Assembly (NCBI GenBank): GCA_051313645.2
Contig: JBNRSN020000010.1
Span: forward strand, 132,680,001 to 132,744,000
From: Centroscyllium fabricii
Taxonomy: Eukaryota
Reading direction: 5' to 3'
DNA: 64,000 nt
Part shown: piece after piece, positions 1 to 64,000 of the stretch
How the letters are laid out: every line of letters starts with the position of its first letter
How positions within the stretch are numbered: the stretch's first letter is position 1
The notes under the pieces: generated by a model
Database searches by the model: none
The model's input: the letters and a program-made list of their open reading frames with translations, nothing else
What the model was told of the DNA's origin: nothing
Program-made: the position numbers and the translations under genes

Positions 1-1870
1 GACAGTCCTGCCATCCCAGGAATCAGTCTGGTGAACCTTCGCTGCATACCCTCTATGGCAAGTATATCCTTTCTTAGGTAAGGAGACCAAAACTGCACAC
101 AGTACTCCAGGTGTGGCCTCACCAAGGCCCTGTATAACTGTAGTAAGACATCCTTGCTCCTGTACATAAATCCTCTTGCAATGAAGGCCACATACCATTT
201 GCCTTTCTAACTGCTTTCTGCACCTACAGGTTTGCTTTCAGTGACTGGTGTACAAGGACACCCAGGTCCCTCTGTACATCAACATTTCCCAATCTATCAC
301 CATTTAAATAATACTCTGCCTTTCTGTTTTTCCTACCAAAGTAGATAACTTCACATTTATCCACATTATATTGCATCTGCCATGTATTTGCCCACTCACT
401 CAACTTGTCTAAATCACCTTGAAGCCTCTTTGCATCCTCCTCACAACTCACAGTCCCACCAAGTTTTATATCATCAGCAAACTTGGAAATATTGGGCCAG
501 AAATTCGGGTACCTAAAGCAGATGCCCACGGCGATGCTCACGAAAAATGCCCACGGATCCGAGATGCCCACGGATCCAAAACTTCCGATGCTGAGGGAAA
601 AGGGCCCTCAGCATGATGCCCAGGAATGAGTTGCACCCAAAACTTCTGAATCAAAAAGGGTCAAAAAGGGTCATTTTTTTCAGTGATTCTGTGGGCAACG
701 CAGCCCACAGATGCACTTGAAAAAAGCTTGAGTAACTCGTTGGTGAGGTAGAGAGAAACGTTCTTAAGCAAGGTAAGTTAATTTTTTTACTTTAATTTAA
801 ATTTTTTACAGTTTTTGGGAGTAGTGTGGCCAAATCGGTAACGTTAAATTTTTAAGTTAAAGTTTTTTTTTTAATTTAACAAATCCAATTTTAAGTTCAT
901 TTACCTGGTTGAAATCGCTAATTTTTAAAGTTAAATTTGTGAAATTTTTAACTCTCTAGCTAATTTAAAATTTTTAAAAATCTACGGAGAAAAAAATGGC
1001 TTTTCTTACCTGCCGTTTCTTCCTCTGCGCTGCTGCTGTGCCCCCGCGCTGCTCCCCACGATTTTGTTCTGCAGCTCCGCACTTACCTGCTCTCACTAAG
1101 GTCCGACTCGGGATCTCGGCATTTAAATTAGGGATCTGGTGGGCGTTTTCTATTTAAATTTGAGATCTGTGGGCGGGGCTTACACTTCGCATGTAACGTG
1201 GCTGGACTGCCACGTTGCGAACGAAGGGGGCGGAGCCAATCGCAAGTTTTGAGAAAAAAAAAACTCCGATGTTGCTGGGCTTCGTTAGTGCTCCGCATGG
1301 TCCTAGTTGCCCTCCAACCGGCAAACCCGAATTTCTGGCCCATTACATTTGGTTCCCTCATCCAAATCATTAATATATTTTATGAATACCTGGGGCCTAA
1401 GCACTGATCCCTGCGGTATCCCACTAGTCACTGCCTGCCACCCCGAAAAAGACCCATTTATTCCGACTCTCTGTTTCCTGCCTGTTAACCAATTTTCAAT
1501 CCATGCCAGTATATTACCCCCAATACCATGTGCTTTAATTTTGCACACTAACCTCTTATGTGGGACTTTATCAAGGCCTTCTGAAAATCCAAATATACCA
1601 CATCCACTGGTTCTCCCTTATTTATTCTACCAGTTACATCCTCAAAAAACTCCAGTAGGTTTGTCAAACATGATTTCCCTTTAATAAATCCATGTTGACT
1701 TTGTCTAATCCTGTTGATATTTTCTAACTGTCCTGTTATCACATCCTTCATAATAGACTGTAACTATTTTCCTAGTTCTTATGTTAAGCTAACTGGTCTG
1801 TAGTTCCCTTTTTTCTCTCTCCCTCCTTTTTTAAATAATGGGGTTACATTTGCGACCCTCCAATCTGCAG
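1..1870 (-). mobile_element. CR1/HER1-type LINE ORF2 (reverse transcriptase) fragment, degraded, split by a MITE at 494-1341
   Basis: Minus-strand ORFs give [47 protein letters not shown] and WQMQYNVDKCEV, which are CR1-clade RT motifs; frameshifted. Confidence 0.9.
494..1341. mobile_element. Non-autonomous DNA transposon (Harbinger-like MITE)
   Basis: TIR GGGCCAGAAATTCGGGT ... ACCCGAATTTCTGGCCC; ATT on both flanks (491-493, 1342-1344); removing the element restores contiguous CR1 sequence. Confidence 0.85.
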
Positions 1871-3120
1871 GATGAACTGAGGCAAGGCCGGAGACGGGCA
1901 ATGTTACGGAGGTGGAAGTAGGCGGTCCTTGCTATGCTGTGGATATGTGGTCGGAAGCTCATTTCGGGGTCAAATATGACACAAGGTTGTGAACAGTCTG
2001 GTTCAGCCTCAGCCAGATGTTAGGGAGAGGGATGGAGTCAGTGGCTAGGGAAGGGAGTTCGTCGCAGGGACCGAAGACAATGGCTTCGGTCTTCCCAATA
2101 TTTAATTGGAGAAAATTTTTGCTCATTCAGTACTGGATGGCGGACAAGCAGTCTGACAATTTAGAGACTGTGGAGGCGTCGAGAAGTTGTAGTGAGGCAG
2201 AATTGGGTGTCATCAGTGAACATGTGGGAACTGATGCTGTGTTTTCGGATGATTTCGCTGAGGGGCAGCATGTAGGTGAGAAATAGGAGGGGCCAAGGAT
2301 AGATCCTTGAAGGACCCCAGAGGGAACGATGCGGGAGCGGGAAGAGAAGCCATTGCAGGTGATTCTCTGGCTATGATTAGATAGATAAGAATGGAACCAG
2401 GCGAGTGCAATCCCACCCAGCTAGACAATGATGGAGAGACGTTGGAGGAGGATGGAGTGGTCAACCGTGTCAAAGGCTGCAGACAGCTCAAGAAGGAAAG
2501 GAGACATTTCAGTACGTGGTTGGAGCAGAAACCCGATTGGAGGGATTGAAACATGGAGTTCTAGGAAAGGTAGGCACGGATTTGGGAGGCGACAACACAT
2601 TCAAAGACTTTGGAGAGGGACGAGAGGTTGGAGATGGAGCGGTAGTTTTCAAGGACGGAGGGATCAATATTTTTTGGGGGGGAGACTGGTGATGGTGGCA
2701 GCTTTGAAGGAGAGGGGAACAGTACCTGAGGAGAGAGAACCTTTAATGATGTCAGCTAACATGAGATCCAGAAAAGGAAGTTGGGTGGTCAGCAGTTTAG
2801 TGGCAATAGGATTGAGGGAGCAGGAAGTGGGTCTCTTGGACAAGGTGAGCACGGAGAGGTCAAGAGGGGAGATTGGAGAGAAACTGGAGAAAGATACGAG
2901 TTCAGGGCTAATGCAGGGGGGAAACCTTAGAGGTAGTTTGGCTCAATGGGCTAGGGAAAGGAAGAGAAGTAGCAGAGGCAGCTGGTTAGATTGTCTCAAT
3001 CTTAGAAACAAAGAAGTCCAGGAGCACTTTGCACTTGTTGGAGGAGACGGGGGAGAGGGGTTTAAAAAGACGGTTAGCAGTAGAGAATAGAAGCTGGGGG
3101 GTTATCTTTGCATTCAAGAT
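1871..3120 (-). mobile_element. L2-clade LINE RT fragment
   Basis: Minus-strand peptides TSCSLNPIATKLL, SLSSGTVPLSFKAA and FQSLQSGF, plus an LSAAFDTVDH-like region; degraded. Confidence 0.75.
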
Positions 3121-3126
3121 GAGAAA

Positions 3127-3760
3127 GCACTAGGCTTCACCCACATTTCAGGCTTCCCCAGGTGCCATGGACTGCACCCACATTGCCTTGCATGCGCCCC
3201 ATCACCATCCTGGCATCTTACTGAATAGAAAGCAATTCCACACCCTCAATGTCCAGCTTGTTTGCAACCACAAGCATTGTATCATGCAGGTCTGTGCCAG
3301 CTTTCCTGGCAGCAGTCATGATTCATTCATCTGGTACCAGTCATCTGTGCCGCCTTTAGTTCAGGCCGTCAGGTTACAGGCTGGCTGCTGGACTATCCCC
3401 TTCGGATTTGGATCATGTCTCCTGTCAAAAACCCAGGAACAGCTGCAGAGCTGACCTATACTGAGAGCCATGCTGCAATCAGAAACATCGCTGAGCATAG
3501 TCGGCATGCTCAAGCAACACTTCCGCTGCCTGAACAGTTCAAAAGGAGTTTTGTAGTACAGCCCTGAGCGGCTATCCAGATTTTATCATCGTTTGCTGCA
3601 TGCTCCATAACTTTGCCATCCTGAGGGACCAGCCCTTACCACCCCCTGGGCAATGTAGATCAACAACTACAGCAGAAGGAGCAGGAACAGTATCGACCAT
3701 CAGTGCCCCTCACTGACAGAGCTCTCAGAGAGCAGCATGTCCAAAAGCATTTCACGTGAA
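3127..3760 (+). pseudogene. Harbinger (HARBI1-like DDE) transposase relic
   Basis: [23 protein letters not shown] and [10 protein letters not shown] motifs, then a CCMLHN-type segment near 3590; frameshifts. Confidence 0.85.
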
Positions 3761-3956
3761 GGATCCATCCTCAATACACTAACAGTCCCGCAATTCTTAT
3801 CACTACCATCCTTACTACCACCATCCGATCGTCTTCCTTCAGTCCAGCTTTATGAGTCTTGCCCCCGCTTCACTATAAATATCAACACCAAAACCAAAAC
3901 AAACAACACATTTATCCAACAGTGCAATTCCATTGTTTAACAGTTAACAGAAATAA

Positions 3957-4420
3957 TTAAGGATCACCCTCGTGCAACTCTTCAGTGCATGTCTTCTGTG
4001 TTTGTTTACCTATCCTAGTGCTCTTATGAAGTGTTTCCTCAGTGGCTATAGTGTGGGAGGTGGAAGGCTGCTGAGCTTCCATTGAGGACACTTCTGATGG
4101 CCGTGGTGGATGGCCTCGAGCAGCCACCATGCTCTGCGACATTGTGTGCAAGCTTGCTGCCAGGCTGCCCATTGCACCTAGCATTTCCTGGTACATGCCC
4201 ATCAGCCTTCTTCGGTAGCCTGGGCCCTCAATGTCTGCATCTGAGTCCTCTGCAGCAGAGCTAGTATGTGGCGAGCTGGCACCTTTAGAGCCCTATACCC
4301 CCTCTTGCACATTTGTGACTGGTGATTCACCATGTGAAGACCCCCTCCACTAATCTAGCCTCCAAAATATGCATGGTGCCAATCTCTGAGCTAGAGCTTG
4401 CTGGGGTCAGACTTAGTGGT
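3957..4420 (-). pseudogene. 3' part of the Harbinger Myb/SANT partner gene relic, convergent with the transposase
   Basis: Tail-to-tail with the transposase relic; similar to 27951-28450 (QQPSTS...TL.STR.GK). Confidence 0.55.
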
Positions 4421-4620
4421 AATAACAACAGAAAACGCTGGAAAAACTCAGCAGGCCAGGCAGCATCGGTGGAGAGAGAAGGAGAGAGAAACAGATGAAA
4501 GGTCATCAACCGGAAACATTAACACTGTTTCTCTCTCTACCGATGCTGCCTGGCCTGCTGAGTTTTTCCAGCATTTTCTGTTGTTATTTCCGATCTCCAG
4601 CATCTGCAGTATTTTGCTAT
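4421..4620. repeat. Penelope-type fold-back repeat with a degraded hammerhead motif
   Basis: Inverted arms GCTGGAAAAACTCAGCAGGCCAGGCAGCATCGGT and reverse complement; GATGAAAGGTCATCAACCGGAAAC core; same family as 23157-23410. Confidence 0.65.
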
Positions 4621-4951
4621 CAGGTTTAGTGGTGCTGTATCTTCAGGAAGGTTGCCCTCCCCTTCCTGAAGTGGTAGAGATATCGCCACATCTTCAGCAC
4701 ATAAAATGAAAGAGAGAAAAAGGTTAGCTTTTGGCATCAAAGCAGAGCAGAGGGAAAAGGTGGCTGGCAACAGCAGCTGTAATTTGTCATGCAGAGTGGG
4801 TAGACAAATAGAAGTAAGAAAGGAAAAAGATGATATGATGTGAAGAAGCCCAGTGCGACGTCTCGTCCAGTCTTGCCACTCACCACAGCCATGATACACA
4901 GGGAAGAAAATGTGCATCCAGGCTCCGCCTCCTCCGGTAGCAGTCTCCTGG

Positions 4952-5580
4952 CATAAGAACATAAGAAATAGGAGCAGGAGTAGGCCAATCGGCCCCCCAA
5001 GCCCACTCCGCCATTCAACAAGATCATGGCCGATCTGATCCTAACCTCAATTTTACTTTTACTCTCCATCCCGCCCGAACCCATGTGATCACCCGGGAGA
5101 GGCGAAAAACCAGATAAAAACCCATTGGCCAATTTGGGAGAAAAAATCTGGGAAATTCCTCTCCGACCCATCTAGGCGATCAAAACTTGTCCAGGAGATC
5201 ACATGGCTGATCTGAACCTAGCCTCACGTCCACTTACCTGCCCGCTCACCATAACCCCTAATTACCTTTACTTCCAGGAAACTGTCTCTCTGTTTTAAAT
5301 TTATTCAATGTAGTAGCTTCCACAGCTCTCTGGGGCAGTGAATTCCACAGCCCCACCACCCTCTGAGTGAAGAAGTTTCTCCTCATCTCAGTTTTGAAAT
5401 GACAGCCCCTTATTTTAAGATTATGCCCCCGAGTCCTAGTTTCACCCACCATTGGGAACATCCTCACCGCATCCACCCGATCAAGCCCTTTCACAATCAT
5501 ATATGTTTCAATAAGATCGCCTCTCATTCTTCTGAACTCCAATGAGTAGAGGCCCAATCTACTCAACCTCTCGTCATATG
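4952..5580 (-). mobile_element. CR1 LINE 3' end (end of ORF2, 3'UTR, short-repeat tail)
   Basis: LGLYSLEFRRMRGDLIETY...RTRGHNLKI...RRNFFTQRVV; CATAAGAA tail repeats on the plus strand at the left edge. Confidence 0.85.
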
Positions 5581-5636
5581 TTGTACCATGGCTGCAGTGC
5601 ATAGTTGGGCACAGCCTTCTCCTGCAAGGAGGGAGA

Positions 5637-6780
5637 TTTTTTTTATTCATTCATGGGATGTGGGCGTCACTGGCAAGGCCAACATTTATTGTCCAACCCT
5701 AGTTACCCTTGAGAAGATGGTGGTGAGCAGTCCATGTGGTGAAGGTACTCCCACAGCGTGGTTAGGAAGGAAGTTCCAGGATTTTGACACAGCGATGATG
5801 AAGGAACAGCGATATACTTCGAGTCAGGATGGTGTGTGACTTGGAGGAGAACTGGTGGTGTTCCCATGCGCCTGCTGCCCTTGTCCTTCTAGGTGGTACA
5901 GGTCGTGGGTTTGGGAGGTGCTGCTGATGACGCCTTGGCGAGTTGTTGCCATGCATCTTGTCGATGGTACACACTGCAGCCACAGTACTCCGGTGGTGGA
6001 GGGAGTGAATGTTTAAGGTGGTCGATGGGGATGCCAATGAAGTGGGCTGCTTTGTCCTGGATGTTGTTCAGCATCTTGACTGTTGTTGGAGCTGCACTCA
6101 TCCAGTCAAGTGGAGAGTGTTCCATCATACTCCTTACTTGTGCCTTGTAGATGTTGAAAAGGATTTGGGGAGTCAGGAGGTGAGACACTTGCCACAGAAT
6201 ACCCAGTCTCTGACCTATTCTTGTTGCCACAGTATTTATGTGGCAGGTCCAGTTACGTTTCTGGTCAATGGTGACCCCCGAGGATGTTGATAGTGGGGGA
6301 TTCGGCGATGGTAATGCCATTGAATGTCAAGGGGCAGTGGTTAGACTCTCGCTTGTTGGAGATAGTCATTGCCTGGCACTCATGTGGCGTGAATGTTACC
6401 TGCCACTTACCAGCCCAAGACTGAATGTCGTCCAGGTCTTGTTGCATGCGGGCATAGACTGCTTCATTATCTAAGGAGTTGCGAAATGTGCTGAACACTG
6501 TGCAGTCATCAGCGAACATCCCCATTTCTGACCTTACGTTGGGGGGAAGGTCATCGATGAAGCAGCTGAAGATGGTTGGGCCTAGGACACTGCCCTGAGG
6601 AACTCCTACTGCGGTGTCCTGGGGCTGTGATGATTGACCTCCAACCACCACTAGGCATGACTCCAGCCAGTGGAGAATTTCTGCTCCCCCCCCACCCCCG
6701 CCCCCCAATTCCCATTGACTTCAGTTTTCCTCGGGCTCCTTGATGCCACACTCTGTCAAATGCTGCTTTGATGTCAAGAG
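5637..6780 (-). mobile_element. CR1-like LINE 3' fragment (second family)
   Basis: [34 protein letters not shown] motifs. Confidence 0.85.
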
Positions 6781-7019
6781 TGTGTTAGTGACAGTCTTTG
6801 ATGTGTTTGGAGAATGTGCCTGTCATGGTAGAATAGTTGGGATGCGGTTTGTAAGATGTGAAGTGTGTGGAAGTGAAGGTTGTAATAGTAGTGAGTGTGT
6901 GAGTATAGGAGAAGGATGTGGAGCGAAGTGTGGTGCATTGATTGTAGGAGAGTGAAGGGAAGCAGGTGAGGAAGTATTGTGATCAATGAGGTCTGAGCAG
7001 AGAGTAAGAGTTACCTTGA

Positions 7020-7820
7020 CAACACTGGTGGGGTCAGTGAAATTATTTCAGCATTGCAGCTAAGCTTCTGGCACTGAACTCCTCAGCGATCTCTTCCCAC
7101 TGGTGGTGGAGGTATTGCCTGGAGGGCTTTCGGCTCCCTGGGTGTGGGGTGGGTTGGGAACAGGGTCTCCCCCCTCCCCCTGTCCCTGTCCATCCCCCTG
7201 TCCCTGTCCACCACCTGGACCAGGATCGCCAACTTGGCATCAGAGAACCTGGGAACCCTGTCTGGACCTCTTCCAGACAGTGTTCAAGTTTTGCTATTGT
7301 CTGCAGCCAGAGTGCACCTCCCCGTTAATAGGTGCTGGCTATCTTTAAGTGGCGTCAGTGAAGCTTAATTTCCCACTCCCCATACAGGCACCATGCCAAT
7401 GTATTGCACATGTATCGCTGGCTGCACGCCTGGATCGTGAGTTCCCAACACCAATTTCCCGTGGTCCCCGGTATAACATTTCCATATTGAATTATCAGTG
7501 GCCCGCAGGCATCTGTAAGGAATACCTATTATATTCATGTGATTACATGCTGAGTTGTCATTGGCCTGCAGGCATCTGTAAGGCCTGCTATTGTTTTGAA
7601 GACCCAGGCTAGGGGTCCTAATGCCATGTTTTCGCCACTGGTGCTGCGAGGAGTAAGATCACAGACCTAATGCTTAATAAAAGAGTTAAACTGTAATACT
7701 CCGTTGTCCTGCAATTTATTATTTTTGTACAAAGTGTGCAAAACAAGACACCTGGGACCCAGTAAGCAGGTGCACCCTGCCCCCTGCTCACCCATTTTTG
7801 GGCGTGATTAAATTTCTAGG
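7020..7820 (-). mobile_element. Harbinger relic: 5' part of the Myb/SANT gene and element end
   Basis: Minus strand reads as FSDA..LAILV..V and WEEIAEE..ARS; terminal AAATTTC-type motif near 7810. Confidence 0.5.
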
Positions 7821-8499
7821 TTGTGCTTTTTTGTTTCTAAAGAACTGCTGGTACAAACTCTAAAGGCAGGACTGGTGATTAGCACATGGGATAATACTTA
7901 CCTGTGAGTGAGCTACAAAGCTGCAATTAAATTGAGGAGCTCAAATTACATCATAAACTGAAAGAGAGAAGCTTGAGTTGTATGCGACCGAAGTCTTAAT
8001 TCTGATTGAATTGTCCTTTCTCATAAACATGTCTATTTATATAACAATTGTTTTCTTACTATTCTCACGCCTAGCACACTCATTGTGGCTGTGAGTTTGA
8101 GGTAAAATGAGACACTGTTATTGGGAGATTTGATTTGAGGAACAGCAGTATCATACAGCAGGTGCTGTGGTAAAACAAAGCAGTTTTTGGAACTAGTTAT
8201 TACTTTATGTGATATTTAGTATACATTAAAAAGAAATGGAAAAAAATAGAAATAAAAGATGCCACTTAGATTGTGATATGACAGTGATGAAGCGATCCAT
8301 GTGATAATCTGTCTGTACAAATGTACATATAGATTTTTGCAAATAAACATAAATATGGAAAATGATGTGAGATTCATGCTGTTAGTCATAGAGATTTATT
8401 GGAACTGTTTGAGTCAGATGCTCCAAGGCCAATTTGTGTTGATTCCTGTGGTGTATGGACATTGTGGTGTCTAGAGGGTGTTATTAAACATAGGCCTAC

Positions 8500-9230
8500 T
8501 AGAGTCAGGCTGTTTGTCCAACATACAGTCTTAGATGCACCATCATTTCCTTCAGCTAAACATTAGGAAGACCAAAATCATCATCTTCAATTCCTGTCAC
8601 AAATGTGCCACTAATTCCATCCCCACCCAGCCACTGCCTCCCACTAACCTAGACTCTGTAATCTCAGTGACTCCAAGCTGTATCTCCAATCGCCATATCC
8701 TCGCCGTCACAAAGACCACAGACTACCACCTCCAGAACATTGTCCATCTCTGCCCTTAACTTAGCTCATCTGCTGCTGAAAAACTCATCCATGCCTTTGG
8801 TCACCTGCAGACCCGACTATTCCAGTGTTCTTCTGGCCAACTCCCAGTGCCTCAAATTTAAAATTCTCATCCTTGTGTTTAAATCCCTCCATGGCATTGC
8901 CCATCCCTATCTCTTCCAATGCTACAGTCCCCTTCCCCATTGATCTCTCCATTTCTCTGATTCTGGCCACTTGTACATCCACCCTCACTTCACGTCACCA
9001 TTGACCACCATACCTTCAGCCACCTAGGCCCCACTCTCTGAAATTCCCTCCCTAAACTCCTCCTCTTCTCCACCTCCCTCTTTTCATTTAAGACCCTCCT
9101 TGAAACCCGCCTCTTTGACCAAGTTTTGGGTCACCCCTCCTTTCTCTTGACATCCATGTTTTCCTTATACGGTAGTGAAGCACTTTGAGATAGCTTTCTA
9201 CATTAAAGACACGATGTAAATGTAAGTTGT
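8500..9230 (+). mobile_element. Old L2 LINE 3' fragment
   Basis: FLQLNIRKTK and FKILILVFKSLHG motifs; L2-type 3' tail. Confidence 0.7.
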
Positions 9231-9486
9231 AAAGCTTGTACCCAGTGATTGAGTAGTTCCCATTGTTCTATTGTTGATGTCATCATAGTGAAATATTTAT
9301 CAATGTAATATTTTCATAAATTAAATGTTTAATGCATACTCGTGCTTTCATTTTTTTCTTTTTTTTAAATTAAATGTCAGTTTTATTTTTGGTCTCTCAA
9401 ACAGAAAATGCTCAAGCCTGGAAAATGTTCACAAGGTAATGCAACAGTGAGCTTGAAATTTTTGAAAACAGTGCCTTTGAGTTAGT

Positions 9487-10257
9487 GGGGGGGAATTTCA
9501 TGTCCCCGTGAGGCAGGATTTCGGCGGCCCGGCCGGCAAAATAGCGGAACCGGCGGGTCCTGACCTCTCCCGCCGTATCCCCGCCGCATTCTCATTTTCC
9601 CCCGCCCTGATTCCCCACCCCAAAACCTTCCCACCGCCGGCCAGCGGGGATGGGTTGTCACCTCGTTAAGGGCCCTTAATTGGCATCTTTAATGCCATTT
9701 TAAGGGCCCTCAGCCATTTTGCTCAGTTTCCCGCCCTAACCCCATCACCTTAAACCCTGCTGGGTGAAACCCAGCAGGAGCACAGCGCTGGTTATTACTT
9801 TCTCCTTCAAGGTGTGAAGGACATGCTGCCAAATGCTTGGCATACCTCCAGCACCTTAGAGGAGTAAGTTACTCCATGCTGGCTGCAGCAGCTGTGAGCA
9901 GAAACTGAGAAACCTCAGCTCTGCACATTTCCTGACAGCCGGTGCAAGCGGTCAAGGATTCTCAGCCCGCCCACCTGTCAGTTACCAGAACTTGACCGTT
10001 CCCATTGGTTCCACTCGACTGTGATGGCACAGTGGAGTGTTTCCATGGGAACTGTCAACAACCAGTGCTGGAACTGTCAATCAAACTCCTCACAGCCCCG
10101 ATGCAGCCCGACTCGATTGACTTAATTACCTCCCGCTGCCGCCGGCGGGGATTTAACAACCCAATTAAATTAAAATTGTGTGGCCTTCCCAGCTGTTTGG
10201 GCGGGCGGGACAGGAAGCCGCCCCGACCAATCCCCGCCCTTCCGGCAAAGTCCCCCC
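9487..10257 (+). mobile_element. About 770-bp MITE family, copy 1
   Basis: G-run/AATTT and AAAG/C-run termini; high similarity to 16745-17482 (inverted) and 17924-18703. Confidence 0.8.
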
Positions 10258-10336
10258 ATTGTATAAAGCAAACCGGCTAGTCCATAGTCCTGTAAACTAG
10301 ACAGTCTTGGTCAATAACAGTGAATGCAAGAAAGAG

Positions 10337-11575
10337 GGGAGCGATTTTCCCCAGATACTTTAGGTGCTAAAGAGCCTCCAAGGTGGCCAAGATGAGGTCT
10401 TAGATTGAAATGCCAATATAGCCCACGTTTAGTGCAATTCGCCATCTTGGTAAAGGAGTTAAAGCTTGCACTGGGAACGGCCACCCAGAGGATCGTTAAG
10501 CAGCTGATTGCCACATAAATTGCCAGCTAACGCTCATTAACGAGATTGCATGGAATTTTCATGGCGAGTGCTTGATCTAATGCCCTCTCCTAACAGCGAC
10601 CAGCTGATTGGGAATAAATTAGTCGTCACTGAAGATTTTGAGCGTTACTATAAGGTATATCACCTTTTAATGTTCACTTGCTGCTGGAAGTTTGAAGAGG
10701 ATTTTGAAACACATTGGGAGACTTTGTTAAGACTTCACCAACACTATCAACATTTATTCTGGAAATTCTCTGAGGACTTCACCTAAAAAGAGTAAGTACT
10801 GTGCTTCTGTACCTTATTGGATGCCTTATAGGAGTAACCAGGAGAAAGGGAGTGCTTGGTCATGGGCATCTTGCTAGGGGTCCCCCTTGGTCTGGAGCAG
10901 GAATGGGAGGAGGAGATGAGGCCAGGCAGAGCAGCACCAGCTGCTGGAGGAGTGAGAGAGGGAGAGGAGGGGCAGGATGGTGAGGAGGGCTCCAGATTCG
11001 TGATGACTTGCTGCATGCTCCACAATCTGGCAATCATGAGAGACCAGCCGTTACCACCAGCAATTGTGCCAGATGATCAAGCTCAGGAGCCACAAGAGGA
11101 GAGGAGGTTGAGGAGGAGAGAGGGACAGGAGGGACTGATGAACTCCCCCCCCCCCCCCCCCCCCCCCCCCCCAGGGTATAGGACATCCCTCCTCCTCTGG
11201 ACCTCCTCCATCAGGACCTCCAGTGCCATGTCCGAGAACTTGTGTGCCCTCTCACTCGGTCCTTGAACCATCATGAAACCTGCCGCTGTGCATCAGCCAG
11301 CCCACTCCACACCTTCAGAGGGAGTGGGTGAATGGAGCCCACATATACTGCTCCACAAAAATTGCACCTAATCACCACTTGAGTGCTAAACCTGCAGGTG
11401 CCTCTGTATTAGCAGCTCCAGGCAAGTTCAAATTATGGCAATCAGCAGTTAGGACTAAAATTGCGAGGTAAAACCAGGCATTCAAACAGGCGTGTCTTAT
11501 TAACAGTACCCATTTAGCGCCTGTGTTCACCCTTTCACCAAAGTAACTCCCATGATGTTTGAACTTTGAGGGTTG
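10337..11575. mobile_element. Internally deleted Harbinger relic
   Basis: Plus strand SRFVMTCCMLHNLAIMR (transposase C-terminus); minus strand RAHKFSDMALEVLMEEVQRRRDVLYP (Myb/SANT N-terminus). Confidence 0.75.
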
Positions 11576-12849
11576 CATTATGGTGAGGTCAGCTTAAGTT
11601 TTATTCATGTAAAATGCTACTGCGTCCAGAAATACAAAAATCAATCTATAGAGAATATTACCTTGTAAAGACTTTGACACGACTGTATTGGTCTTGTCTT
11701 GGTGAGTGTGCGTGGGAATTTCCTATTCAAAGCACCTTCTCTGCTATAACTGAAAGTGGCCAACCAGATCTGAAATGCGTAAAACAAGGCATTCTTATCC
11801 AAAGTAAATGCTTTATCTTCCTTTACTTCATTGATGCTTATATGTTCCTTCACTTTTGTATTTGCAGAGGTGTTCAGATTAATGCATTACTGAGTTCACA
11901 GAATTCCTCTGTGAAATACACATTTCAGTTTGTAGAGCACATCTGCGCTGCTCTGATCAGATCGCACTAATTTGCAGCTTCAAGTACACAATACAAGATA
12001 TTTGTGCAGAATAAACATGGACTCTTGAAACAGAATGAGAGATTGAGAAAAACCTACCTGTAGAAGAACATTCTAATACCTGTAACTAGTTTTGTACACT
12101 TATTCACAATCAACTACAGATCAAAATTTTGAAATATTCAGCAATGGCAAGCTTTTACAGATTTTTCAGGTCTAAAACAGTTAAGCTGATTTGTATGTTG
12201 CATTGTGCAACTGAAATTGAGGTCTGAAAAGGCTTACCTCATTATTATGGAGGTAATGTACGGTGGAATTTAACGAATGCTCTTGCCTTGTACACTGCCA
12301 AACTGAAATACACATTTATTTAATATTAGAAATAAAATTATAGGGCAGCTATACAAGGATGACTGATTAATTTGCAGTAACATACAGGTAGCAGATTGTA
12401 ATCAAAGGGAGGAACTGATCCTGTCAAATTGAAATGTGTTGTTCTGCGCTGTGTAAGGGACACAGGGTAACACAGGCAGCAACAATCCTTCCTCTGAAGG
12501 AAGTGAAAAGCTTGCAGACACTAATCACAGCTCAGGCACTGCAACTCAATAATTACCCACTGTCTCATCATAATCCCGGCCTAAGCTCTGACAATCCATC
12601 TGGGACCCTTGTCTCTTGTCTAGTGTGCCACACAAGAATGAGTGTGCTTTAGTTATTGGCTCTTGTTGTCCTACAAGCCCCTGGAGTAAACATCCATGAC
12701 AGCCTTCACTTCCATCGTTTTTTTTTTCTTAAACTATTTCTCAATTATTATGTTTTTAAATTTGCTGCTTCAAAATAAAAGCTGCCTGCAGCATCCAAAG
12801 TCGGCCCAGCCTAGGCTTGTCATCTACCAACAGCTACCAAATTGGGCAC

Positions 12850-13030
12850 TAATTGCAAGTTCTGTGATTTAATTAGACTCATTCCAAACACTCACATTTT
12901 ATCAATTAGTTAATGGGCTAAAGAGGGTCTTATTGTTGCAGCCAGGTCATTTGGAAGCTTGAAGCTTCTTGATGGTGAGAACGTGAAGAACAGCGCGTTA
13001 ATATCTGTAATTAACCTTGCGAGTTCTGAG
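12850..13030. promoter_or_regulatory. Candidate conserved non-coding enhancer downstream of Otx2
   Basis: Non-repetitive island with clustered TAATT/ATTA homeodomain cores, an ATTGTT Sox motif and an AGGTCA half-site; conservation not tested. Confidence 0.35.
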
Positions 13031-15129
13031 CTGCTGAGCTGGGGGTAACCCCCATTCCATCCATATGTCTTTTTTCAGCTGTCACATTTATGTTAAAGTA
13101 ACAATATTCTATATTTTGTTGTTCATCAGAAAAATATTACAAAATGATATCTTCCAGCCTATCTAAGTTTTTAAATTACCAGTATTTCACAAAAGCGTGT
13201 TAAAGTATATGTTTTACATTGTTTGATCTGTATAACAGTACTTATTGCACTCTTATACAGTAGAAATGCTGACAGTTTAGTTTAGAAGATATTAAATTTA
13301 TAGAAAAGATAGCTCTACGCATTGTTTTCAATTCGCTTTAATAAATATATTGTTTATTTTAATTTTAATATTAACATGGGATGTTGTTACTTGAGAAAAA
13401 TGTGACTATGCATGCTAACTAGATAAGACAACTATTAAAAAGTATATTAGAATAGCCAAAGAAAATAAGTATTTTGTTAGTACGGTATAATATACTTTAA
13501 AATAAGCAAATTATGATTTCATTACTTTCTAATGACTTGCATTGTCCTCTATTATAGATTTTCTTTATGGCTATTTGTTTCCTTATGGGAAAAAATTGTT
13601 TAACAATCTGCTAATCTAAGAAAAATCCTGTTCGACATTAATTTGATTTATTTATAAAATCCAATTTCCTTTGTTAGGACTATCACCTTGTGGAATTCTG
13701 TGGTTCAAAAATAGTATTTATATTGCCGCAACAATCACTTACACAATAAAGCTGATCAGTTTAAGCAGTTATTATCTGGTATTTTTCTATCTGTAGTGAA
13801 GCCATACATATATATTGCGATCAGACATGGCAATAGAAGCACATTTTCTATAGTGATTACATGCATCTTAAAGACTTGCTGCTCTGGTGTTTATAATTAT
13901 GCTCTCTGTCTGGTTGATTATCAGGCATACATTTTTGACTGTACATTGCCCCAGTTATAAGACAGGTGGAATGAGGGGACATCTGTCGGAATATTGAATG
14001 CAGTGCTTCTTCCCATCTGTTGTAAAGTTAGTGACGACTCTGCTTGGCGTCAGTTATCCTTCTCAACACACAACTAGGGTGCCATATGCCCTAAATGTTG
14101 CACGTGCCACCCAGATGAATGGTCTGCCTCCCCTCTCAGCTTGAGCACCTGCACCACAACAAGGGGCGAGTGAGGAAATTGACGGCTGGGCACGTGCTGG
14201 GCACAGCAGGTGACATTCAATACAACCACAGAGGCCTGTTGAATAAGCCAATAGCAGAGCAAACTGGCCGAGTGGAGCACGCTGCCAATCAAATGTACCA
14301 GGGTCCACCTTACTGGCTCACGAGTGAGAAGATTTACAGAACATGTCGGTTCATCATTTCTAATCCTGTCTTAGCCCAGCATGGCTTAGTGAGAGTTTCT
14401 GTGACAGACAATGAATACCTGACAGCTGGGAGCTCCTCGTGTAAACATGGGCTGCAGATCACTCATAATTAAAAAATATTGTTTGAAAAACTAATTAATT
14501 TTCTGTATTTGACCTTTTCTCTGAACCATTACAAATGTACTGTACCACTAACTATAATTAAAATATTAAATACATACAATCATTGAAGAAATATTAGTTC
14601 TTTTTCAAATTTTACATTTTATCAGAGCTTCGCTACTTTGTCACAAAGCTTGTAGGAAATTGATTACAGTATCAAAATCCTTTAAACGAGTAGTTGGTGA
14701 TTAAACCACATAAGTACACTTAATAGTAAAACTAAAAGACTAGTTAAACTTTTAATGACAGTTTGCACTGATATTAAAATTCTCGTAATCTTTGCAGTCA
14801 AGCAGTTCCCTGGCTGCTGTTGTGTTGTGAAAGCTAAATTAAACTGCAAACTTTTGGTCAGGAACTTGGACTCAGTTGCTGCATATTTGGCTCATTATGA
14901 GTGGCCACAAATTATATATCCACAAATTATTTCCCCAAAGCAATCTGTAGCTTGACAGGCATCAATGATAGTTATAATAGTACCTTTTGTTACTGAAAAG
15001 TGACATGTCTGCAGAACCACAATGAAAAAAATCAAGGCTACTTTAAGAGGTATTCGTACTTATACAAGCATCTAAAATGTACCTAATCCTAAACCCCTCA
15101 CGATGTTGGCAGTTCACAAATATTCGAGC

Positions 15130-15630
15130 AACAATTTTAACTTGAGGTGCAAAGTGTACATGCAGAGGGTGGGGGTGTTGGCCCGTGCACCAAGCCCCCA
15201 TGATGATTTTGGCATCAGACCCTGCCCATTTTAATTCTCGGGACTCATTTTAATAAGATTGACAGACAGGCCTCCCAATCGCGTGACAATTCTGTTAGCC
15301 CGCCCATATCACGCGCACAATTTCCAACGCGAATCCTGACTCTACTTAAAGCAAGGTTGCATTCCCTTCCTGCATTTATCAATGGACAGATGTGGAACAC
15401 ATTTTCAGGCGGCAGAGGAGTTTGCTCCTCCCCCCACACATTTCTGATGCCTCCTGGACGTCCTAGTGGAGGAAGTGAGGACAAGGAGGGAGCAACTTTT
15501 TACAAAGGCGTCTCCAAGGCCACCATGAAGCAGGCCTGGACAGAGGTATCTGCAAGGGGCAGTGCCACCAGCAACACCCCCAGGGCCAGGAAGTAAAATA
15601 CTCATTTAGTACCTCAGCCATGCACTCTGC
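15130..15630 (+). mobile_element. Harbinger relic (5' part of the Myb/SANT gene)
   Basis: Degenerate FSDA...VEEVR and KQAWTEVSA motifs followed by a GTAA donor-like site. Confidence 0.5.
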
Positions 15631-15639
15631 CTCCACAAG

Positions 15640-17910
15640 AAAATCTAATGTTTGGTCCCTAATCGGCCCTACCCTTCCTTTGTATGCCCTTTTACTATTT
15701 ATATGTTTTGAAAAGACATTTGGGGTCCCTTTTTAGTTACCCACTAATCTATTTTCATGCACTTTCTTTGCCCCTCTTATTTCCTTTTTCAGTTCTCCTC
15801 TGTACTTTTCATATTCAGCTTGATCCTCCAACTGTACTATGAACCCAACATTTATCATAAGCCTCCTTTCTTTGTTTCATTTGAATGTCTCTCGCTGTAG
15901 TCGTGCAGGGAGCTCCAGCTTTGGGTGTCCTTCCTTTCCCCCTCCTGGGAATGTGTCCAGTCCATACCTAAACTACCTCGTTGAAGGGGAGCCATTGCTC
16001 ATTTACTGTTTTAATTGCCAATCTTTGATTCCAATCCACCTGGGCCAGATCCCTTTTTAATTCAATTAAATTAGCACTCGTCCAGTTGAGTATTTTCACA
16101 TTAGATTTTTCCTTGTCCTTTTCCATATCTGCTCTAACCGTAATGATATTGTGATCACTGTTTCCCAAATGCTCCCAGATTTAATTCCCCAGAACTAGAT
16201 CCAACATTGCTTCCTTGCTCATTGGGCTGGAAACATACTGATCAAAGAAGTTCTCTTGTACATATTTCAGGAATTCCTCCCCCTCTTTACCCTTTGCACT
16301 GTTACTATCCTAGTCTATATCAGGATAATTGAAGTCCCCCATTATCACGACTCTAAAGTTCTCGCATCTTTCTACAATTTGCTTGAAAATTTGTTCCTCT
16401 ATTTTCTTGCCACTAGTTGGTGACCTATAGTATAGGCCCAGCGGTGTATTGGTCCTCTATTGTTCCTTAATTATAACCAAATAAATTCTGTCTTTGAACC
16501 CTCAAGTACATCATCCCTTCTAGTGTTGTAACAGTATCATTGATCAATATTGCCACCATCACCCCCCACCCCCGCTCCTTTGTCTCCTTCCCTGAATACA
16601 TTGTAGGCAGAAATATTAAGTGCCCATGCCTCCTCTTGTTTGATCCAAGTCTCCGTTAATGGCACTATGTCATAATTCCATGTGGCAACTTGTGCTTGCA
16701 GCTCACCAACTTCATTTACCACACTCCGTGCATTTGCGCACATAGGGGGGGGATTTTGCCGGAAGTGCGGGAACCTGGCGGGGATTGGTCGGGGCGGGTT
16801 CCTGTCCCACCTGCCCAAAGACCTGGGAACCCTATGCAATTTTCATGTAATTGAGTTATTAAAACCCCGCCAGTGGCACCCAGTGCTAATTGACTCAATC
16901 GAGTCGGGGCTCCAGCAGGGATCGAGCAGCTTGATTGACAGTTCCAGCACTGGTTGTTGAGAGTTCCCATGGAAACACGCCACTGTGACATCACAGTCGA
17001 GTGGAAACAATGGGAAAGGTCAAGTGCTGGTGACTGACAGGTGGGCGGGCGGGATCCGAATCCTTGACAGCTCGGCACTGGCTGTGAGGAAATGTGCAAA
17101 GCTGAGATTTCTCCGTTTTTGCCCACAGCTGGTGCACCCACCATGGAGTGACTTACTCCTCTAAGGTGCTGGAGGCATGCCAAGCATTTTGCAGCATGTC
17201 CTTTAACACCTTGAAGGAGAAAGTAATGAACAGCACTGTGCTCCCGCTGGGTGAAACCCAGCGGGGTTTTAGGCTGGCGGGGTTAGGGTGGGAATGGCAT
17301 GAAAATTCGGAAGGGCCCTTAAAATGGCATTAAGGTTTCGGGGCGGGGAATCAGGGTGGGGGAAAATGTTAAAGCGGCGGGGATCCGGCTGAGGGGGGGG
17401 TGGGTTGCGACCCACTGGTTCCGCTATTTTGCCGGCCGACCCGCCAAAAACCCCGCCTCACGGGGACATGAAAATCGCCCCCATAAACTCTAAACCCATC
17501 TTAGTCTGCCACACATTTCCTGTGTCAGATCTCTCCTATTTCTGAATTACTCTTCATTCTAATGCTGTTTACCGCTCCCAAACCTCTGTGCACCTTGTAT
17601 CTTCTCTTTAATGCTTCATCATGCTGCCCTTCTCCCTGCCAAATTAGTTTAAACCCTCTCCCACAGCACTTGTTAACCTTCCCGTGATGACATCAGACCC
17701 AGTCCTGTTGAGGTGGAACCCATCCATCTTGTACAAGTCCCTCCTGTCCCAGAACTGGTCCCAATGCCCCAGGAATTGGGAGCCCTCCCTCCTACACCAT
17801 TTCTCCAGCCACGCGTTAACCTTTCTTATCTTACTGCTCCTATGCTCACTCACATGTGGCACGGAGAGTAATCCAAAGATTACTACCTTTGAGGTCCTGT
17901 TCTTTTCAAC
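15640..17910 (-). mobile_element. CR1 LINE ORF1 (SGNH esterase) plus ORF2 endonuclease fragment, interrupted by a MITE
   Basis: NAWLEKWCRREG...DLYKMDGFHLNRTG (ORF1); NARSVVN...YDIV..TETW and GNSDHNII (endonuclease). Confidence 0.8.
16745..17482 (-). mobile_element. About 770-bp MITE family, copy 2 (inverted)
   Basis: Reverse complement of the 9487 and 17924 copies; ATA on both flanks. Confidence 0.8.
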
Positions 17911-17923
17911 AGACAGTAACTTA

Positions 17924-18703
17924 GGGGGGGATTTTCATGTCCCCGTGAGGCGGGGTTTCCGGTGGCCCGGCCGGCAAAATAGCGCAACCGGCAGGTCCCG
18001 CCCCACCCCCCCCCCCCCCCCCCCCCGTATCCCCGCCGCTTTCTCATTTTCCCCCGCCCCGAAACCTTCCCGCCGCCAGCCGGCGGGGATGGGTTGTCAC
18101 CTCATTAAGGGCCCTTAATTGGCATCTTTAATGCCATTTTAAGGGCCCTCAGCCATTTTGCCCTGTTTCCCGCCCTAACCCCGCTACCCTAAACCTCACC
18201 CAGCGGGAGCACAGTGCTGCTTATTACTTTCTCCTTCAAGGTGTTGAAGGACATGCTGCCAAATGCTTGGCATGCCTCCAGCACCTTAGAGGAGTAAGTA
18301 ACTCCACTGTGGCTGCAACAGGTGTGAGCAGAAACTGAGAAAACTCAGCTCTGAACATTTCCTCACAGCCGGTGCGAGCTGTCAAGAATTCTGAGCCTGC
18401 CCGCCCACCTGTCAGTCACCAGCACTTGACCGTTCCCATTGGTTTCACTCCACTGTGATGTCACAGTGGAGTGTTTCCATGGGAACTGTCAACAACCAGT
18501 GCTGGAACTGTCAATCAAGCTGCTCGCAGCCCCGATGCAGCCTGACTCGATTGACCTAATTACCTCCCGTTGCCGCCGGCGTGGATTTAACAACCTAATT
18601 AAACTAAAATTGCGTGGCCTTCCCAGCTGTTTGGGCGGGCAGGGCCGGAGGCGGCCCAGACCAATCCCCGCCAGGTTCCCGCCCTTCCGGCAAAATCCCC
18701 CCC
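17924..18703 (+). mobile_element. About 770-bp MITE family, copy 3
   Basis: GGGGGGGATTTTC ... CAAAATCCCCCCC termini; similar to copy 1. Confidence 0.8.
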
Positions 18704-19284
18704 AAACTTTCCCTCCTTCTTTCTGTAGGACAAGCCTGTGCATAAAGTCATGCATAGGAGCAAGATTGGAAGAGGAATACCCAACATTATAGCCCTCACC
18801 CAAACAAAACTAGAAGCCCTGGAAATAATTGGCCTAGGCCAATTCATGAGTATCAGGGAAGGAGAGGCTGGTGGCTTATCTGAACATGGTGTCTGCAAAT
18901 TACTTGTATCCATTCATACATCTCCGGAAAGCTGGAGATCCTTCACAGCTTCAAGCTGCTTTCTCTAGTCTCTGACCTGCATATGCCCAGCTTCGATCTA
19001 CCAGCCTAACTCTTGTCTCCCTTTTCTCTGTCTTCTCAGCAGCAGGAGGCTCCTGCACAGGAAGACATCTCAGAGTGGGACAATCCTCCTGAAGAGGCAC
19101 CGTCACGCACTCCATTCCTCCCAGGCACCAGTTCAGACAATGGCACTCAGCATAGGGTAGATAGTGAGCTAAAGGTGTCTGCATGTGGTGAAACACCCAG
19201 CATCAGTGGGCAGCAGCAGTTACTGGTGGCAGGGATAGCCCACGAGAAAGCTCGCCAGAAGTTGAGGCCCTCTTCCAGCTCTTA

Positions 19285-19960
19285 ACAACATAAGAACATA
19301 AGGAGTAGGGGTAGGCCATTCGCCCCTTCGAGCCTACTCCGCCATTCAATAAGATCATGGCTGATCTTTTACCTCAACTCCACCTTCCTGCACTATCCCC
19401 ATATCCTTTGGGGCCCTTAGCATCCAAAAGTCTGTTGATCTCTGTCTTGAATATACTCAACGACTGAGCACCCACAGCACTCTGGGGTACAGAATTCCAA
19501 AGATTCACCACCCTCTGTGTGAAGATATTTCTCTTCATCTCAGTCCTAAATGGCCAAACCCTTATTCTGAGGTTGTGACCCCTGGTTCTAGACTCCCCAG
19601 CCAGGAGAAACATCCTCCCTGCATCTACCCTGTCATGCCCTTTAAGAATGTTATGTTTCAATATCTAGGGAATATAGGCCTAGTCTACTCAATTTCTCCT
19701 CATCAGGCAATACCCTCATCCCAGGAATCAGTCTAGTAAACCTTTGTTGCACTCCCTCTAAGGCAAGTATATCCTTCCTTAGGTAAGGAGACCAGAACTG
19801 TACACAGTGCTCCAAGTGTTGTCTCACCAAGGCCCTGTATAATTGTAGTAAGACTTCTTTACCCCTATTCTCCAATCCCTTTGTAATAAAAGCTTACATA
19901 CTATTTGCATTCCTAATTGCTTGCTGTACCTGCATGTTAACTTTCTCTGATTCATGTACA
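19285..19960 (-). mobile_element. CR1 LINE 3' end
   Basis: LYRALVRQHLEHCVQFWSP and RTRGHNLRI motifs; CATAAGAA tail. Confidence 0.85.
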
Positions 19961-21837
19961 AAGATTTACTAAGGACGACAGAGTTGAGGACTTCATGGGC
20001 CCAGCACATTTGAGGAAAACTACTTTTGTGAGGGCCCAGCAGCAGCGTCCCTGGAGGTGACCACACTCTTCATGGTTGACTATATAGAGTGGTAATGCCC
20101 CGAGAGATGACACCACACAGGCTGGAAGTGCACTCCTCCATATTCTCGGCCATGGTACTGAAACTCCTTAGCACAGAGTCTTTGAAGGGATCACTCATCT
20201 TCTGCAGTCTGCTCCCCTGCAGATCAGTGGAAGTGCAGTCAATGGCGGCCTGCCCGCAAAGGAAGTCAGCCACTGCAGCAAATCCCAGAGCTCTCCCCTG
20301 CTGAGGGCAATGGGGAAGGAGATGTACTGCCCTGACCTGGTGAACATGGCGTCAGTCACTTCAGACTGTGCTACGCAGCTGATGTCCTCTGTAGCAGCCT
20401 GAAAGGATCCAGTGTCGAATAAAATTAAGGACTGTGGTGATTTTGAGAGCCACAGGCAAAGCCTGTCTCCCAGCAGGCAACAGGTCCTGTTCAACAGCCT
20501 GGCTGGTGAAGCCCAGCGTCCTCATGCACAGCTATTCAGATAGGCCCAAACTGGTTTCTCTTGGCCTGTAGGCCCCATGTGCTGGATGTGGCCTCCTACG
20601 AACTGCTCCCCCTTCACCTGCTGTTTTCTGAGAGACCCACCTGTGCTGCTGCTCTTCCTCCAAATGTTCCTCCATCCAGAATCGAGAGGCCAGAATAGCC
20701 TTCAAAATAAGTGGGTAAAGCTTACTGAGGGTGATAAGGGCAGAAAATAGTGAGGAGAAAAAAAAGCGATCCGTAAGCTGGAAAATCTCCTGGCAAACCA
20801 GACTACACAAAGGTTCTCTGACCCAACAGCTGCAACTGAGAGCCTCTGTTTTTACACCTTCAGGAAAGCCCGCACACCAATCCTGCCAGATTTTGCTGGC
20901 AGGTCTGGGGCCGGGCAAGGATTCATCGATGTTAGGTTAGCATGGTGTGTGGGTCCCTATAACATCATCGGAGCATGACATTTTAATTAGGAACCCACTT
21001 TCCTGGGGCAGACACCTGTTCTGAATGGAAACATTTGCCAATTAAAATTATGACTGGTGTGAATGGTTTGGGAAGGGTGAAATGCAATTTTAAAACCCCG
21101 CACAGGCCAATCCCGCTTGGTGGGCTGAGTTAAATCGGGGCTTTAGTCTACATAATGGGGCTATTTGTGAATCTTAGCCTATCAATAGCTGTGAGTGAAC
21201 AGTTGTGGAATGTCAGGAGAAAGCAGCAATAGATTCATTGCCATGTTTATTTTGCTTCTGAGCATTGCTATCCCTCAGAAACAGTAACAACAAATTCGAG
21301 AAAAATGTTTTCTTTAAAATAGCCAATTTAAGTTGTCAAGGGGGTAAATTTCTATAAGGTTTCTGCTACTTGCCCGTTGTGATGTTGACAGATGAGCCAC
21401 AGAAATCCTGGCAAAATAGTGTAAATGGCATTGTCACCCTTTTTCTCGGGTTTCCATGGCTCTTCCACCAAAGGTATGGTTATTGAGTGAAAAAACCCCC
21501 GCAGCATTCCATGGCCAGGAAATATATGGATAATAAAATGGAAAGGTTGTGAGTAGCAAGGAGGCAGTGAATCTTAAAAGGAGCATGGATGTAACTGGAA
21601 ATGTCAAACATATCATAGAAGAGAAGGAAGAGGGCGAGATCTGGCAAGACGTTGGACAGTGGCTCATGAGATATTACCCCAGCCAACAGGCCGACTGCAA
21701 TAGAGTCAACTTCATGGTCACAATGGAGTAGCACTCCATCAGGAGGTTCAGGTTCACCAATGAGGCTGTGACTGGTGTGCCATTTGGTCTGCAGAAGCCT
21801 TGCAGGACTAATCAACACCTGTACTCCACTATCAGTA

Positions 21838-22192
21838 CAGGTACACAATCCATTTTCCGAAACCCTTGGGACCGGACGGGTCTCCGATTTCAGGATTTTT
21901 CGGTTTTCGGATGGTGCCCAGTGCGCATGCGCAGATCACATGCGCATGCGCATTGCCGCATTGGCGGCCCAGTGCGCAGGCTGAAACGGTAGGAGATTGT
22001 GGGCTCGGGGAGGAATTGGACCCATGGGTCCATTTTTTCACATTGGTAAGCTCTACTTTCTTGTTAATTTTACTTTTATCACTGGATTATATTGAATTGG
22101 CTTTCAAAACGGGTCAGTTTTGGCGCAACTCGGGTTTTCGGTTTTTGGAGCTTTTCGGTTTTCGGATGTGCGGTTAAGAGATTGTGTACCTG
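21838..22192. mobile_element. Tc1/mariner-pogo (Tigger-like) MITE
   Basis: TA|CAGGTACACAATC ... GATTGTGTACCTG|TA; subterminal GGTTTTCGG repeats. Confidence 0.85.
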
Positions 22193-22745
22193 TAGTAGTA
22201 AACTTCATCAATGCCCTCAACTTTTGAGTGTCCACAGGGGACTTATTCAGAAGTGACCATCTTGCCATTCTTTTAAGGAGGTAACAGTCACCACACTCCC
22301 TACTACATCAACTGTGAGGTCCAATAATGATGTTCTGTTCCTGAATGCCCACATACTATAATGCCTCCTTTGACCTCTTCTTGTAACCTGTGCAGATCTT
22401 TGTGGCCTTCCTGGCTGCTGGCCCTCCTCCTGATTTGAGAGCCACAATAGTAAGCCCAGCAGTGTTCCCAAATTGAGTAATTCAGAACAAGAAGATTCTG
22501 TCAAACAGTTCTTGCCCTTCACAAGATCACTCTGCAAAAGTATTAAACAGAAACGCTGCCAAAACAGCCAAAAATATGGCTGAATAGTACTTTAGCAGCT
22601 TAAATGACCAAGTAAAGACTTGCCTTGATGGAGGTGAGGATCCCTTTAAATATCACTCATAATATCTGCTTACTGATTGTCCCCAGCATGATTTGCTAGG
22701 CGGGTTAATGAAGTGATGTTCCAGCCACGCACAGTCATCAATTTA

Positions 22746-23148
22746 ACATAGAAACATAGAAACATAGAAACTAGGAGCAGGAATAGGCCATTCGGCCCTT
22801 CCAGCCTGCTCCGCCATTCACTGAGATCATGGCTGATCATCCAAACCCAGCACCCCGCCCCTGCCCTCTCCCCATATCCCTATCGAGCCTGCACCGACAC
22901 ATATCCCACCCTATCCCCGTAACCCCACATATTCAATCCCCCTAACACTAAGGGTCAATTTACCATGGCCAATCAACCTAACCCGCACATCTTTGGACTG
23001 TGGGAGGAAACCGGAGCACCCGGAGGAAACCCACGCAGACACGGGGAGAATGTGCAAACTCCACACAGATAGTACCCAAGGCTGGATTTGAACCCGGGTC
23101 TCCAGTGCTGTGAGGCAACAGTGCTAACCACTATGCCACCGTGCCGCC
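22746..23148 (-). mobile_element. tRNA-derived V-SINE (HE1-like) with a CR1/HER1-type 3' tail
   Basis: Minus strand has an A-box-like TAGTGGTTAGCAC, a B box GGTTCAAATCC, a V-domain-like GTGTGGAGTTTGCACATTCTCCCCGTG and a TTCTATGT tail. Confidence 0.85.
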
Positions 23149-23239
23149 CAATCAGACAATGCTGGAAAAACTGGAATAACAACAGAAAATGCTGGAAAAA
23201 CTCAGCAGGCCAGGCAGCATCGGTGGAGAGAGAAACAGG

Positions 23240-23275
23240 GTTGATGTTTCAGGTCGATGACCTTTCTTCAGAACT
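23240..23275 (-). ncRNA. Minimal hammerhead ribozyme motif (mirror copy)
   Basis: Minus strand AGTT-CTGAAGA-A-AGGTCATCGACCT-GAAAC-ATC-AAC. Confidence 0.5.
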
Positions 23276-23277
23276 TC

Positions 23278-23314
23278 AGTTCTGAAGAAAGGTCATCGAC
23301 CTGAAACGTTAACT
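23278..23314 (+). ncRNA. Minimal type I hammerhead ribozyme motif
   Basis: AGTT-CTGAAGA-A-AGGTC-ATC-GACCT-GAAAC-GTT-AACT: core CUGANGA/GAAA, 5-bp stem II, AGTT/AACT stem I, GUU cleavage triplet. Confidence 0.6.
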
Positions 23315-25331
23315 CTGTTTCTCTCTCCACCGATGCTGCCTGGCCTGCTGAGTTTTTCCAGCGTTTTCTGTTGTTATTTTGGATTTCCAGCATCCGCAGT
23401 ATTTTGTTATCAATTTAACAAAAGGGCCCTGATTCAAGTGCAGGATCCTTATTATCATATTTAAATGATGCCTGCGCTTGGTGCCGGTGGTCACCTATTG
23501 AGTGCCTGAACCAAAGTGGTGTTGCTCGCTCTTCCAGCTGTATTTTGACTTTGTCACATCCATTTTGGAACACAAACTCGTGCCCGCAATCTCTCTCCCT
23601 ACATTTTTACTGGCTTACAGTATTATTTCAATGACTCGGATCATCCTTAAAACCATTTTCCTAGGACCATTCGACTCTGTACTGTTTTTGCCACGTAGAT
23701 GACCATGGCAATCGAACAATATGGGGATAAGTATTTTCTTTTAAGTATCACCCCTTAAGAAAATCTCTTTGATAGCACCGAGAATTGAAGTGCCATTTAA
23801 ATCCACGCTAAAACCAGAATGCCAACAATCAGACAGACATTCCAGGAACTGGAAAAGCCTTATCAGTTAAAGATAGAAACCATTGAAGAAAACACCATGA
23901 TATTTTGGTTTTCATTTGGAATAACGTATCATTTAAAAATAAAAATCCATTAGGACTTTTAAAAGCTTTACAGAAATGTTGATATTTCAAGCTTATCATC
24001 TCTGTGTACATTATCATGAGATCTTGTAATATGAGAAAGCTTCAAGGAGTTGTCAATGCTCTGCAGAGAACATTACCAGCAACGGGTTTGACAAGAATTG
24101 TATTATTGAAAATGTAGAAGCTGCTTAGTCTGAAATATGAATTTTTGGTTTAAAAACTAGATGCCCTGTTTTTTTTTTTCCTGTCTTAATGAGTTGACTT
24201 GTATAAAAATCAATCATAACTTAAATTGTTACTGCTAATATAGCCCTAGTTTTAGCGTGTAATGGAGTACCCATGTGACAATATTCCAATCATGTTTGTC
24301 AAGTATGAACATCCAGCCTGGGATAAAGATGTCGGTACCTTAGCGCCTCCAGTTAGCACCTGGTAGGAGCGCTAACAGGGCGCTGAGGCAGTAGCGTGCG
24401 GTGAGGCGAATCCAGCACCCCACGCCAAATTCAGCCCCCCCCATAGCGCCGCCGCTACGAGTTAGTGCCGGGGACCTCAGCGTCAGCAGATCGTGATGTC
24501 AGCGAGTGTGCAACGCTCACTGGGTGCCCAATCTGCCAAATTGAATATCGCCCCCTACCTTAGCACCTGATCTCGACAGCGACAGGGAGAGGAGGCATCA
24601 AGCAGGTGGATGCCAGGGATGCTACTTAAAGGGATCATGAGTAATGAGTCGCAGCTCTAAGGTTAGTGCTGTTTTACTGCTTCCTTGTCAGTTTGAGCTA
24701 GTTCAAGAGTTTCATTCAGTCATTCAAAGGTTGTTTAGTCTCCGGAGTGTTGCGACTTCTAAAAGTTAGTTACAATTATTCTCACAAATTATCAAAGTGC
24801 TGCACTCCCTTACATTAATGGGGGCTGTACTGGCAGTCGACCTCGCCCTCCAGGATCTACAGTGGAGGGAGTGCAGGCATTGAGAAAGATTGAAGTGAAT
24901 TAATAAATTTATCAATAATCAGTGAACACATCTTTACAACAACAATATTTACTATTCACCCTTGTGCAATCCCTTAAGGCCCTGTCACACCTTGACGTTT
25001 TAGCCAGCGTATGCAAATTTGGCTAAAACGCTGAACTTTCGACCTTTTTTTCAGTTTTGGGCGTATAATAGCGTATTCATAACATATTGGACGTATGCAT
25101 AACGTATTAGTAACGTACACAGAACGTATCGATAACTTTATACCAACTTATACCAACGAATGCTTAGCGTTTTGCCGACGATCACGTGGCGTAGCCTATT
25201 CAAAGGCTGTTATTGGACGATTCAAATCATACCACTAGACATTTAAGTGCAGCTCCACCCACCCAAACTGATTCCAGTTCTACATCAAAATCTGCTTTGA
25301 CAAGTCTGTTCTTTTGCCAAGTCTCTACAAC

Positions 25332-25871
25332 ATGCCTAGGAAAAGTTCCAAGAATGCTGCCAGGAAGTCTCCTGGCCGTGGCCGTGGGCGCGGACGCATG
25401 GAGGATCCATCACCCACACCCTTCCCATCACGCTCACCCTCTGACGGAGAGGATGCTGGTTCCAATGCCTCTCGGGCATCGTCGGTGGCTGCGTCCGTGG
25501 CCTCCACCTCCTCTCAGCCAACCCTTGCGAAGAAGAGGGCCAAGAAGACACAGTTTTGTCTTTCTGTTGAAGAGGAGCAGCTGATGTGCGATTTCCTTTT
25601 CGAGAACGCCATCCTCTGGGACATTAAAAAGACAGACTACCGGAGGGTGGACAAGAAGGGAAAGCTCTGGGAGGATCAGGCAAAGGACATGGGGAAGACT
25701 GTGGAGCACCTTCAAGGGTGGTTCAAGTCCCTGCGAGACACCCACACCCGTCTCCACAAGAAGAAGAGCGGTGATGGCGCCCCGGAACTGACAGAGAGGG
25801 AGCAGTGGGTGAAGGCAAAGTTCGGCTTCCTCAGGACTGTGGTCCGCCATCGTGCTGAGCCCGTCCACAGT
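25332..25871 (+). CDS. MADF (Myb/SANT-like) DNA-binding protein, exon 1
   Basis: ATG at 25332; EEEQLMCDFLFENAILWDIKKTDYRRVDKKGKLWEDQA...WFKSLRD...W...FGFL; phase-0 donor AGT|GTAAGT. Confidence 0.85.
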
Positions 25872-25983
25872 GTAAGTATAAACACATATTAATATCCATA
25901 ATAATATTTATTTATATTAGTTTTACTGTACTTTGCCTCGTATTTTTGCATTGTATTTTACTAATCAATTGTCATAATTGCAG

Positions 25984-26727
25984 GTAAAGGAAACCATTGC
26001 AGCACACAGCGGGGACCTCGAGGCTGGCGAGGCTGCCTGTGCAGAGATGGTGTTGGACAGCACACCCTCCCCTGTCCCCAGGGGGAAGCGTGGCCAGGAC
26101 GATGACCAGCTGCAGTCACTCCAGAAGAGGGTGCACGAGTCTGGGGAGCTCCTCAAAAATCTCGCACAGCCTCAGCCCATCACAACCACCTCAGCCTTCG
26201 CCAACTACGTGCGTGACAGCCTGGTCAGCATGTCCATGCGCAACTTCCAGAAGGCAAGGTTGCGCATCAACACCATCCTCACTGAGCTGATGGAGGAGGA
26301 CACTGAGGAAGAAACCCCCATTTACGTGCGATCACCTTCAGCACCAGCTACCTACACCCCCACGTCGTCGGCGATGTACCAGCAACATACCCACAGGTGG
26401 AGACACACGGCACCGGCTGCGTCAGTCTGTGGACCGTACATGCACCAGCCACAGTACCAGCAGATGATGCCACAGTACCAGCAGATGATGCCTCCTCCCC
26501 CTCAGCATCTGTTCCAGCATCCTCCTCCTCCTCTGATGACGCAGCAGCCAAGCCTCGCCTCTTCATCTGCTGCTATAGGCTCGGCTGGCCAGGTACTGAG
26601 CCATAGCCAAAGCACCTTCGACACTAGTGATATGTTTAATATCTCTGGATTCAGCATTTCCAGCGGTCCTAATGCTGCAAGCAGCCCGTCTGGGGAGCTG
26701 AAGACACCTCCACCATCAGAGGACTGA
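25984..26727 (+). CDS. MADF protein exon 2 (BESS-like motif, Q/P-rich tail); spliced product 427 aa
   Basis: TTGCAG| acceptor after a 112-bp AT-rich intron, phase 0; FANYVRDSLVSMSMRNFQKARLRINTIL; TGA overlaps AATAAA (26727-26732). Confidence 0.8.
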   Translation, partial: VKETIAAHSGDLEAGEAACAEMVLDSTPSPVPRGKRGQDDDQLQSLQKRVHESGELLKNLAQPQPITTTSAFANYVRDSLVSMSMRNFQKARLRINTILTELMEEDTEEETPIYVRSPSAPATYTPTSSAMYQQHTHRWRHTAPAASVCGPYMHQPQYQQMMPQYQQMMPPPPQHLFQHPPPPLMTQQPSLASSSAAIGSAGQVLSHSQSTFDTSDMFNISGFSISSGPNAASSPSGELKTPPPSED

Positions 26728-26731
26728 ATAA

Positions 26732-27319
26732 AAGGTGACATTGTTTTTGCCATGTTTGTGCAATTTTGTATATACGTTTGATTTTTCAAAGAAGGTGAGA
26801 TTGTTTTTGCCATGTTTGTGCCATTTTGTATATACGTTTGATTTTTCAGAGAATTTGAGATTGTTTTTGCCATGTTTGTGCCATTTTGTATATACGTTTG
26901 ATTTTTCAGAGAAGTTGAGATTGTTTTTGCCATGTTTGTGCCATTTTGTATATACGTTTGATTTTTCAGAGAAGTTGAGATTGTTTTTGCCATGTTTGTG
27001 CCATTTTGTATATACGTTTGATTTTTCAGAGAAGTTGAGATTGTTTTTGCCATGTTTGTGCCATTTTGTATATACGTTTGATTTTTCAGAGAAGTTGAGA
27101 TTGTTTTTGCCATGTTTGTGCCATTTTGTATATACGTTTGATTTTTCAGAGAAGTTGAGATTGTTTTTGCCATGTTTGTGCCATTTTGTATATACGTTTG
27201 ATTTTTCAGAGAAGTTGAGATTGTTTTTGCCATGTTTGTGCCATTTTGTATATACGTTTGATTTTTCAGAGAAGTTGAGATTGTTTTTGCCATGTTTGTG
27301 CCATTTTGTATATACGTTT
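26732..27319. repeat. 60-bp minisatellite, about 9.8 copies
   Basis: Unit GAAGTTGAGATTGTTTTTGCCATGTTTGTGCCATTTTGTATATACGTTTGATTTTTCAGA; most copies identical. Confidence 0.97.
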
Positions 27320-27947
27320 TTAGACCATTGTTATCATGTTTAATTATTTAATAAAAGTTGAGCAAACTCTTGATGTTTGTTGATGTTATTGTTTTAATAT
27401 TTAAATCATAAACAATAATTAACAATAATAAATTCATACACTTTGGAAAAGGTATAATAATATAATGTACATGTATATTGAAAAGTGGATAATTGAAAAA
27501 AAGGCTTTTTAAACAGGAGCTGTAAGTTCTGTGGTCATTCGGAAGACGTCAAATACGTCAATATGCGTTGGAGATACGTTACACATAGGTTCAAAGCACG
27601 TTACTCATAGGTTAGAAATAAGTTCCGGGTACGCTAGACATTATCTCAACGTATTTTGACGTATGACAACTTACAAGTAACGTGTGTCAACGATCGCCTA
27701 ACGTGCCTACAACGTATGGCCAGCGTATGCGGAACGTGTGAATCATACGCTAGATACGTCGAGATTTTTTGTGCATGCTCAAAAAATCTCGACTTACTCG
27801 AAGTACAACGACATATGCAACGTATGGCCAGCGTATGCCAGCGTGCTCTTAACGTATACAAAACGTACCCATAACGTATCCGACGTAAACCAGCGTTTTA
27901 GCCAAATTTGCATACGCTGGCTAAAACGTCAAGGTGTGACAGCCCCT

Positions 27948-28845
27948 TTAGTGCCTCGCGTTACTGTGCCTTTGCCTACTCTAGTGCTCCTACGAAGTGT
28001 TGACCCAGTGGCTGCAGCAGGGCTGGTGGAAGGCTGCTGGGTGTCCGTGCGGGAGACTTCAGATGGCCTTGCAGGGCACCCTTGACCAGCTCTGGGCCTG
28101 GAAGGCCTGGCTGTAAACTGCACCACCTCAACATGGGCGGCAGCAGTCTGGGTTGGCTGGATGACAGGCAGCAACAAGGGCAATGGCGGAGTGGCAGTGG
28201 TAGGAGCAGGAATTATGTCATCCTGAGAGAGGACAGCAGCTTCCTGCTCCATTGACACTCCCCCAGGGCAGCACCTCAGTATCCCTAGCAATCTGTTGGA
28301 GTACATGTTGCTGGCCTGCTGTGACACCGTGAAAGTCCCAGTTGGTGGTGGTAGACCCAGCCATGATGGCAGCAGTCAGAGCTTGCGTGGCATCAAGCTG
28401 AGACTGCATGAGAGCAGTTTGAGATCGGATGACACCAACCATAGACTGCATTACAGCACTAAGCTTTTGCTTCCAAGGGGCATCCAGGGGCCCTGGATCC
28501 AGGAGATAGGTAGAAAGACACTTACCTCCTTGATACAGCAGTCCTCACCTTGCTGTAACTACTGGGTTTTAGGAAGTGTGTAAAACAACCAGTTAGAGTT
28601 AAATACAAAATGGGGGTTAAAGAGGCTTCAAGCCTCATTGTAATATTTAAATTGACACCCCGCCTCCTGGCAGTGGGTTGACTGGCTGCCCCCCCCCCCC
28701 CCCCCACCCCCCGGTCCGTCCCGCCTCTGTTAAAACCGGAAGTGGGCGGGCTGAAGGCAGGTTCAGGTTGGAATTCTGATTTTTAACAATTGAACTACCC
28801 CCACGCTAAAACCCACCCGTTTGTTTCAGGTATAAATTCACCCCA
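27948..28845 (-). mobile_element. Older Harbinger relic (Myb/SANT gene 3' part) that hosts the MADF element
   Basis: The joined flanks CACCCTTGTGCAATCCC-TTA-GTGCCTCG align with 3965-4035. Confidence 0.65.
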
Positions 28846-30218
28846 TAGTATCTGTCCTATTTGGCTGGAGAGGGGTAGAAAACATTTACCTGCTTTTATT
28901 GGCAACCATAATATCTCTGACTTAAATTGGGGGGAGGAGGGAGGAATTTAACTTGACATACTGGGGTTTAAAAAAATGCATATCTTTTCTCATGGGTCGG
29001 AATCTGACTGGCTCTCCAGGGTGTAATCGGCGCAATGTCTATTCCACAGGCTCTGCAGAATTAGAGTTACAACAATGTGTGTGTGGCTGGCTGTGTGCTG
29101 CCAGGGATGAGGTGACCTGCGATGATACAATAGTTCTGTTAAGATGGCAATGACTAAGCTGAAAAAATGACTCAATGTAAAGGTTAAAACTGAGCCTAAA
29201 ATACCCTTTGAAGTGGTTCACTACTAGAGAACATCGCTCATGTTATGGATATGGGAACAAGAAAATGAATGTACAGAAATTGCAATTAAATATAATTTAT
29301 TTAACACTGTACATCATTTGATAGATTTTACCTTAAAACATCACACCTAATATGCACTATAGATATATTTACTTGCATTTGACAGCTTCCTGAAAAAATA
29401 GATGATTATTTAATTCGGCAACAGTCTGAATTCCCCTTCCCCCGACTTTGTTGTGCTATTTGAAGGGTCCTTTAAAGAATGATGTGTTCCATGGAGTTTT
29501 TGATTTCTTAATCTCTGTCAGAGTCTGCCTTAACATGGCAGGTTGACTGATCATTTTGACATTCACGAATATCTAAACTGCATATTAGTTATGAATTTGA
29601 AAAGCTTAATTTTATCAAAATGATGATTCAGTGGTAAATAAATTACATTTAGTTGCAATTTTTGTATGTGTTTAACTTTAATCTTTCTGCATTAAAATGC
29701 AAAATCACCACATACAGTGTCCAAGAAAGATATGGACAATTGTATTGTTTAATTCCATGAATGACATACTGTAGGAAGAAATGTGTCTACAAGTCACCAG
29801 GTCTCCTGAATTAATACAAGCAAGGCCTATTGTTTGGTTTTCTCATTTGTAAGATAAAATTCATTGATGACCGGGGTCGCTGCTGTGAAGTTGCTGTACA
29901 GCTCAGAGAGTGAGGGAACCAAGATCAGCATTTAATTCGTTATCCAAATGCTGCAGCATGTGACTCAATGCTTGACTTATATTTTTATAAAGTAACACTT
30001 ACTCAACATTGCTTCAACATGTCAATTGGCATAAACAAAAGGACTTTTAAACTCCACCCAGCTCACTGGGGAAAATAGAAACCTATCAGAATATTGATCT
30101 TATTAAAGAATGCCTTGCAAAGGAAACAGCATTTTTTTTGAGTTGCCAGATTCTGCTGCATTCCAGAGAAAAGAATTCATCATTAAAGTACAAAATTCAA
30201 ACTTTGTTAAAACATTAA

Positions 30219-31687
30219 GGGGCCCTTCACAATTGTCAACATTTTCACGAGCGTACAAACCGTACGCTGGGGGGGAGGGGGTCCGACTTGTCCGTACGCT
30301 TTTTTAAAAATGTCGATTGAAATTGTCTTCTCTACGCCCCTCTCCTCCCCTACAAACTAAACCTAACGTCGGGGTCTCTCTCTCCCTCTGCCTCCGGCCC
30401 GCCTAAGCCTAACCTTCCTTCCTTGCTGGAGGCCGTAGGCCTCTCCCGAACCGGCCGCTTTCCCTCTGCCTCCGGCCCGCCTAAACCTAACCTTCCTCCC
30501 CCTAGCTAGGAGCGGTCGGTTCCCAACCGACCTCTCCGCTCTCACATAGTAAACTCTACCATTCGGATGGGGTCTGCATTATATAGTCGTCTAGGTTAGG
30601 GGAGGGCTGGGGCGGTGACTCGGGGAACTCTACTATTGGTGTGTCGTCGGTGGGGGCGGGGGCTTTGTGTAGCTTGTTCCAAGTAGGTAGTAGGTTGCCG
30701 AGGCGTATAGTTACTTTTAGAAGAAAGGTGTAGTGTCTGTTGGCCGCCCCGGCGGCCGTCGGGCTCAGCGTGATGGTCTGTTCTGTGAAGTCGCTCCAGA
30801 ACAGCGTGCCTAGGTCGTTGTCAGTGTAGGAGGTGGTCCACGTCTCCCTTATATTATGCCACCCGCACTGGTGTAGTGTTTTCGGCCGGATAGTGAGGGC
30901 GTAGTGCTTCGTTTTACTGCCGGAGAAAGTAAAAGGAGGCACGAGCCGGCTTTGTTTAAACCGTAACAGCTCTATAGGGCTGTACGGGATATCTTTATTG
31001 CTGTTGTCGGTGTAGGTCTCGTTATCGTAGGCGATTACATAATAGCCGTAGTTAGCGTCGCTCTGGTTATACATAGCTGTTTTCTGTTTTCCCGTGCTGC
31101 TCTGTGTTAGGGTTGGGGAGGTGGTAGGCATAGGGATATAGACTATTTTTACCCACTCAAAATCGGCATAGTGTCCCAGTAGGTTAGTGATGTCCTCCGT
31201 CCCTCCGAACACGGCCGACAGCGAAATATGCCACGCGTACTGCGCGCTGGCGGGCGTTGTTTTTCCGTTGTCTGCTGTAGTTAGTCGGGCTACCATGTGG
31301 TAAGCTAGTTTGACGGAGAGTGTTCTGGCGTCTCGGGGTACTGTGTACCTTATGTTGCGTTGTCTGGTGTAGCGTTGTCGGTAGTAGTAGGGCTTCTTTC
31401 TCTGGTAGCTTGTCCGTCTTCCGTACGCCCTTCTCCTCCACCACATCTTTGCTGCTAGTGGGGGGGGGGGGCATAGGTTAGCTTTAGTGCCTTTCCCCTC
31501 GCCTTAGGGTTAGGTGGTTGTTTATGCATTTTTGTCATCGTAATGCTGCTCCGGCCGCTTTTAAATTCCATGTTGGAAAAAATCAACATTTTTGGTGTAC
31601 ACTTCCAGGGGGGGGGGGGGGGGGGGGGTAGCAAAAAAGAGTACTCTTTGTACACTTGTGAAAATGTTGACAATTGTGAAGGGCCCC
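30219..31687. mobile_element. TIR DNA transposon (PIF/Harbinger signature) carrying a viral capsid-like gene
   Basis: Perfect 30-bp TIR GGGGCCCTTCACAATTGTCAACATTTTCAC (30219-30248 and 31658-31687), extending to 47 bp with 4 mismatches; TAA on both flanks (30216-30218, 31688-31690). Confidence 0.93.
30556..31446 (-). CDS. Circovirus/CRESS-DNA-virus-like capsid protein, 296 aa, intact
   Basis: Arg/Tyr-rich N-terminal arm (MWWRRRAYGRR...RQRYTRQRNIRY); Y-ADFEWVKIVYIP resembling circoviral Y-RIxxVKVEFxP; TIRPK; C-terminal YTFLLKVTIRL strand; A at Kozak -3; no stops. Homology judged by eye. Confidence 0.75.
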   Translation of the reverse strand: MWWRRRAYGRRTSYQRKKPYYYRQRYTRQRNIRYTVPRDARTLSVKLAYHMVARLTTADNGKTTPASAQYAWHISLSAVFGGTEDITNLLGHYADFEWVKIVYIPMPTTSPTLTQSSTGKQKTAMYNQSDANYGYYVIAYDNETYTDNSNKDIPYSPIELLRFKQSRLVPPFTFSGSKTKHYALTIRPKTLHQCGWHNIRETWTTSYTDNDLGTLFWSDFTEQTITLSPTAAGAANRHYTFLLKVTIRLGNLLPTWNKLHKAPAPTDDTPIVEFPESPPQPSPNLDDYIMQTPSEW

Positions 31688-32339
31688 TAATAGCCTTGTA
31701 GCTCCAGAACTCCTTTTTCTGACCTGCACGAATTACATTTGATGCTATAAAACATGGCGGACCAGAAGGCCTGTGGCAGAGTTCTCACTGCTCTCCATTA
31801 CAGATTCCAGTCCCTTTAAAATCTGGCAAGGGGGTTGCCTGCCATATGTGTGACGAGTTTCACCAGTTCTGAGATAAGTTACATGGCACGATATCTCACC
31901 GGGACAAAGGCTAACATGTTTCCCAACAGTGCAGATTAAGGAGCATAATTATTGATGTATTCTAAATGATCAATCCATGAAGTAGTACTGTCTACATGAC
32001 AATGAAGATATTTACTGGGTTTAACAAAATCGTAAGATAACCATATAATTAGAGGTGATAAGGAGGCAACGGAAAGAATCCAGATTGATCTTTAAAGTCA
32101 CCACAAAAAGGATTTGTTTCCTGAAGACAATCAAACTTATTTCAATGATCCAACAATTTGGTGGATTCTTTTTACTGTGTAAGCAGAGTAGCAATCATAT
32201 CATTATTTATCTGATGGAAATTATCCTTTTTCCTCCATAAGCTGTCTAAAGGTTCCGTGTATCATAGGAATGTATTTCCAAAATGAAAGCACCACAACAT
32301 AAATTTGTGACAGATAATTGATATATTAATGCATAAATA

Positions 32340-32930
32340 GAAGAAATTCAGCCCATCGCATCTGTAGCAGCTCTTTGTTAGAGCAATCGAAAACTGATCT
32401 CACTACTCTGCACTCTCTCCATAGCCTTTTATCATTCTCTTCTCCAAATATTAATCCAAATTTCTCTTAAAAGATGCAAAGTTCTCCACCTCAACCATTC
32501 ACTGTGCCACAGCATTCCATGCTCCAACAATCCTTTGTATAAAGAAATCTCTCCTAACCTCTCTCCTCACTCTCTTAGTGACAATTTTAAAGTAATAACC
32601 CCTTGGCGCTTACTCGCCAACCAGAAGAAATGTATTTTCCCAGTTTAGTCTATAAAAACTCTTCATAACTTTAAAAATCTCAATGAAATCTCCTTTCATT
32701 CTTCTATTCACCAGTGAAAATAGTCCCAATATCTCAAGTCTCTTCTCATAACCATAAAGAAAAATATTCATTTTTGTTTCATAACTTTCTCAATTTCTGG
32801 CATTATGCTGTTTAATTTATACTACAGGTATACACAATGTTTGACTTTAATACCCTTTCTATAATGGAGTGCTCAAAACTGCACACAGGATGCTAATTGT
32901 AGCCTAAATAATGTTTTGTATAAATTCATT
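32340..32930 (-). mobile_element. Old, highly diverged CR1 3' fragment
   Basis: Degenerate similarity to the CR1 3' ends at 5300-5570 and 19400-19850. Confidence 0.55.
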
Positions 32931-33152
32931 GTTATTTCTTTATTATTCTAGAGGCTTATTAGAAAAATTGAGGAGTCTAGCACAAAATCTAGCAACATTG
33001 ATAGAAAGTTGGTTGATGGACCAGAAACAAAGAGTTTGGCTGTTGCTGAGACTGGAGGAGGGTTAGAAGTGGAGTACCCCAAGGTCTGTGCTGCCCCTAT
33101 TTATAAAATTCAAAATTGTATTGGCCTTTTTTATGGCTCTCTCTCCTTATGG

Positions 33153-33508
33153 GTCATTCCTGCCATCCCAGGTATCGGCCTGGTGAGTCTTCACTGCACT
33201 TCCTCCAGGTAGGAACATCCTTCCTCGGATGGGGCAGCCAGGGCTGCACGCAGTGCTCAGGATGTGGTCTCGCCAAGGCCCTGTGCAGCAGTAGCGGGAC
33301 ATCCTTGCTCCTGTCCTCGAATCCTCACGCTACGGGGGCCAGCATACCATTTGCCTTCTTGACCGCTTGCTGCACCTGTGTGCTTACCTTCAGCGACTGG
33401 TGCTCAGGGACACCCAGGTCTCGTTGTACTTCCCCTTCTCCCAATCTATTGCCATTCAGATAATAATCTGCCTTCCTGTTTTTGCCACCAAAGTGAATAA
33501 CCTCACAT
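33153..33508 (-). mobile_element. Inverted CR1 RT segment with plus-strand A-to-G clusters
   Basis: Collinear with positions 8-360 of the window but with many A-to-G differences; complementary to about 34550-34910. Confidence 0.85.
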
Positions 33509-33510
33509 TG

Positions 33511-35253
33511 ATAGTTTCTATAGTTACATAAAAAGAAAAAGGATGGCTAAAGTAAATGTTGGTCCGTTAGAGGATGAGACCGGGAAATTAATGGTAGGGG
33601 ACATGGAGATGGCAAAAGCGCTGAACAAATATTTTGTATCAGTCTTTACAGTAGAGGACACTCAAAATATCCCAACATTGGATAAATGGGTGGCTCTAGA
33701 GGGGGAGGAGCTAATTACGATTAAAGTCACTAAGGAGGTGGTACTCGGGAAAATTATGGGACTTAAGGAGGATAAATCCCCTGGACCTGATGGCTTACAT
33801 CCTAGGGTCTTGAGGGAAGTGGCGGTAGGGATTGTGGATGTGTTGGTAATAATTTTTCAAAACTCTCTGGATCGGCAAAGGTTCCGGCAGATTGGAAAAC
33901 TGCTAACGTAACGCCTTTATTTAAAAAGGGTAATAGACAGAAGGCTGGAAATTATAGACCAGTTAGCCTAACATCTGTGGTTGGCAAAATGTTAGAATCC
34001 ATTATTAAGGAAACAGTAACAGGGCATTTGGATAAACATCATTTAATAGGACAAAGTCAACATGGTTTTACAAAGGGGAAGTCATGTTTGACAAATTTGC
34101 TAGAGTTCTTTGAGGACATAACATATAGGGTGGATAAAGGGGAACCAGTGGATGTGGTGTATTTGGATTTCCAAAAAGGCATTTGACAAGGTGCCCCACA
34201 GAAGACTATTACTCAAGATAAAAAATCACGGGGTTGGGGGAAATATTCTGGCATGGGTGGAGGATTGGCTTTCTAACAGAAAACAGAGAGTTGGGATAAA
34301 TGGTTCATTCTCAGACTGGCAGTCAGTCACTAGTGGTGTTCCGCAAGGGTCAGTGCTGGGACCCCAACTCTTTACAATCTATATTAATGATTTGGAAGAA
34401 GGGACCAAGTGCAACATATCAAAGTTTGCAGATGACACAAAGATAGGAGGGAGGGTGATGAATGAGGAGGACATTAAAAACCTGCAAAAGGACATAGATA
34501 GGCTAAGTGAGTGGGCAGAGATTTGGCAATTGGATATATAATATGGGAAAGTGTGAAGTTATGCACTTTGGCAGGAAAAATAATAGAGCGAGTTATTATC
34601 TGAATGGAAAGGAACTGGAAAGTACTTCAGTGCAAAGGGATCTGGGGGTCCTGGTGCAGGAAACACAAAAAGTTGATATGCAGGTGCAGCAGGTGGTCGG
34701 GAGGGCCAACGGAATGTTGGCTTTTGTTGCTAAGGGGATTGAGTATAGAGGCGGGGAGGTCTTGCTGCAGTTGTGCAGGGTATTGGTAGGACCACACCTG
34801 GCATACTGTGTGCAGTTCTGGTATCCCTATTTGAGAAAGGACATACTTGCTCTCGAGGCAGTGCAGGGAAGGTTCACTAGGTTGGTTCCGGGGATGGGGG
34901 GGCTGACATGTGACGGGAGGCTGAGTAGATTGGGCCTCTACTCATTGGAGTTCGGGGGAGTGAGAGGCGAAAAAACAGATAAAAAACCCAGTAGCCAATT
35001 TGGGAGAAAAAATCTGGGAAATTCCTCTCCGACCCATCTAGGCGATCAAAAACTGGTCCAGGAGATCACATGGCCGATCTGAACCTAGCCTCACATCCCA
35101 ACCTCAATGGGTGATCACATGGGTTTGGGCGGGATGGAGAGTAAAAATAAAATTGAGGTTGGGATCAGATCGGCCATGATCTTGTTGGATGGCGGAGCAG
35201 GCTCGAGGGGCTGATTGGCCTACTCCTGCTCCTATTTCTTATGTTCTTATGTT
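33511..35253 (+). mobile_element. CR1 LINE ORF2 3' half with an internal deletion/inversion and a 3' tail
   Basis: [44 protein letters not shown]; 34963-35107 inverted relative to its flanks; TTCTTATG tail. Confidence 0.92.
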
Positions 35254-36107
35254 TATCTACCTGCACTTGCATGTCTAGCGAATTATGTATTTGAACCCCT
35301 GGGTATATCTGTTTATCCACACCCTTCAGTGTCTTTTCATTGAGTGTATTCTGTACTTCCATTCCTTGATTTTTCTCCTATAATGTATTATACACATTTA
35401 TATCCACATTAAATTGCATCTGCAACAGGGAGCAGTTTTGAGGAAAATCATCCTGCACCCAAAGGATGCCTGAAAGACATTCGATCCAATATTGGGTTCA
35501 GCATTTTCAGGTATCCCTAGTGGCCACCTAAATCAGGCGTTTGGCTACTTACATAAATAAATGAGGGGGCCTAGTGCTGTTTTAGGTGGTCTCTGGGAAA
35601 TTAGACAAAGAAGTGGCCCAAAATTCATCTTTTTAAATAGGTGAGTTGCCTGTGGAGTCACAACATGCACCAGCAGCTCGCCCAAATAATGTTAATGAAG
35701 CTTGAGGCCCAATTAAGGGCCAGGCTCCGGACCCCCAGTTGGGACGTGCACTATGTGCCCGAGAATGAACTTAAAGCAATTCCCACCTCTATGTATCTAC
35801 TGGATAGTCCCAGTAACTAGGAGTTCCCGGCACAGTGAGTCCAGTCTCCATCTGCTGCACTGAGAATGATCCCCACTTCCCTCTACATTGTCCTGAACTA
35901 CCGAGCACCCACCTCTTGAATGACCACATTCTGAAGAGTACAATCTAGAAAATGCTCATCTTCTCTGACGCTGTGGAGTGTGACTCATTCCCTCTCAAGC
36001 ACCAAAATCCTCTGCTCCAAAGACTTGACTTCATGACTTTTTGTGCAAAGATGCTGAGGATCGATGATGGTCCACAGGAAAAAAACTACCAATCAAAGAA
36101 CAACTAA

Positions 36108-36417
36108 TCATAGAATCATAGCATCCCTACAGTGCAGATAGAGGCCATTTTGGCCCATCGAGCCTGCACCGATACATATCCCACCCTATCCCCGTAACCC
36201 CACACATTTAATCCCCCTAACACTAAGGGTCAATTTATCATGGCCAATCAACCTAACCCGCACATCTTTGGACTGTGGGAGGAAACCGGAGCACCCGGAG
36301 GAAACCCACGCAGACACGGGAGAATGTGCAAACTCCACACAGATAGTCACCTGAGGCCGGATTTGAACCCGGGTCTCCAGTGCTGTGAGGCAACAGTGCT
36401 AACCACTATGCCGCCCC
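36108..36417 (-). mobile_element. tRNA-derived V-SINE (HE1-like)
   Basis: Near-identical to 22880-23148; B box GGTTCAAATCC on the minus strand. Confidence 0.85.
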
Positions 36418-36980
36418 TTTTGTAACCAGTGAATTAACTATTACTGTTTCAAACCAGTTAAGGCACAAAACAAATAAACAGCTACTCGTATTGAGCAAAT
36501 AAAATGAAGTAAATTAAAATAAATTTAAACTCAAAATACACTACAATATATAAATAAAAATAAAAATGCTTTGTCTCAATCACTCCTGCTGAGGCTAAAC
36601 TCCTTAATCTTCTGGCCTCCCATATGAATAAATAATAGCTTTTTAGATGAAGTCCAAGTTAGCCCAGAAAAAATAACTTCAAATAACTCATCTCTTTGTA
36701 TACTCAGAAATGTTTTTTACTTGAAAAAAATGATGTCCCAGGCGATGTTGCTGGATTGTTTGCTTTTAAAGAGGACATTTGTGTGCAGTAACTGCTTTTA
36801 AAAAATGATGGTGCGGTCGGAAAGCTTCACTTTCTTGACTTTTTTTTGTAATAGAATTGGAACAATTCTTATACAGGGTACCAGCTATTAAGGTAATCCG
36901 AAATAGAACAGAAATAGACAAGTTATAGAAACATTTCACAGTAACATTTGTTGTTATGGTTGTGAACCTCAAACAGACTA

Positions 36981-37753
36981 TGGGGGAAACATTCGGTTGG
37001 TTAACGCCTCCCGTTAGCGCCTCTAGGGGTGCTAACGGGGCACTAGGAACTAAGTGCCCGAGTGCGGTGATTTTAGTGCCGCTCGCGAAATTGACCAGTT
37101 GTTTTGCAGTGGAGCTAAACACTACCGCCATGCTCTCCTGCGCCCACAGATCGTGACGTCCGTCGAGCGTGTAACACCCCGGTAGCGCTTCGGACTGGAT
37201 ATTGAGTCGTGCCCCCTGCCTTAGCGCCTGCCGCTAGGAACGATGGGTAGAGGGCAACGTTTTCAAGTTGGGAAGGGGCTGGGGGAGCGCTATTTAAAGA
37301 TGGGCACTTCCAGCCTTTCCTTGTTGGCAAAATTTTTGGTTTTAAGGAGTTTTGGCACTCAGCACCACTTTTGAGGTTCCTAAGCGCCGAGCTCCTTCCC
37401 TGGGCCTATCCATTAGTGCTTCCAACACAATTGCTTTCGAGGTCTCTCCAGGCTGAGATTCAAGGCTGCAATGAGCAGGGTGTGGCTGGCCAGCAAGATG
37501 ACCCCTCCCCTTTAAGAACTGGACAGCACCAGTGTGTCTGGCTTCCATGGTAATTGGCATCGCCTGAGCTTCGGTAGCGTTCTGAGGTAGTGCCTCGCTC
37601 CCTGACGTTAGTGCCTGATTTAGCACTGAAATCACCTCCAGGGGTGATAGTGACGAATTTTGCACTCAGAAGTGATAATTAGCGCCGGGCGCTAAACTAT
37701 GCGCTCGGCCGATATTAGCGCCCCAAAATGGGCGATATCCAATTTTCCCCCCT
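36981..37753. mobile_element. Harbinger-like MITE
   Basis: GGGGGAAA ... AATTTTCCCCCC termini; TAGCGCC subterminal motifs shared with 24340-24570. Confidence 0.6.
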
Positions 37754-39019
37754 ATATTTTCTAATTGGTTATACACAATTTCCAGGCATAAAGTAGGCAT
37801 TGCTGATTGGAAAATGGGGGCCAGATCCATCATTCCAGACTTCCACCCACCTTGGAGCTGTTAGAAGCTAGCAGGAGCTTTATTTCGATGATGTTCCAAT
37901 GATGTTACTTTGGTGTCCTTACAATCTCCCAGCAGTCATGTGTGCATTACACTGAGTGATCTAACTGCCCATGTAAAATTGGCATTCAGGTTGTTTGGCA
38001 CTGTGGTGTTTATCGAAGTTCATTTGAAGAATTTTGAAAGCAGATTCCTGAATACATTTTCAGACTATTTAATATATAATTTCTTGGTTTCTTTTTGAAT
38101 TTTTTGCTGCTGTGATTTGTTTTTTCAGGAGCCTTTGCGGCAATTGTTGCGGTGCAGCCATTTTTTTCCATAGCTGCACTTGCACCTTAATGGATATTCC
38201 TATGGGAATCCTATTTTAACTTTTTGCTGGAAGAGAGACCAATGGAGAGTCAAGCTGCACCAGAGGTAATCTTCACCCAAGTACCTTTACCCCCCCACCC
38301 CCCACCGGAACCACAGCAACAGGTACACATGCAGTAGTGCCTATGGAAATGTTGATTTCCAGGAGATGGCATGACTGAGTTATTCTGTGTGCTCGATGCA
38401 GACCTGCAGCCGAATTTCACCACAGGCCAGGAACTGCTAATGGCTTTCAAATCAAAACCACTCTTTAAATTTATGCTTTGGGGTCATTTCAGGCTACCAA
38501 GAGGAATATCAACAACATAATTCAATTATCTGTCCACATATGTGTAAAGCAAATAATGTGTGCCTTGTTTGTTCAAGAAAACAATTTCATCTCCTTCTCC
38601 ATGGTCAGCTAATAGCAGCATGAGAAGGCTCTGCAATTTTATAGAGTGGCAGAGATCCCTATGTAGTTCTACATGCTCCATTGCACAATGCCACTACATA
38701 TATGAATAGGAAAAAATTCCATTCTCTCACTCTTCAGCTTGTTTGCAATCATCAGCATCATCTTAATTCTCCCCTTCCTGCTCTCAATGCTGTCTGCGCG
38801 TAAACAGAGTGTCTCATTTGGGAATTTGGAAAGAGTGGGAATTCGGAGAAGGGGGGAAGGAGTTGTTGTTTTTTGCCGACGCTACTTGTAGTGCTTTGTG
38901 TTACAAATGGATATTTAATTTCATTACCCATAACTTAATCTAGATCAATTAAGTAGTCAAGAAACTAAACTGTAAACTAAGTTACTTAAATACAAATGTA
39001 ATTAAATAGAAGAAGGTCA

Positions 39020-42000
39020 TATAGTGATGGCAGTGCAGGTGGTGTACCTCAACTGCTGCGTGTGGGAGTTTGTGGAGAGCATTGTGATCCTGGACAACCA
39101 CATTTGAAGTAAGTGTCTGCATCTTAAGAAACTTCAGCTCAGAGTTTTTGAGATGGAGTCCGAAGTGCAGACATTGCTGGGCATCAGGGAGGGGGAGAGT
39201 TACCTGGACACTTTGATCCAGGAGGCAGTCACACCCCTTAGGTTAGGTAGTGGTACAGGTCTGTTTACTGGTCAGGGACAGGAGGGTGTGACTGCAACTC
39301 AGGCAGGTAAGGGTCCCCAGGTGAAGTGTTGGAGGAGCCTTGGCATTTGTCCTTATCCAACAGGTATGAGGTTCTTGCTGCCTGTGTGGTTGAGGGAAAA
39401 GCCTGCAGGATGAATGAGCAAGCTGACCACAGCACCATGGTGCAGGAGGCCATTCAAGTCATGGGGAGTGAAAGGGGATGTAGTTGTGGTAGGGGACAGT
39501 ATAGTCAGTGAGATAGATACTGTTCTCTACAGCTGTGACCGAGACTGCAGAAGGTTGTGTTGCCTGCCCGGTGCCATGGTTAAAGACATCTCCTTATGGC
39601 TGGAGAAGAACTTGGAGTGGGAAGGGAGGATTCAGTTGTCCTGGTCTATGTAGGAACCATCAACATAGGTAGAACTAGGAATGAGGTTCTACTGAGAGAG
39701 TTTGAGTCCAAAATAAAAAGCAGAACCTCAAAGGTAATAATCTCTGGATTGGTACCTGAGCCACGTGCCAATTGGCATAGGGATAATCAGATTAGAAGGT
39801 TAAATGCGTGGCTCAAAGAGTGGTACAAGAGGTGTGGTTCATGGGGCACTGACACCAGTACTGGGGAAAGAGGGAGCTGTTCTGTTGGAACGGGCTCCCC
39901 TTAAACCGGGCTGGGACCAGTGTCCTGGCGAATCGAATAACTAGGGCAGTAGACAAGGCTTTAAACTAATGAAGAGGGGTGAGACGATTCAGGAAAGATT
40001 CAATTTAAAAGCAGCGAGAGAAATGTCAAGGCTCCAGAACAGAGCAGAGTTTTGGGTAAAAATAAGCAAAGTGGGTCTGGAAGGGACAGAGGTAATAGGG
40101 CATCAGTGACTATGGTGACATCAGGGAAAAATAGAAAAAGTCAAAGCTAAGGGCATTATATCTGAATGCGTGAAGCATTTGCAACAAAATAGATGAATTA
40201 ATAGCATAGATAGAAATTAATAGGTTTGCAAAGTGACCAAGGTTGGGAACTAAATATAATGTGGGAACTAAATAGTCCAGGATACATAACTTTTAGAAGT
40301 CATAGGCAAAATGGAAAAGGAGGAGGGGTAGCCCTGATAGTAAAGGATGGGATAAAGACAGGAGAGAGAAAGGATTTTAGCTCTGGAAAATCAGGAAGTT
40401 GAATCAGTTTGGATGGAGCTAAGAAACAGCAAGGGGCAGAAAACATTGGTGGAAGTTGTTTATAGGCCCCCAAACAGTAGTTGTAATGTAGGGCAGAGTA
40501 TAAATCAGGAAATTAGAGGTGCATGTGACAAAGTTAATACAGTAATCAAGGGGGGCTTTAATCTACATATAGACTGGGCAAACCAAGTTTGCAGTAATAG
40601 TGTGGAGGACGAATTCATGGAATGTATGCAAGATAGTTTTCTAGATCAGTATGTTGAGGAACCAACTAGAGAACAGGCTATTTTAGATCCAGTGTTGTGC
40701 AATAAGAAAGGATTAATTAATAACCTTGCCATAAAGGGGCCCTTAGGGAACAGTGACCATAATATAACAGAATTATATATTGAGTTTGAAAGTGATTTAG
40801 TTAAATCTGAATCTAGGGTCTTAAATCTAAACAAAGCAAACTATGTAGGTACCGGAGTAAGTTGGCTAAGGTAGATTGGGAAACTACATTAAAAGGTATG
40901 ACAGTAGGCAAACAATGGCTAGCATTTAAAAGATTAATACATAATTTACAACAAATATAGATTCCTTTCAGGCACAAAAACTGCACAAGAAAAGTGGTTC
41001 AACCGTGGCTAACAAGAAAAGTTAAAGATCGTATTAGATCAAAGGAAGAGGCTTATAATGTTGCCAAAAAAGAGCTGTAAGCCTGAGGACTGGGAGGATT
41101 TCAAAATTCAGCAAAGGAGGGCCAAGAAATTGATAAACAAAGGGAAAATAGAATATGAGAGTTATCTAGTGAGAGACATAAAAACAGAGTGTAAAAGCTT
41201 CTAGGTATGTAAAAAGGAAAAGATTAGCGAAAGTAAGTCAGGCTGAGAAAGGAGAAATTATAATGGGGAATAAGGAAATGGCAGAGAAATTAAACAAATA
41301 CTTTTTCCGGAATTTTGAAGGTGCTCGGGGCGGGATTGGAGGTGGGATATCCGGCAAAATCGCAAAGATTGACAGCGGGTCATACACCCGCTTTCAAGCT
41401 GCCTCCAAACAATCTTCCCAGGTGTCAGGTCCCCGATTTGTGCATGGACCCAACACCTAGCTGCAGGAAGAGGATTATAGGCACTTAACTACTTGTTAAC
41501 AGGTTGTTAACAGGCAGTTAAGAGTTTTTTGCAATTTTGACAGGCCTACTGCTGGCTTCCCGATGTCCGGACACCACGGCAGGTAAGTGTGGCATGCAGT
41601 GGGTCTACTGTAATGTTTCTGCATTGATGACAGCTGCAGAAGTGGTGTGAAGGATCCATTGGTGTGCTGGTGAGTTTCAGAGGTAAGAAAATGTTGGGAA
41701 AATCATTTTGTAATGCATTTACACTTTTCTGTAGGTGACACGTTTGGGATTGTTTGTGTAATCCCACCTCATAGAAACATAGAAACATAGAAACTAGGAG
41801 CAGGAGTAGGCCATTCGGCCCTTCGAGCCTGCTTCGCCATTCAATGAGATCATGGCTAATCATCCAAACCCAGTACCCCGCCCCTGCCCTCTCCCCATAT
41901 CCCTCGATCCCTATCGAGCCTACATCGACACATATCCCACCCTATCCCCGTAACCCCACATATTTAATCCCCCTAACACTAAGGGTCAATTTTATCATTG

Positions 42001-43000
42001 GGAGAACCTCTCTCACCAGTGACAGATTGCTTCTTTAACCTCACCTGCAACTGCCATCTGTTCTAGCCTAAAGAGAGAGTCGCTAGAGAGCCTGGGTGCA
42101 AGAGCTCACCTTTGTACAGTGATTGTCAGTGTTTGCAGCACCTCAATGCTGTCAAACACTGTATAATCAGCTGTCAAAAAATTGTGCATGGCCCTGTTAT
42201 GAAAACTGGCATATGACGTGTCATCAACTGATGTTGTCTGATTCCAGCTTCCTCTTAATTGGCCAGCAAGCCCACAGGGTGGGCTTAACAAGGCCAATTG
42301 ACGCAAAATAGCGTCTGTGCATCTGATGTCATTGGGAGCAGGACCAGAACCCAGAAGGCAGCTGTCCTGCCCCCAAGCTGCATCGATAGGAAAAATCATT
42401 GCCTTTGTGTCTGTCTTCATGGAAGAAGATGCAAAAAACCTCCCAGAAATAGTGGGGAACCAAGGGTCTAGCGAGAATGAGGAACTGAAAGAAATTAGTA
42501 TTAATTTTAAAAAGTACGGGAGAAATTAATGGAACTGAAAGCTGATAAATCGCCTGGATCTGATGGTCTACATCCTAGGGTTTTGAAAGAGGTGGCTATA
42601 GAGATACTGGATGCGTTGGTTGTCATCTTTCAAAATTCCATCGATTCTAGAATGCTTTCCATGGATTAGAAGGTAGCAAATGTAGCCCTGCTATTTAAGA
42701 AAGGAGGGAGAGAGAAAACAAGGAACTACAGACCAGTTAGCCTGACATCAGTAGGGAAATGCTAGAATCTATTATTAAGGACGTGGTATCAGGGCACTTA
42801 GAAAACAATAATACGATTGGGCAGAGTCAACATGGATTTATAAAAAGGGAAATCATGTTTGACGAATCTGGTTTTTGAGGTTGTAACTAGCAGAATAGAT
42901 AAGGGGAAACCAGTGGATGTGGTGTATTTGGAGTTTCAGACGGCATTTGATAAGGTGCCACACAACAGGTTATTAAACAAAATGAGGGCTCATGGGATTA
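39020..43000 (+). mobile_element. Degraded long CR1 LINE (ORF1 esterase, endonuclease, RT), interrupted at about 41285-42400
   Basis: LSNRYEVL, VVVGDSIV, CLPGA (ORF1); VVYRPPN, QYVEEPTR, LGNSDHN (endonuclease); RT motifs at 42550-42990. Confidence 0.88.
41770..41998 (-). mobile_element. 5'-truncated V-SINE/CR1 tail, nested inside a probable MITE within the CR1
   Basis: Matches 22746-22965. Confidence 0.75.
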
Positions 43001-43274
43001 ACCATGAGTTTTGAATCTCAGCTGGATCATCAAGGGGGTAGAAGATGTGAAGGGTGGAGGGGTAGGAAGCAGAGGTGGGATACTTGCCAATGGTGAGAAA
43101 GGGAGAGTAACTCGCTCCACACCACGCTCAGACACCTCTTAGGCTGCATTTTCAGTGCATCAGGTTCCAGCGAGGTAGAACCCAGTTTATATTGTTTGGC
43201 TCCACTCAGACTGGAATGCTAACCATCCTGCCCAGAAGAGAAATCTGCATGCACTTGATACTTAGATGTGAAGA

Positions 43275-43545
43275 ACTCTCTCCCAACAGTTTGAAATAAG
43301 AAATAGGAGCATGAGTAGATCATTCGGCCCTTCGAGCCTGCTCCACCTTTCAATAAGATCATGGCAGATCTTTTACCTCCTCGCCCCATTCCAGCACTAC
43401 CCCCATATCCCTTAATTCCCTTAATATCCAAAGATTGATCGATCGCTGTCTTGAATATACTCAATGACTGAGCATCCACAGCCCTCTAGGCTAGAGAATT
43501 TTAAAAATTCACAACCGTTTGAAGAAATTTCTCCTCATCTCAGTA
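43275..43545 (-). mobile_element. CR1 3' end fragment
   Basis: Similar to 19290-19545. Confidence 0.75.
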
Positions 43546-44067
43546 AACACATATAGACATATTAGAAAGAGTACAGATGGTACTTGTTTTGCACTAAATC
43601 ATTGTTTCCTTCCTAATTATGTTTTTCATGGGTGTTAAGATGTAATTTCCCTATCTTAACCCATAGACACTGTGTTATAGAATACAATTAAATGATGGTA
43701 GTTAATTTTCGAAAGCTGTTTATGTAAATGCCTGAATAGATATTTAAATTAATTTTCCCATTTGACTCTGAGTTTTAATGTCCTTTGGAACCTCTCAAAC
43801 ATATCTACATTTTATACAATAAAGTATCTTCAAAGTTGATTATCTGTCATTTATAATACTAATTAAAGCTAAAATTATATATGGAGCTTATTTAAATGTG
43901 CATCATTATGAGGAATTTCTAACTTACAACTTTCAGCAATAAATATAATTAAATAATTGAAATGCAAGTGTTTTGAAGATCCACACTAATGTAGCAATTC
44001 AAAGTAGAATTAATCACAACATGATGGTATAATTTCACGGGATGCTAATGTAACATTTGTCTATGGG

Positions 44068-44293
44068 CAACGTTCCCTCTAATTTTTAATGGTCTATGTG
44101 CGCAAAAATGTTATGCTGTGCAAATTTGTCCCAGTGACAAAAAATATGTACACACTGAATTCTTGAGCGCATGTAAACGTGAAATTATTAAGATAATTTT
44201 GGTGTATATCTCAACTTTTTGTGCGCAGTTTAATTTACTTAGTGCACTGGTTGCATAACATGTGTGCGCGCGCATAGCTTAGAGGGAACATTG
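44068..44293. mobile_element. hAT-type MITE, 226 bp
   Basis: TIR CAACGTTCCCTCTAA / TTAGAGGGAACATTG; perfect 8-bp TSD TCTATGGG (44060-44067, 44294-44301). Confidence 0.9.
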
Positions 44294-45128
44294 TCTATGG
44301 GGAATGGGACTACTGTCACATTTCTTGTCAGAGTTAGACCGAGCATATAACAGGTCTGGCGGTGTGGCTGTCTATGCTGATGAGCACAATCATACCACAC
44401 TTAAACTGCATTTACACTCCACAAGTGCAGCTTTCTACCAATCGTAAACATGGACAGGCAGTCATCCTTTACAGTCCTCCCCTCCCCGTCCCCCAAACAA
44501 ATGGTCCAGGAGGATAATCAAGTTACAGAAGGGCAGAGCGCCTAAAGCTCCTGTGTTAAATATATTAGCTAGTCGCCAAGTCTAGAAATGGACCACTGCA
44601 GACTTTTAGTGATGCCTGATGGGCTCTGCTACCAGCTTTAGAGCAGTGTAATCTGGCAACATTCAAATAAACTACAGGCTCAGGCAAACTAGAAAACTGT
44701 GTGTGCATGCAGAGTTCTACACATTAGCATTTACATTTAATGTTCCAAGAGGGCCAAAATGAAAGTTGACTCTTTGCTAACATTTTAATATAGAAAAATA
44801 AAGTTTACAAAGTTCTTTATGCTGTAAGCCTACCTCCTGGAGTTCCTCTTGCTAAACTGAACCAGAGTTGAATCTGTGGCAGTTATGCTGCAGATTACGC
44901 ATCAATTAATGATGTAAAATGTGTAGTACAACTGGCCCACCAAAACTAACAAATAATTTCCAGCTCAATTACAATGATATAGCATTATGCTGTATCTATT
45001 AATATTATTACAGATACTGAGTAAACACGTATTACTTTTGAAATTAAAATAGAACTCAGGATTTTAGGTGACTTTTACTTTTAAAACTGTGTTGTAATGA
45101 CAGCCTAGATCTGGAAATATATAGTCAA

Positions 45129-45148
45129 ACTACAACTCCCAGCATGCA
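45129..45148 (+). promoter_or_regulatory. ZNF143/Staf extended motif
   Basis: ACTACAACTCCCAGCATGCA matches the ACTACA-n-n-TCCCA consensus. Confidence 0.5.
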
Positions 45149-45843
45149 TTATCAGAGCCTGTGACCAAGCTGGTGAAACATGGCAGGTTTTCACACTGAT
45201 ACCCAGCAGCTTGACAACTTCCAGCCTTTAGCTGCGGTGACAAGAACCCATTTACCTGTTAAAAGCTCATTACTGTTTCTTAAATTGTATTGAAAAAAAT
45301 ACTTCAAAACAAGTTATTATTTGGTAACTAATATCTGTGAAAAATGTCATTATATTAAAGGATGCTTTGACAATAAATACTGGTCTACATGCAACTCATC
45401 AAATTGATACTAAACCTCTTTAGACGGTCCAACTAAAACGTAACCATTGGACGCTTTCCTTCTGCAATATGTATTTTTTTTAATTCACTTTCATTTGCAA
45501 TAATTCAGCTAATAAGAAAAGCTGATATTCTAGTGAGTCTTATGTCAATTAGGTACATTTACAAAAATTCATTTATCTGCTACCATAATGGCATTGCAAG
45601 CATCCACGTCGAGTTTTATAAAGACATGAGTGTTCATATTTGTGAATTAATGGTTACGGTATTTTACAATTAACCTAATTTGTAACCTAATTAGGTTTTA
45701 CTTGCAGTTTGAAATGTGGGTGAAAGTGCATGTTCTAATTTATTTAATATGTTGGGCACGCAACTGATTTTCCACTTCCTGTGCTGTAACCTGTTTTCCT
45801 ATTTATGGGTTTGACCTGATACCATTGAGACATAACAATGTAG

Positions 45844-46094
45844 AATAATAATAATAATAATTCAACTTTATTGTCATTATACAATGTACAAGTACATGAA
45901 CAACGAAATGTGATCATGCAAGCTCCCAAGAGTCCCGCAAAGCCGCTGCGTCTGTGCGCGTCGCCATTCCATCTCTCCATCTCTCCAACAATCTTCAGCC
46001 AACCGCCCCTCCCCGGGGCTCCTTTCGTGACCTTCTGCACCTGGTATTCCCTCCTCCAAGTACTAACCAGGCCTGGCTCTGCTTAGCTTCCAAG
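45844..46094 (-). mobile_element. 5S rRNA-derived SINE (SINE3-like) with a LINE-type tail and (TTA)n
   Basis: Minus strand GGAAGCTAAGCAG...GGCCTGGTTAGTACTTGGA...GGGAATACCAGGTGC (5S internal control region); 3' end AATGACAATAAAGTTGAA-(TTA)n. Confidence 0.75.
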
Positions 46095-46654
46095 CCTTGC
46101 CAGTGGCCCTGGCCCTGGCCCTGTCCCTAGTCCCAGGAACAGGCCAGGAATATTACTTGTATAACATCATCTGAAATGATGGAAGTGAATCAATAAATAA
46201 TCAGGCTTGCTGATAGTACAACATAAAGTTTTGCACTTTATATTACCTCCTTCATGAGTGGCCCGAGATAAGTATTTCACTCCATGCTCTGGAGAAGCAG
46301 TTCATCATGTCAGCAGAAACTCCAATGCAGGTTGTATCTAAAACTTGAAAACTTGTATTATAATAGTTAGTTGAATAAAAACCCTATATAATTTCAGCAT
46401 CTGTTGTAGGGTTATTATGTGAATAAAATGTGCAAGTAGGACAATTGCGTGCGAAAGATGCAGATACATAGTTGAGAGTTATGGATAATTATGGAATGTG
46501 GAAGTGTCCGTTTAAGCGGGTAGTTTCTTTTTGAAGAAATCCAGCCATAAATAACCTGCGCTCAGGGCTGGGAGTCAAGTTCCTCCGCAAATCTCGCCTC
46601 TGGAATTAAAACAAAAAGCAACAAGGCAGGTTACTCTGGGTTTGGGGGAGCGCC

Positions 46655-46830
46655 TGTGCTCTAATCCTATAGTTCCACCTAATTAATTTCTCTTTTATGG
46701 AGCAGCATTGCATGATTGTATCTTGTTTGAAGGAGATTAAGAGTCGCACACTTCATTAGCAAGGTGTAAATGATCGGAGCCCCTCTCCATCCACCTGCCT
46801 AATTGGGTTAATGAAGTGTCTCTGCGGAAT
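46655..46830. promoter_or_regulatory. Candidate conserved enhancer 3' of Otx2
   Basis: TAATCC, TAATTAAT, TTTATGG, GATTA and CTAATTG motifs clustered in unique sequence; conservation untested. Confidence 0.4.
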
Positions 46831-49800
46831 ATGCTGCAGAAACAAACCTCCCAATCCTCCCAGATTTACTGCTTTGAAACATCCAATCCTTCAACTGCAC
46901 AAAGACTACACTATCACACACTAGAGATCGCAAGGTTTCTTTTAAAACTTGATTTAAGGAAACTAATCTGATGTTTACTAAATTACTTCAAACTGCGTAA
47001 TGAGTACATTGTACTGGCTACAATGAGTCATTTAATTCGAATGCATTTTCTTGGGTGATCTAGCAAGATCCATCAATCTATTTAATAGTAATTAGAATAC
47101 ATGTTAAACCGGTTTCATTTGTTAAATACCCATTGATTGTGTAGCTGGGCAAGTGTCTCCATTTGTCAGCTGCAATGTCGCAGTAATAAACGAAAATCAC
47201 AGGAGGAAAATGATTTGTCAAACTCAAGGAAATCCCGGAGTCCAGCAGATTCAAACTGTACTGAAATTAATTCATGATTTAAAATAAACACTTAATTTAA
47301 CATCTCATGACTAAACAGTGCTGATCTGTTACACCGTTAGAAATATATCGATTTCACACTGAATGAAAGAATAAATATAACAATGCATTGTAGTAATTTT
47401 TCAAAGGAATATATTTGACTGTATTCTTTGTTGTGTTTTATTTAAATTAGGGCGATTCAAATATATTTCGGTGAATCCATCGCTGTGTTAGTGGTACATA
47501 AAATAGGTACAAACAATATTGTGTGATAGCAGGTAATCGGTGTAATCCTTGTGTTTGCTATCCGATGCACGAAGCTCCGATTCCTATTTTAACAGCAAAA
47601 GCGTTAACAGTCTGAATCTCAAAACGTTTCTAGGAAAACAACATTTACTTTCCAGTTTCAAGGTTTATTTCGGAAACTGGACATTCGCACAACAAAAACA
47701 AACCAAGCTCGATTGAGAACAGCAGATTTAAATTGCGATAAGCTGATAATCAAGCAGCGGGTTTAAAGCAGTTTTTAAGTGCTCCCCCTTTCTGGGTGCT
47801 TAGAGAGAAAATATTTTACCATACTCCATTAGAAGCTTGTAATCCACCATCAAAGTATGTTACAACGCTTTGCATCCACGGGTACGTTTTTAATAAACGC
47901 TCACAGAGTGAGGACATGAATGTATTGGCAATCAGGTTGTGTCAGTTTCGGGGCGTGCTGTAGTCTTCCAGGATCTGATAATCCAAGAGGGTTGCTTTTC
48001 TCAGTAAGCAATACATTCAGCAAATCGCCATCGTCCATAGGAACGAACTTCAATTATCTAGAAGGAGAGGTGTTATGTCCTCATTTAGGCCATATCCTGA
48101 TGATAATGGGTGTGTTATAAATCGGGACATCACACCTTTCTCTGTTCGGGTTGATGGGAATAGAGTGCATTCGGTGTGACAATTTAATTGAATCTGTTTA
48201 GGAAAATTAATGGTACATTTGCAGCAAGACCAACTTCATCAGAAAATGACCTGATACCAGCAACGCCCGGCATGTGACAGCCGAAAGGTTCTGCACCCAG
48301 AAAGCTCCTGGCGGTGCATCTGGAAAGAGCCACTAAATCGCCGTATTACCGCTTGGGGAGATATAATTGGCGGTGTTCATTTGAAATCGAAATATATATT
48401 TATTGGAAATGCTTTGATACTGTTGACTTTATTATGATCGACGGTAGTTTGAAATGTATTGCAATTCGGAGTTATCAATAAGTTTGTAATCATACACGTC
48501 ACACCTGCAAAACTGTTTATGTTGCCATCCAATCACATTTCAAAAGGTACAGACTGAAGGAAATGGTGTGTTGTGCCCCAGTCACGACCTGTGAGGACAT
48601 TAAAGGCGCGACGCCGTTAAGAGCGCTTAATACAAGTCAATCCCATTTAAACCCTAAACTCGTTTGAGGAACGTTATTCTCAGGTCTCAGAAACGAAAGG
48701 GACGTTTAATCTTATCCTCGTTAAGATTATAAAATGCATTGTGAAATACTTCATTGCTGCGCAATTTAGTCGTTAATCTTGTGGATCAACTATTACGGAA
48801 AACAGTCATTTTATATATGTATCTCTATCTATGGATGTCAATTCTCTATTACGTGACATGGATAAATACACTTAAATATTGAATTTGCTCTGAAATAAAT
48901 CAGAAGAGAATCACACGATCCCAGACCAAACATTTGACTAGAATCCGCCGCACATTCTCAATTTTAAAGTAATGGGCAGTGCGGTAAAGATCCACACCTG
49001 CAATCGGAAAGTGCGGAGAGTTCCTGGGTCTTAATGGAAGCTGTAGGTTTATCATCCAAAAGTAATGAACAACCCAGTATCTATAGCGGGTCACGTTGAA
49101 AGTATTTCTAGAGTGTGTCTAATGACAATTGTTCGATCAGCTTTGAATTTAGTTTACATTACTGCACAGAGAAATAAAGAGAGCTGGGATTTGAACAATC
49201 CGTAAAAATACCAAAACCCTAAAACGAATAAAGAAACTTGCTTTGTTAGAATTATATTATTTATGAATTCTACAAACGGACGGCTAGATAACATTTTGGA
49301 CTAATGGTTTCATCCGGGATAAGATACGATTAGTCGTGTATGAGATTAGAGCCGAGGACGTTTAATATTCAAAGGTCTAAATATTATCAGTCTGATACAC
49401 AACTTGTTAAACTCTGAACACTGGGAAGAAATGCAGTAAACAGCTCTTTCCCGTGTTATTAACCTGTTAGCGGACTGCTCGCAGCGCGCCTTCATTGCCG
49501 TCGCTGGACTTCAGGTTTGGAAACTCTACTGACAGGCGTCGATTGTGATGTTATTTTTTTTTTAATTTTTGGAAGTAATTGTGCTTAACAAACCCAGTCA
49601 TCTTTATTTAAAATATTACTTGATGAAAATAATACATATCATGTGCCGGGAATTTTCGGTGACCTGAGATGTCACTTTGTTGTTAACATTCAGGTGGTCC
49701 CTTGCCCCAGATGTTTGTTTTCTTCGAGTTGTGGCGATTGGGAATCATTTCTGTGGTAACATTGATCAGCAAAAAGTTGTATTATAGTTTTATAACTGGA

Positions 49801-52800
49801 ATGGGAATTGTCAGTTGAAGCGAAATGATACAATTGGCAGCAGGCGCTGTATCTCGAGCAGGAGTTGGGAGATGAAAGGCCTGGATGTCTGTGATGTGAG
49901 ACGCACTCAGATGAAGACCCAGCCTCGTTCCTCACTGCACCGAGGGGCTCCGGGAGGAGCAACGAGATTCCTAATGAGAATCATGCCAATGATTTTTTTT
50001 CTTGAAAAATTCGTTTGTCGATTTAAGCTGAAAGCTCTAAAAATCTAAAGGGTTGGTGTGTTTTGAGTCGAATCGTTAAAACGTCTGTCGAGTTCGGCTG
50101 GTTCACAAACATAAACACGGGGAAAGTGTACGTTTAATAAATGTTCAGAATTGAATCAAACTTCGTTGCAAAGTTCACAATTAACAAGATTTCACTTTTC
50201 ATAAAATTTAGACACGGTTTGAAGCATGTGGGCATTTTTGAATAAAGTAATGAATTGTCGTGTGTGTGTGAAGAACACTCACATCAGGGACTGTCTGTGC
50301 TGTGCGGCAATGCACCTACACGTGCCCACAGATGCCCGTTTAAATACTAGCACTGTGCCCACACCCCAGCACTTTGGGTTCCATAATTTCGTACTAATGT
50401 GATTGAAGAGATAATATCGAATATTTAGAAAAAGTAAGATTAAAGAAGGAGTTATCCTGTCGCAGTGTTAAGTTGTTGAAAGATGTGTCTACTTCAGAAA
50501 TCTATTCAGTTTGCAAAGTGCGTTATTAAAAAAACGGGTGAATGCGAAGTATTTTGAGGACCCCTTCCATTGTATCGGCTGGTGAAATAGACAGAACCGA
50601 TCTTTCAAGCGGGATTTTTACTCTCAACCTCGCTCTGGAGATCCTCTGCGGTCTGATTCTCCATTACTGTCAATCTGCTTTCCTTGTTGTTTAAAGATTG
50701 AACATTGCTTGTCCGTTCAACTTTCACCGTCTATATTTTTCACACGAACAACTAATATTGATCTTTGCTTCAAAGGATATTTGATCTAGGAATCTTTACG
50801 CTTCCACAAGTGTGGCAGGTCCCAGTGTGCGCGTACGGTCCATTCACGCCTGACTTTCTGTTTGTGGTGCCTGCTTTTTTTTTGCACTGAGTGAGTTTAA
50901 CAATGGGGAGGAACGAGCTCACCTTTTAGATTCCATGTCTGATTCTGGGCTTCGTGTTGATATTGTTCTAACTACGCTGTGTTTGATCTCTGGTTGAAGA
51001 ACAACAATGACACCTAGATACAAGTGGATAGGTTACCGAACAGTAGCTCCGGCAGGCTGTCCTCAAAATAAACATGACCTAAATAATTGCTGGGATATAA
51101 CATTAGCTTGAATTACACTAGCACGCTGCACACTGAGCTTCCAGCAGACTTTAGCCTTCCCCATTATTTCAAAATATTCTACAAACTACAACGACATTGC
51201 AGCTGTAGAACATATATGTGTACGTTTCTGCTGACTGTGCACTTTTGAATTCAACACTACATTGTAACAACCTCCAATATATGTCAATATGTGTCAATCA
51301 GTGTAGATCAAGTGGAGAAAGAACGCGACATTTCGATTCCAGGAATGGTTCGGGATTTCTGCAGTATCGGGGTGGGAATTCAGTTAGACTAGTTCACTGA
51401 CCCTCTTTCAGTTCTAAAGTTCATCGGTATTTCACACAATCAAAAATAGAGAATTGGGACTGAGCTGCCTTCAGTTTTACCTTGTCTGTCGTTTTGTTTT
51501 TGTTTTTCCTTTAAAGACTGAGTCATCGCTTCCCATGGCCCTGTCTGTGTCACTGACATCTTCTGCTAGATTTCTTGCGCTAATATGTACCACTCTTGAA
51601 TGGGGTGATGCTCTAAGTTAGCATTGGTGTTGCTGGAATTGCTGAGATTGCATGTTATTAAAGATAGCACACCGAATGTTGGTCCAATTACTTCCACCGT
51701 CGTTTTTTCACGATGGTGAATCTTCTGCCAAATGTTAGTACAATTCGATGCCACATAATGACTGATAAGATTTGACAGCTCATGTTAAGGCTGGTAATAG
51801 ACCAATGTTTTTCATGTGTTGTGTCTGTCAAGATAAAACGCTGATTTCAGCATTCCAAAATATTTTACTAAATTCCATGGAGAAAGACAATCAGTTCAAA
51901 AGTAATCCCGAAACATGCTAAAGAATGAACATGAAACTAACATATGGGCTATTCTGTATGGATTGAAGTGGTTTGATTTGAATAAAGAGAATGTGAGTTG
52001 TAAATAGAACGGGGTGGGGGCTTAAAGATCATTGTCCCACTTTGAATATGTATTTGTCTTTGCAGCAACGGTGTAAGTATTAAACAGTCACATGTGTGAA
52101 ATACAAGGAAGTTAGGAAAGTGTCCAGTATTTCTGCAGAGGTAAATCTATTGAAGTTTGAGATGTTGTGGTATTTGATCAGCAGTTTGTGGACTTTCTCA
52201 CCTGAGTCAGTTCAAACATACACTGTGCAATGAAGAATTCAGTTCTAGCTAAAGAAGGCGGGTCCATGCTCTGTTTAGCAAGCCGTTATCGAAAAGGACA
52301 TTAGAACAATTATTTTCAACCTAAAATGTTCAATAGCTCATAAGAATATTTGTTAATGCTTAACATTGTATATTTCTTTAAGGAGAATCAGTGGAACGAA
52401 GACTGATTTCCGCGACCCTTCTTTACTGAATGTACCAGCTCGCAAGTTGTAAGGCCCCGCTCTCTGTACTCGCCATTAGAAACGGCAATGGACTTTAGGT
52501 CAGGTAAATATTAATTCCCTGGATTTCTAATAATATAATTATTTATTACATTATTTATTTTGCAGAAGTTATCTCAACATTGCCAATTCCGCACTGAAGT
52601 CGTGTTTGTTACGAAGAGCAGCAAACAGATTAAAGGGGAAAATGCCTTTTTGTTCCTTAAGATTTCTAAATTCAAGCGTTGATATGAAGCGCCTTGGGCC
52701 GTTTCTGCCTCGTTAAAGGTGCTACATAAATGCAGTTGTTGTTGTACATATTGGAGCAGCCAGCTGCAGATGTCAATCAAAAAAAGGGAACCGGAAGTCA

Positions 52801-52959
52801 TGCTCAGCTGAAAGGGTTCTGTAAAATATTTGAAATACACACATAAACACCCATGCACACATCACAGACAGTTTTGCAGATATATAGAGAGACGCCCGCG
52901 TGCACAAGGACTGCTATTTAAAGGCGGAAACACGCCCACCTATACAAGCACACAGGCAC

Positions 52960-53150
52960 CGAGACAAACAGGTGCGCAAGGGGATGGTGGAAAACATCTT
53001 TACACAAAGGGCGGTTCGAATTTCCAATCTTCTGTCAGAGCTTGTTGAAGCAGACTCCATGCTGTTTCAAAAGGGAATGAGACAATTGTTTGTAAAAGAG
53101 GAAGGGCCGAATGGCCCACTCCTGCTCCTATCTTCTATGTTTCTATTATT
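52960..53150 (+). mobile_element. Short old CR1 3' fragment
   Basis: NIFTQRAVRI peptide; GGGCCGAATGGCCCACTCCTGCTCCTATCTTCTATGTTTC tail. Confidence 0.55.
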
Positions 53151-54774
53151 CCAGTGTTGGGGAGCGGGGTTAGACGAGATGGTTCAGGTGGAGAGAAAAA
53201 GCACAGATTAGGGCGGAACTTTCCAGTCGGTTTCTGTGCCGCAACATTCTACGATTTTATACGACAGTATTTTGTTGTCCATCGACAACAAAACAAATCT
53301 CTTTCTGAAAAAAATAACCCCGATTAGCTGAATAAGCGAGTGGGGTGTGTATTTGCCTGAGATCAAGTTTGCTGCAATTCTCATCATTGAAGTCGATTTA
53401 ACAGGTTCTACTGTTTAAAGCCCAGGGTTTAATGAAAACAGGTTTCTTTTGGCGGGCCCACAGATTACGGAAGTCGGATACTATCGCCGCTGTTAATGGA
53501 AGCCCAGCTTTCGCCAATTATTTTTAAGAAACTTTCCACTAACTGTCCCCCTTTTTCTTAACCCAGGCGTCAGTTTCAAGTATTCCACCTGCAATGTTAA
53601 ACCGTGAAGCAATTCCTGATCCAGCAATTCACTTGGCTCAGAAAAGGCTCTGAAGTGACGGAGAGAATGTTTATTTACTGTGGATGTATGAAGAAGTGTT
53701 TGAAGTTACAGTATTTTTCTATTCCTTATTTCTAGTGTTCAGTCTTCATGTTGGCCAATGATGAATTACAGTTAACCAGCCAGTCATTTGACCGACCGGA
53801 AACGACAACGTTGTCATGAAACAGATCAAAATAGGAACGTTTTGAGTTAACTAGTCAGCGGTGGAAGTTACACGTATTTCTTTGTAGATCTGAATTCGTT
53901 TAAAGACCATGAAATAGGCCTAGAGAAGTGTTCTTTGATGAATGAATATTGTAACCAGTTCGATTTGCTGTGAATGTTATCTGCAGAATGTGTGATAATA
54001 AAAAAGGTCATTACTAATAATTTCCTTCATATCCGAACTCTACTGCCCGAACGGTCGTTTCATGTGTTGGAAAACAAATTGAATAAACCGACCGGTGTGC
54101 AATTTCATGTCTTCAGAGAATGAAAGTGTATTTCTTGAGACAGGAGTTGGAGTATGATACATTTAAAGGAAAGTGATCCAAATATTCGACTGGTTACCGG
54201 CGTCCTGGCACAAACAATGTAATTTGAAACAGGATGAAATGACATTACTGGGGTGGGGGGGGGGGGGGGGGGTTCTCTGGTAGTACATGTCGTTCCTTTT
54301 GAATATATTTACGATCTGGCTAATTCTTCCTCCGTATGGGTAGTGTTTGCACCAATCGAAGTGTTCTTGCACTTGGAAGTGAGATTTAGGGGTTGGCATT
54401 GTGCATGAAATTAGATTAAAATAGAACAAAATCTGCATATATAGTGTATTGTCATTGTGGATGTAATTTTGAGGCGTTCATAGGAATTACGCCAATTGTG
54501 TTTGCACCAGATTCTGCGTTTTTATCAAAGCCAAATTACACTGTTTTCATTCAGACACTTGATGTGTGTTGTCACAATCATGTAATTCAAGAATAAATTT
54601 AAGTGTGTAATACGTATTAGGAAATATAGTACGCAGAGTCAAATTGAAGCCGCTTTAATCGGCCACTAAATGATGAGAGTAACAAAATAATGGGTGGGAG
54701 GCAGTGTCAGGATCTACTCCGAGGATGTATGAGGTGGGTAGCTACCATTAACCAGTTCAGCAGCAAAAGTGATA

Positions 54775-54780
54775 TTTATT
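54775..54780 (-). terminator. Probable Otx2 polyadenylation signal
   Basis: AATAAA on the minus strand at the end of an AT-rich 3'UTR-like tract about 1.55 kb after the stop; other AATAAA sites exist. Confidence 0.5.
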
Positions 54781-56324
54781 ATAAAGAAATGATCGAAATT
54801 TCACAAGACCTTTTATCTATCATAAAATAAACACTGTACATAACCGAATATTTATATGAATTAGTTGGACAATAAATATCTGAAATGGACAAAAAATTCA
54901 CGTGTAAAAAGCACAATTTATGAATCATTTTTATCTTACCTACATTTACATTGAAAACACTTACAAGACCTAATAAAAAGGAAAGTAGAGACTGGTATCC
55001 AGATCAAGCCCCGTCATTTTTACACTAATAAGAAATACTAATTACAAAAGTATCCTGTACATAAAAAATCGATAAAATTTCAGAACTTTCAAGGAAAATA
55101 GACAAGTAAAGCGCCTAGCGTTTGTTTAGCTTCAGAAGTTGCAGTTTGGAGTGTGTATATATATATTATATATACTATAATTCAGGCATCGTTTGTGCAT
55201 CAGTTGCTACAAGAATCTGTTTTCCTCTCATTTTTAAAACTTATAAACAGACAGCTTATATCTGTGCCTCTAAAATGGAAAACAAAATGAAAATAGACCT
55301 GGTACAGTGCAAATTTTCGCCACTCTAATATAACTGACTGGCTACAAGCTATAAAGCACATTCTCACCCTCCTGTCTTATGATGGGAGTAGGGTGGGGGT
55401 GGCGGGGGGAAGTGGGATTACCTGAACTGACGTTATTTGGTAAACTAATGGACCCTAATGGCAGACTCGAAGTGGTGCAGCTTTGTACACACTCACTGTA
55501 AGTGCCATCAAGCTGCATGATTTCGATTTGATCGGATATTGTTTCAGATTGAACCGTGGAAGACAAAGCAAAATTGTGCTAGAATGACTTGAATGTAGCC
55601 ACCCCCATCTGTCGACTCCAGTATGGTTGATATTTATATATGTAATATTACTCGATTAACACCGGCAAACAAAAGGGCCAACTTCGGAGCACCTGACCCC
55701 CCAGTGGGGTCAATTCAACCGACCATATTTTAAGATATTAGCTTCATTATGACAAAGAGTTTTAGCGTCCGTGTGAAGTTTGCAGCCAGAGTCACGAATT
55801 TTCACAGTTCAGTTTATGTTTGAAGGCGCTCCTTTCAAACAGTGGCGGGTACTTTATTCCAGCAGAATTTGGCTCCATTTTACAACAGCAGAACCACCCT
55901 CCAACCCCCCGCCGCTCGAGTTCAACAGCAACAAGCGGTTCACACACTTGCATACAGTACAGCAGATCATACTTGTTTTGAGTCTAACACAAATAAAAAC
56001 ACAGATGTACCACTGGTATAAGACACACACTGATTGTCTCTCAGAACTACATATGGACCCCTTATAAACATTTTTTTAAATAAAGTAGTGCATCTGTGAC
56101 AACCAATCGCACAATTCACACAGCCCTGATGGTCCTTTTTGTTTTTAAATGCCAACCTAAAAGATGGCTAAAATTGGAATGATCACAAGTATTGTCCTGT
56201 CCATTCCAAAGGGTTTAACCAGAGGGTTGGCTACAAGAACTGGAATGATGACAAGTTCTGTGCTCTCTATTCCAAAGGTTTAACATTGGAATGATTTGTC
56301 CAGTTTCAAGAGAGTCATAGTACT

Positions 56325-56948
56325 TCACAAAACCTGGAACTTCCACGAGGACGTTTGATCTTTGTAATCCAAGCAGTCGGCGTTGAAGTTGAGTTTCCAG
56401 GAAGCTGTCTGGTCTTTATAATCCAAGCAATCGGTGGAGTTAAAGCCCAATCCGCCGGTTGGGTAGCCCTGGGCAGAGAGGGAGGCCGGAGACTGGTTGA
56501 GGTGGCCGGCGGTGACCGCGTTGGTGCCCATGGGACTGAGCGCCGTCCCTGGGGCGGGGAGCTGGTGGTGCATCGGGGACAGGTACGAGCCGCAGTCCAT
56601 TCCCCCGAAGTAGGACGTGGATCCGGCGTAACCCTGCGTGTAACCCGAGGCCTGGGTGTAAGTCATGGGGTAGGAACGCTGCATGCACGACGAGGAGGTG
56701 GAGAGGCAATCGGGGGCGATCGGAGAGATGGACGCGGGGCTCCATATCGACACCGGGGCGCTGCTGCTCGATATGGCCGTCACCGAGGTGCTGGAGGGCG
56801 GCGTGAATTGGCCGCTCGCCCCGCTCTCCGAGCTGGGCTCACGGGACGGGGAATTCTTCTTCTTGGCCGGTCGAACTTTATGCTGCCCTCCGTTCTGCTG
56901 CTGCTGCTGTTGTTGGCGGCATTTTGCTCGACGATTTTTGAACCAAAC
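56325..56948 (-). CDS. otx2: Orthodenticle homeobox 2, last coding exon
   Basis: [14 protein letters not shown] (K50 homeodomain end), SIWSPAS motif, tandem Otx tail [35 protein letters not shown]; acceptor TTTTTTAAG|. Confidence 0.97.
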
Positions 56949-57563
56949 CTTAAAAAACAAGAAAATTAATTAAACCGTAACAAAAAATACAAACATTCTA
57001 ACTTGAAACCAGCGCGTAATTAATGCGTTTTAAAAGTGCCTGCATACTTTAGAATGGTCGCAACAAAGCCGTGAAATACACGATGAAATATGATTTCATA
57101 TAATAAATAGGCTTGTTTGTGTTGACACAGTAACTGCAGTTGGAATAAGTGCTTGCATTCTGTTTGATAAAGTGTTTGTTCCCAATATTATATAGAACAT
57201 TCTTCATAAGGAAAATCTACAATGAACTGTTTGCTGGATCTTGTACAGTCTCTTATATCAGTTTCTCCTTTCTTACGTAGTCACAGGAGGAAAACATATA
57301 TTTTGTTCTTGTAAAACTTTACACTGAAGTAACATGTTTAATTTTACAGGCTGAAATCCGCCAACACAGTCTTTGTCTTTTAAAATAATCTCAATGAGTT
57401 TACGGCCTTTCGCCATCAATCCCTTTCAGAGTGCAGGGTCCCAGCAGCCGGCACAGCCTCCGACCCTCTGAAATATTCTCTACCTCATCCCATGTTGATC
57501 CCCCCTCCCTCCCTCCTCAGCGAGCGGGATTCGCGCCTTCTCAGGATCTGGGGGCCCCGGTCA

Positions 57564-57854
<291 letters not shown>

Positions 57855-58144
57855 TCATTTCCAAACCTAAAGCTATTCTCACTGGAATGTGCGCCCCTGC
57901 CAGGAATATCGAAGGATTCGGTCAGTCGCTGTTAGAACGCGGAAAAGTTTCCCACTGGCAGAATGATCTCGGACAAAGTTTGATGTCGCGACGAAACATT
58001 TTTTAAGAGGATGGAACGTGAGATCGTTTCTGCTGCCCACGATTTTACCGATAATTTCATTTAAATAACGAACGCACTGAAATACCTTCCAAAGAGTCGT
58101 CAGATTTTCTTTTGACACTAAATGTCAAGATGAACTCTTTGTCA

Positions 58145-58393
<249 letters not shown>

Positions 58394-59799
58394 TTAAACC
58401 TAGTCACAGAGTAAAAGAACGTGGTGAGAGGAGGGATCCGGAGGAGCTGCTGTGTCTCTGATCACTGGAAGGTATCTGATCCCTCAGTAGATCCCAGCCT
58501 GTCTCTTTAAAGCATCCGGGGACCCCCAGCTGCCTCTTGGACCAAGGGATGCTGACCAGATAAATATGTCCCAAAAACCTGCTACACCCATTCTTATAGC
58601 ACGCCTTCCACACAACAAAAAACAAATGCTTTAAATGCACACATCGCATTGTTAGCATTGCAATTTGCATAGATCCCATTCGTTAGCACCAATCTGTTAT
58701 CACGCTAATTGGCTCAAACAAAACTTGATTGGGACTATTTGCAGAGACAATGGACTTGCTGGCCCCGGAGGAAAAAAATCGGCAAACTATTCACAACAAA
58801 GACTTTATAGAGAGAGAGAAAAACAAAGGCATGGTATAAAAAAATGGTTCCTGTGCACGATTTGCAACCGGACGCTGGAGAAGTTTTCTGTTTTATTTTA
58901 TGTGTTTTACAAACGAAAGTTGAGACTGTATCTAAACTAGGATATGTTAGAATTTGAGCTGGAAGACAATATTTTATGAGATGCAACACGTATTTTCACC
59001 GAATGGGCGAGCTGGGTATCTAGATTTCGGGGTACAGCGAAGGTAGCGTTGTGCCTGTTGACTCTACGTGTGTCCAGAACGAATGAGGCAAAACAAACAA
59101 GTAATCAATTCTCAATCAGAAAAACACCGGGAAAGCAAAACTATTTGCGCCCAATTGTATTGCACCTGAACGTAAAATCCTCCATTATTTAATGAAGAGC
59201 TCAGTGCCCAGATTACACATACAGCAGCCAGATTCCCTTGTTGATTGTACAACTTTGCACTTTGTCTCTGGTTGTTTAGCGCGGAAGTCACATATTGTCA
59301 CCTGATTACGTGTCCAAGAAAGACCAGATAAAATCCCCGCATCCCAACGATGTTGAAAATATTTCACTTTACTTTAAAATAAAGTCGCGGTGCCTCATTG
59401 GTGTTATACATCTCACTTTACAAGACGATGTTTAACAAGAGTGATCACACCTTCAAAATGGCGGAGGTGGGGGTTGCGATGACAAACTTTGATCAAAACA
59501 AGGCAGTCTATTCATTTAACACTGACCTGTTAAATATACCAAGAAAAGCGAAAAAAACAACCCAATCTTTTACTGGATCAACCCCGCATTAAAAGCTGCA
59601 CCATGCTGCAACCAGTGTGTTAAAAACGCATCCCCAGCGCTGCAGTCTCAGCAGCATTACTCTTGCCGCAGTCCAAGACTTCAGCCCGATACCTTGACCC
59701 AATACTTCATCATTTGTGGACCTATTCTCCGATTGCTACTATTAAGCAAAAATAAAACGGGCAGAAGAATCTTCTTCTTCAATTTCAAGTACAAGCTCT

Positions 59800-60240
59800 T
59801 ACCTACAAAAACATCTACTCCAACAGTCAGTCGAACGGTATCGATTGCAAGTTGCAGCCTCCCTTCTCCGCCCGATCCCCCTGCCCCTACCTGCAAGGCT
59901 GAAGCCAGAGGGGAAATAGCCTCTCCTCGCGGCTGATAGGAAAGTGCGGCCAGTTATATAGAGAGCGGCTCGAGTCTGTCGGCTTCCCAACACAATCTGT
60001 CACTTTTTGAAAGAATCCTATCTACCAGTTGCTCGGCATTCGGTCGATCGTAATTACCCCGCCGAGCATGCGGCCGAGAATTAATTATAATAAATGTTTT
60101 CTTGATAAATTAACGAGATAATCCGGGTGGCACACGTTCCTTAATTACAGGACGCTGCAAAAACTGGGATGGCGAAGAACGCTTTCTCCCCCCATCCCTG
60201 CAGCATTTGTTCTGATTAATTTTCTGCTTGATGGAAATGA
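59800..60240 (-). promoter_or_regulatory. Candidate upstream Otx2 promoter and non-coding exon
   Basis: TATATAA on the minus strand (59954-59960); donors CAG|GTAGGG (about 59891) and TAG|GTAAGA (about 59803); pyrimidine-rich CTAG| acceptor at 58400; TAAT cluster at 60050-60220. Confidence 0.5.
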
Positions 60241-62529
60241 AACAAAGCTATAGAGTCGAACTGTGTTTATTAAAAAAAAAACATCATTAACCTCTTACAG
60301 GGCTCGGCCCTGCAACTTTGAGACTCGTGGGACTTCTCTGAACAACTAACACACACTTTAATATTTGATACAGTATTTGACACATTGGGTTTGATCTGCA
60401 GTGTGTAAAGGCTACTCCTCTACAAACATTGAAAAGTAACATATGAACAGGACGGCTGGTAAGTTACTTATTTTACATTGCATCGAATTCTTTGCCCCCA
60501 CCGCCGCCTAGTTTATATACAAAGCAAAATAATGAATACTTTTATATATTATATTTGATGTTAATTGTTCTTATTTAAAACGAGCGTTAAATGTACACTA
60601 TCTTTGCTTTGTACTTGCCCGCAAGTTTAGAAACTTGTTCAGGGAATGCAGTTTGATGGAGTTTGACTTTCACATCCAGGACAGGCTGACGAGGTGTGAG
60701 TGACTCCGTAAATCACAACAGCCCCGCAAATGGGGTGAACGGTGTCTGCAGTTTAATGTGTTAATGGAGACCGATCCGTGCAGAGCGACAGACTTGCCCG
60801 CTTGAGAACTCTGTACATAACCTTGTTAACAAGACTCTGCGATGAAGGTGTGGAATAGGACATTTAAATCGCTGTGTATGTTTGTTTTAAGAATAAAGTG
60901 ATAGAACTGATCCAACCGTTTGAACTTAATCAGTAAGCCAGATAAATACTGAAAAGTGCTTAAAATGTTTAAGATTGATTATCTCAACTGAGTCTAACAT
61001 TAAGAGGAAAGTAAATGTTAATGGTTTTAAGTTCAAACATTTAAATGTTTTACTCGTGCGTAAAGGAAGAATCACAGGAATAGCCTCGCTGCCCGCTTGT
61101 TCAGTAAATGTTTAAACTTTGGCATACCAAAGCTCGATTTTTTTTGTTTCAAAGCCTTCTTTATAATTCAAGAAAATATCCCGTACTAATTAAAAAAACT
61201 AATTTCTTTATATAGGGAAACTGCGGGATCTTTAATCGCAAATCCTTTATTTGCAAATGTACAAGTGATCATTTTAAGGAAAGGACAAGGTCGATTAAAC
61301 TTTTATTAGTGTTCAAGTGCCTCCGTAGCTAAGGCGGACCATGAAATAGTTCGTTGTATTTTGCACATTTGCTGGAAAGTTTGTTAGAAACTCGAATCTT
61401 AAGGTCCTTTTTTCTTTGCTATCCTAAATTTGAACACATTTCGAATGTACCGCTTCGCAGTGAACACATTCCGACTGTTTTATATTCAAGTCTAGAATTT
61501 GAGCGGAGAACACTCCAGGTTTTGTCCAGAGAAGTCTCTTCTCGGTAAACTATTGATCCGACCCTCTGTAGGAAAAGCTGTTCGTCAATAATTGGGAAGC
61601 GATCGATTTCATTTCAGTTTATTTGAACTGTAAATCATTGACAATAAACATCTGCAGCCCAGCACTTCGCAAATGAGGAGGCGATTGCAGGGGCAGATCA
61701 ACCATATCAAGAGGGGGGAAAAACCGAGAGCAATCCACGCCTCCCCAATTATCCCTATGTTTGAACATTCATTGGGATGGGGGAAATTCACTGGGATTCA
61801 GCAGCAAGAGAAAACCGAGTTTCAGCTCAATTCACACACCAATGGGGAAACTGACAATTGCAACACATTTATTCGAGACTATTAAACCATCAGGACAACA
61901 CGAAATGCAAAACACAGCGAGATCTTAACCCAGCTTGCATATTTCAAGCTGCGAGTTCTCTCTCCCCCCCCCCCCCCCCCCCCCACCACAAAACTCAAAG
62001 TGTATATATAAAAAAAAAACAAGATTCGGGACTAGCTACAACCACTTTTGGACCAAACAGAACCATTAGCAGCAATCCGAATAAACGAAAACTGTTCTCA
62101 TGCACGAATAACAATATCAAACGGTTTTCACCCAGGGTGGGTATGTTCGCAGGTTTTGTCTTTTATAAAAGGTCTTACGCTGTGCTCGAAATCAAATCCC
62201 CAATTCGGTATAAAAATAATAACCCCCATTCACGATCAACGAGGAAGACTAATTTGTATTTTTTTTTACCTGTTTTACTGTGCCCAGGTCGAAGTGAAAC
62301 ACCAAAAAATCAGGCTTCCACGTTCCTGACGGCCTTTGTCCCTGAAAACAAATAGAGAAGAAATAGGTTAGAAGTCTTCAGATTATCGATTCGCAAAAAT
62401 CTTCTCGCATACAATTGCTCCAACATCAGCCAGATAAGACAAAGTATTTGGATTTTAAGAAGAGGAGGAATGAACCTGTTTAAAGCAGGTATATGTTGTC
62501 TGGGAATGGAAAATGGTTGAGATTGCTGA

Positions 62530-62670
62530 GTTGTGCTGGTCTCTCTCTCTCTCCTTTCTCTGAGACTTGCTGAGAAAGCGCCTCTCTGGTAACTTTTTGA
62601 CGCAAACTCCGCAGCCAATAGCAAAGAGAGAATGATTGACACATCTCAGCAGAACCAGGGAGAAAATAAC
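62530..62670. promoter_or_regulatory. Candidate distal or bidirectional promoter element
   Basis: CCAAT box, TGATTGACA (Pbx/Meis-type) and TGACGCAA (CRE/CEBP-like) motifs beside a CT tract. Confidence 0.35.
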
Positions 62671-64000
62671 ACGCAGCAGGAAGAGAGAACCCCTGCTCCA
62701 AGAGGGAAAACAGGGAGAAGTAACCCAAAGCAGAAAATTAAAAAAATAACAAGCAATGGGAGTGAAAATCCAACAGCACTGAGCAGAGCAAGAGAGAGAA
62801 ATAAAGAGCAGACACTGGAGGTCTCCGCATTAGACGGCCAGAATAACATGGAGACCAGCGGAGATGGTCTAGGATTAAAATAAATATAATTTAAACAGGA
62901 CACATTAAGGGGCAATTCGGGACTAAGTCAAGAAGACAGATGGACAAGCAAGAATAATTCAGAAGGTTATGGAAAAGGGAAACAAGACATAAAATCACAA
63001 CTATCGAGAGAGGGGAGGGAAAGAAAGAGAGAGAGAGAGAGAGAATAATCATCAAGGTATTAAGCAGGAGAACAGAGAGAGCAATCAGGTTAGTGATTTT
63101 GAGCTGAACCAGCAAGAGCAAGGAATCTCGATAAGAATAAATCAGAGTTGCATCAGCAAGAATGACAGTGAGAAAGTATTAAGTAGAATAATTTCGCAGA
63201 GCTGGCGCAGAAAATCAAATCCGGCCACAACTGTCATAGGGCCAGAGAACAACCAGTGATGAACAAGAGTATGAAGAATTCATAGATATACAGGGAACTA
63301 TGCAACAGAAGGTAAGAAACCACCATTTAATATCAACAAAGGGACAGACTAGCTCCAGGGACAACACATATTAACCAACATATAACAGTGATCATTATTG
63401 AAAGAAAGTTCCATTGCAGTAAAGCAGGGATTGCTAGGTAGAGTGATAGGTAGATAAATAGATAGAAAGAAGGTTGGAATAACTCCGCTCCAATTTAATG
63501 AGTTTTATCAGTATGATTAACCTGTGCCCTATGATACAACTTACGTGCTTTGAAGCAGAAATAACCTTTATAGAAATAAGAATAGCAGGCCTAGCACACG
63601 TGGAGAATAAAGACACTTCAAAATCAGACCAAGAATAAATTAGCGGCAATGGAAAGGAGAATAGCAACACTCCAGGTCGATTAACTCTAGCAGGCCAGAC
63701 CATTTTCATTTCGCTGTCCTGTTATCGTATATCTGGATCTGCGTGCGGCACTTTATTGCACCTCACTTGCCGTGTCCAGGTTTGATAAATAACTATAGCA
63801 AAGGGGCCCAAATAATTGCCTGGTACAAAACAAGATTTTAATATACGCACGTTATAAGGTCGCAGATATGTCAATAGTAACTAAGCTGAATGCTTGAAGA
63901 ATGAAGACAGGTGATTAAATGTTGTAATTGTCAATAAAAGAGAAACTTTGTGGTTGCTTATAAAGTGCAATTGGTGCACAGGCCGAGAGATCAGAGACTG

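Follow-up and report, generated by a model that had tools for sequence, protein, structure and literature searches.

A Zator-like transposon family that seems to carry the capsid gene of a Rep-less virus-like agent as a passenger in the genome of Centroscyllium fabricii

Results

The element and its parts

The window analysed here is a stretch of 64,000 nucleotides from the forward strand of Centroscyllium fabricii (assembly GCA_051313645.2, JBNRSN020000010.1:132,680,001-132,744,000), and positions are counted from its first letter. Between two copies of TAA lies an element of 1,469 bp (30219-31687), whose terminal inverted repeats (TIRs) match perfectly for exactly 30 bp and show 90% complementarity when 51 bp are compared, and whose single unbroken open reading frame (ORF), on the minus strand at 30556-31446, encodes 296 amino acids with the N-terminus MWWRRR. 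An initial annotation of the window had given the same length, perfect TIRs, flanking TAA and single ORF, all of which we confirm, and had described the element as CpG-rich, unlike its flanks. Measured as observed/expected, CpG stands at 0.84 inside the element and at 0.26 and 0.33 in the 2-kb flanks, and GC content at 0.53 inside compared with 0.41 and 0.40. The features are as follows.

30216..30218, no strand: left target site duplication (TSD; TAA), read from the sequence and by locus comparison
30219..30248, plus strand: TIR, 30 bp, perfect, matched exactly at 3,703 places in the genome
30219..30315, minus strand: short arm, transposon-derived, 93% identical to bases 4732-4835 of the element L048
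30324..31514, minus strand: captured cargo of lineage A, most of one circle turn, with 78-82% identity to TIR-less copies elsewhere
30380..30500, no strand: two 43-bp direct repeats (93%) in the cargo non-coding region, with related repeats in TIR-less units
30514..30532, no strand: hairpin directly past the stop codon (8-bp stem, 3-nt loop), a candidate cis-element of putative function
30556..31446, minus strand: 296-aa ORF with an Arg-rich N-terminal arm, a probable CRESS-type jelly-roll capsid and a Pro/acidic tail
31515..31687, minus strand: long arm, transposon-derived, 95% identical to bases 1-181 of L048
31658..31687, minus strand: TIR, 30 bp, perfect, by locus comparison
31688..31690, no strand: right TSD (TAA), read from the sequence and by locus comparison

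A young family of insertions

The exact TIR 30-mer occurs 1,865 + 1,838 times in the genome, far beyond chance, the reversed control being found 0 + 0 times. Matching TSDs flank 32 of the 33 loci bounded at both ends (22 TAA, 10 TTA and one mismatch), which bears out the view that this is a multi-copy, non-autonomous, cut-and-paste family. Main-type loci with both bounds number 29, and 4 of them (that in the window and L014-L016) are of the short form, 1.45-1.49 kb; the remainder are mostly of about 1.95-2.0 kb and contain a 3'-part repeat that is absent from the short form, so that the window cargo is missing some 495 bp of the common 1.95-kb form. The TIR-bounded capsid copies, roughly 30-40 in number, form a star-like tree, and the family is young, as the initial annotation had supposed of this insertion. 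A derivative in which the capsid gene is disrupted stands at about 17 copies, about half the spread; its filler was considered as a second viral segment and rejected, since it matches a dispersed host repeat. Five other TIR pairs were sampled and all five hold other cargo, without the capsid; as they have just the arms in common, the idea that the roughly 1,850 TIR pairs are capsid-deletion derivatives was likewise rejected.

That the element is an assembly chimera or a contaminant is a negligible prospect. The empty site proposed as a check on the window locus was not recovered, with 0 matches in the assembly and none among the sequencing-run joints listed, which would agree with an artefact, but the 32 distinct sites each have their own flanks and duplications, and on contigs from run X5, possibly the source sample, the unique flank on either side continues into its TIR, though for just 21-22 bases. 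Among the runs listed no RNA dataset contains the element sequence.

The mobilising transposase

An autonomous partner, for which a search by TIR had been proposed, was found in L048. This element of 4.8 kb has TIRs identical to those of the capsid element and encodes an ISAzo13-like DDE transposase, and mobilisation in trans by the L048-family transposase is thereby supported. A 747-aa frame of L048 matches NF033519 (E=1.5e-5) and PF07592 (E=0.0035), both below the curated cut-offs, and the relatives P0005-P0007 of this transposase match the same Pfam family, PF07592. For the 747-aa frame at least 23 matches cover the full length, with 98-100% identity, and many of them lie in open frames of about 860 codons. 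The transposase has a C2H2 finger at its C-terminus, and its identity to proteins of sea urchins is 61-67%.

The element had been assigned tentatively to PIF/Harbinger, and a MITE-like member of that superfamily would agree with the TWA duplication, the G-rich start of the TIR and the presence of a MADF-coding TIR element 2.3 kb from the window element. We now regard this assignment as extremely improbable. The TAA/TTA duplication is common to Zator and PIF/Harbinger and is therefore not diagnostic; the ends of the neighbouring MADF element are unrelated; and L048, which shares both TIRs and arms with the capsid element, encodes the ISAzo13-related transposase with its C2H2 finger and yielded no Myb/SANT (MADF) gene in the 5 frames scanned of 13 listed, with a profile library that does detect MADF in the neighbouring element. 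No IS5/ISL2-related transposase family was matched in L048 at E<=1 in Pfam and NCBIfam. Zator is ISAzo13-like with 3-bp TSDs and the Harbinger transposase is linked to IS5 (PMC10045372), and Zator-1 of amphioxus has TAA/TTA TSDs and 33-bp TIRs (PMC12905397). Profile matches, TSD and TIR, set beside published descriptions of Zators, thus suggest that the mobiliser is Zator-like.

The cargo protein

In the ESM Atlas the ORF is grouped with CRESS/circovirus capsids, at 0.95 for the whole sequence and 0.94 for residues 38-258 (Circo_capsid clusters), with a recognition score of 2126 that lies below the tool's mark of 2300. The nearest clusters are of Cressdnaviricota, and CRESS clusters rank above those of anelloviruses, the Gyrovirus capsid clusters lying at 0.91-0.93. 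Searches by sequence gave little: no Pfam or NCBIfam family matches the ORF at E<=1, the Circo_capsid profile included; a PDB sequence search found nothing; searches of 5.8 billion and 1.84 billion proteins returned one match, P0002, of the same family (96-97%); and among 1.8 billion representative proteins no relative was found beyond one contig of that family. Alignment by hhalign with the genome's own circovirus capsid gave a probability of 0.2%, and when the ORF was scored pairwise with 59 ORFs taken from 18 CRESS loci, the best value was z=2.0, the capsid-like ORFs not being separated from the others. AlphaFold models were uninformative (pLDDT 31.8 with a 9-row alignment, 31.6 for the core alone), and Foldseek with the first of these gave 0 matches at E<=0.001. 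On one language-model source, the basic arm and the selection described below, the ORF most likely encodes a CRESS-type capsid, as had been proposed, with a candidate jelly-roll fold.

A probable Rep-less circle as the source of the cargo

The initial annotation rightly saw no Rep and missed where the cargo came from. The capsid gene is also present without TIRs, in a unit of 1.31-1.37 kb that occurs as tandem arrays and permuted fragments, which point to a Rep-less circle. One head-to-tail array has a period of 1,358-1,367 bp; concatemers are both head-to-tail and inverted; 424-479 nt separate the capsid stop from the next capsid start at 5 loci of 3 lineages; and the tandem array holds no further long ORF, nor the unit a Rep. 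At least five strain-level lineages can be distinguished, of which lineage C is a mosaic with a B-like gene and an A-like non-coding region. The hairpin after the stop codon has an 11-bp stem and an 8-nt loop in lineages B, C and D, compared with 8 bp and 3 nt in the window copy, and the loop of the conserved hairpin is a T-run. A Helitron-like unit with fixed ends was rejected, as the TIR-less copies break at differing positions. Gypsy elements adjoin 2 of 9 TIR-less copies; of the circovirus loci 1 of 5 has such a neighbour, and of the TIR-bounded loci 2 of 36.

The circle would be a capsid-only, Rep-less agent, whether a satellite, a segment or a minimal Rep-less virus. We hold the chances evenly balanced that it was a satellite or segment of a Rep-dependent CRESS-type virus, with a helper Rep acting in trans, possibly that of an endogenised circovirus. 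In the same genome there are 44 matches to Rep and 71 to the circovirus capsid, the nearest ESM Atlas clusters are those of Cressdnaviricota, and capsid-only circles of <1.2 kb resembling nanovirus segments are described from arthropods (PMC6186406) and circoviruses integrate in tandem in fish (PMC6372831). However, the CRESS nonanucleotide NANTATTAC is absent from the B unit and the full A element, whereas the circovirus copies carry TAGTATTAC within a hairpin; looser nonanucleotide matches occur in lineages B and D. Comparison of the circle with 5 Rep loci gave no common DNA beyond one 29-bp match (E=0.008), and the sole candidate for a second segment, that is the only locus with the non-coding region and no capsid match, was rejected because, with 40 of 75 candidates scored, it proved to be a fragment that lies within a Gypsy element.

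A complete single-gene virus or replicon, anellovirus-like but smaller and copied by host recombination-dependent replication, is a more doubtful account of the circle. It would accommodate the lack of both Rep and canonical origin, the head-to-tail and inverted concatemers, the mosaic strains and the Gyrovirus clusters, and anelloviruses are themselves Rep-less, with a capsid circovirus-like in origin and a replication that may use concatemers (PMC10266747). Against it, the anellovirus ORF2 motif W-x7-H-x3-C-x-C-x5-H is absent, in all 4 lineages compared, from the two alternative frames that overlap the start, the ESM Atlas prefers CRESS clusters, and no free circle was seen in IMG/VR (0 of 4 candidate stretches) or in JGI metagenome contigs (0 of 103). 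A minimal capsid-only replicon has been proposed in scenarios for the origin of anelloviruses, and we know of none. The satellite or segment and the stand-alone virus concern what the cargo was, and both are compatible with the explanation of the element as a Pack-type Zator.

Two captures and the selection that preceded them

In the lineage-A capture, to which the window element belongs, the arms are 93-95% identical to L048 and the interior is circle DNA, the junction of long arm and cargo falling at an 8-nt stretch likewise found in the circle (microhomology). The second, capture C, is a 2,290-bp element between TTA and TTA, with other breakpoints and the ORF ended at codon 232; a 98-100% identical TIR-less copy lies elsewhere, with no TIR within 7.4 kb around it. 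Two circle strains were thus taken up by the transposon independently, with different breakpoints. An element of Pack-type is defined by ends that derive from an autonomous family, an interior of captured coding DNA and dispersal with TSDs, and all three are found here.

Between circle lineages dN/dS is 0.044-0.133, indicating strong purifying selection. Among the TIR copies, with L021 and L038 removed and L015 regrouped, there are 20 synonymous and 39 non-synonymous variants, against a neutral expectation of 19.8 and 39.2, so that omega is 0.98 (rough 95% range 0.6-1.7; the raw NG86 ratio is 0.53 before mutation-class correction). The frame is open at 17 of 28 distinct main-type sites, and these 61% represent no excess over the approximately 84% of copies expected to be open under neutrality with stops alone. 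A gene acting in trans would also give neutral-looking tips, and the test therefore leaves room for rare use.

It had been suggested that the capsid is kept for packaging the transposon and carrying it from host to host, and several observations could be read in this way: the 17 open frames, the two independent captures by one transposon family, the size of the element (1.5-2.3 kb, near a circovirus genome of about 2 kb, PMC6372831), the near-identical sequence in runs labelled as two organisms and in one fish-gut sample, and the likeness of the partner transposase to sea-urchin proteins. The neutral evolution of the copies, the gene cut short in capture C, the spread of the gene-disrupted derivative and the other cargo of the sampled TIR pairs leave the suggestion unsupported, and we consider it very unlikely. 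An excised cut-and-paste element is, moreover, double-stranded and without a Rep to provide a packageable strand.

Discussion

We favour, as the probable explanation, a Pack-type Zator element, descended from a recently active DDE transposon, that amplifies a viral passenger, its interior having been replaced by a copy of the Rep-less circle of about 1.35 kb. A single-stranded DNA agent would have replicated in germline nuclei, leaving fragments and concatemers in the genome, of which the TIR-less tandem and permuted units are directly visible. During excision-gap repair the transposon, whose arms trace to L048, may then have changed templates at short microhomologies and continued on the circle, or on a copy of it already integrated, an event for which two breakpoint sets can be read. 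The partner transposase would thereafter have multiplied the product in trans to its present copy number, dispersed at TAA/TTA. Selection would have acted on the capsid for as long as it belonged to the free circle; after capture it would have been a neutral passenger.

More speculative versions can be drawn. That the circle was a one-gene, Rep-less DNA virus of vertebrates, which entered the germline many times and was repeatedly given an integrated, multiplying form by a Zator family, we think improbable though worth stating; the boldest version, in which the capsid also packages TIR-bounded DNA and carries the transposon between hosts, appears highly unlikely.

The transposon preserves an undescribed virus-like agent, whose putative capsid seems to ride as a passenger. 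The family is a multi-copy record of a DNA transposon taking up virus-like DNA twice, and with autonomous partner, both junction sets and uncaptured source strains in one genome the capture route is directly readable. The agent that it exposes would escape screens for endogenous viruses that rely on Rep or on HMMs, and each identity proposed for it, be it a satellite, a multipartite-virus segment or a minimal stand-alone virus, bears on the origin of Rep-less ssDNA viruses.

Comparison with known systems

In the literature searched, no capsid-only cut-and-paste element is described; several systems resemble parts of it. The circle resembles LfBACM-1, SACM-2 and nanovirus-type segments in being small with one putative capsid ORF (PMC6186406); those are free arthropod circles of <1.2 kb, whereas this unit of 1.31-1.37 kb lies in a vertebrate germline and has no detectable sequence kin. 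With Anelloviridae (PMC10266747) it shares the absence of Rep and the Arg-rich arm, and would share a jelly-roll capsid of circovirus-like origin, but it is smaller, has one gene and has no ORF2 motif. Endogenous circoviral elements (CVe) likewise integrate in tandem in fish, and in carnivores the mobile element LINE-1 has amplified them (PMC6372831), although those are mostly rep-derived, while here there is no rep, the Circo_capsid profile is unmatched and the amplifier is a DNA transposon.

Among TIR elements with viral genes, the geminivirus-like transposon of Tuber melanosporum (42 copies, >95% identical) is similar in being a recently amplified TIR element with an ssDNA-virus gene (PMC3198968), but has an interrupted Rep, transposase remnants and no TSD, whereas the present element has clear TSDs and, without any Rep, a gene that is capsid-like. 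Teratorn, a piggyBac-herpesvirus fusion, also encloses viral genes between DNA-transposon ends in a fish genome (PMC10175614); it is autonomous, 180 kb long and has an intact viral gene set, whereas the present element is non-autonomous, of 1.5-2.3 kb, and its viral gene shows no selection since the fusion.

The closest parallels are in the transposon itself. The family shares with Zator, whose transposons are related to ISAzo13/TP36, an ISAzo13-matching DDE transposase, a 3-bp TAA/TTA TSD and a TIR of about 30 bp. In amphioxus a host gene is reportedly mobilised by Zator-1 arms (PMC12905397), there lying between two elements, in contrast to the virus-like cargo within a single, internally replaced element here. 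Pack-TYPE elements, which have TIRs and are likewise non-autonomous, take up coding DNA and increase its copy number (PMC8903248); those described are of plants and hold fragments of host genes, whereas in this vertebrate a whole foreign gene has been taken up together with its non-coding region.

The element in the window and its surroundings

The initial annotation had described a TIR-bounded unit with flanking TAA and a single ORF, and all of its parts were found again at 30216-31690:

30219-31687, 1,469-bp unit bounded by perfect 30-bp TIRs
30216-30218 and 31688-31690, TAA target-site duplications on both sides of the element
30556-31446, minus strand, 296-aa ORF, the sole ORF of the unit

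The CpG richness that it had claimed is also borne out, the observed/expected ratio being 0.84 within the element versus 0.26 and 0.33 in the flanks. A second TIR element, at 24977-27947 and 2.3 kb from the first, has 61-nt arms at 95% and TTA on both sides. It contains a 60-bp tandem array and a MADF (Myb/SANT-like) ORF apparently interrupted by an intron, with no transposase seen. It has the appearance of a genuine non-autonomous Harbinger element, and its ends are unrelated to those of the capsid element. Nested AT-rich inverted repeats at 29272-29666 (38-nt arms at 89%, 26-nt arms at 85%) are probably an old MITE, and an Otx homeobox gene has its last exon (56325-56969, minus strand) some 25 kb from the capsid element.

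A family of TIR-bounded capsid copies

Repeat types suggest a vertebrate host, probably among the cartilaginous fishes. A DNA search of the 7.2-Gb host assembly with the element gave at least 140 matches (40 of 2,216 candidates scored). We examined 35 loci of lineage A, the strain of the capsid-like gene borne by the window element, comprising the window and L014-L047; L020 and L021 share flanks and were counted as a single site. Both TIRs are visible in the fetched stretch at 33 of the 35, and matching duplications are present at 32 of these (22 TAA and 10 TTA, the remaining locus reading TAA/GAA), which answers the question of whether further copies with their own TAA/TTA duplications exist. 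The usual copy is about 1.95-2.0 kb long, its common form being a 1,348-bp stretch, one full turn of a circular unit, followed by a repeat of its 3' part; in the window copy and three others about 495 bp are gone between the two 3'-part repeats.

Contig depth in sequencing run X5, which may be the source sample, is 245-334 across the gene versus 7.9-11.6 on unique flanks and suggests 30-40 gene copies, depth being in itself no copy number. Nine runs from three studies, labelled as two organisms and fish gut, contain 73-86% of the gene's words. In fish-gut run X9 a contig of 997 nt (record 27) belongs to the element; its differences concentrate in the capsid C-terminal tail (window 30607-30685), and it may be a recombinant or come from a related host species. 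Loose ends are common to runs X2 and X9, with none listed for X5.

A probable Zator-type mobiliser

The exact TIR occurs 3,703 times in the genome, and five TIR pairs were sampled from the first 100 places listed. One of them, L048, is 4,835 bp long with TTA on both sides and a 747-aa frame; the arms of the window element match its two ends at 95% and 93% identity, which supplies the autonomous partner missing from the initial annotation. The frame matches the ISAzo13 models NF033519 (E=1.5e-5) and PF07592 (E=0.0035), both below the curated cut-off; we take TP36 to be the same family as PF07592. A downstream frame encodes a C2H2 finger. Database relatives of the transposase, at 43-68% identity and with named members from sea urchin and sponge, keep its acidic motifs, 43 residues separating the second D from the E in six of seven rows. 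At least 23 full-length genome matches (60 of 137 candidates scored) are 98-100% identical, many in open frames of ~860 codons.

According to PMC10045372, Zator resembles ISAzo13, both having 3-bp TSDs, and Harbinger pairs with IS5/ISL2; PMC12905397 describes Zator-1 with TIRs of 33 bp and a TSD of TAA or TTA. Membership of PIF/Harbinger, as first proposed, is not upheld: two Harbinger features were not found, the partner being ISAzo13-like and showing no Myb/SANT domain in the five of 13 L048 frames scanned. Every Zator feature tested was found. The L048-type family (L048:242-5076 and its genome matches) is probably Zator-type and recently active, and the capsid element works like a Pack-type non-autonomous Zator. 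The transposase shares 61-67% identity with sea-urchin and 53% with sponge proteins, identities that hint at horizontal transfer among marine animals.

The other four sampled pairs (L049-L052) have only the arms in common and carry different cargo, with LINE-like fragments recognised by eye, which makes the uptake of foreign DNA habitual in the TIR family and the capsid version a small minority. This abundant form is ~1.85 kb long and includes other host fragments; TIR pairs number about 1,850 in total.

Identity of the ORF product

The ORF has no match in Pfam, NCBIfam, PDB, IMG/VR or metagenome contigs, and its sole protein-database match (P0002, 96-97% identical) comes from a contig of the same family. 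In ESM Atlas the top-ranked clusters are Circo_capsid ones from Cressdnaviricota (0.95; 211 of 256 features in common), with all ten best family matches in agreement; removing the basic arm lowers the score to 0.94, and next in rank are gyrovirus capsids at 0.91-0.93. This tool is the single source for the call, and its recognition value, 2126, lies under its own 2300 mark. Two AlphaFold predictions gave no confident model, and no significant similarity to known capsids emerged from pairwise or profile alignment. The product is therefore probably, rather than demonstrably, a capsid protein.

A Rep-less unit as the source of the cargo

A protein search of the genome returned 132 matches (132 of 208 candidates), some of them from lineages at 51-94% identity. 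Lineage B forms a TIR-less head-to-tail array with a period of 1,358-1,367 bp and one internal inversion. From capsid stop to next capsid start there are only 424-479 nt at five loci in three lineages, so that the unit, of 1.31-1.37 kb, has no space for a Rep. The ends of TIR-less copies fall at differing positions, as expected of fragments of a circle or concatemer. Lineages B, C and D share a hairpin after the stop codon (11-bp stem, 8-nt loop), and NANTATTAC is absent from the B unit and the full A element. The cargo lacks the Rep and origin looked for in Circoviridae and the ORF2 motif looked for in Anelloviridae (PMC10266747). In the four lineages examined, TTAGG/CCTAA words are repeated in opposite orientation flanking the cargo non-coding region (e.g. 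window 30338-30500) and are candidate protein-binding iterons.

Between lineages dN/dS is 0.065 (A-B), 0.044 (A-C) and 0.133 (B-C), with dS up to 1.6. Four B copies carry 36 synonymous variants where 15 are expected, and 16 non-synonymous ones where 37 are expected (z=6.55). Lineage C is a mosaic whose gene resembles that of B and whose non-coding region resembles that of A; such divergence and mosaicism have the look of a recombining virus population. More divergent capsid fragments (L053:977-1183, L054:760-1221 and, in the host assembly, G000:C800:20468205; protein identity 51%, 72% and 60%) suggest older invasions by related circles. Several TIR-less viral inserts (L009, L011, L059, L060, L063 and L083) lie, by eye, inside or beside Ty3/Gypsy gag-pol.

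A helper for such a Rep-less circle is possibly to be found in a true circovirus present in the same genome, represented by 44 matches to Rep and 71 to the capsid, with Rep and Cap in facing orientation and TAGTATTAC in a hairpin; the five Rep loci examined lend this link no support, none lying within the TIR family of the capsid element or sharing meaningful DNA with the circle. Many circovirus copies (e.g. L059-L063) are in open frames and 96-98% alike. This endogenisation is large and young, its matches far exceeding the 10-20 copies of carnivore circoviral elements given in PMC6372831.

Two captures by the transposon

Lineage C occurs within the same TIRs with longer arms, its circle opened elsewhere than in A. 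This capture (L055/L065) is 2,290 bp long, with TTA on both sides and the ORF cut at codon 232; the 1-232 pattern is found at five loci, of which two were examined, one of them from a single end. A copy that matches C at 98-100% identity, and has no TIR in the surrounding 7.4 kb, includes the stretch missing from the captured form. The arms match L048 at 93-99% identity, whereas dS between A and C is 1.6, so the two strains had separated before they were captured. Transposon and circle have 8 nt in common where the long arm of A meets the cargo, which fits template switching in gap repair; capture would then have occurred by a switch at a short shared stretch, the template being a free circle or an integrated copy.

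Is the capsid of use to the transposon?

The initial annotation saw the capsid as possibly spreading the transposon, a role that the copies do not bear out. The 17 open-frame TIR copies (L021 and L038 excluded) differ by 59 distinct single-base variants. Of these, 20 are synonymous and 39 non-synonymous; once transitions and CpG are taken into account, 19.8 and 39.2 are expected, giving an omega of 0.98 (raw NG86, 0.53). Their tree, with bootstrap not settled, is star-like, the tips having a median length of 0.004. The frame is open at 17 of 28 distinct main-type sites, no excess over what neutral decay allows, and about 17 copies exist of a derivative in which host repeats have taken the place of most of the gene. 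The gene evolves neutrally among TIR copies and nothing supports service to the transposon; rare use of the capsid is conceivable, since tips can look neutral even for a trans-acting gene.

Comparison with known systems

The main value of the finding lies in the capsid unit without Rep and in two capture events whose course can be read. The accessible literature, with few subscription journals and excluding Repbase, yielded no capsid-only cut-and-paste element and no account of this unit, and EVE tables (PMC11521997 and similar surveys) could list these loci. The nearest precedents are a Rep-bearing TIR element of truffle (PMC3198968), the carnivore circoviral rep amplified by LINE (PMC6372831), Teratorn (PMC10175614), the Pack-TYPE elements of plants (PMC8903248) and the capsid-only circles of arthropods (PMC6186406).
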